NCBI GenBank assembly: GCA_000004695.1
Contig: CM000152.2
Location: 2,176,001-2,240,000, forward strand
From: Dictyostelium discoideum
Lineage: Eukaryota
Reading direction: 5' to 3'
DNA: 64,000 bases
Part shown: positions 1 through 64,000 of the stretch, in pieces
Numbering within the stretch: position 1 is the stretch's first letter
How the letters are laid out: each line of letters begins with the position of its first letter
Made by a program: the position numbers and the translations under genes
The notes under the pieces: model-generated
The model's input: only the letters and a program-made list of their open reading frames with translations
The model's database searches: none
What the model was told of the DNA's origin: nothing

Positions 1-510
1 GTTATCTCTGGCTCAATGGATACCACGGTGAAACTTTGGGATTTAGCAACGGGTACAAGTGCTGCAACTCTAACCAATCATAAAAAAGGTGTACGTTCAA
101 TGGTAATTCATGAAAAGGAGTACTCATTCGCCACTGGTGCCGCTGATAATATTAAACAGTGGAAATGTCCTGACGGTTCCTTTATAAAGAATCTATCGGG
201 TCATAATTCAATCATCAATGCTATGGCATTGAATGCTGATAATGTTTTGGTTAGTGGTGGTGATAATGGTTCAATCAGTTTTTGGGATTGGAAAACTGGT
301 TATTGTTTTCAAAAAACTCAATCAATCGTTCAACCTGGTTCATTGGAAGGTGAAGCTGGCATTTTCGATATGGCTTTCGATAAAACTGGTTCAAGATTAA
401 TCACTTGTGAAGCTGATAAAACTATTAAATTTTATAAAGAAGATGAAGATGCAACACCTTATACTCATCCTGTTGTTGATTGGAAACCAAAAAATAATGA
501 TCGTTATTAA
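1..510 (+). CDS. plrg1: Pleiotropic regulator 1 (PLRG1/PRL1/Prp46-type WD40 spliceosomal protein), C-terminal part; CDS starts upstream of the window
   Basis: Frame 1 is open from nt 1 to the stop at 508-510. The translation ...[15 protein letters not shown]...[44 protein letters not shown]...[21 protein letters not shown] aligns closely with the human PLRG1 C-terminal WD repeats and its tail motif. Confidence 0.85.
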
Positions 511-876
511 TAATAATAATTATAATAATAATAAAATTAAAAATAAAAATAAAAAAATATCTTTTTTTTTTATTTCCAAACTTTGGTAAACTTTTTTTAT
601 TTTTATTTTTTTTTTTTTTATTATTGTTGAATTTAGATAGTGGAAAAAAAAATTACTATGAAAAATAAAAAAGGTAAAACGGGTTTTTTTTTTCCTAAAG
701 TGTCGAATTTAAATTTTTTATCAATATTTTTTTTTTTTTAAAAATTTTTTTAAAAAAAAAGGAAAAATCTTTTTAATTTTCATTTTTTTTTTTATTTTTT
801 TATTTTTTTTTATTCTTTATTTTTTTTTTTTTTTATAAATACTTTAAAAAAAAAAAAAATAAAACAATATTAAATA

Positions 877-4098
<3,222 letters not shown>

Positions 4099-4188
4099 GT
4101 AAGAAGTTAATTTACCCCTCATTATCATAAATCATATAAATATATTTTTAAATTTTTCAAATATTAACCTTTTTTTTATTTATTTTAG

Positions 4189-4406
4189 ATCCTTTTATCA
4201 TTCTGTATTGAAAAAAAAGATAATTCAAAATTAAAACAATGTTGGGAGAGTATTCCAAAAAATTTTAGTGTTTTTAATCTTTTATCTTTATTAAAAGTAA
4301 ATAATCAACCACAACAACAAACTACTCCACCCCAAACCAATGTAGTTTCAAATAGTAATAACTCAACTACAACATCATCATCATCATCAACGTCAACTAC
4401 CGATAC

Positions 4407-4465
<59 letters not shown>

Positions 4466-4563
4466 TTTATAATCCAAGCATTCTTTCAATTCCATCAACT
4501 AGCAACGAAGATCTCACTGTTGATATGTTTAGAGGCCAATTATTAAAAATGTTAAATAAGTAA
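4189..4563 (+). CDS. Putative exon 2 of the same gene (adds ~124 aa; S/T- and poly-N-rich tail ending ...DMFRGQLLKMLNK)
   Basis: Intron 4099..4188 has a GTAAGA donor and a TTTATTTATTTTAG acceptor in phase 0. The frame stays open to the TAA at 4561-4563. Confidence 0.4.
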
Positions 4564-5106
4564 TAAATAAGAATTAAAAAAAAAAAAAAGACATTGAAAC
4601 AATTGTTTTCACATTTTTTCATTGTTTTTTTTTTCAAATAAAAATCCCATTTAAGCGAAACTATGACCAAATTTTGGCAAAAGAATTTTTTTTTATTTTT
4701 TTTTTTATTTTTTTTATTTATTTTTTTTATTTTTTTTAATTTAATTTTTAATTTTTTATTTTTTATTTTTTTTTTCTTTTTCTTTTTCTTTTCTCATTTA
4801 AAAAGAAAGAAAAAGAAAATTTGGTTCAAAAGATAATTAATTAATTAATTTTGGAGTTAATCTATTCAATCAATCGTATGTATGTATGATATTAAATAAT
4901 GTTTCATTATTGAGCAAATCAGTTTTAGTGAAATGATAATATTATCATAAGGATGCACTCAATTTTATGAAACTGTATAAAAAAAAAAAAAAAAAAAAAA
5001 TATAATAAAAAACAATGATTTTGTTGTGTTTGTGTGTTTAAAAATATATATTTATTTTATTATTATTATTATTATATTATTCATACCATTAAAATAATAA
5101 TAAAAA

Positions 5107-5137
<31 letters not shown>

Positions 5138-5331
5138 AATAATAATTTAATTAAATAAAATATTAAAAATAAATAAAAAATATCATTTTAATTTATTTGT
5201 TTTTTTTTTTTTTTTTGAAAGATACATTGTGAAGTATTTGGGAGCCCACTTATTTAAACCCCCAATTACCACCAATTACCACTCACATAAAATAATTTGA
5301 TAATGTAAATAAATTATTAAATTTTTTTTTT

Positions 5332-5389
<58 letters not shown>

Positions 5390-5907
5390 CCTAACCACAT
5401 ACACACACTCACAAATGTTACTACTTCCATTATATAACAATAAAAAAATACAATAGCATATATGCCAAATATAAACATTTAAATTTTACAAATAATATTT
5501 GCTGTGTTTTTATTTTATTTTTTTTTATTTTTATTTTTATTTATTTTTATTTTTCTTTTTTTTTTAAAAGTTATTTAAAAAATATATTTTTTTTTTTTTC
5601 ATTTATTTATTTATATTTTAAATAAAACTGGTTATAATTATTATTATTATTATTGTAATACTGTTGTTTTTTTTTAATTATTTTTTTTTAAATTTTTTTT
5701 TAAATAAATAATATTTCATACTACTACAATTTTTTTTTTTTTTTTTTTTATTATTATCAAAAGTCACCATTCACTCATAGCTCTCAATAATAATAATCCA
5801 TAATAAATATTTTTTAATTAATTAAAAAATAAAAATTAAAAATAAAAATTAAAAAATAAAAATTAAAAAAATAATAAATAATAATAATAATAAAAATTAA
5901 TAATCAA

Positions 5908-5948
<41 letters not shown>

Positions 5949-5974
5949 AAAAAAAAAAAAAAAAAAAAAAAAAA
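5908..5974. repeat. Poly(A) tract (~65 nt, one C) immediately 5' of the TBC gene ATG
   Basis: Homopolymer visible in the sequence. Confidence 0.95.
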
Positions 5975-5976
5975 AT

Positions 5977-6423
5977 ATGATTGAATCAATATTTTCTCAA
6001 CAACAAATTGAGCAAGAGAAAAAAGAATCATTAAATAATAATAAATTAAATATTTATACTGAAGAAAAAGAGGAAGAGGAAGAACAAACCCTTTCATCTT
6101 CTGGTATAAACAAAACTCCAAATATTAATTTTAACGAAGATATTGATAATAATATCAATATTGACAATATTAACAATATTATCGATAATATCGGTTTTAT
6201 TTGTAATAATAATAATAATATTAATAATATTAATAACAATAACAATAAAAGTAATAATTTTGGTCCAACCGAAATGACAGGATTTGATAATTCTGAAGAG
6301 TCAAGTGACAGCTCAGGTGATATTTCTATATCATCTGAATTTGATTCACAATCATTGTCTAATAGCACTAGAAATGCCTTTGTTAACCACCATAACAATC
6401 ACAATCACCATAATAGCCATAAC

Positions 6424-6458
<35 letters not shown>

Positions 6459-6886
6459 TACTAATATTAAAAACCCTCCTATTGTGCCAACGATACCTTT
6501 AAACCTTTTACAAGATACCAATACAAATAGTAATAATACTGAACAACAACAACAGCAACAACAAAATAATTCACCAAAATCTTCAAGATCAAGGGGCAAC
6601 ACTCCAAAAAAAGAGAAATCATTTACAGATACTCTTAGTTTAATCTCCCCAAGATCCATATTAGGTAAAAAGGATAAAAAGGTAAAACAACTTTCATCAT
6701 CACCACAATCACCACCACCACCAACACTAGATGATAAAATTTTAAATTCTGCTTTGGATTCATCTTTATTGGATTCAAATAATAATAATAAAAATAATAG
6801 TAACAATAATAATAACAATAATGATAATAATGAAAATGAAAATAATAATGGAAATATTGATAATTATAACATTGATAATAATGTAG

Positions 6887-6970
<84 letters not shown>

Positions 6971-8169
6971 GTAATAATAACACCGATATTAGCAATATTG
7001 ATATTAATACAGAAATAACAGAGATATCACCATCAACTCAATCATTACAAACTTCCTCATCGAGTATAAATAAACCAATTTTGGTTATTCCACCTCAAAC
7101 TACTCAGCAAGCACCAAAAAAAAGATGGTTTGGCGGTTTATTTAGTAAAAAACAAAAGAATCCAGAAAGTGATAACAGTACTAAATCCGATAATAATGAT
7201 AATAGTAATAATTATAATAATAGTATATTGAATACACCATCAACTCAATCAACACCATCTACATCGTCAACTCAATCAACACCACCATTAAATGATTTTA
7301 AATATCCAATGAATAATAGTAATGGTGGTATACCAATTTATAATCATAATCATATTGGTGGTAGTATTAATTATAGTAATAATAATAGTAATGGTAATAA
7401 TAATAATAGTAATAATCACATAGCATCATTATCAATATCATCATACTCACCAGGTGGTGTAGTATCACCCTTGGTCCAACAACCATCACCATCTTATCAT
7501 ACTAGTTTAGTTAAACCAAATGGTGTTTATAGAAAAGGATCATTACCAAACACTAATTTACTTCATAGATCATTGACCAATCAAAATGAAGTCAATGCAT
7601 TAGGTGGAATATCATCGTCATCTTCTTCATTTTCACCAAATAGAGCCTCACCATCTTCCATATTTATAAATAAATTAAGTTCTAGTGGAAATTTTAATAG
7701 TAGTAATAGTAATAATAATAATAGTAATAATATTTATCATCATAATTTATCAGAGACAGGATCATCATCACCAAAATTATTTATTAATAATCTTCATGTA
7801 AATAATAATAATAATAATTTAGGTTTATCATCCTCAAGTACACAAGTTATGTCTTTTTCATCAGAATCGGTATGGGCAATGATCTCATCGAATTGGGAGG
7901 AATGGTCAGAACCACATTTAAGACCAATTCTAACTAAACATGTCCATCAAGGTATTCCAGAGAAATATAGACCACAAATTTGGTATCACTTTTCAAATAT
8001 GATACCACAACCATCGATAATACCAACTTGCTCCGTACTTGCGTTATCTCACTCTTCAAATAAAATTAATACAAATGTTTCAACGTTAACACCATTATCA
8101 ACACCATTATCAACACCATTATCACAAACACCAACTTTTAAATCTTCGTCATCAACTTTATTCGAACCA

Positions 8170-8259
<90 letters not shown>

Positions 8260-9666
8260 CAATTTTCATCAATTTCATCAGATTCTGGAAGTGTTCCAAT
8301 AACTAATGGAATTGGTAATAGTGGTTCTTTAAAAAAAAGTTCAAGTAGTAGTAGTGGTTTAAATAATAGTTTGGGTATTCCATCACTACAACATCAACAA
8401 TCAATAATGTCACCTTCAATTTTATCTGTAAATAATAATAATAAAAATAATAATAATAATAATCAATCACCAAAAGTTTTAAATAGGTTATCGATTATAC
8501 ATTCACATCCAACAAATAGACCACATAAATGTTTTTATCGTAGTATTATAAAATTCCCATGTAAAGATGATGAACAAATTGAAGTTGATTTAATTAGATC
8601 ATTTCCAGAGACAGAAAGTGAATTGGTTGAAATTTATACAGGACAATTAAGGAATGTATTGAAAGCAATTTCTCTATTTGATCCAGAGATTGGATATTGT
8701 CAAGGTATGTCATTCGTTGCAGCTTTGATTATACCTTATCTCTCAGAGGAGGAAGCGTTTCATATATTGGTTCGACTTTTTAATGGTGTAATGAGAGATT
8801 TCTATGGTGTTGGTATGAAGGCTTTACAATTAAGAGTATTTCAATTGAAAAAGTTTGTAGAATTATTATTTCCAAAACTTCATGCTCATTTGAATGAAAT
8901 TGAATTGGATATTTCAATATTTACATCACCATGGTTCCTAACGGTGTTTGCTTATCACTTCTCTGATGAGGTGGCAACTAGAATATTGGATGTTATCTTT
9001 TTACAAGGTTTAGAAGCATTCTTTAGTGTGGCATTGGCAATCTTTCAAATCATTGAAGCTGACCTAATGGAATGTTCAGAAAACTCTCAAGCAATGGCTT
9101 ACTTTAGAAATAATACCAAAACAAAGATTGATGTTGACACTTTAATGACAACCGCTTTTAAAATCAGAGTTAGTCAAACTCAATTGGCAAACTTTAAACA
9201 ACAATTCGATTCAGGTTTTAAACCATCGGTTATAACAGTTTTTAATCCTGATGAACTACCTGAAAAGAAAATTAAAGATCCAAGATGGACCGTTAAAAAG
9301 TATAAATTAAAAGAAAGAATTTCAAATTTAGAAGATGATTTAGCTCTATCAAAACAAGAATTACATTATACAAAAGATAAACATGAAGAGGAAAAGAATC
9401 AAACAATTAACCATCTTAGAGATGTTGCTGATCGTGAATTGTCTCAACAAGAACATACTCGTTTTTTAGAATCAAAATATATTCAAATGGAAAAAGATTA
9501 TCAAAATCAAAAACAACAATTGGCTCAATATGCAAATATAAATTTAAATTTAACACAACAAAATAATTCTCTAAAATCTGAATTAGAAAGTATAATATGG
9601 CAAAATAATCCAAAGAAATCAATTAAATTCATTAAAGATGATATTACTTTAAATCAAAAAAAATAA
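5977..9666 (+). CDS. TBC-domain Rab GTPase-activating protein (1229 aa) with a long N/S/T-rich N-terminal region and a C-terminal coiled coil
   Basis: TBC signatures are present: the arginine finger IEVDLIRSFPE and the glutamine finger YCQGMSFVAA, within ...RPQIWYHFSNM...FLTVFAYHFSDEVATRILDVIFLQG. The ATG at 5977 directly follows a ~65 nt poly(A) tract. Confidence 0.85.
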
Positions 9667-10015
9667 TAAATATTTATATATAAATATATAATATATCAAA
9701 AAAAAAAAAAAAATAAAAAAAAAATAAAATAAATAAAAAAAAAAAAAAAAAAAAATAGAGTACATTTATTTTGTTTACATTTATTTTTTTATTTTATTTT
9801 TTTATTTCTAAACTAACTTTTGCCTCAAAAGATCAACCTTAATTTATTAATAAATTTATATTTAATTTAACAAATCTTAAAGTTTTAATTGTTTTATCGG
9901 TTTTTTTTTTTTTTTTTTTTATTTTTTTATTTTTTTTTTTTTTATCGATAACTTATACGATTCAAGTAATTGGTTTATTTATACATAAATGGTTAAGTTC
10001 AATTTCTCATAAAAA

Positions 10016-10048
<33 letters not shown>

Positions 10049-10380
10049 TGAAAATAAAAAGATAAAAATAAAAATATGCAAAAGTAAAAATAAAAATGTT
10101 CATCAAAAAAAAAATAAAAAACTATTCTTTGAATTTTAAAAAATGACTTTCCATAAAATATCATAAAAACTAAAAAAAATTAAAAAAAAAAATAAAAATA
10201 AAAATTTTTGAGATCATTTTAAAATTATTATTTTCATTCAACAAAACAATTATTTGAAAAAAAGCCACTTTTTTTTTTGAAAAACCCTGTTTTTTTTTTT
10301 TTTTTTTTTTTTTTTTTGCCATATTATTTTTTTATTTTATTTTTTTATTTATTTTTATATAAATACTTTAAATAATAAAA

Positions 10381-12234
10381 ATGATGACAAATATCAATGA
10401 ATTACCAATACCAGTTTTAATTAAATTATTTGGATTTGTAAATAAAATTAATAGCTCAAGTTATTGGTTTGTAAATTATACATTAGTATGTAAATTATGG
10501 ACAACCCAAATTTTACCAACAGCATGGAATGAAATGACCATTGCAACCAGTCAACCAGCTGAACCATTAATTGAATACAGTGAAGATGGTATATTATCAC
10601 AATTTCCAAGTACAACATCAGAACCATATAAATTTAATAAATTAGTGATGAGAGTTGGTAAAGTTAGTGAATATATTGACAAGATTAAATCTTTGACAAC
10701 TATTGATTTAAGAAATAATTCATCAACCAATTATGTAATTGATAGATTAGCCGAAGCATTAAAGTCCAATAAAACTTTAACCTATTTAAATCTTTACAAC
10801 AATAGATTAATGCAAAAGGGTGGTACATCAATTGCAAATGCAATGAAAAAGAATCAATCGATTACTCATTTAGATTTAGGTTTAAATTTATTGGGTGCAA
10901 ATGGTGGTAATGCAATTGCCGATGCATTAAAAGTTAATAATACTTTGGTACATTTAGATCTCTCAAGTAATCAATTAGGTCTTCGTGGTGCTGGACCAGT
11001 TGTTGAAGCTTTAAAAATCAATAAATCCATTAAATATTTAATATTAAATTCAAATCAATTACGTGATGAATGTTCATTACCATTGGCCGATATTTTACGT
11101 TCAAACATTGGTTTCATTGAATTGGCATTGAATGATAATGAAATTGGTTCAAAAGGTGGTATTGCCTTGGCAAAAATGTTAAAATCTTCAAAAGTTTTAA
11201 CAAAGTTAGAGTTTGGTAAGAATGAATTAGGTGATGATGGTGGTTTAGCAATGGCCGATGTGTTAAAGAATAATAAAAATATTAAAGTCGTCAGATTAAA
11301 TTGGAATAAATTGGGTGTGAAAGCAATTAAAGCCCTCTCTGAATCATTTAAAACCAATTCAACCATCATCCAATTGGATCTTAGTTTTAATAATTTCGGT
11401 GATGAAGGTTTAGTTTGTCTCTCTGAATCATTCAAACAAAATAAATCAATTCTTTCATTGGATCTCAGTAGAGTTGCCTCTGGTTTGGTAGGTCATAAAG
11501 CATTGGCTGATTCATTACGTGTTAATAATACCATCCAAACATTAGATTTAACAAATTGTAAAATTACAAATGAAGGTGGTGTCGAATTGGCAAAATCTTT
11601 AGTTGACAATAAATCAATTTCAACTTTAATCTTAAATAATAATACTTTCTCAAAAGATACCGTTTCAGAATTAGCTAAAACTCTTGAATCAAATTCAACC
11701 ATTACTTCACTCTCCTTAGTTCATAATCAATTAACTATTGACGGTGTTGAAGATTTATTCAAATCTTTATCCACTTCCACTAATAAATCCTTACAAACTT
11801 TGGATTTAACTAATAATCTTTTGGGTTCTGATGGTGGTAATATCATTGCTCAACATTTAACAAAATCAAATCTCTCTGAACTTATCCTTACAAATAATCA
11901 ATTATCATCTCAAGGTGCCTCCTCAATCTTAAATGTATTACCACAATCTAATTTACAAACTTTAGATATCTCTAATAATTCTATTGAACCTGATGTTGCC
12001 ACTTCATTATGTTCTGCAATTTCAAATAGTCAAATTTTGAAGTTAAATATCTCTACAAATAAACTCGACGATACTGTTATCCCACCTTTAATTCAAGCAA
12101 TTCAAACTAATCAATCACTCATTAGCATTCAAATCTCTGCAAATCAATTTTCAAAAGAATCAAATAATAAATTATTATATTCAATTCAACAAAATAAATC
12201 AATTTATTATTATGATTTAGTTGAAGAAATTTAA
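10381..12234 (+). CDS. F-box-like / RNI-type leucine-rich repeat protein (617 aa)
   Basis: The N-terminus LPIPVLIKLFGFV is F-box-like. About 17 ribonuclease-inhibitor-type 28-aa LRRs follow (LDLSSNQLGLRGAGPVVEALKINKSIKYLILNSNQLRDE...). Confidence 0.8.
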   Translation: MMTNINELPIPVLIKLFGFVNKINSSSYWFVNYTLVCKLWTTQILPTAWNEMTIATSQPAEPLIEYSEDGILSQFPSTTSEPYKFNKLVMRVGKVSEYIDKIKSLTTIDLRNNSSTNYVIDRLAEALKSNKTLTYLNLYNNRLMQKGGTSIANAMKKNQSITHLDLGLNLLGANGGNAIADALKVNNTLVHLDLSSNQLGLRGAGPVVEALKINKSIKYLILNSNQLRDECSLPLADILRSNIGFIELALNDNEIGSKGGIALAKMLKSSKVLTKLEFGKNELGDDGGLAMADVLKNNKNIKVVRLNWNKLGVKAIKALSESFKTNSTIIQLDLSFNNFGDEGLVCLSESFKQNKSILSLDLSRVASGLVGHKALADSLRVNNTIQTLDLTNCKITNEGGVELAKSLVDNKSISTLILNNNTFSKDTVSELAKTLESNSTITSLSLVHNQLTIDGVEDLFKSLSTSTNKSLQTLDLTNNLLGSDGGNIIAQHLTKSNLSELILTNNQLSSQGASSILNVLPQSNLQTLDISNNSIEPDVATSLCSAISNSQILKLNISTNKLDDTVIPPLIQAIQTNQSLISIQISANQFSKESNNKLLYSIQQNKSIYYYDLVEEI

Positions 12235-12619
12235 AATAAAATAAAAAATATTTATATAAAAATAAAATTTGAAAACCATTTTTATTTATTTAAATAAATC
12301 ATTGAGGTTTTTTTTTTTTATAAACGTTGAGGTTTTTTTTTTTTTATTACTTTTTTTTTATTGTCACTTTTTTATTTTATTATCACTTTTAAGAAATTAA
12401 AAAAAATAAATGGTTTTAAAAGGATTAAAGTAATTTATAAAAAAAAATAAAAAAAAAATAATAAATTAATTAGTTGAGAAAAGAAAAATTCAGTAATAGA
12501 ACTAATAAACTTTTTTGTTTTTGTTTTAAATATTTCGTTTTAATATTATTTTTTATTTTTTTTTTATTACTTCTTTTTTTATTTTTATTTTTTTTATTTT
12601 TGTTTTAAAAAATAAATAA

Positions 12620-13755
<1,136 letters not shown>

Positions 13756-13852
13756 CTAATAATAATAATAATAAATAAAAAAAATAATAATAAATTAGTT
13801 AATTATTAATTAATAATTAATAATAAATCAAGTAAATAAATAATAAACTTAC

Positions 13853-14097
13853 AATTCCATTTATCAATATAATATAAAATTAATCTACCAAAGAATTTAT
13901 CTAAATTTTCATTTAATTTGAAACCACCTGGCCAACCCATTAACCATAATATTAAAGACTTTAACATATCGTTATTTAAGAAAAAGTTTAATTTACCAAT
14001 TAAATCAAGTACATGACCACTAAAAAAGTTTAATAATAATCCTGCACCTATACCTAATAATATATCATTAAATATTAACCATGCGCTATTATGAAAT
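13853..14097 (-). CDS. pigQ: PIG-Q/Gpi1 exon 3 (Gpi1 domain: ...LWLMGWPGGFKLNENLDKFFGRLILYYIDKWN)
   Basis: Intron 2 (14098..14311) is GTAAGT...(TAA)n...TTATTAG. The LWLMGxPxGxKLN motif is characteristic of the Gpi1 family (human LWLWMMGSPAGLKLNTPLD). GTAAGT donor at 13852. Confidence 0.75.
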
Positions 14098-14146
14098 CTA
14101 ATAAAAAAAAATAAAAAATAAAAATAAAAAAATTAATAAAGAATAA

Positions 14147-14279
<133 letters not shown>

Positions 14280-14311
14280 TGACAATAATAATGATAAAAA
14301 AAAAAACTTAC

Positions 14312-14594
14312 TCGATATAAGATGATCTATCATCATTATTATTAATCCAATAAGTTTTCTTTTTTAATGATTCCCATTGTTTTGATAGTTGTTTTACTTG
14401 AAATATTCTATTATCTAAATGTGTACCAAATGTGGTTATATCTTTTAATTTACAACCACTATAAATAAATGGTGTTGATATATATAAAATTCTTTCTAAT
14501 AACCTTGAAAATATTTGAACGAACCAAATGAAAAAATAAATTGGTCTATATAAAATATCTTTAATAGTTTTCTTTTCTTGGTTTCTATTATTAC

Positions 14595-14649
<55 letters not shown>

Positions 14650-14736
14650 ATTATTATTTGCGTTACTTTTACTTGGTGATATATTATTAGTAGTTGATAT
14701 GGGCGGTGAAGTTTTCATTTTATTATCTTGTTCTAA

Positions 14737-14828
<92 letters not shown>

Positions 14829-15588
14829 TATTATTATTATTCTTTCTAAATCTAAGCGTGAATAAAGTTTTTGAAAAGAATGATTGTGGTTCTGTATCAG
14901 TATCTGAATCTTTTGTTTGATTATCTCTTGATTGCTGTTGTTGTTGTTGTTGTCTTTGTGCTAGTTTTTGTTCTTGTTCTTGTCTTTGTAATTCTTCTAA
15001 TTTTTGTTGTCTTAATAATTTAAATTGAAAATGTTTTTGAATTGTCTCTTGAAGTATAGTTTTAATATCATATGAACAATTAATTTGTTTAAATGTTGAT
15101 TCTAACTCTGATCCAATTTGTTTTTTAGATGAATTTGGTGATGGTGGATCATTTGGTGATGAGGAGGAGGATGATGATGATGATGATGGTGCAAATACAG
15201 AATTATTTGTTTTTGTAATTTTTGAAGAATTTGAAGAGGATAATGATGATTTATTACCTTTTGAAACTAAAGATAACATTGATTCAAATTTAATTGGTAT
15301 TGACGTATAATAATAAGGTGGTGTATCATCATACATTACTAATTGAGAAGATGTTTGAATTTTATATTCATTACAATAGATTTTACGTAAATAGGGGTCA
15401 CCTGATTCTGTACGTTCCATTGATATCCAAATATCAGATTCTTGTAAATTCTTTGGTGGTAATGGTATTTCAATATTCTTATCTTTTCCAATCCATTCTC
15501 CTAAAATTCTTGGTGTATATCCTAATGGGCAACCTAACATTCTTCTATCAAATTTCATTTTATTTAATATAACTTCTAATTCATTTAA
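14312..15588 (-). CDS. pigQ: PIG-Q/Gpi1 exon 2
   Basis: Acceptor ...TTTAAAG at 15589-90 (phase 0); GTAAGT donor at 14311. Intron 1 (15589..15773) carries an (ATT)n tract and poly-T. Confidence 0.7.
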
Positions 15589-15620
15589 CTTTAAATAAAT
15601 AAATTAATTATAAATGTTAA

Positions 15621-15762
<142 letters not shown>

Positions 15763-15773
15763 TTATTACATAC

Positions 15774-16094
15774 TGGTACATCAGTTACAATATCAACCAC
15801 ACAAACTACAAAACTACGAGTATTTAAACCAATTAAATAACCTGATTTTTGGTCTGTACATCGATTTGGCCAAAATATTTTAGTGTATGGTTTATTTTGT
15901 TGTATTGGTGATATGTAATTTACAGAGATTGGATTATTTATATTGTTTGTTGATATTGGTGTTGAACATGTTGTTGTTGTTGTTGCTGTTGTTGTTGATA
16001 TATTTGATGATGATGATATTTGTCCTGTTGTCGTTGGTAAAGGTGTTGACGTTGAAAATGTCAAAGGTGGTGTGGATGGATGACTCGATGACAT
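15774..16094 (-). CDS. pigQ: PIG-Q/Gpi1 (GPI-GlcNAc transferase subunit) exon 1
   Basis: After an S/T-rich N-terminal extension, KIFWPNRCTDQKSGYLIGLNTRSFVVCVVDIV aligns with the human PIGQ N-terminus ([20 protein letters not shown]...AVVLAVL). A GTATGT donor lies at 15773. Confidence 0.6.
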
Positions 16095-16213
16095 TATTTT
16101 CTTTTTTTTTTTTTTATTATTATTATTTGTTTTTTTTATTTTATTTTAAAAATAAATAAACTAATTAATTTACTAATTATTAATTTCCACCCATTGGAGT
16201 TTGAATTTCGAGT

Positions 16214-16251
<38 letters not shown>

Positions 16252-16273
16252 AAAAAAAAAATGAAAAAAATAA

Positions 16274-16305
<32 letters not shown>

Positions 16306-16374
16306 ATTCAAAAAAAAAATAAAATCTTTTTCTTTTTTAAAAAAAAAAAAACCAACACACATCAAACAATTCCA

Positions 16375-17115
16375 ATGTCATATCAAATTCAATATTTAAT
16401 TAATATAATAATTATAATTTCAATATCAATAATTTTTATTTATCTATCAATAAATAATGAAAATTCAATTTTAGGTTCAATTTTAAATATTTATAATAAT
16501 AATGATTTTTATGATAATCTCAATAATTATGAAAACCAATTAATTCAAAGCTCAATAAATTTTGAAAATATTAAAAAAACATCAATCTATAAAAATTATC
16601 CTTATAGATATAAACATTTAGAAGAAAAACAAGAATTATTAAAACAAAAAATAAAAGAAGAAAGATTAAAATTAATTGAAAATGAAAAATCAATTCCACA
16701 ACAACAAAAATTATTCATTATAATATTCATTAGCTTTTTAACAATAACCATCATTGCTTTTTTTGTTAAATTAATTATTAAAAATAATTTAAAAGAAACA
16801 AAAAAAACAACTTATAATATTAATAAACAAATTGAAACAATTGATAAATCAATTAATAATATTATAATAAATAAACCATTAATAGAAATTAATAAAATGA
16901 AATCAATTAATAATCCTTTCTTATTAGAAATATTATTACAAGATTTTAATAATTCCTATACTACCAAAAATAATAAAAATGATAATAATCCAATTTTATT
17001 AGAATATAAAAAAGAAATTGAAGAATTAAATAAAAAACAAGAAATATTAAATAATAATTTTAAGAATAGTATTGAAAATATGAATTTATTAGAAAATAGT
17101 GAATCTGTTAATGAA

Positions 17116-17154
<39 letters not shown>

Positions 17155-18027
17155 GAAAATAATAATAATAATAATAATAATTATAATAATGATAATAGTG
17201 ATAATGAAGAAAATTTTAAAAATGAAAATAGAAAAGTGAATAAAGATTTAAAAAGAGCTTCAATTGAAATTCAAACTAAAATGTTTATGTATGAATATAA
17301 GAAATGGGATAAACAAAGAATAGATGCAATTGAAGAAGCAGAAAGAATAAGAAAAGAGAATGAAAAGGAAAAAATTGAAAATGAAAAAAGAAAACTTGAA
17401 GAAGAAAAAAAGAAAAAAGAATATCAAGAATCACTTGAACAAGTTAGAGAATCTAAATTTTTTATAATTTCAATTAAAATCATTGTAATATTAAATATAT
17501 TACCAGAATTAGTGAAATTAATTATGTATCATATAAATTCAATTATACCAACTATAATGTGTTTTAATATTAATAATAGTAATTATTATTTGAAATTTTT
17601 AAAACAAATTTTAAATAATACACCATTTTCAAATTTATTAGAATGTATACCAATTATTAAAATCAATTGGTTTTTAACATTAATGACAATTGCTTATATT
17701 GGAATTTTAATAATTAGTTTAACCCTACATTCAAACTCTTTTATTATAACTTTACCATTATTGGCAATCACTTTTTATACCTATAAAATTGATTACAATA
17801 ATTTAAATTCCTATTTAGTCCATATCATAATGAATTTGGTATTATTATTCCTTTGGAAATTATTCATTCATAATTATCAAGAAAGAATCATATCAAGTAA
17901 ATTTCATAAAACTTTTATTTCGCCATCGATTACAATTAGAATTTTTACTATTATAATAATTATTATTTATAATATAATAATTCATAAATATTTTTTAAAT
18001 TCAATAAATTTAATAATTACAAAATAA
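16375..18027 (+). CDS. Hypothetical multi-pass membrane protein with a central K/E-rich coiled-coil region
   Basis: ORF in the frame of the 16201 track ORF. The likely true start is MSYQIQYL at 16375; the upstream poly-K is translated poly(A). Several hydrophobic helices (IIIIISISIIFIYL, FIIIFISFLTITIIAFFV, and a C-terminal cluster). Internal introns cannot be excluded. Confidence 0.5.
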
Positions 18028-18196
18028 TAATATTAAATAAATATTTAATTTTTTTTTTTTTATTACTTTTTTTTTTTTTTTTTTTTTTATAAAATGTTTT
18101 TATTTGTAGTTTTTTTTTTTTTTTTTTTTTTTTTTATACTATTTTTTATGTTTATTTTTTTATGTTTATTTTTTTTTTATTTTTTTTTTTATTTTT

Positions 18197-30200: not shown

Positions 30201-30383
30201 TCTGTTAGAACTGATAACTATAAAGCTCCACAACCACAATCCTTTGTACCTTCTCAAGCCGCTAAAAATCAAACTAGATTCAATCTCTATCGTTTACAAG
30301 GTTTCCCACTTTTAAATAATCAACAAAGACAACATATGGAACTTTATTCACATATAAGATCACATTTAGATTCAACTTTATAA
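27236..30383 (+). CDS. mS35-like protein exon 2 (total ~1235 aa; ~800 aa acidic insert; C-terminal MRP-S35 homology)
   Basis: Acceptor ...TATATATAG at 27234-5 restores the frame. The C-terminal block AVLKVNISAFNLSKTVQDRLAQLTANRYDPQKKVLTLVANNHKTLPENKYEVKRLFKELLHEAS aligns with human MRPS35 [61 protein letters not shown]. Confidence 0.7.
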
Positions 30384-30499
30384 AATATAAAAAAAAAAAA
30401 AATTAATAAAATAAAAAAAAAAAATAAGTAATAATAATAAATAATAAATAATAATAATAATGGTAATAAATAATTAAATATAATTATACTAAAAAAAAA

Positions 30500-30536
<37 letters not shown>

Positions 30537-30681
30537 AATAAATAAATATAAACATTAATTTAAATATATAAATATTATTTTAAACTTTTTTAAACATTTT
30601 TATTTTTTATTTTTTATTTTTTTTCGAATTTATACAAGTAATAATAATTGAGTAATATATATAATATTTATTTTAATATAA

Positions 30682-32042
30682 TTATCTTTGATTTGGAGTT
30701 GATTGTTGTGGTGGAGTATTTTGTGGTAAATAAGGAACTTGATGAGATGTTGAAGAATTTGGAGAGATATTATTATTATTATTAAGATTATTATTTGGTG
30801 AAGATGGATTATTATTATTATTATTGTTAATATTGTTATTATTATTATTATTATTTAATGGTTTATTTGGACTATTATTACCAGAATTACTTGTTAAAGA
30901 AGATTGAGGAGAAGGGATTGGAGTACCTAATAGATTACCTTGAATATTTTGTCTAAAGGTAGAATTCTTTGAAGCGGCTTCAGCAATAGCACTCATAATC
31001 ATTGGATTTTGTAAATTCATACCAGCAGGAAGTATTCCTTGTGGTAATGGTGAATTTAAACCTGGTGGTAATATACTATTTAAAAATTGATCAGCAACAC
31101 CTGATGGTGAGTTTGTACCATTACTACCACCTTTAGGGAAAGAGAAGGATACGGCTTGGGTAACGAAATTTCTAAGATATAAAAGTTGTTCACGAATTAA
31201 TTTATTCTCAGAGTTTAATAATTCGACACGTGCTCTAAATTCACTATTTGTACCAGTTAAATCTGAAACCTTTTTTTCAAGATCTTGAATGTAGGCTTTT
31301 TGTCTTTGTCTAAATAATTGAGCAGCTTCTCTATTTTTAACTAATCTTCTTTGTCTTTTTTGATGTCTTTCTTCATCCATATTAAAGCCACCATCAGTTG
31401 TTGGAATTAAAGTTGTACCACCATTTTCACCTTTTACAGGTGTTGAACTTATAAATTTTCTCTTTTTAATAGATTTATCTTCTTCTTTTTTCTTTCCATT
31501 ATTTGAACCATTTAATTGATTATTTTGATTATTTATATTATTATTTAAATTATTAATTTGTGTACTAATATTATTTGAATTATTATTATTATTATTTGGA
31601 TTTGAATTTGAATTTGAATTATTATTATTTAATGAAATATTATTGTTTTGATTGCTATGTGGTGGAATTGGAATTAATTGATTTGGTTGAATTGGTTGTT
31701 TAAAATTAATATTTTTATTATTGTTATTGTTATTGTTGTTGTTGTTGTTGTTGTTGTTTGCATTGTTAGTTGATGGAACATTTAACATTGTTTGTGAAGA
31801 CACACCAAAAGGTACATCAAATATTGATTCAGGCACTATATTATAATGGTTTTGTTTAATTGGTTCATTCATATATTCAACTTTTTTATTTGGTTCTTGA
31901 TTTGGAACAATACCATTTGATGAATAAATTTCTTCCATTGGATTTTTAATTTGATAAAATTGGTTATTATTATTATTATTATGTGGTTGACCATGTGGCA
32001 AATGATGTTGTTGTTGTTGTTGTTGAGCATGATTTAAATTTA

Positions 32043-32091
<49 letters not shown>

Positions 32092-32339
32092 TACATTATC
32101 ATGATAACTATTATTTAATTCGTTCTCCTTTTCAGGTTGTAAATAAATCGAAAATAGTTGTTCTTCTTGTTGGCTACCATTGGAATTATGATTTATATAA
32201 ACTTGAGATTGTGCATTATTATGTTGAATATTATTATGATTTTGATTATTATTGTTATTATTATGATTTTGATTATTATTATTACTATTATTATTATTAT
32301 TACTACTACTACTATTATTATTATTATTACTACTACTAC

Positions 32340-32391
<52 letters not shown>

Positions 32392-32577
32392 AATTAAACC
32401 ATTTGATTGTTTATTTTGTTGTTGAATTTGTTGTTGTTGTTGTTGGAAATTATTAAAAACATTTGCATTCTTTTTAAATTTATTTGGGCTATCGGGAACG
32501 ATACTTGATGCAAAATCGATACCAAGATCTTGAGTTTGGAATAAGTTGTAAATGGAGTCACCTTCAATAAGACTCAT
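30682..32577 (-). CDS. bZIP transcription factor (631 aa; N/Q-rich, C-terminal bZIP)
   Basis: Basic region plus leucine zipper: ERHQKRQRRLVKNREAAQLFRQRQKAYIQDLEKKVSDLTGTNSEFRARVELLNSENKLIREQLLYL. Confidence 0.8.
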
Positions 32578-35500
32578 TTTTTCAATTGGAAATTATTATT
32601 ATTATTATTAATAATTAAATAGATTAGATACCAATCGTTTATTAATATTATTATTGTTGTTGTTATTGTTGGTGATATTATTATTTTATTTGTAGATTTT
32701 TATTAATAAATATTAATTATACGTAATACTATTTATTTTGATTGAATTTATTATTATTATTATTATAAACGTTTTAGTTTTTAGTAAATTCTTTTTTTTA
32801 ATTTTTTGAATTTGTTTGGATACAATCGTTTCAATAAAAGAGAAAAAGAATAAATTATAAAGTGTAAATTTTAAAATATTTGGTGGCAAGTGTTTCTAAT
32901 TGAATTTAAGAATTTTATGAATAATGAAAAAAATATATTAATATTTACTATTTTATTTTATTTATTTATTTATTATTTAATTATTTAATTATTATTATTT
33001 TTTTATTATTTTTTTTTTTTTTTTTTATTTTTTTTATTTTTTTTTTATTACTATTATTATTATTTTAAGGGTATAACAACAAAGTAAAAACAATATAATA
33101 TTTGAAATTATTTGTATTATTATTATTATTATTATTACTATTAAAAGTCTTTAAAAACAATTTTTAAATTTACTATTACTACTCTATTATTATTTTGAAT
33201 TTTAAATAATGAGATTCAGAACAAAATGGGTAGTGAATAGAAAAAAATTTTAAATTTTTAAATATATATTGGATATATATTATTTATAAAAAAAAAAAAA
33301 TTACAAATATTAAAATTTTTAAAAAATAAATAAAATATTATTTTATCTAAAAGTAATAAAAATTCAATCTATATGACTAATTATTTGTAATGGTTTTCCA
33401 AATTTTCATACCAAAAGTAATAGATAATGTTGTTTTTTTTTTTTTTTTTATTAATGCATTGAAAAAAAAAAAAAAATTAAATAATTAAATAAATAAATAA
33501 ATAAATAAATTATTATAAAAATAATAAAAATAATAATAATAAAATTAAGTTGCAGTTAAAAGAAATATTATTTTATAAATTTAACAAAAATAAAGTGCAA
33601 TGAATAAAATAGGTTTTAAAAAATTTTTTAATATTATAAAAAAAAATAAAATGATAATAATAAAATAATAAAAATAAACAGTTTGTTTTGAAAATAGTAT
33701 TACTACCTTTGAATTTTTGTTTTTGTTTTTCTTTTTCTTTTTTTTTTTTTTTCTAAAAGTTATTATTATTTTAATTGAGGTTATTTATTTTTTATTATTA
33801 TTATTAATGCTTAATATTGGTAAATTTGATTTTTGAAATAATATTGAAAAAATAAAAAAAAAAATATAATAAAATTTATTTTTATTTTATTTGCAATCAC
33901 AATTGTTGATGATTATTTGTAATTTTAAAAAAAAAAATTGATTTTTTGTTTGTGTTTTTGATGTTGGGAAAAAAACAAATTAAATAAAATAAAATAATTT
34001 AAATAAATAAATAATTAAATAATTTTTAAATAAAAATAATTAAAAATTATCAAGTTAAAAAAAAAAAACGGAATTAATAAAAGATTTTTTATCAATGAAT
34101 GAATTATTATGGAGGTGTATAAAAAATATTTGATTATATTATTTTCTTTTATAATTTTATTGAAAGTGGAAAAAAAAAAAAAAACAAAAAAAAAAAAATT
34201 ATTATTATGGTGTGTGGTTTATAAAAAATAATTATAATTATAATTTTATTTTAAATAAATAATTAAAATTATTATTTGTTTTAAAATTGGGTGTGGAACA
34301 CATGTATATGTGGTAAGTATATATAAATATTTATTGTGGTGTTATATATTGTGTATGTGTGTGTTTGGGTGTGTGTGTGTATGTGTGAGTCCAACCTTTC
34401 ATTGTGACATTGTTGACTAGATTAAAATGTGGTGATGTTTTGGTGTATTTGTGGTTGTTTTTAAAGAAGGGGTGTGTATATGATTGATCTGCGACAATTT
34501 CTATTTCATTTTTTTATTTGATAATAAAACAATAACAATATTTCTCAAACCAAAAAAGAAATTTAAAAAAAAAAAAAAAAAATGACACACCACCACACAT
34601 AATTTTAATGATTTTTTAAAATAACAAAAGTTTAATATATAATTGGGTATGGGTGATGATATAAAGTTAAATATCATTCTACATGCATGTATTTTGAGAA
34701 CGATAGATTAAAAAACCAAAAACCCACATTAGAATTGAGTTTAAATGGGGGGATGGGATTATTATAAAAAATAATGAAATAAATTAGGATAAAATTAGAA
34801 TTTTAAAAAAAAAAAAAAAAAAACTAAACATAAATATTACCACCAACACCACCCCCCATTCATATATTATAGATAAAAATAACAATGACAGGAAAATTTT
34901 AAAAACATACCAACACACACACACATATAAACCACACATTTTATTTTTTTATTTTATTTTATTTTTAATTTTTTTTTTTTTTTTTAAAAAAAATATTTTA
35001 ATATGGAAATAGATAAAAAGACATTTGTCGTGTGATATTATAATTATCACTTACCTTTTTAATGTATTTTAAAAAGAAAGTGATAACAATAAAATAAATA
35101 ACTATTCCAATAAGGAAAATAAAAAATATAGAAAATAGAAGAGAAATAAAATAAAACAAAATAAAAAACTATTTATGTTGCAATATATGATAATTCTTCT
35201 TTATTTCCTTTCTATTATTTCATTTTTTACCGTTAAAAAATGTGAACCCAATTTTTTATATAGGAGTAAATACAAAAAAGAAATAAAAATGATATAAACA
35301 AAGTTGATGAAAAGTTGTAAAAGATGAAAATAAACTAAAAAAAAATGAAAAACAATATTTTAAATAATTTAAAAATTTAATATTAACTAAAAATATATAT
35401 ATATATATAATACTAACTATTAATTGTAAAATTATTATAATTTCTAAAATTCTTTTAATTATACTTTACAGATTATTTTCAATGATTTAATTTTTTATTT

Positions 35501-35771
35501 TTTTTTTTTTGGAAAAAATTAATTTTTATGATTATTTATTTAATTTATTTAATTATTTTTTTATATTTATTATTTATTATTTTTTATTTTAAACAATTTA
35601 TTTTTACTTTATTTTTTTTTTTCTTTCTTCTTTTTTTATTTTTATTTATTTAATATAAAGAAAAATATTATTAGTTAATTAAAAACTAAAGTAAAGAGAA
35701 AAAAAGAAAAAGAAAAAGAAAAAAAAAATTTTTTAATCTATTAACTATAGTTTACAAGGTGTTTAAAAAAT

Positions 35772-35811
<40 letters not shown>

Positions 35812-36351
35812 AACCCTCTCTTGATTTTCTTTTTTCTCCCATTTTATCGGAGTGTGGTGGTTTTTACTTTTAATATTTTCATTTTGATTTTTAAAAACCA
35901 ATATTGATATGGAATCGATTTTTTAAAATTTTGTTTTTACTATATCAATACATAATAAAAATATATTTTTTTTAATTTTTTTTAATTTTTTTTTTTTTTT
36001 TCTAAACACACCTTTTTTTTTTTTTTTTTTTTTTTTTTTATTTTCCAAACACATTTTTTTTCTTTTTTTTGTTTTTATTGGGCCGACTTAATTTTTCCAA
36101 AAAAAAAAAAAAAAAAATAAAAATAAAAATTAAATTTAATTTTATTTAATTTAATATGAGACACTTTATTTTAATTCTCTCCCCAAACCATAGATATAAA
36201 AAACCATTACCAAATTTATTCTTAAAAAACTTAATTTAATCTTTATTTTTTATATTATTTTTTTTTTTTTCCCATTTTTTTTTTTTTTTTTTTCTTCCCA
36301 TTATTTTAAATTTTTTTTTTTTATTTTTTTTTTTAAATCCTTAACAAAAAC

Positions 36352-36382
<31 letters not shown>

Positions 36383-36554
36383 AATCCAAACAAAAAAAAA
36401 AAAAAAATAATATCCCAAATAAACAAATAAAATTTTTTTTAACTACCACATATCCAATAAACACTAACAACTAAAAACAAAAAAAAAAAACTAATAATAA
36501 TAATAAAAACAAAAAAATAAAAAATAAAAAAAATATAAAAAGAAAAAAGGAATA

Positions 36555-36897
36555 ATGTCCTCTATTATATTTATTCCAAATGATGCTGATAATATAAATT
36601 CAATAATGGTAACAATTTCATCATCATTATCATTAGTAGGATGTTTATTCATTCTTTCTATTTATATTTATTATAAAGAGTTAAGGGAATTTCAACTTAA
36701 ATTAATTTTTATAATGACAATAAATGATTTTATAATTTCAATAATATTTTTAATAGCAACACATATCCAAACAAAATATTTTGACGCCATAACAAATGTT
36801 TTCCCCTTCTTTTGTAATTTCCCCGATTCATTATTACATTATTTTTTTTTATCTTCATTTTTTTGGGAAGTTTGTATTGCTCATACATTAATTCAAG
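36555..36897 (+). CDS. 7TM receptor-like protein (cAMP receptor / Crl-type GPCR candidate), exon 1 (TM1-TM3)
   Basis: Short N-terminus, then helices IMVTISSSLSLVGCLFILSIYIYY, LIFIMTINDFIISIIFLIAT and SSFFWEVCIAHTLIQ. GTAAAT donor at 36898 (phase 1). Confidence 0.6.
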
Positions 36898-37031
36898 GTA
36901 AATTAAAGTTAACTTTTTTTTTTTTTTAAAAAAAATAAAAAAAAAAAAAATCAAATACTAATTTTAAATTTAAAATATATTATTATTATTGTTATTATTA
37001 TTGTTATTATTATTATTATTATTATTTTTAG

Positions 37032-37483
37032 TTATAAAATATAATAATGATAAAGTTGAAGATAATTTAAAGAAATATTTTATATTTTCAAATGGACTTT
37101 CAGCATTAATAATGGTATCATTATTTTTTATAAGAAGTTATAGTAAAATCGATTGTCATCATGATTCAATCTTTCCCCATCTTTTATTCTTTATACCATT
37201 ATTGTTAACTTGGATTTACAATATTATAGTTTGTGCATTATTAACCAAAACATTTAAAGAACAAGCAATGAATTTTGGCTACTCTTTAGGTATTAATGGT
37301 GGTAGTGGTAGTTATATAAACTTTACTAATAACAATAGTATTGATAATTACTCAAATATAATCATTAAAAATGATTTAATAATAAATAATAATAATAATA
37401 TCAATGTCAATAATAATAATAATAATATAAATATATTATTTCATGTCAATGTCAATAATAATAATAACAAAATAATAATAGTT
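37032..37483 (+). CDS. 7TM receptor-like protein, middle coding segment (TM4-TM5); 3' boundary unresolved
   Basis: Acceptor ...TATTTTTAG at 37030-1 restores the frame: VIKYNNDKVED...FIFSNGLSALIMVSLFFIRSY...LFFIPLLLTWIYNIIVCALL. Only phase-0 donors fit the downstream exon (GTCAAT at 37406/37445/37451 or GTTTAA at 37481), and all are non-canonical. Confidence 0.4.
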
Positions 37484-37563
37484 TAAATTTAATAATAGTA
37501 TTAATAATATAAACATTAATAGTATCAAAATAATGGTAGTAGTAGTGTTAAAATAATTCAAAG

Positions 37564-38173
37564 AAAAGAATTAGAAAAACACCAAATATAATATGGACAT
37601 CAATTTTCTTTTTATTTTCATTTGGATTCATTTGGTCATGGTCAATATTGGTGATAATATTGAAATATTTATCATTGGATGTAAAGTATATTCTAATGAT
37701 ATCCTATTTCTTTATTCCATTACATGGTTGTATGAATGCAGTTTGTTTTGGTGTAAATGATAGACTTAGAATGAATCTCAAGAAAAGTTGTAAAAATTAT
37801 TATTATAAATTTTTAGGTTTATTTAGTTTAGATAAAAGGAAATCATATGGTATAAATGGAAATAATAAAAATAATAAAAATAATAATGGGGCTAATTGTG
37901 AAGAAAGAAGTTTAATTGATTATTCTCCTGATGATGATGATGATGAAGATGATGATAATAATAATAATAATTATAGCGATGGAAATTATTATCAAATTCC
38001 TTCACCTTTTTTAATTGATAGTAGAAATTCTTCAAATTTAACAGATTATTCTGTAATTTTAGATAATAACAATAATAACAATAATAATGGTCCTTATAAT
38101 CCAACAAGATCTAACTCCATTACTGAATTACTTTATAATAATATAAATAGTTTAAATGCAATTAGAATTTTAA

Positions 38174-38242
<69 letters not shown>

Positions 38243-38319
38243 TCAATAATAATGATAACAATAATAATAATAATAATAATAATAGTTTTTGTACAATAGA
38301 TGAAGATGAAACCAAATAA
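37564..38319 (+). CDS. 7TM receptor-like protein, last exon (TM6-TM7 plus an N/D-rich cytoplasmic tail)
   Basis: The frame is open from 37552. Acceptor AG at 37562-3. KTPNIIWTSIFFLFSFGFIWSWSILVIILKYL and YILMISYFFIPLHGCMNAVCFG complete seven helices. Confidence 0.5.
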
Positions 38320-38565
38320 ATTTAATTAGTTGTAAATAAAATAAAAAATTTTTTATTTCATAGTTTAACTATTTTTATTTTGTTTTTATTTTTATTTTTG
38401 TTTTTATTTTTATTTTTTTTTATTTTTTTTTATTTTTTTTTTTTTGGCACGAGAAAAAACGAACGATTTTTTTTTTTTTTTAATTTTTTTTTTTTTTTTT
38501 TTTTTCATTAATTGGTTTTATTTTATTTTATTTTTTTTTCTTTTTTTGGATTGATCAAATAGAGA

Positions 38566-38788
38566 ATGGATAGAGTCAATTTTAGTATTGATCAATTATT
38601 AGAGGAAACCTCTAAATTGGTTTCATTAGGTATCATTAGTAAACAAGAATGTAAAGATATTATGAAAAAAAGAGAATATCATGAAATTAAAATTTTTAAT
38701 AGAAATTCTCATAAATCTGATTTCTTGACATACATCAAATATGAATTAGAATTAGATAGATTATTTCATAAAAGGGGTAAAGCTAAAA
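38566..38788 (+). CDS. utp6: UTP6 (U3 snoRNP / SSU processome HAT-repeat protein) exon 1
   Basis: MDRVNFSIDQLLEETSKLVSLGIISKQECKDIMKKREYHEIKIFNRNSHKSDFLTYIKYELELDRLFHKR aligns with the human UTP6 N-terminus. GTAAGT donor at 38789. Confidence 0.75.
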
Positions 38789-38927
38789 GTAAGTTTTCTT
38801 TTTATTTTATTCAACTTTAATAATATTAATTTTTTAAAGTTTGTATATGTTTTTTTTTTTAATATTAATATTCTAACAATTTTTATTTTATTTATTATTA
38901 TTATTTATTATTATTATTATTTTAAAG

Positions 38928-39298
38928 ATATCGAGTTTGATTATCGTTTAAGATCAGCATTAAGACATGCAATTATATTATTTGGTAGTGCAACAAAGAA
39001 ATTCCCAAAAGATGAAGCATTATGGATTAATGCATTAAATATTAGAATGAAGAGAGCAAGTAAAGAAGGTACAGGTAGATTATTTTCAATTGCACTTTCA
39101 AATTTACCAAGATCAGCAAAACTTTGGAAATTAGCAGCAACATTTGAATTTGAAGTTAATAAAAATATTCAAAATGCTAGAAATTTAATTCAAGCTGGTA
39201 TTCAATTTAATAAAACTGATAAATCATTATGGCATTATTTCTTTTTAATGGAATTAACTTATATTTCATTATTATTTAGTGATATTACTTTTATTGAT
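38928..39298 (+). CDS. utp6: UTP6 exon 2
   Basis: Acceptor ...TTTTAAAG at 38926-7; GTAAGT donor at 39299. HAT/TPR-like repeats (...KDEALWINALNIRMKRASKEG...SAKLWKLAATFEF...). Confidence 0.75.
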
Positions 39299-39361
39299 GT
39301 AAGTTTTTTTTTAAAAATAATGATAAAATAAAATAAAATAATTAATTTTAAAATTTAAAAG

Positions 39362-39811
39362 AAAAAAATTGAAGAAGAAGAAGAAGAAGCAATTAAATTA
39401 AATTTAGATAGTTTAAGAAAATCAGAAAAGATTGAGAAGGATGAATTCATTACATTTGGTAAAGAAATTTTAAGTGCAGATAAATTAAAACAATCATCAT
39501 TAATTAGAGGTCAAATCGCTCAAATCGTTTTTAGAAAAGCAATAAAGAGTAGTATTGGTCAAGATTTTGATTTTAGAAAACATTTTTATAAGATTGCCTC
39601 TAAATTTTTAGATATTGGAAAAGACTCTGAAAATCCAATGGGTGCTGGTGAATTACTTCAAAAAGAAATTTTGGAATCTTTAGTTACTGATTTCCCAAAT
39701 GATGATAAAACTTATATCTTTTTAGCTTCAATTGAACAATCAAAATCTTCTGAACCATCTTTATTAAAAAGATTAAATAATTCAACTAAAATTCTTAATC
39801 AAGGTTTAACT
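39362..39811 (+). CDS. utp6: UTP6 exon 3
   Basis: Acceptor ...TTTAAAAG at 39360-1 (phase 0); GTAATG donor at 39812. Confidence 0.65.
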
Positions 39812-39870
39812 GTAATGTATTATAAATTTATAATATATAACGAATTAAATTATTTCTAATACATATATAT

Positions 39871-39872
39871 AT

Positions 39873-39926
<54 letters not shown>
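39871..39926. repeat. (ATTT)n tetramer microsatellite in UTP6 intron 3
   Basis: atttatttattt... ending at the TATAG acceptor. Confidence 0.9.
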
Positions 39927-39927
<1 letters not shown>

Positions 39928-39930
39928 TAG

Positions 39931-40565
39931 ATTATTAAAAGTGAAAGTTATTTATTTAATTATATTCATTTTATTAGACAAATTATAGTTGATATTAAAT
40001 TAAAAGAAAATAAATTAATTGAAAATATTACAGATATTTTATTGAAAGCTTATAAATATTCAATTGATAATAATATATTAAAGGAAAGTGGTTATCAATA
40101 TTATATTGAATTATTATTAGAATTAGGTAAAACCAATGATGCAATTAAAGTTTCAGAAGAATCTGTTAAATTATTTAAAAATTCAAATCAACTTTGGAAT
40201 CAAAGAATTAATTTATTAATTAAAAATGAAATGGTTGTTAAATTATTTGATAATTTATCAAATAATAATGAATATAATAATATTGATAAATGTTTTGAAA
40301 TGGCAGTTAAGAATTGTACTTCTTCAACAACATCAACAACATCATCAACATCAACATCATCATCATCAAATTTATTCATTGAATACTTTAAATATCAAGT
40401 TGTTTTCAAATTTGATAAAGATTATAAAAAGATTGTAGATTTATTTGAAAAATTATTAAAACAATTAGATGGTAATGTTAAAGTTCAAAATACTCTTAAA
40501 AATTTCCTTTTAGATTATACATTTTTAAATTTACCAAAAGATAAATTAAAACAAATTTATCAATT
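39931..40565 (+). CDS. utp6: UTP6 exon 4
   Basis: Intron 3 contains (ATTT)n with acceptor ...TTTATAG at 39929-30. GTAAGT donor at 40566 (phase 2). Confidence 0.7.
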
Positions 40566-40669
40566 GTAAGTAATTAATTTAATTTATAATAATAATAATA
40601 ATAAACCAAAAATCCAAATATTAACATTTAAGTATTTATTTATTTATTTATTTATTTTTTGGCAATTAG

Positions 40670-40943
40670 ATGTTTTAATTATTTACCAATTTCCAAAGAA
40701 TTTTACCAAAAATGCATTTTATATGAAGAAGAAAGAATTGAAAAGAATATAAATGATATTAGATCATTGTATGAAAAATGTTTATCAATCAAAGAAATCT
40801 CATCAAAAGATGTTGATGTTTGGTTAAATTATAGAAATTTCGAATTAAAATCAGCTGGTGATATTGAAAGAGCAAATACAATTGCGACAAGAGGAAAGAA
40901 ATCCCTTGCTGATCCATTACCACTTCTCTCTCAATTACAATAA
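40670..40943 (+). CDS. utp6: UTP6 exon 5 (C-terminal HAT repeat)
   Basis: Acceptor ...GGCAATTAG at 40668-9. ...VDVWLNYRNFELKSAGDIERANTIATRGKKSL resembles the UTP6 C-terminus (WMDYMKEE...YWRAMKML). Confidence 0.7.
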
Positions 40944-41026
40944 TCTTTTTCTAAACAAAGAAAAAAAAAACAAAAAAAAAAAACAAAAAAAAAAAAAAAA
41001 AAAAAGGAAGATAAATTATATAAATA

Positions 41027-41057
<31 letters not shown>

Positions 41058-41132
41058 AAATTCATCATTATTTTTTTAAATTATTTCTATTTACAAAAGG
41101 GGGGGGGGGGGGGAGAGGTAAGAATTTTATTA

Positions 41133-41270
41133 TTATGAATCGAGTGACACAGAAAGATCAACTATTTTTTTAATATTTTCTATTTTTGTATTAATTTGGT
41201 CAACTAAAACTGTTTTTTGTTTCTCTAAATCTGTTTCTTGTCTTTTTATCTTTTTATTTTCATTTAATAG
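41133..41270 (-). CDS. Same gene, exon 3 (coiled coil; stop TAA at 41133-5)
   Basis: Acceptor ...TATATATAG at 41271-2. Frame LLNENKKIKRQETDLEKQKTVLVDQINTKIENIKKIVDLSVSLDS. Confidence 0.45.
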   Translation of the reverse strand, partial: LLNENKKIKRQETDLEKQKTVLVDQINTKIENIKKIVDLSVSLDS

Positions 41271-41364
41271 CTATATATAGTTATAATTATTATTATTGTT
41301 ATTATTATTTTGGTTAATGTTAGTAACAAAAAATAATAAAAAGTAAAAATTAATAAGTAATTAC

Positions 41365-41568
41365 ATTTTGATAGATTTTTAATAATCTTTCCCTTTCAGT
41401 CATCTTTAAATCTATGATTTGTGACATTATTTGTTCTTCAGGATTAATTATACTTGATGGAGGTGCTCTTTTATCGTTGAGAATGGTTGGTTGTTCACGA
41501 AGTAATCTTTCTAATTCACTTAATCTAATTGAAATTTGTCTTTCTTGACATATTAATTGAAAATCACT
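41365..41568 (-). CDS. Same gene, exon 2
   Basis: Intron 1 contains (TA)n with acceptor ...TTTGTATAG at 41569-70. Frame SDFQLICQERQISIRLSELERLLREQPTILNDKRAPPSSIINPEEQIMSQIIDLKMTERERLLKIYQN. GTAATT donor at 41364. Confidence 0.5.
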
Positions 41569-41617
41569 CTATACAAATATATATGTATATATTAAAATTA
41601 AATAAAGTATTGTTAGT

Positions 41618-41661
<44 letters not shown>

Positions 41662-41698
41662 ATAAAAATAAAAATTATAATGATGTAAAATATATTAC

Positions 41699-42002
41699 CT
41701 TTATTCTTTCTGATAAAGTTTGAAATACATTTGTATAAAGATAAGATAAAAATGATTTTGTATTTAAGTTATTATTATTTAAAGATGAGTAACAATCATA
41801 GAATTTCTGAAACGGTAATTCTGATAATGATTTATCTATTACTAAATCGTGAAACATTCTTAATTTTATCATTCTAATTCCTTCTATCTCTCCTGAAATA
41901 CATTTTAAAATGTCACTCTCACCAATTTCCAAATTTAATATACCTTTATCATAATCTACATTTAGTGTTGTGGTTTTTTCTATTGTATTATTACTTGTTT
42001 TG

Positions 42003-42042
<40 letters not shown>

Positions 42043-42055
42043 TATTATTATTCAT
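41699..42055 (-). CDS. Hypothetical coiled-coil protein, exon 1 (poly-N N-terminus)
   Basis: ORF MNNNN...EIGESDILKCISGEIEGIRMIKLRMFHDLVIDKSLSELPFQKFYDCYSSL...SERIK. GTAATA donor at 41698 (phase 0). Confidence 0.55.
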
Positions 42056-42120
42056 TGTTTTTTCTATTTCTTGTTTGTTTTTTTTTTTAGTTTTTGTTTT
42101 TTTTTTTTTTTTTTTTTAAT

Positions 42121-42206
42121 ACTTAGGCGCCTAAATTTTTTTTTTTTTTTTTTTTTGAATGAAACCTAATTATTTTTTTTATTTTTTAACATTTAGGCGC
42201 CTAAAA
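42121..42206. promoter_or_regulatory. Two copies of the GC palindrome TTAGGCGCCTAAA, 70 bp apart, in the AT-rich region 5' of the coiled-coil gene (ATG at 42055, minus strand)
   Basis: 42122-42135 cttaggcgcctaaa and 42192-42205 tttaggcgcctaaa; each is a perfect 12-14 bp palindrome. Both lie ~65-150 bp upstream of the minus-strand start codon and are flanked by T tracts. Confidence 0.4.
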
Positions 42207-42848
42207 TTTTTTTCCCAAGTATAATGAATCACCAGAAGAAAGACTAGCATAAATAAAACCAAGGAGAATGAACCGATGAAATGGCCCAATAAGTAACAAA
42301 GGACAGAAGACAAGAGAAAGAACCACACCAAAGTCAAAGAATTATATTATTCTAACAATAGAAATAAACTAATTAGAGGTAGAAAGAGAAGATAATTTTT
42401 CATTATTTATTTAAAATTTTTATTATTATTGGTTTGTTGTATTAAAATTAAAAATGTAAAATACCTAAATTTTTTTTTTTTTTTTTTTTTTTTCTCCCAA
42501 CCTCAATAATAAACTATTTATACAGATAGTGTATTAAAAAAAAACAAAAAATTATTATTATTATTAATAAAAAACAAAAAATTAATAAAAAATTAATACT
42601 AATAAAACTATTATTTATTTTATTTTTTATTTATTTATCTATTTTTTTTTATTTAATTATTTATAATAAAAATCTATTTATAATAAAACTATTATTTATT
42701 TGATTTTTTATTTATTTATTTATTTATTTTTATTTAATATATATTTATTTTTTGTTTTTTTTTTTTTCATTTACCTTGATTTTTAAAATCTTAGAAATTA
42801 ACTTGTTTGGATTAATTAATCAGAAGTTAAATGATTTTATTATTTTTT

Positions 42849-44534
42849 TTATATAATAAAGTCTGGATATTTTTCAAATAAAATTTTGTTATAAATTTGG
42901 CTATCGATTAGTGAGTTTAAAATTCTATTATCTTTTTTAGAATAACTTTGTAGTTTATCAATTGTAGTATCATATAATGTTGGTTTATCTTTAGGTTTTG
43001 TTGGAATTCTATCTATCAGTAATTGAACCATTTCAAAATTTTCATTCTTTATTGCAAAATTGATTGGATCTCTTGAAATTTGGATTTCAGGTAAATTTTC
43101 AAGAAAATATTTTAAAATATGTGTATAATTTTTTTGACAAACTTCATCAATGCATCTATATGTTAATTTTACTCTTTCACCATCTGAGCTATTAAATTTA
43201 TCAATAATGAATTTAGCAAATTCTAAATCTCCATCAAATGCAATATTAAAACAAAGATCATTAAATATATAATTTTCAAAATTTTCATAACAATATTTAA
43301 CAATTTCGAAACTTGTATTTGAAAAGTTAATACCAATAGGATTTAATCTTGATTTAAATGCTGATTCAACTAAATATTTAAATAATTGGAAATCTCTATT
43401 AGTAGATGCATATGATAAAAGTGAATTTGGGATAAACTTTAATGTTGGTTTAAACTTTTGTTTCACGTCTTCTAAATATTTCAAAGTTTCTAAATCATAA
43501 ACTTGATCAATCCCATAACTTAATTCTTTTGATTCTCCATTAAAACCAAGACAATTTTCTAAAAAGTTTTTAAAATGGTGAACTGATAAATTTGTTAAGA
43601 ATTTATAATTTGTAAAAATGGGATGAGTACATGATAAAGTCCTATTTGAAACTAACATTTGATAAACTTCAAGTGATTTATGGAAAACTCTATTATATGC
43701 AAAAACTAATTTATCCTGTCCTTTACTTGACTGATTTGGAAATTTATTAATAAATATTCTAGCCATTTCAATTGAACCAAGTACAACCATACGAACAATT
43801 AATTGATTTCTCGTTGTCCCAATATCACCATATTTACACTTGAATGGTAAATCATTACCATTCTCATCAACAATTGAATCCATTGATAAATCCATAATAG
43901 TTTGAAAACAAGACACTTTATTTAAATCTAAACAATCCATTATTGGTTGAAATTTTAATGATAATGGATTAGATTTTTGTTTTTCTTTCTCTTGTTTTGA
44001 AATTATTCTACAATTATTATTATAATTAAAACTATGATTTTTAAAACAATCAATTACATAAAGTATTGTATTAATATTATCTTGTTTAGATTGACACATT
44101 TTACCAATATATAATTGAAAATGATTAATATCAAATTTATAATTTTTAAATTTAATTAAAAATTCAATTATTTCAATACCAATTTTATTATTAAGTATAG
44201 ATAATTTTAAAATTTTATTTTTCTTTTTTTTTAATAAATTTTCATGATCATTATAAATTAAAATAAACTCTTGAATTGTAATTATATTTGATAAAATGAA
44301 ACTTTCTAAAATATAAATATCATTAAATTGAAATTTAAAATTAATTGCATTTTCATTATTTTTATTGAATAAATAACTTTGATAATATAAATTAAATAAA
44401 AATCTATTCTCTAAAATTCTAGTTAAATCTATATCTTTTAATTGTCTACCATTCCCTTTCCCATTTTTAACATAATTATAAATTATTGTAAATAAATATT
44501 TATTTTTAAAAACTTTAAAATATAAATTATCCAT
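42849..44534 (-). CDS. Hypothetical protein (561 aa; no recognisable domain)
   Basis: Uninterrupted ORF with normal Dictyostelium codon usage: MDNLYFKVFKNKYLFTIIYNYVKNGKGNGRQLKD... Confidence 0.6.
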   Translation of the reverse strand: MDNLYFKVFKNKYLFTIIYNYVKNGKGNGRQLKDIDLTRILENRFLFNLYYQSYLFNKNNENAINFKFQFNDIYILESFILSNIITIQEFILIYNDHENLLKKKKNKILKLSILNNKIGIEIIEFLIKFKNYKFDINHFQLYIGKMCQSKQDNINTILYVIDCFKNHSFNYNNNCRIISKQEKEKQKSNPLSLKFQPIMDCLDLNKVSCFQTIMDLSMDSIVDENGNDLPFKCKYGDIGTTRNQLIVRMVVLGSIEMARIFINKFPNQSSKGQDKLVFAYNRVFHKSLEVYQMLVSNRTLSCTHPIFTNYKFLTNLSVHHFKNFLENCLGFNGESKELSYGIDQVYDLETLKYLEDVKQKFKPTLKFIPNSLLSYASTNRDFQLFKYLVESAFKSRLNPIGINFSNTSFEIVKYCYENFENYIFNDLCFNIAFDGDLEFAKFIIDKFNSSDGERVKLTYRCIDEVCQKNYTHILKYFLENLPEIQISRDPINFAIKNENFEMVQLLIDRIPTKPKDKPTLYDTTIDKLQSYSKKDNRILNSLIDSQIYNKILFEKYPDFII

Positions 44535-44593
44535 TATTTTATTTTTATAATTTAAATAAATTAAAAAAATAAAAATAATATTAAAATGATTTG

Positions 44594-44639
<46 letters not shown>

Positions 44640-44985
44640 AGAAATAAAAAACGTGAAAATGGATTTGCAAGATTTTTAAAATCAGAAAAACAGAAAAAAA
44701 AAAAAAAAGTATAATAAAAAGAAAAAAAATTAATCTGTACTGTTTTTATTAAATTTTCTGTTGTAACAAATATATATTTATACATTTATATCAAAATAAA
44801 AAATAATAATAAAAATAATTTTAATTCTATCATACTTAAAAATATTCTATAAATAAAAATAAAAAAAATAAAAAAAAAAAAGGAAAAATGAAAAATGAAA
44901 AATGAAAAAAAAAAAAAAAAAAATTATTTAACATTCTCCTCGATTTCATATAATATTAAAAAAAACAAAAAAAAAAAAAAAAAAA

Positions 44986-45876
44986 ATGGAAGATAGAGGA
45001 AACCAAGATGGAGAAATTGAAGAAGGAATGATAGGTCAAGAAAGTTATGATGATATTAGAGAAAGAACCAAACAAAGGGAGTTAGAAAAATTAGAAAGAG
45101 AAAAGGAGAGTCAAAACTACAGATACAATAAAAGAGATTTCGACAGAAGAGATAATCATTATAGAGACCGTAACAGGGATGGACATAGAGATGGACACAG
45201 AGATAGAGATAGAGATAGAGATAGAGATAGAGATAGAGATAGAGATAGGGATAGGGATGGATATAGGGATGGACATAGAGATGGACATAGAGATGGACAC
45301 AGGGATAGGGATAGAGATAGAGACAACAGAAATAGAGATTTAAGAGACAACAGAAGTAGTAACAGAGACTTCAATAGAAAAGATAACCATAGAGATAATG
45401 ATAGAAGGGATAATGATAGAAGAGATAATGGCAGAAGATCCCATTCAAGATCAAGATCCAGATCAAGAAGTAGAGAACGTGATAGAAAAAGACAAAGAGA
45501 TCATAGTAGATCAAGGTCAAGATCAAGAAGTAGAGATAGAAGAGACGGTGGTGATAATGGTAGTAAATCAAATAAACAAAATGATAAGAATAATAAACCA
45601 CCCTCAAATGATAAATCACAACAAACCAATGACAAAAAGAAACAAAATCAATCAACTAAAGAAGGTGATCAATCAAATAATAATAATAATAATAATAATG
45701 AAAATGAGGAGGATGAAGATGACGGATTAGATCCTGAAACTAGAGAAATGATGAGACAAATGGGTGTACCCGTTAATTTCTCTTCAACAAAAGGAAAAAA
45801 GGTTGAAGGAAACTCACAAGGTGGTACAAAACTTCAATTTACAAGAGAGTATAGACAATTTATGAACAAAAGGTAA
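44986..45876 (+). CDS. snrnp27: U4/U6.U5 tri-snRNP 27 kDa protein (SNRNP27)-like, with an RD/RS-rich N-terminal region
   Basis: RS and RD dipeptide repeats, then DPETREMMRQMGVPVNFSSTKGKKVEGNSQGGTKLQFTREYRQFMNKR. This matches the DUF1777 C-terminus of human SNRNP27 (...[46 protein letters not shown]). Confidence 0.75.
   Translation: MEDRGNQDGEIEEGMIGQESYDDIRERTKQRELEKLEREKESQNYRYNKRDFDRRDNHYRDRNRDGHRDGHRDRDRDRDRDRDRDRDRDRDGYRDGHRDGHRDGHRDRDRDRDNRNRDLRDNRSSNRDFNRKDNHRDNDRRDNDRRDNGRRSHSRSRSRSRSRERDRKRQRDHSRSRSRSRSRDRRDGGDNGSKSNKQNDKNNKPPSNDKSQQTNDKKKQNQSTKEGDQSNNNNNNNNENEEDEDDGLDPETREMMRQMGVPVNFSSTKGKKVEGNSQGGTKLQFTREYRQFMNKR
45176..45316. repeat. (GATAGA)n / (GATGGACATAGA)n hexamer and dodecamer repeats encoding the RD / RDGH repeats of the SNRNP27-like protein
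   Basis: Tandem gatagagatagagatagagat... with gggatggacatagagatggacac units on either side. Confidence 0.9.
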
Positions 45877-46298
45877 CATTATTATTATTATTATCATTTT
45901 TATTTTTTTTTATTTGTATACTTTTTAAAAGTTATTAACATATTTTTTTTTTTTCCCTAATTTGGTTATTGCTTAAACTAAAATAATGGTACATTTTTAG
46001 AAAGAGAGAACAAAAATAAAGATATTTTCCTTTTTTTTTTTTTTTTTTTTTTCCTTTTTTTTTTATTAAAATTTATTTGATTTACAAATAGAGTATTTTA
46101 TTCTCCTATTCAAGATGGATTTACAAGTTTTTTTTTTTTTTTTTTTTTTTTTTTTCTTTTTTTCTTTCTTTTTTTTTTTTTTTCTTTTTGTTTGGTGCTT
46201 AAAAAAAATTATGTACAAAATAGTTAAATTATTAAATTTGTTTCTTAAAAAAAAAAAAAAAACTATTTTTTTTTTTTTTCCTTTCTTCCTTTCTTTTC

Positions 46299-46410
46299 TT
46301 TTCTTGTTTTCTTTTCTTTTCTTTTCTTTTCTTTTCTTTTCTTTTCTTTTCTTTTCTTTTCTTTTCTTTTTCTTTTTCTTTTCTTTTCTTTTCTTTTCTT
46401 TTCTTTTCTT
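46299..46410. repeat. (CTTTT)n pentamer microsatellite, ~22 units, inside a 500-bp pyrimidine-rich intergenic block (46130-46640; also (GATTTGTTTT)3)
   Basis: cttttcttttctttt... run. Confidence 0.9.
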
Positions 46411-46667
46411 TGCTTTTTTGATTTGGTAATATTTAGTATTGCATGTTTTTTTTTTTTTGTTTTTTTGTTTTTTTGTTTTTTTTTTTTTTTTTTTTTTTGA
46501 TTTGTTTTGATTTGTTTTGATTTGTTATTATTGTTATTTTTTTTTTTTTTTTTTTTTTTTTTATTATTTTTTTTTTTTTTTTTTTTTTTTGTTTTTTTTT
46601 TTTTTTTTTTTTTTTTTTGTATTAGCCTTGGTGTTTGTTGTTATTATTAAAAAAAAAAAAAAAGAAA

Positions 46668-47201
46668 TTAAGATTTTTGAGAGGTTAAATTTGGTGAAGA
46701 AGGTGGTCTATTTAAAAATTGATTATAAGTTTCCATATTACGACGAAGCATTTGATCAATAGGACCACAAAGACGATTAAATCTTTGTCTATCCAATTCT
46801 ACACATTTTGTATAACCAATAGAAGTTACAGTTGCAGCTCTTGGTCTATCAGTAAGTAATGCAATTTCACCAAAGTAATCAGAAGGATGTAATTCAGAGA
46901 CTACATGACTAGTGGAATGATCACCAGGAACTGTTTCTTGAGTGACAACAACTTTACCTTCAACGATAATGTAAAATCTATCACCTGGATCACCTTGACG
47001 CACAATAACCTCACCATCTTGAAAATTAACAGGTTCCAATGCATCTGCTAATGATACTCTTTCATATTTATCAATATGACGTAAAATTGATACTTTTTCT
47101 AAAAATTCTTCATATAATTTTCTCTTTTTAATTGTTTGATCCATTAATATACGTCTATAAGTTGCTCCATTTAATGCCCATAATCTAACATCAGTTCTTG
47201 C
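46668..47201 (-). CDS. pkaR: PkaR exon 2 (cNMP-binding domain B); spliced product 327 aa
   Basis: Acceptor ...TTTTAAAAG at 47202-3. ARTDVRLWALNGATYRRILMDQTIKKRKLYEEFLEKVSILRHIDKYERVSLADALEP...FGEIALLTDRPRAATV matches the RI-alpha B domain nearly residue for residue. No dimerisation domain, as described for the Dictyostelium R subunit. Confidence 0.9.
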   Translation of the reverse strand, partial: ARTDVRLWALNGATYRRILMDQTIKKRKLYEEFLEKVSILRHIDKYERVSLADALEPVNFQDGEVIVRQGDPGDRFYIIVEGKVVVTQETVPGDHSTSHVVSELHPSDYFGEIALLTDRPRAATVTSIGYTKCVELDRQRFNRLCGPIDQMLRRNMETYNQFLNRPPSSPNLTSQKS

Positions 47202-47445
47202 CTTTTAAAAAATTAATTGTTTACAAGATATTAAATAATATTAAATAAATTAATTTTATTATTAAAAAAAATAAAATAAAAAAAAAAATTAAATAAAAAA
47301 AAATAAAATAAAAATAAAAAAAATTATGATTAGTCAAATTTAGATCTTTTTTTTTTTTTATGATAAATTTAAATTTAAAATAAAATAATAAAAAATGAAT
47401 TAAATATTGGAAAAAATAAATGAAAAAAAAAAAAAAAAAACTTAC

Positions 47446-47895
47446 AATAACAGTTGCAGCTCTTGGACTACCATAAATTAAAGCTAATTCACCAAAACTA
47501 CCACCTTCAAATACTTCCATTACTAAAGTTGGGGAACCACCATTTTGACAAACATAAATATCACAAATACCAGAATCAATAACATAAAATAGATCACCTT
47601 CATCACCTTGTTTTATGATGATATCACCCGCTTTATAGAGTACTTCAACCATTGCTAAAAATACAACGTTTCTTTCCTCCTCTTCTAAATGACTAAACAT
47701 AATATTATTTGATAATGCTTGTTCTAAACGTTGTTGTGTCTCTACTGTTTTTGGAATATTAGGTAATGGTGTTGCTGGTTTATCTCCCAGTGGTTCACTA
47801 CTAATTGCACCTCTTCTTTTTCGTGTAATATTATTATTATTTTGTGCTTCTACTTTTTCTGTTGCTTTTTGGTTATGTGATATATTATTTGTCAT
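47446..47895 (-). CDS. pkaR: cAMP-dependent protein kinase regulatory subunit PkaR, exon 1 (inhibitor site RRGAIS plus cNMP-binding domain A)
   Basis: MTNNISHNQKATEKVEAQNNNNITRKRRGAISSEPL...FGELALIYGSPRAATVI. GTAAGT donor at 47445 (phase 0). Confidence 0.9.
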
Positions 47896-48197
47896 TTTTT
47901 TTTTTTTTTGTTTTCTCAAAAAAAATAATAAATAATAAAATTTTTCTTTATACTATTTTTATTGTTTTATTATTATTATTACTATTACTATAATTTAAAA
48001 CTTTAGTTTTTTGTCCTAATTTTTTAATTTTTTAAAATTTTTTAATTTTTTTTTTTCTTTCTTTAAATTTTTTTTATTTTTTTTTTTTTTTATTTTTCTT
48101 CTATTTTTTTTTATTTATATAAATTTTTACTATTGTGTTATTATTTTATATTATTTTATTTAATATTGCAGGAACTGAAAGAAAAAAAAAAAAAAAG

Positions 48198-48232
<35 letters not shown>

Positions 48233-48474
48233 GGGTTTTAATTTAAATTGTATATATGTGTGTGTGTGTAAATTTTAGGAAAATCTTTTTTTTTTTAATT
48301 ATTTTTTTTATTTTTTTTTTTTTTTTTTTTTTTTTCAATTTGTAAAAAAGTTTTTGTTTTAAAAATAGCAAAAGAAAAAAAAAAAAACTTAGCACAATTT
48401 AAATAAAGATTATAATAAAAAATATAATTGATAAAATAAAAAAAAAAAAAAAAATAAAATAAAATAAAAAAAAA

Positions 48475-48507
<33 letters not shown>

Positions 48508-48707
48508 GTAATAATTATATTATTATTATTATTATTATTTTATTTTTATTTTTTTTTTTTTTTGTTTTTTTTTTTTTAAATATATATACTGATGAAAGAT
48601 AGTATAAATTTATATTTTTGATTTGTTTTATTTTTATTTATTTATTTTTATTTTTTTTATTTTTTTTTTTGATTTGGTTTTTTTTTTTTTTTTTTTTAAT
48701 TTTTTTA

Positions 48708-48741
<34 letters not shown>

Positions 48742-48743
48742 TT

Positions 48744-51700
48744 TTATTTTGAGGAAAATGTAAGTTGAGCAATTTCTTTAACCAAGATTTGATTTAAAAG
48801 AGATTGAGGAGATTTAATATCAAAAGAAATATTACCATCCTTTTCTTTCACCAACATTGCGATATGATGATTTTGAGTAGTTTTAGCATAAAAGGAAGCT
48901 GTTTGACCATTTGGATGAGCTTGTACAACTTCAATAGATAATTGTTGAGCAAGTTTTTCAATGACCAATGGCATTGTTAAGGATTGGCCAGTGATTTTAG
49001 TTGAATCCATTGCACTTACTTGACCTGATTTTTGAAGGATTTCAGCAAACTTATCTTTTGGTAATTTTGTAGCAACAATAAAGAATGAGAATGGTAAATC
49101 GATTGATAATTGATTTGTGATTGATGGTGAAGAGGATGGGGATGCCAATAAAGTGAATTGTAACTCTTGGCTATTCAATACATTGACAACATTCAATAAC
49201 TCTGTATGAGTAGTGGATGCATCAGCCTCCAATACACCAATTTCACCACTATTCTTTATGGAAACACATTGTTCTGCTGGATTCTTTAAACTAATTGAAA
49301 CATCTGACATATCTTCATCAGTTTTATTTTGTACTTTCATTGTTAACTTGATTTGATTATTATCTGTTTCATTTGATGGTGATACTTTAAGAATTTCACA
49401 TGTAATCTTAAAATTATCATCATCCAAAATTGTTTTTAATACTTTTTTGACAATTACTGGTGGTGGTGCTACTACAGCTGCTGCTGCTTGAGTTGATTTA
49501 GTAGTGGTAGTAGTTGAGGAGGTGGCTGCTGGTTTCTTGCTTGATTTTTTAGCAGTTGGTGGTGGTGGTGGATTTGAACCAGCAGCAGCTTTTTTAGTAG
49601 CTTTTTTAGCAGGTGCAATCTCTGGTGATGTAACTTCAGAATAATTTGCAGTTGATGGTGGTGATTTTGGTGATAGTTTTGCATTTTTCTTTGCCAACAT
49701 TGCCATTTCTCTTTCTTTCTCTTTTATGATATCAGTTCTATGACGAGAAGTATGTAAAACATCACTTGCGGTCAATGGTTCTGATAAGTTTATATTTGAA
49801 AGAGCATCATTTTTGTATTTGTTATCTTTTTCATCCTCATCATCAGATTCTTTTGCACCCTCTGGCATTTCAGTGGTAGTATCGATGGTATAATGTTTTT
49901 TTGTTTTTTTACTACCTTTTGATGGCATTGGTCTATTTGATGATGCACCAACATGAAGATGACCTAAATCACCAGTTAGTTGAACCACTGGAATATTTTC
50001 AGGATCATTGGTTGATAATTTCTTTGATACTTTACCACCCAACATATATGGATTATTAGCTTGTTTTCTTAATCTTTCTTCCTTTTGTCTTTGAATATCA
50101 ATTGGATGACGATTGAAATTACTACTTGAATGACCTGAATGAGAACTATTGGTTTCATCATCTTCATCATCATCACCATCATATCCTCCACGGTGATGTT
50201 TGTGATGTTTCTTTTGATGACTAGATGTACTTGTATTGAAAATATCATCATCTTCATCCTCTTCAATTGGTTCTTGATGTTTTGGATCATTAATCCATTC
50301 ATCTAAATCTAAACCTTCTGGAATTGGTACTTTCTTTTGAGCTTTTGGACCAACTGGATTTAATTGTTCTGTGAACAATGAAATTAACTCCTTTGAAATA
50401 TTATTACCTTGTTCTTTAGTGACTGTGTAGAATGATAATAATTCATTAATAAGACAAGCACGTTCTTGTACATTTAGGTAAATACTATGAGTGAAAATTG
50501 TTAAACGTGATTTAATAATTTCAAGACATTCTTGAACGATTTCATGAGTGATTTCATTTTGGTCCTCTTCTTCTTGTGCTTCCTCTTCCTCATCATCATC
50601 GTCTAATGATGGGATTTTGTCACCGTTTGCTTTTGCACAAGCATGAGAGAAAACTTTTAATGAATTTAACATGTAAACTGATTGAATATGTGATGGTAAT
50701 ACACAAACACGTGGTTGTAAGAATGCTTCCAATGCGTCTATTGGACGATTGACATAACCAGAGAACTCACCAACAATCCAAGCGGCAGCATATAAAACTT
50801 CACACATACCACCTTCGGTTGGATTTGACATGAGTTTTGGATTCTTTAATAGTTCAATCATTTGTCTGGTACTATAGGCACGTACGATCTTTACACGAAT
50901 TACAACGTCCAATAATTGAGAGGCAATTAATTTACCATGAATTGAATCTTGAATTTGTGATAATTTAACCAAGATATTGATATACCATTCGAAGTCGGTA
51001 ATGAATTGATAAGTGCCCATTGAGCATAGTTCAATTATTTTCTCGATGATTTGCTCTTTATATTGACCCTCTGCATTGTCTAAATGATCCAATAGTTTGA
51101 ATACGATATCACCGATGTTCTTCTTGCTGGTCATGCCTGGCAAGAGATCCAATGCTCTCAAACGGATGGAGATATCATCGTCCTCCAAACAATTCAACAC
51201 TAAATCCCTATGCTCTGACACAGCCTTTGGATGAATCTTCATAATGTTATTCAATGCCAATAGACCAAGATACTTTAAATTCTGGTCATTATGCTCGATC
51301 AATGTTCTCAACTTTGAAATACACAACTTCATCAATGGTATATGGTCAGACATACCAGTGATGCAAGTTTGAATGCACTCGTAAAGCAATGAAACCGATG
51401 GTGACGAATTGATAATGTTTGTGAGTGGGTCTATTAGCTTCTTGCCCAAACGTGGCTCGTGTGGTGTCAATGCTGCAAACAACTTTACAATCTTGATTAA
51501 CATCCAATAGTTGTTGGTGGTGTTGGTTAGAATTCTGAATAACACAGGTGCCAATGGTAAATAGTTCTTTGGATTTCTTCTGGCAAGTTCGCAAATCACA
51601 TTGACTGAGCATGATACAACCGATGGCTCGGGATCATCCAATTTCTCTCTTAACTTTGGGAATGCTGGTCTTAGCGATTCTGGATATCTCAAGAATATCT

Positions 51701-52022
51701 TATATAACACCGTGATGGCTCTCTTTAAAATATGTGTTTTTTGTGTACTCAATAATGTTAGGATATCATTTGCCAACTCTCTTGCTAAATCGGTTGTACA
51801 AATATTTGAAAGACAATTCAATGCTAAATAGGCTTCACTTTGATTCGATGATAAGAAATCCTTTCTAATTTGATGAGTTGCCAATACAATAACATCTGTT
51901 CCTTCATTAAAACTTTGTGATGCTGCTAAATATCCAATTCTTTTTGATGAAAATTTATTACAACTCATAACTTCAACAATTTTAAATGATGCCCAACTAA
52001 TATCAAATCCTAACATTTGAAT
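48744..52022 (-). CDS. ap3d1: AP-3 complex delta subunit exon 2 (adaptin trunk, K/E-rich hinge, ear)
   Basis: Intron 1 contains an A61 tract with acceptor ...AATTAG at 52023-4. IQMLGFDISWASFKIVEVMSCNKFSSKRIGYLAASQSF...NLKYLGLLAL...FEWYINILVKL aligns with AP3D1 throughout. Confidence 0.85.
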   Translation of the reverse strand: MQMLGFDISWASFKIVEVMSCNKFSSKRIGYLAASQSFNEGTDVIVLATHQIRKDFLSSNQSEAYLALNCLSNICTTDLARELANDILTLLSTQKTHILKRAITVLYKIFLRYPESLRPAFPKLREKLDDPEPSVVSCSVNVICELARRNPKNYLPLAPVLFRILTNTTNNYWMLIKIVKLFAALTPHEPRLGKKLIDPLTNIINSSPSVSLLYECIQTCITGMSDHIPLMKLCISKLRTLIEHNDQNLKYLGLLALNNIMKIHPKAVSEHRDLVLNCLEDDDISIRLRALDLLPGMTSKKNIGDIVFKLLDHLDNAEGQYKEQIIEKIIELCSMGTYQFITDFEWYINILVKLSQIQDSIHGKLIASQLLDVVIRVKIVRAYSTRQMIELLKNPKLMSNPTEGGMCEVLYAAAWIVGEFSGYVNRPIDALEAFLQPRVCVLPSHIQSVYMLNSLKVFSHACAKANGDKIPSLDDDDEEEEAQEEEDQNEITHEIVQECLEIIKSRLTIFTHSIYLNVQERACLINELLSFYTVTKEQGNNISKELISLFTEQLNPVGPKAQKKVPIPEGLDLDEWINDPKHQEPIEEDEDDDIFNTSTSSHQKKHHKHHRGGYDGDDDEDDETNSSHSGHSSSNFNRHPIDIQRQKEERLRKQANNPYMLGGKVSKKLSTNDPENIPVVQLTGDLGHLHVGASSNRPMPSKGSKKTKKHYTIDTTTEMPEGAKESDDEDEKDNKYKNDALSNINLSEPLTASDVLHTSRHRTDIIKEKEREMAMLAKKNAKLSPKSPPSTANYSEVTSPEIAPAKKATKKAAAGSNPPPPPTAKKSSKKPAATSSTTTTTKSTQAAAAVVAPPPVIVKKVLKTILDDDNFKITCEILKVSPSNETDNNQIKLTMKVQNKTDEDMSDVSISLKNPAEQCVSIKNSGEIGVLEADASTTHTELLNVVNVLNSQELQFTLLASPSSSPSITNQLSIDLPFSFFIVATKLPKDKFAEILQKSGQVSAMDSTKITGQSLTMPLVIEKLAQQLSIEVVQAHPNGQTASFYAKTTQNHHIAMLVKEKDGNISFDIKSPQSLLNQILVKEIAQLTFSSK

Positions 52023-52036
52023 CTAATTTTAATTTT

Positions 52037-52093
<57 letters not shown>

Positions 52094-52182
52094 TAAATAA
52101 ATTAATAAATATATAATATATATGTGAATATTATGAATAAAGTATTTAAGAGTTTTTTTTTATTTTTTAAAAAAATACACAC

Positions 52183-52341
52183 ATATGTTAATTTTTGGAC
52201 GGCAACTGTCTTTTTTTGCATATCACCTTTTAATTCTTCTTTAATTTCATTTATACATTGATTTATAAATTTAGTTTCATTCTTTTTATGGTTTCTAATA
52301 CCTCTGATGAGGTCAACCAATGTTCTTTCAAACATTTTCAA
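52183..52341 (-). CDS. ap3d1: AP-3 complex delta subunit (delta-adaptin) exon 1
   Basis: MKMFERTLVDLIRGIRNHKKNETKFINQCINEIKEELKGDMQKKTVAVQKLTY matches human AP3D1 MFDKNLQDLVRGIRNHKEDEAKYISQCIDEIKQELK...KLTY. GTGTGT donor at 52182 (phase 0). Confidence 0.8.
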
Positions 52342-52419
52342 TAGTTTTTGGTGAATGAAAATATAAAAATAATAAAAAAAAAAAAAATCAAAAAAAAAAA
52401 ATTAAAAAAAAAAAAAAAT

Positions 52420-52454
<35 letters not shown>

Positions 52455-52943
52455 AGATATTGAAAATTTATTTACTCAAATGAGCCACGAAGTTTTTGAA
52501 TTGTTGTTTTGAGTAGGCAAAAAAAAAATTTATATTCATTTTTTAATAATATATATATATATAGCAATATATATCTATATATAGAAATATTATTTTTAAT
52601 AAATCAAGATTCCAAAAAAAAAAATAAAATAATAATAATAAAATAAAATAATTTTTTAAAAAAAAAAAAATAATAAAAATAAATTTTTATTTTTACAATA
52701 ATAAAAATAAATTTTACAATTCATATGTTAATTATTTATTTAAATATATAAATTCTGCATCCATTTTTTTTTTTTTTTTTTTTTTTTTTATATTTATTTT
52801 TTATTTTATTTTATTTTTTTTTATATTTTTTTAATTTTTTTTTTTTTTTCAATTTTTTTTATTTTTATTTTTATTTTTTATATTTTTTTTTAATTTTTTT
52901 TTGAAGAACATTAAACTTTTTGTCACATATATAATTAAATAAA

Positions 52944-52985
52944 ATGTCAGAAAGACAAAAAGATGGAGAATATGGTGTATTTGTT
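52944..52985 (+). CDS. hnRNP R/Q (SYNCRIP)-like three-RRM RNA-binding protein, exon 1
   Basis: MSERQKDGEYGVFV (RNP2 of RRM1). GTATGT donor at 52986. Confidence 0.6.
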
Positions 52986-53034
52986 GTATGTATTATCTTT
53001 TATTTTATTTCTATTTTCTATTTAATTTTTATTT

Positions 53035-53065
<31 letters not shown>

Positions 53066-53114
53066 CGATGAAATTATTAATTACTAATTTTTTTTTTTTT
53101 TTTAAACTTTTTAG

Positions 53115-53323
53115 TCCGATATCGCAAGAGGTGTAACAGATGAACAATTAAAAGAAGAGTTTTCAAAGATCGGTGATGTTTTAGAAGCTGTAGTTGTAAA
53201 GAATAAACATTCTGGTGAAACTAAAGGTTATGGTTTTGTTAAATTTTATCATATGGCCGATGCTCAACATGCAATTGAAACACCAAATCCACCATTATTT
53301 AAAGATGGTATTACAGGCAAACC
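53115..53323 (+). CDS. hnRNP R/Q-like exon 2 (RRM1)
   Basis: Acceptor ...CTTTTTAG at 53113-4. ...SGETKGYGFVKFYHMADAQHAIE. GTAAGT donor at 53324 (phase 2). Confidence 0.75.
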
Positions 53324-53415
53324 GTAAGTTAATAATTATTATATTATTATTATTTTACACATATTTATATATATCTATACTTTCTCATTGTCATCACACC
53401 ATTGTCGTATTTTAC

Positions 53416-53457
<42 letters not shown>

Positions 53458-64000: not shown

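Follow-up and report, generated by a model that had tools for sequence, protein, structure and literature searches.

Results

The stretch of DNA analysed here (the window, 64 kb) is Dictyostelium discoideum chr3:2,176,001-2,240,000, and its coordinates were mapped via File S6 of Rosengarten et al. (2017). Two divergent genes flank the region of interest. The minus-strand gene bzpF (DDB_G0279529; 30682–32577, chr3:2206682-2208577) encodes a 631-aa bZIP/CREB-like transcription factor with a bZIP_1 domain at aa 403–463, and the plus-strand gene crlG (DDB_G0279599; 36555–38319, chr3:2212555-2214319) encodes a 7tm_2 GPCR, its exon 1 (36555–36906) being followed by an intron that begins GTAAAT. Both are described as developmental genes; bzpF is induced late, downstream of and in dependence on PKA, and stalk and cup cells express it strongly, data that support a regulatory reading of the DNA between the two genes.

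The intergenic interval (32578–36554, chr3:2,208,578-2,212,554) comprises 3,977 bp with a GC content of 14.4 % and contains no ORF of at least 60 aa, the longest being 58 aa; an independent assembly likewise has no gene calls within it. In a stop-to-stop scan of the 64 kb for frames of at least 80 codons, the largest ORF-free gap of the window was found here (32593–36527, 3,935 bp), the runner-up measuring 1,084 bp, which confirms the original prediction of an unusually long interval of about 4 kb without ORFs of 60 aa or more.

Within the interval lies an island of about 730 bp (34209–34938), whose left part is rich in GT and whose right part is rich in CA, with a GC content of 24 % against 11–12 % in its flanks. 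G+T accounts for 72.8 % of 34290–34480 (56 G, 9 C; GC 34 %) and C+A, mostly A, for 64.3 % of 34560–34940 (51 C, 38 G), so that the succession of a GT-rich and a CA-rich segment that had been described from the sequence is borne out, down to the position of the strings quoted for it. The GC skew passes from +0.74/+0.67 at 34200–34500 to -0.77 at 34800–35000, and the CA half is broken up by G-rich motifs at 34646–34659 and 34746–34757. In each half of the spacer C exceeds G on the sense strand of the nearer gene; as a general promoter signature this bias was dropped, being merely a weak tendency across the genes of the window.

The response element of the post-aggregative factor GBF (GbfA) is given as (T/G)G(T/G)G(T/G)G(T/G) (PMC2257962, citing Schnitzler 1994), and GBF sites come in tightly spaced pairs, which serve opposite neighbouring genes (PMC2257962). 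Twenty-five of the 74 matches to this heptamer (KGKGKGK, either strand) in the window lie inside 34209–34938, that is, in 1.1 % of its length, and these overlapping matches collapse to 12 merged sites. When the whole window was shuffled (n=100), no 750-bp segment held more than six matches; dinucleotide shuffles of the island alone (n=1000) gave a mean of 2.9 and a maximum of 12, the observed 25 being reached in 0/1000. Five merged sites are located in the GT half (34209–34477, plus strand), namely GGTGTGTGG (34209–17), TGGGTGTGG (34288–96), TGTGTGTGT (34356–64), TGGGTGTGTGTGTGT (34366–80) and GGGGTGTGT (34469–77), together with weaker GT runs at 34334, 34428, 34436 and 34448. The CA half (34585–34938, plus strand) carries six C-type sites, ACACACC (34585–91), CCACACA (34593–99), ACCCACA (34722–28), CCACCCCCCA (34849–58), (AC)6A (34913–25) and CCACACA (34932–38), and one G-type site, TGGGGGG (34746–52). 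Three pairs are adjacent (34356–64/34366–80, 34585–91/34593–99 and 34913–25/34932–38), a paired half-site arrangement that is also said to have been defined in Schnitzler's work of 1994. Segregation of the 12 strict sites by strand is of moderate significance only (P=0.066); for 15 looser runs, counted by hand, P was about 0.02. The sequence TGTGTGGT occurs five times in the window, three of these inside the island.

The island lies 1.6–2.4 kb from either ATG. Nearer to crlG there is an isolated G-box, GTGTGGTGGTTTTT (35852–35865, plus strand), about 700 bp upstream of the ATG, with CA boxes close by at 36004–36012 and 36045–36053, and crlG has a proximal TATA, T-run and A/C leader at 36190–36554. 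The island itself is closed by an exact 13-nt inverted repeat, with the left copy, TGTGTGGTTTATA, at 34211–34223 and the right copy, TATAAACCACACA, at 34926–34938; inverted repeats of at least 13 nt arose in 4/200 arm-wise shuffles. The left copy contains a leftward-reading TATAAA and is followed, leftwards, by A15-C-A13 (34170–34198), an oligo-dT on the minus strand, and rightwards of the right copy lies a T-rich tract that includes T17 at 34969–34985.

A published transcript model covers the whole island. This single-exon lncRNA model, CUFF_2333_1 (File S6) or DDB_G3970223 (File S4), runs on the plus strand from 33521 to 35737 (chr3:2209521-2211737; 2,216 nt, GC 15.7 %) and is one of the 621 intergenic lncRNA models in the developmental transcriptome of Rosengarten et al. 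(2017; PMC5295588); the proposal of a non-coding RNA locus is thus supported, and had already been published. The model exceeds the 200 nt set as a minimum, is wholly intergenic and has no tiling path to a neighbouring gene. It has no plus-strand ORF of at least 150 bp, the longest in 33521–35737 being 40 aa, and no peptide of the region was found conserved with H. album or P. violaceum. Its GC content falls between the 13 % of random intergenic sequence and the lncRNA median of 17 %, whereas its length is 3.5 times the median of 628 nt and it belongs to the minority with a strong neighbour correlation (Spearman 0.717, or 0.72, against an lncRNA median of approximately 0.02–0.03; PMC5295588). 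File S6 lists an identical correlation value for both neighbours, which may be a table artefact. The filter behind the models was a weak one, of at least two raw reads (PMC5295588). Both ends of the model adjoin homopolymers, A15 at 33462–76 and T30 at 35775–804, and, because its start at 33521 is upstream of the island, the island is not simply the promoter of that transcript. A second plus-strand model, the antisense RNA CUFF_2332_1 (31833–33398), overlies the 5' part of bzpF together with the adjoining upstream 820 bp; at 114 antisense and 9,721 sense reads, it could be an artefact of strand switching.

The order of the two segments had also been taken to be compatible with a long imperfect hairpin, which our comparisons do not support, the complementary segments being non-collinear. 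The only inverted matches containing G or C are the 13-mer, (GT)n:(AC)n runs [(GT)6:(AC)6] and a 9-mer, which fall on separate diagonals; the best local alignment of one arm with the other scored 50 and consisted of A and T only, within the range of 34–61 obtained with unrelated neighbouring AT-rich chunks. Against this empirical null, the suggested dot-plot style check thus yielded no collinear inverted repeat. RNA folding, also suggested as a check, did give favourable minimum free energy (MFE) z-scores (-2.7 for the plus and -4.1 for the minus strand against whole-sequence shuffles; -3.8 against arm-wise shuffles), but these are explained by GT runs being complementary to CA runs through composition. 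Immediately local structure is present to the right of the island, where 35044–35086 can form a 19-bp imperfect stem (35044–62/35069–86) with a 6-nt loop, a strong hairpin by its fold z-scores (-5.8 for the minus and -3.5 for the plus strand). An Rfam search of 32000–37000 at E up to 10 returned no match, and ARAGORN found no tRNA in the whole window. A DUSE-driven small RNA (ACCCACAT at 34722) was considered and dropped, Rfam being negative and the match to the consensus imperfect.

Pfam searches with the six longest small ORFs returned sub-threshold noise only. Comparison of the island with the rest of the 64-kb window gave matches of A-runs only and no second copy, and the sequences flanking it, ATTATTATGG and TTTTATTTTT, have no target-site duplication in common.

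The gene pair and its spacer recur in Heterostelium album, where the orthologues of bzpF (minus strand, ATG at L005:1581) and of crlG (plus strand, ATG at 6001) again diverge and are separated by 4.4 kb without any ORF of at least 60 aa. Within that spacer fall 15 of the 17 KGKGKGK matches of the 13.2-kb locus, including five merged sites inside 292 bp (4559–4850). The sites are oriented opposite to those of D. discoideum, as would be expected of orientation-independent binding sites. In P. violaceum synteny is broken, but crlG is still preceded by TGGTGTGTGGTTT and a CA run; the two D. purpureum orthologues stand at scaffold starts, facing outward, and both scaffolds end within the spacer, an arrangement consistent with the same long, hard-to-assemble spacer. 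Searches with blastn of the spacer against those of H. album and P. violaceum produced AT-rich low-complexity alignments only, and these spacers offered no alignable homologous sequence for a covariation test; to judge from these comparisons, conservation is limited to motif content and spacing, with no primary-sequence alignment surviving. Stop-to-stop peptides of at least 15 aa, compared with both species by tblastn, gave nothing above multiple-testing noise, the best match among 177 queries (E 0.002) pairing a G-rich block at 33206–33240 with L005:4721–4754. A search for further orthologues with a profile of four crlG sequences gave no new matches, and two metagenomic bZIP loci (L006–L008) are not syntenic.

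Discussion

The most likely explanation of the island, and one that was not among the options of the original prediction, is that it is a dense homotypic cluster of G-box/CA-rich (GBF-type) sites forming a common developmental cis-regulatory region of bzpF and crlG with low-level transcription, and on balance this is the reading towards which we lean. Our working hypothesis is that GbfA, or a different factor sharing its GT/CA specificity, would after aggregation occupy the paired sites, which are flanked by poly(dA:dT) tracts that may exclude nucleosomes. Occupancy of the sites would then lead to outward transcription toward one or both of bzpF and crlG, and the low-abundance lncRNA would be a by-product, either the transcriptional footprint of the active region or an RNA that starts at a distal promoter. 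The succession of GT and CA would represent two blocks of orientation-independent sites in opposite orientation, with no base pairing between them.

The cluster has in common with the GBF/CAE promoters (cprB, cotC/SP60 and the sigN family) the 7-nt consensus and the presence of close pairs in either orientation and, as in sigN group 2, the sites are located between divergent developmental genes (PMC2257962). GBF-type elements characteristically lie upstream of post-aggregative, cAMP-inducible genes. GbfA binds the G-rich motifs of prestalk and prespore genes alike. The island differs from these promoters in lying 1.6–2.4 kb from the start codons, classic G-box/CAE promoters being closer to their genes, in its split into a GT and a CA block and in its overlap with an lncRNA model. 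The number of sites also differs, other characterized GBF promoters (cprB, cotC/SP60) having two to four. There are 12 in 730 bp here, as compared with two to four in sigN (PMC2257962).

Another possibility, which we consider unlikely, is that the island consists of back-to-back or overlapping distal core promoters, from which transcripts with a long non-coding 5' leader, or with an alternative first exon, would arise leftward for bzpF and rightward for crlG. TATAAA is present in both copies of the 13-nt repeat, and outward oligo-dT follows it (minus strand, 34223 to 34170; plus strand, 34926 to 34985), an order that was reportedly described by Kimmel and Firtel in 1983 as the canonical layout of a Dictyostelium core promoter; the excess of C over G on the sense strand of the nearer gene, and the termination of the lncRNA and antisense models at homopolymer runs, point in the same direction. 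With such promoters, the lncRNA model would be one piece of a long transcript from upstream of crlG, split by unmappable homopolymers. There is a precedent in srfA, which has alternative distal promoters with non-coding 5' exons and which, like bzpF, is a transcription factor gene of late development whose regulatory and transcribed sequence reaches far 5' of the coding exon; a spliced leader of bzpF or crlG is hypothetical. However, the published model is a single exon with no reported splice junctions, is on the plus strand over the GT half also and begins 690 bp to the left of the island; crlG already has its own proximal promoter elements; and TATAAA and T-runs are common by chance at 14 % GC.

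It is improbable, in our estimation, that the locus encodes a functional lncRNA in which the GT and CA blocks pair into a long-range duplex, acting as a structural core or as a Dicer substrate. A one-strand transcript model does span both blocks, the folding z-scores are favourable and the terminal inverted repeat is equalled in 4/200 shuffles, but the complementary segments are non-collinear and align with each other no better than with unrelated AT-rich DNA, Rfam is negative and no homologue is available for covariation. Furthermore, the blocks of H. album are in the other order and 1.5 kb apart, the interval 2,210,200-2,210,799 is absent from the supplementary loci of the DrnB miRNA paper and the typical abundance of the lncRNAs is about 1 RPKM. 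Neutral drift is equally doubtful as an explanation, the island being in that case a functionless mixture of short microsatellites, (GT)n/(AC)n, with G/C patches, in a spacer whose length has unrelated causes. Cores of (GT)6 and (AC)6 exist, strand segregation is marginal (P 0.02–0.07) and there is no sequence-level conservation; set against this, most of the sites, among them TGGGTGTGG, GGGGTGTGT and CCACCCCCCA, depart from a pure dinucleotide repeat, their enrichment is well above both the whole-window and the island-composition nulls, a long spacer with a motif cluster recurs in H. album, and the region gives rise to a transcript that co-varies with the neighbouring genes. The decayed mobile-element terminus of the original prediction finds no positive evidence, and a solo LTR or MITE-like relic is highly improbable in spite of the TGTGTGG start, the CCACACA end, the 13-nt terminal inverted repeat and the distinct GC content, in view of the flanks (...TTATGG and TTTTAT...) without target-site duplication, the lack of a Pfam hit or conserved peptide among the small ORFs, the lack of a second copy in 64 kb, the lack of a nearby tRNA gene (relevant to TRE-type elements), and motif clusters of the same type, one in the H. 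album spacer between the orthologous genes and one ahead of crlG in P. violaceum.

The island reveals no new kind of element, and the lncRNA reading is already in the literature. A more far-reaching form of the GBF-site reading, which we put forward only tentatively and regard as rather unlikely, is that the spacer is a deeply conserved common distal enhancer (dictyostelid groups 2 and 4), in which a G-box cluster co-ordinates the transcription factor and GPCR genes from about 2 kb and is marked by an enhancer-associated lncRNA. Such an element would resemble metazoan enhancers with eRNAs in having a homotypic cluster of transcription factor sites far from promoters and low transcription that co-varies with the flanking genes; the likeness is one of analogy only, and bidirectional transcription here is hypothetical. 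Gene control in Dictyostelium is otherwise considered to depend on short, proximal promoters, and we are aware of neither a distal enhancer nor an eRNA that has been established in this organism; if the hypothesis were true, no distal enhancer accompanied by an eRNA-like transcript would, to our knowledge, have been defined in a social amoeba before. The cluster itself also suggests a possible function for an lncRNA that ranks among the longest and best correlated of the 621 uncharacterized ones in Dictyostelium. Few transcription factors are known to control the maturation of spores. The bzpF product belongs to them, and the upstream regulation of bzpF is defined only as PKA dependence; a discrete 730-bp cluster of GBF-type sites within a 4-kb spacer, found between the same pair of genes in a distant dictyostelid, offers a concrete, deletable candidate for the control of bzpF.

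The bzpF-crlG spacer

Published coordinates of two genes, DDB_G0279529 (chr3:2206682-2208577, minus strand) and DDB_G0279599 (chr3:2212555-2214319, plus strand), fit exactly with a 1,896-bp ORF at 30682-32577 and with positions 36555-38319, and the window therefore corresponds to chr3:2,176,001-2,240,000; from 26 to 42.6 kb it aligns with chromosome CM142509.1 (GCA_054883475.1) at 99.7 % identity. DDB_G0279529 is bzpF, the product of which is a CREB-like bZIP factor (bZIP_1 domain at aa 403-463 of the ORF); the gene is required for spore stability and is induced late, downstream of PKA. DDB_G0279599 is crlG, encoding a GPCR with a 7tm_2 signature. The two genes are divergent, and the interval of ~4 kb between their start codons is gene-free, as originally predicted, containing no ORF of at least 60 aa. 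In a stop-to-stop scan, 32593-36527 (3,935 bp) is the largest open-frame-free gap of the window, the next being 1,084 bp, and the annotation of GCA_054883475.1 calls no gene in the spacer either. The average intergenic length in D. discoideum is about 700 bp (PMC5295588). In exon 2 of crlG (37433-37549), nine clustered single-base indels or substitutions separate the window, where the exon is split into ORFs of 165 and 223 aa, from GCA_054883475.1, where it forms one unbroken ORF of 445 aa; either the reference is in error across an Asn-rich tract, or the strains truly differ in a way that affects the crlG gene model.

A cluster of GBF-type sites

Within the spacer lies a real GT-rich/CA-rich island of ~730 bp (34209-34938), with flanks of 11-12 % GC and a GC skew that reverses across it from about +0.7 to -0.77. 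The predicted GT-rich part (34290-34480) is 73 % G+T, with 56 G, 9 C and 34 % GC; the predicted CA-rich part (34560-34940) is indeed of that type (64 % C+A, 51 C and 38 G), but its purity is below that of the GT half, and it is interrupted by GGGTATGGGTGATG and GGGGGGATGGGA. Matches to the published GBF response element, (T/G)G(T/G)G(T/G)G(T/G), counted on both strands, number 74 in the whole window against 24 expected, and 25 of these fall inside the island, which is 1.1 % of the window. Whole-window shuffles (n=100) gave at most six matches in any 750 bp, and shuffles of the island alone with dinucleotides kept (n=1000) gave a mean of 2.9 and never reached 25, so that G and T, and C and A, must be ordered in runs beyond their mere abundance. 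Once overlaps are joined, the island matches form 12 sites, several lying in adjacent pairs; their segregation by strand reaches only moderate significance (P=0.066 with the 12 strict sites; about 0.02 for a hand count of 15 looser runs). Three of the five copies of the 8-mer TGTGTGGT in the 64 kb are found here. A perfect 10-nt palindrome, ACATGCATGT, at the centre of the CA half (34681-34690) and two direct copies of AATTGGGTRTGG (34284-34296 and 34640-34652) are possible binding sites of other factors. Elsewhere in the window, itself 22 % GC, an intergenic run of 15 consecutive G (41099-41113) stands between long A runs on its left and AGAGGTAAG on its right.

Control region, promoter, transcript or structure

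In the most likely reading, GBF-type sites form a homotypic cluster in the island through which bzpF, crlG or both come under shared developmental control, and the low-level transcription passing through it is what was catalogued as an lncRNA. The cluster with its statistics, the gene identities, the absence of coding capacity, the published transcript model and the recurrence in Heterostelium album are demonstrated; which factor binds, which gene or genes it targets and whether the RNA is of significance are what we infer. The main rival explanation, which is compatible with a control region, is that the island holds distal promoters yielding long leaders, as for srfA. The 13-nt repeat at both island edges is mildly unusual (equalled in 4 of 200 arm-wise shuffles), and each copy holds TATAAA and then, outward, long oligo-dT, an arrangement that we take to resemble two outward-facing Dictyostelium core promoters; it is a lead only, as a GC content of 14 % makes strings of this sort frequent. 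An antisense RNA model, CUFF_2332_1 (31833-33398, plus strand), lies over the 5' part of bzpF and 820 bp upstream, with 114 reads against 9,721 sense reads (1.2 %) and a correlation of 0.86, and many antisense models of this sort are strand-switch artefacts according to their authors (PMC5295588). If this one is such a shadow of the sense mRNA, the bzpF 5' UTR would be about 0.8 kb or more.

The suggestion of a non-coding RNA locus is borne out by a published lncRNA model that spans the entire island (chr3:2209521-2211737, plus strand; window 33521-35737), a single exon of 2,216 nt and 3.5 times the median lncRNA length of its catalogue (Rosengarten et al., PMC5295588). Its Spearman correlation with neighbouring genes is 0.717, against an lncRNA median of about 0.02-0.03, the two neighbour correlations being identical to six digits, and just two raw reads were needed to pass the catalogue filter (PMC5295588). 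The model ends adjoin long homopolymers (A15 at 33462-33476, T30 at 35775-35804) to which reads cannot be mapped, so the real transcript may be longer. No match was found in Rfam. The model is named CUFF_3686_1 in supplementary File S4 and CUFF_2333_1 in File S6 (PMC5295588); since File S4 identifiers appear shifted relative to coordinates, it is best cited by the latter. A second catalogued lncRNA model (chr3:2231741-2232461, minus strand; window 55741-56461) has an isolated G-box, TGGGTGTGTGGT (55732-55743), at its 3' edge.

Among the local structures of the island-spanning model, the strongest is a hairpin with a 19-bp stem (35044-35086), ~100 nt to the right of the island (arms TTATCACTTACCTTTTTAA and TTAAAAAGAAAGTGATAA, 6-nt loop; z-scores in 120-nt windows of -5.8 on the minus and -3.5 on the plus strand). 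Within the island, the inverted GT/CA arrangement had been proposed to form a long imperfect hairpin, and fold z-scores are favourable (-2.7 to -4.1, whole-sequence and arm-wise shuffles), yet such values would come from any sequence in which a CA block follows a GT block. Inverted matches that contain G or C are confined to TGTGTGGTTTATA (34211-34223/34926-34938), (GT)n:(AC)n and AATGGGGGG/CCCCCCATT, and these fall on different diagonals; when one arm is aligned locally with the other in reverse complement, the top alignment is AT-only and scores 50, within the range of 34-61 for the same arm against unrelated neighbouring chunks. In view of this lack of collinear complementarity, the hairpin was rejected. 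Nor is the island likely to be a decayed mobile-element terminus, there being no target-site duplication at its flanks, no protein-domain remnant, no further copy within the 64-kb window and no tRNA gene nearby.

Recurrence in other dictyostelids

In H. album (locus L005) the bzpF orthologue (ATG at 1581, minus strand, set by the conserved N-terminus MSLIEGDSIY...) and the crlG orthologue (ATG at 6001, plus strand) are likewise divergent neighbours. The 4.4-kb spacer between them has no ORF of at least 60 aa and holds 15 of the 17 motif matches of the 13.2-kb locus, including a GT-type group of five merged sites in 292 bp (4559-4850); with a CA group at 2879-3101, the block order is the reverse of that in D. 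discoideum. In Polysphondylium violaceum crlG-bzpF synteny is lost, and TGGTGTGTGGTTT and a CA run are still present 500-770 bp upstream of crlG. Between D. discoideum and either species, no spacer alignment or conserved peptide survives. The D. purpureum orthologues of bzpF and crlG face outward at the very start of their own scaffolds, GL871317.1 (L002:1-183) and GL871345.1 (L003:1-374), which are probably neighbours with the spacer unassembled between them, fitting a divergent arrangement.

Two further observations were made in these genomes. The annotated 249-aa bzpF model of D. purpureum is truncated, the true ATG being at L002:184, and a P. violaceum region unrelated to crlG, between UTP6-like and Ank/RabGAP-TBC genes (L004:17630-18817), harbours a large cluster of KGKGKGK matches, 20 in all, among them a (GT)n run.

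A long spacer with a G-box cluster has thus been kept across deep dictyostelid divergence, while orientation and sequence have not, which is the pattern to expect of protein-binding sites that work in either orientation, and not of drift, a transposon relic or an RNA helix. Both G-box/CAE elements and Dictyostelium lncRNAs belong to known kinds, and this lncRNA model was publicly catalogued; what is new, and modest, is that an exceptional G-box cluster is covered by an lncRNA and that in a group-2 dictyostelid, too, bzpF and crlG are separated by a long spacer with a cluster of this sort. Unsurprising as it may be to a specialist, the island provides a concrete candidate for dissecting the regulation of bzpF.

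Follow-up and report, generated by a model that had tools for sequence, protein, structure and literature searches.

Two GC-rich palindromes stand upstream of a gene in a part of the Dictyostelium discoideum genome where intergenic DNA is almost devoid of G and C. What are such elements doing there? The original prediction took them to be paired binding sites of a dimeric transcription factor. We analysed the 64-kb stretch of DNA that contains them (hereafter the window, 21.7% GC), together with orthologous loci from other dictyostelids and published expression data. We conclude, with a probability of roughly 0.8, that the palindromes are duplicated E2F/DP sites that mediate repression of the mitotic Nnf1 gene by the retinoblastoma orthologue RblA.

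Results

Two rare palindromes in an AT-rich promoter

The 12-mer TTAGGCGCCTAA is present in the window in two mismatch-free copies, at 42123-42134 and 42193-42204, and a search permitting up to two mismatches found no third copy anywhere in the 64 kb. The proximal copy is a perfect dyad of 12 bp with its GGCGCC core at 42126-42131. The distal copy extends to a perfect dyad of 14 bp, TTTAGGCGCCTAAA, at 42192-42205, with its core at 42196-42201. Each is a candidate E2F/DP site. The two exact copies described earlier were thus found at both places, and the length given for them, 13-14 bp, needs adjusting to 12 bp for the proximal and 14 bp for the distal palindrome; a 13-mer, TTAGGCGCCTAAA, is the direct repeat common to both. 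The palindromes start 68 bp (proximal) and 138 bp (distal) 5' of the ATG at 42055 and lie 70 bp apart from start to start, in close agreement with the expected ~65, ~135 and 70 bp. T runs border both copies and the local GC content is 11-16%, again as described for this AT-rich promoter. The palindromes may fall within the 5' UTR of the Nnf1 gene.

Cores of this kind are extremely scarce. GGCGCC occurs at only two sites in the window, both in the Nnf1 promoter, against 0.11 expected per 64 kb from dinucleotide-preserving shuffles, of which 1 in 100 gave two; the second palindrome is probably a local duplicate, so the two copies do not count as independent chance events. With that reservation, the view that a GC-rich dyad is unlikely to arise here by chance is borne out. 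The tetramer GCGC is found five times in the window, both palindromes included, and none of the other three occurrences sits in a recognisable promoter: the one at 19787 lies in coding sequence, where an ATG-initiated reading frame spans the site, the one at 53485 is inside a called gene and apparently intronic, and the one at 14083 is beside or within the Gpi1 gene.

Extending the search to the E2F-type pattern TTWSGCGS (TT[TA][GC]GCG[GC]) on both strands of ~171 kb of dictyostelid DNA returned the Nnf1 promoters and one further match, at window position 7129 inside the coding sequence of a RabGAP. Between 46.6 kb and 69 kb, counted from the start of the window, there was no other intergenic match to GCGC, GGCGG or CCGCC, and the 21 kb around cdk1 gave a single stray intergenic match to these motifs. 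Intergenic DNA is ~88% AT and E2F-type GC cores are therefore almost unique. A dispersed repeat, one of the counter-explanations named in the original prediction, and a transposon terminus found no support in the DNA covered. No copy was found elsewhere in the window (two mismatches allowed) or in another ~107 kb, nearby sequence contains no transposon ORFs, and the 64 kb gave no sign of a repeat family.

The downstream gene encodes an Nnf1-family protein

The palindromes lie in a 793-bp intergenic region (42056..42848, minus strand) that runs from the stop codon of an ankyrin gene to the Nnf1 ATG and holds the Nnf1 promoter. The ankyrin gene, DDB_G0279533, is upstream of Nnf1 at 42849-44534 on the minus strand, as defined by ORFs and Pfam, and the order of the two genes is the same in every orthologous locus of the D. 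discoideum group. The downstream gene, DDB_G0279531, occupies 41133..42055 on the minus strand, exactly as proposed. Its three exons, read from the sequence (42055-41699, 41568-41365 and 41270-41133), yield 232 aa, the same length as the AX4 database protein.

The product matches the Pfam family Nnf1 (PF03980) with E=6.5e-13 and a score of 49.4 bits (cut-off 23.7), and its 90%-identity protein cluster includes the 232-aa AX4 protein (XP_641683 / Q54WN4 / DDB_G0279531). Despite this clear domain the gene is annotated as 'hypothetical' in GenBank, and its entry in the RblA study reads 'no significant homology' (PMC3386910). The match assigns a function to DDB_G0279531, that of an Nnf1/PMF1-family kinetochore subunit of the MIS12 complex.

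Other features of the gene and its surroundings are recorded here in their own right. The protein carries an N-terminal poly-Asn tract of strain-variable length, giving products of 218-232 aa, and intron 1 contains a (TA)n microsatellite at ~41620-41657. In the 3' UTR (41082-41113), a pure run of 15 C on the sense strand (G15 on the plus strand, 41099-41113) lies 20 nt past the stop codon and is directly followed by TTTTGTAAATAGAAA; other strains have an interrupted C/T-rich tract in its place. Also in the 3' UTR, TGTAAATA (41088-41095) is kept in 9/9 genomes, including D. purpureum, and fits the Pumilio/PUF response element, UGUAAAUA. This match suggests that Nnf1 mRNA may be under post-transcriptional control. 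A tRNA scan found no tRNA in the 64-kb window, and Rfam returned zero matches, both for the whole window at the gathering threshold and for 41900-42900 at E<=1.

An E2F-type motif at an RblA-repressed gene

The classical E2F consensus is TTTSSCGC. Each half of the palindrome, TTAGGCGC, agrees with it at 7/8 positions, and the core agrees with SGCGCS at 6/6. The mismatch adjoins the core, where D. discoideum has A, not T (TTA-GGCGCC-TAA). As a whole, TTAGGCGCCTAA agrees at 10/12 positions with TTTGGCGCCAAA, the palindrome reported for human E2F1 in SELEX and JASPAR (PMC5449588, PMC11580471).

The regulatory pathway that would use such a site is present. D. discoideum has one activator E2F (DDB_G0284129), one DP (DDB_G0276799) and one retinoblastoma orthologue, RblA (rblA, DDB_G0290551), and RNA-seq of an rblA disruptant showed almost every S-phase and mitotic gene to be under RblA repression, among them the kinetochore genes ndc80, nuf2, spc25 and SPC105 (PMC3386910). 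The dependence of DDB_G0279531 itself on RblA is established in the same study: in Table S2 its expression rises 12.09-fold during growth and 11.2-fold during development when rblA is disrupted (p = 0.0026 and 0.019), the 12-fold increase being one of the larger values for growth in the part of the table consulted, and the reads, low in number, are 19 for wild type against 209 for the null (PMC3386910). The same entry gives its cold-synchrony profile as 'cold-repressed?', not 'max late G2'. The derepression could be indirect. Our literature search turned up no Dictyostelium E2F motif, GGCGCC or rnrB promoter elements that were usable beyond the RblA RNA-seq paper, and the literature searched contained no promoter motif analysis of the RblA regulon.

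A GCG-core element precedes the Nnf1 gene in nine dictyostelid genomes

To compare promoters, we placed AX4 beside eight orthologous Nnf1 loci found by homology search. On the sense strand and relative to the ATG, AX4 has TTTTAGGCGCCTAAAT at -146 and ATTTAGGCGCCTAAGT at -76. The D. discoideum strains FIW and FIR retain both GGCGCC cores; their proximal site is the same as that of AX4 and their distal site reads TTTTAGGCGCCTGAAT, with one flank change (TGA). D. cf. discoideum FIY also has the AX4 proximal site, and its distal site is cut to the half-site TTAACCGCCTAAAT (reverse complement TTTAGGCGG). The proximal site and its flanks, ATTTAGGCGCCTAAGTATTAAAAA, are thus invariant in all four genomes of the D. 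discoideum clade (AX4, FIW, FIR and FIY), across which the spacing of the palindromes differs (70, 66 and 65 bp).

The distal palindrome is missing from D. citrinum, D. dimigraforme, D. firmibasis and D. purpureum. The two D. citrinum strains, FIV and FIU, have a single TTTTGGCGCA at -59 that contains the canonical TTTGGCGC, an 8/8 match to TTTSSCGC. In D. dimigraforme the element is ATTGGCGG at -82. At -91, D. firmibasis carries TTTTTGGCGGG, with the element TTTGGCGGG, and its TTTGGCGG matches the consensus at 7/8 positions. D. purpureum, in turn, has TTTTGCGC at -108. In these four species it is the only element of E2F type in the promoter, and it lies, like the proximal palindrome, in a zone 50-110 bp before the ATG.

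Looking across the whole comparison, a GCG-core E2F-type element lies 50-150 bp before the Nnf1 ATG in 9/9 genomes, and the promoters are otherwise unalignable outside the D. discoideum clade. In the promoters of the D. discoideum-citrinum group and of D. purpureum, the ~170 bp nearest the ATG contain no GC-rich element besides these sites, except for a solitary GCG in D. citrinum FIU; the D. firmibasis promoter has additional isolated CGC triplets upstream. The part that is conserved is TT(T/A)GGCG(C/G), an E2F-site sequence whose T-rich end comes first (5') when the sense strand is read. Given that the element is one-sided in the sister species, it is this half, and not the dyad, that represents the conserved feature. 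A perfect palindrome and a second copy occur only in the D. discoideum clade, and the spacing of the copies varies, so that the paired geometry is no conserved requirement. The original proposal of paired sites for a dimeric factor is supported with these qualifications: the E2F/DP-like motif, the RblA-repressed Nnf1 gene and the conserved element all point to such a factor and suggest which one it is.

Local repeats and the adjacent block

About 27 nt around each palindrome are alike, and the distal palindrome probably arose by a local duplication specific to the D. discoideum clade. Related repeats occur in the same region. A perfect direct repeat of 27 nt, CCTAAAT(21), is found at 42130-42156 and 42464-42490. 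The second of these belongs to a third, degenerate unit, AATAC-CTAAAT(n), at 42457..42490, which equals the proximal unit AATAC[TTAGGCGC]CTAAAT(n) less exactly the 8 bp with the GC core. The remnant of a fourth unit, CCTAAT, is at 42166-42171. Both of these units are core-less and neither is proposed as a site. Judged from the repeats themselves, this pattern indicates that the Nnf1 promoter region is likely to have grown through local duplications.

Directly upstream of the distal palindrome is a block (42206-42400) that is 33% GC and purine-rich on the plus strand. The four genomes of the D. discoideum clade all have it in conserved form, D. citrinum and D. firmibasis lack it, and it may be a clade-specific insertion. 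The CCTAAAT(n) repeats at 42130 and 42464 bracket both the distal palindrome and this block. The block has no Rfam match (E<=1) and no ATG-initiated ORF. BLAST located no second copy of it in the window or in 16 other loci; its matches were dominated by T runs, and those outside T runs are the informative ones.

A second RblA target, cdk1, and other candidates

The gene cdk1 is also repressed by RblA, by a factor of 2.7 during growth and 10.8 during development. Its loci were reached through a homology search in which the top dictyostelid cluster was that of CDK1_DICDI P34112 and its orthologues. In the 1.2 kb scanned upstream of cdk1 a GC element is present at ~-420, one of at most three. In D. 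purpureum the sole GC element in 1.2 kb is AGTGCGCCAAAC at -420, which contains GCGCCAAA, the reverse complement of the canonical TTTGGCGC. The aligned position holds GGCGG or GCGCGG in 4/6 genomes of the D. discoideum group; it is gone from D. firmibasis and one D. citrinum strain. The comparison of RblA targets comprises two genes (n=2), Nnf1 with the motif and cdk1 with an E2F-type element lost in two genomes; the cdk1 pattern is mixed and on balance favours the E2F reading, at a sample too small to speak for a regulon.

The cdk1 promoters have further conserved sequence. In the stretch from ~-390 to -330, TTTCCCTCCA, ~30 bp downstream of the E2F-like GGCGG, is invariant, as is TTTTCAAACTCATTCCAAACA further downstream, and both are kept in 6/6 D. 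discoideum-group promoters. TTTCCCTCC, also in the cdk1 promoter, differs by one base from the E2F variant TTTCCCGCC.

Two more RblA-repressed genes were sought near the window. The nuf2 gene (DDB_G0279553) is not within the 69 kb made up of the window and 5 kb beyond its end, and an exact protein look-up of the window's multi-exon ORFs gave no match to DDB_G0279501. An ORF of 1077 aa at 877-4110, which has no Pfam family, may be DDB_G0279501, a guess from counting gene order. The region upstream of this ORF (511-876) contains no clear E2F-type motif, only AAAACGGGTTTT and GTGTCGAATTTAAA.

Discussion

From the form of the sites, their position before a mitotic gene and the response of that gene to loss of RblA, we infer that E2F/DP is the protein that binds the palindromes and that the sites carry the effect of RblA. 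A heterodimer of E2F and DP would sit on the symmetric GGCGCC core and its AT-rich arms and, once bound at the dyads, would recruit RblA, so that Nnf1 would be repressed outside late G2/M. Inactivation of RblA in late G2 or mid-development, or its deletion, would then switch Nnf1 on with other S-phase and mitotic genes. Ancestrally the promoter may have carried just one TTTGGCG(C/G) site, ~60-110 bp from the ATG, which the D. discoideum clade would have turned into a full palindrome and duplicated locally.

Could a factor other than E2F be responsible? A different homodimeric protein might recognise GGCGCC or TAGGCGCCTA, with the dependence on RblA being indirect or running through another element. 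The A that replaces the consensus T next to the core in both halves is in keeping with this idea, as are perfect dyads of 12 and 14 bp, which exceed what E2F needs, and the literature search supplied no Dictyostelium E2F motif for comparison. We nevertheless consider such a factor unlikely. The sister species have a canonical E2F site of the one-sided form in its place (TTTGGCGC in both D. citrinum strains, TTTGGCGGG in D. firmibasis), the Nnf1 gene is 12-fold repressed by RblA (PMC3386910), and a GGCGCC palindrome with AT arms is the E2F1 SELEX motif (PMC5449588, PMC11580471).

The repeats around the palindromes invite two other readings, both of which we judge far less credible than duplicated E2F/DP sites. 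The palindromes might have no function and simply result from duplication or slippage within low-complexity intergenic DNA, in which one GC-rich oligomer that arose by chance was copied locally. This would account for four related 'CCTAA + T-run' units of which two lack the core, for a distal copy that is clade-specific and decaying in FIY, and for a spacing that ranges from 65 to 70 bp. Duplication, however, explains the second copy and not the first; and an element with a GCG core in nine genomes from D. discoideum to D. purpureum, amid flanks that do not align, together with a proximal site and flanks that are invariant in four D. discoideum-clade genomes and the near absence of such elements from ~171 kb of other sequence, makes an accident of copying very improbable. 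More improbable still is that the palindromes belong to a mobile element or to a gene for a non-coding RNA, as termini or promoter of the 42206-42400 block. The distal palindrome does adjoin this GC-richer block of ~200 bp, found in the D. discoideum clade only; a shorter related sequence, CCTAAAATTTTTTT, adjoins the block at 42200-42213; and the bracketing CCTAAAT(n) repeats (42130, 42464) can be read as a target-site duplication. Yet the block has no Rfam match (E<=1), no tRNA, no ATG-initiated ORF and no second copy in the window or the 16 other loci, and species without it still have the E2F-type site.

If the palindromes are indeed E2F/DP sites, a more speculative possibility concerns their symmetry. 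The Dictyostelium E2F/DP or RblA complex might prefer a lineage-specific dyad, TTAGGCGCCTAA, with the ancestral TTTGGCGC converted and duplicated so that RblA could hold down a dosage-sensitive kinetochore subunit unusually tightly. We regard this as doubtful, and it would have a practical consequence if true: the complete E2F regulon could be read directly from promoters that are nearly free of GC.

On the preferred reading of duplicated E2F/DP sites, the locus provides a concrete candidate cis-element for the RblA/E2F pathway in Dictyostelium, whose regulon has so far been defined by RNA-seq. A genome-wide search for TT(T/A)GGCG(C/G) should tell direct RblA targets from indirect ones at a very low noise level. 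Otherwise this is an ordinary transcription-factor site, which would not surprise a specialist.

Comparison with known systems

Two known promoter systems were compared with the locus and set aside. The Dictyostelium ncRNA upstream element (DUSE) has the form [AT]CCCA[CT]AA and lies ~60 nt upstream of a small-RNA gene. TCCCAAGT (42213-42220) and TCCCAACC (~42494) resemble it but do not fit, having A after CCCA, and Rfam gave no match in 41900-42900 at E<=1. In the CDE/CHR arrangement of G2/M genes regulated by DREAM/MuvB, a GC-rich CDE is followed after 4 nt by a CHR, TTYGAA. The Nnf1 locus is similar in having a mitotic (kinetochore) target and TTTGAA/TTCAAA between the palindromes, a hexamer expected by chance in AT-rich DNA. 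This TTTGAA (~42154-42159) is separated from the proximal core by ~20 nt and from the distal core by 37 nt, and the 4-nt spacing is missing. A Dictyostelium homologue of lin54 is itself RblA-repressed.

A close likeness is to the palindromic E2F sites of animals, TTTGGCGCCAAA and TTTCGCGCCAAA. They share with the Nnf1 elements a symmetric GGCGCC core between T-rich and A-rich arms, a place in the proximal promoter of a cell-cycle gene, often in two copies, and a target repressed by the Rb family. The second of these, TTTCGCGCCAAA, is the overlapping inverted E2F site of DHFR type. The Dictyostelium candidates differ from the animal sites in reading TTA-GGCGCC-TAA, with A/T in place of T/A beside the core, and in lying in ~88% AT DNA, which makes the core by itself almost unique. 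The classical one-sided E2F site of animals and plants, which is under Rb-E2F-DP control there, is matched by TTTGGCGC in D. citrinum and TTTGGCGG in D. firmibasis, in an organism that has E2F, DP and RblA; the D. discoideum site departs from that form in being a full dyad, and a duplicated one.
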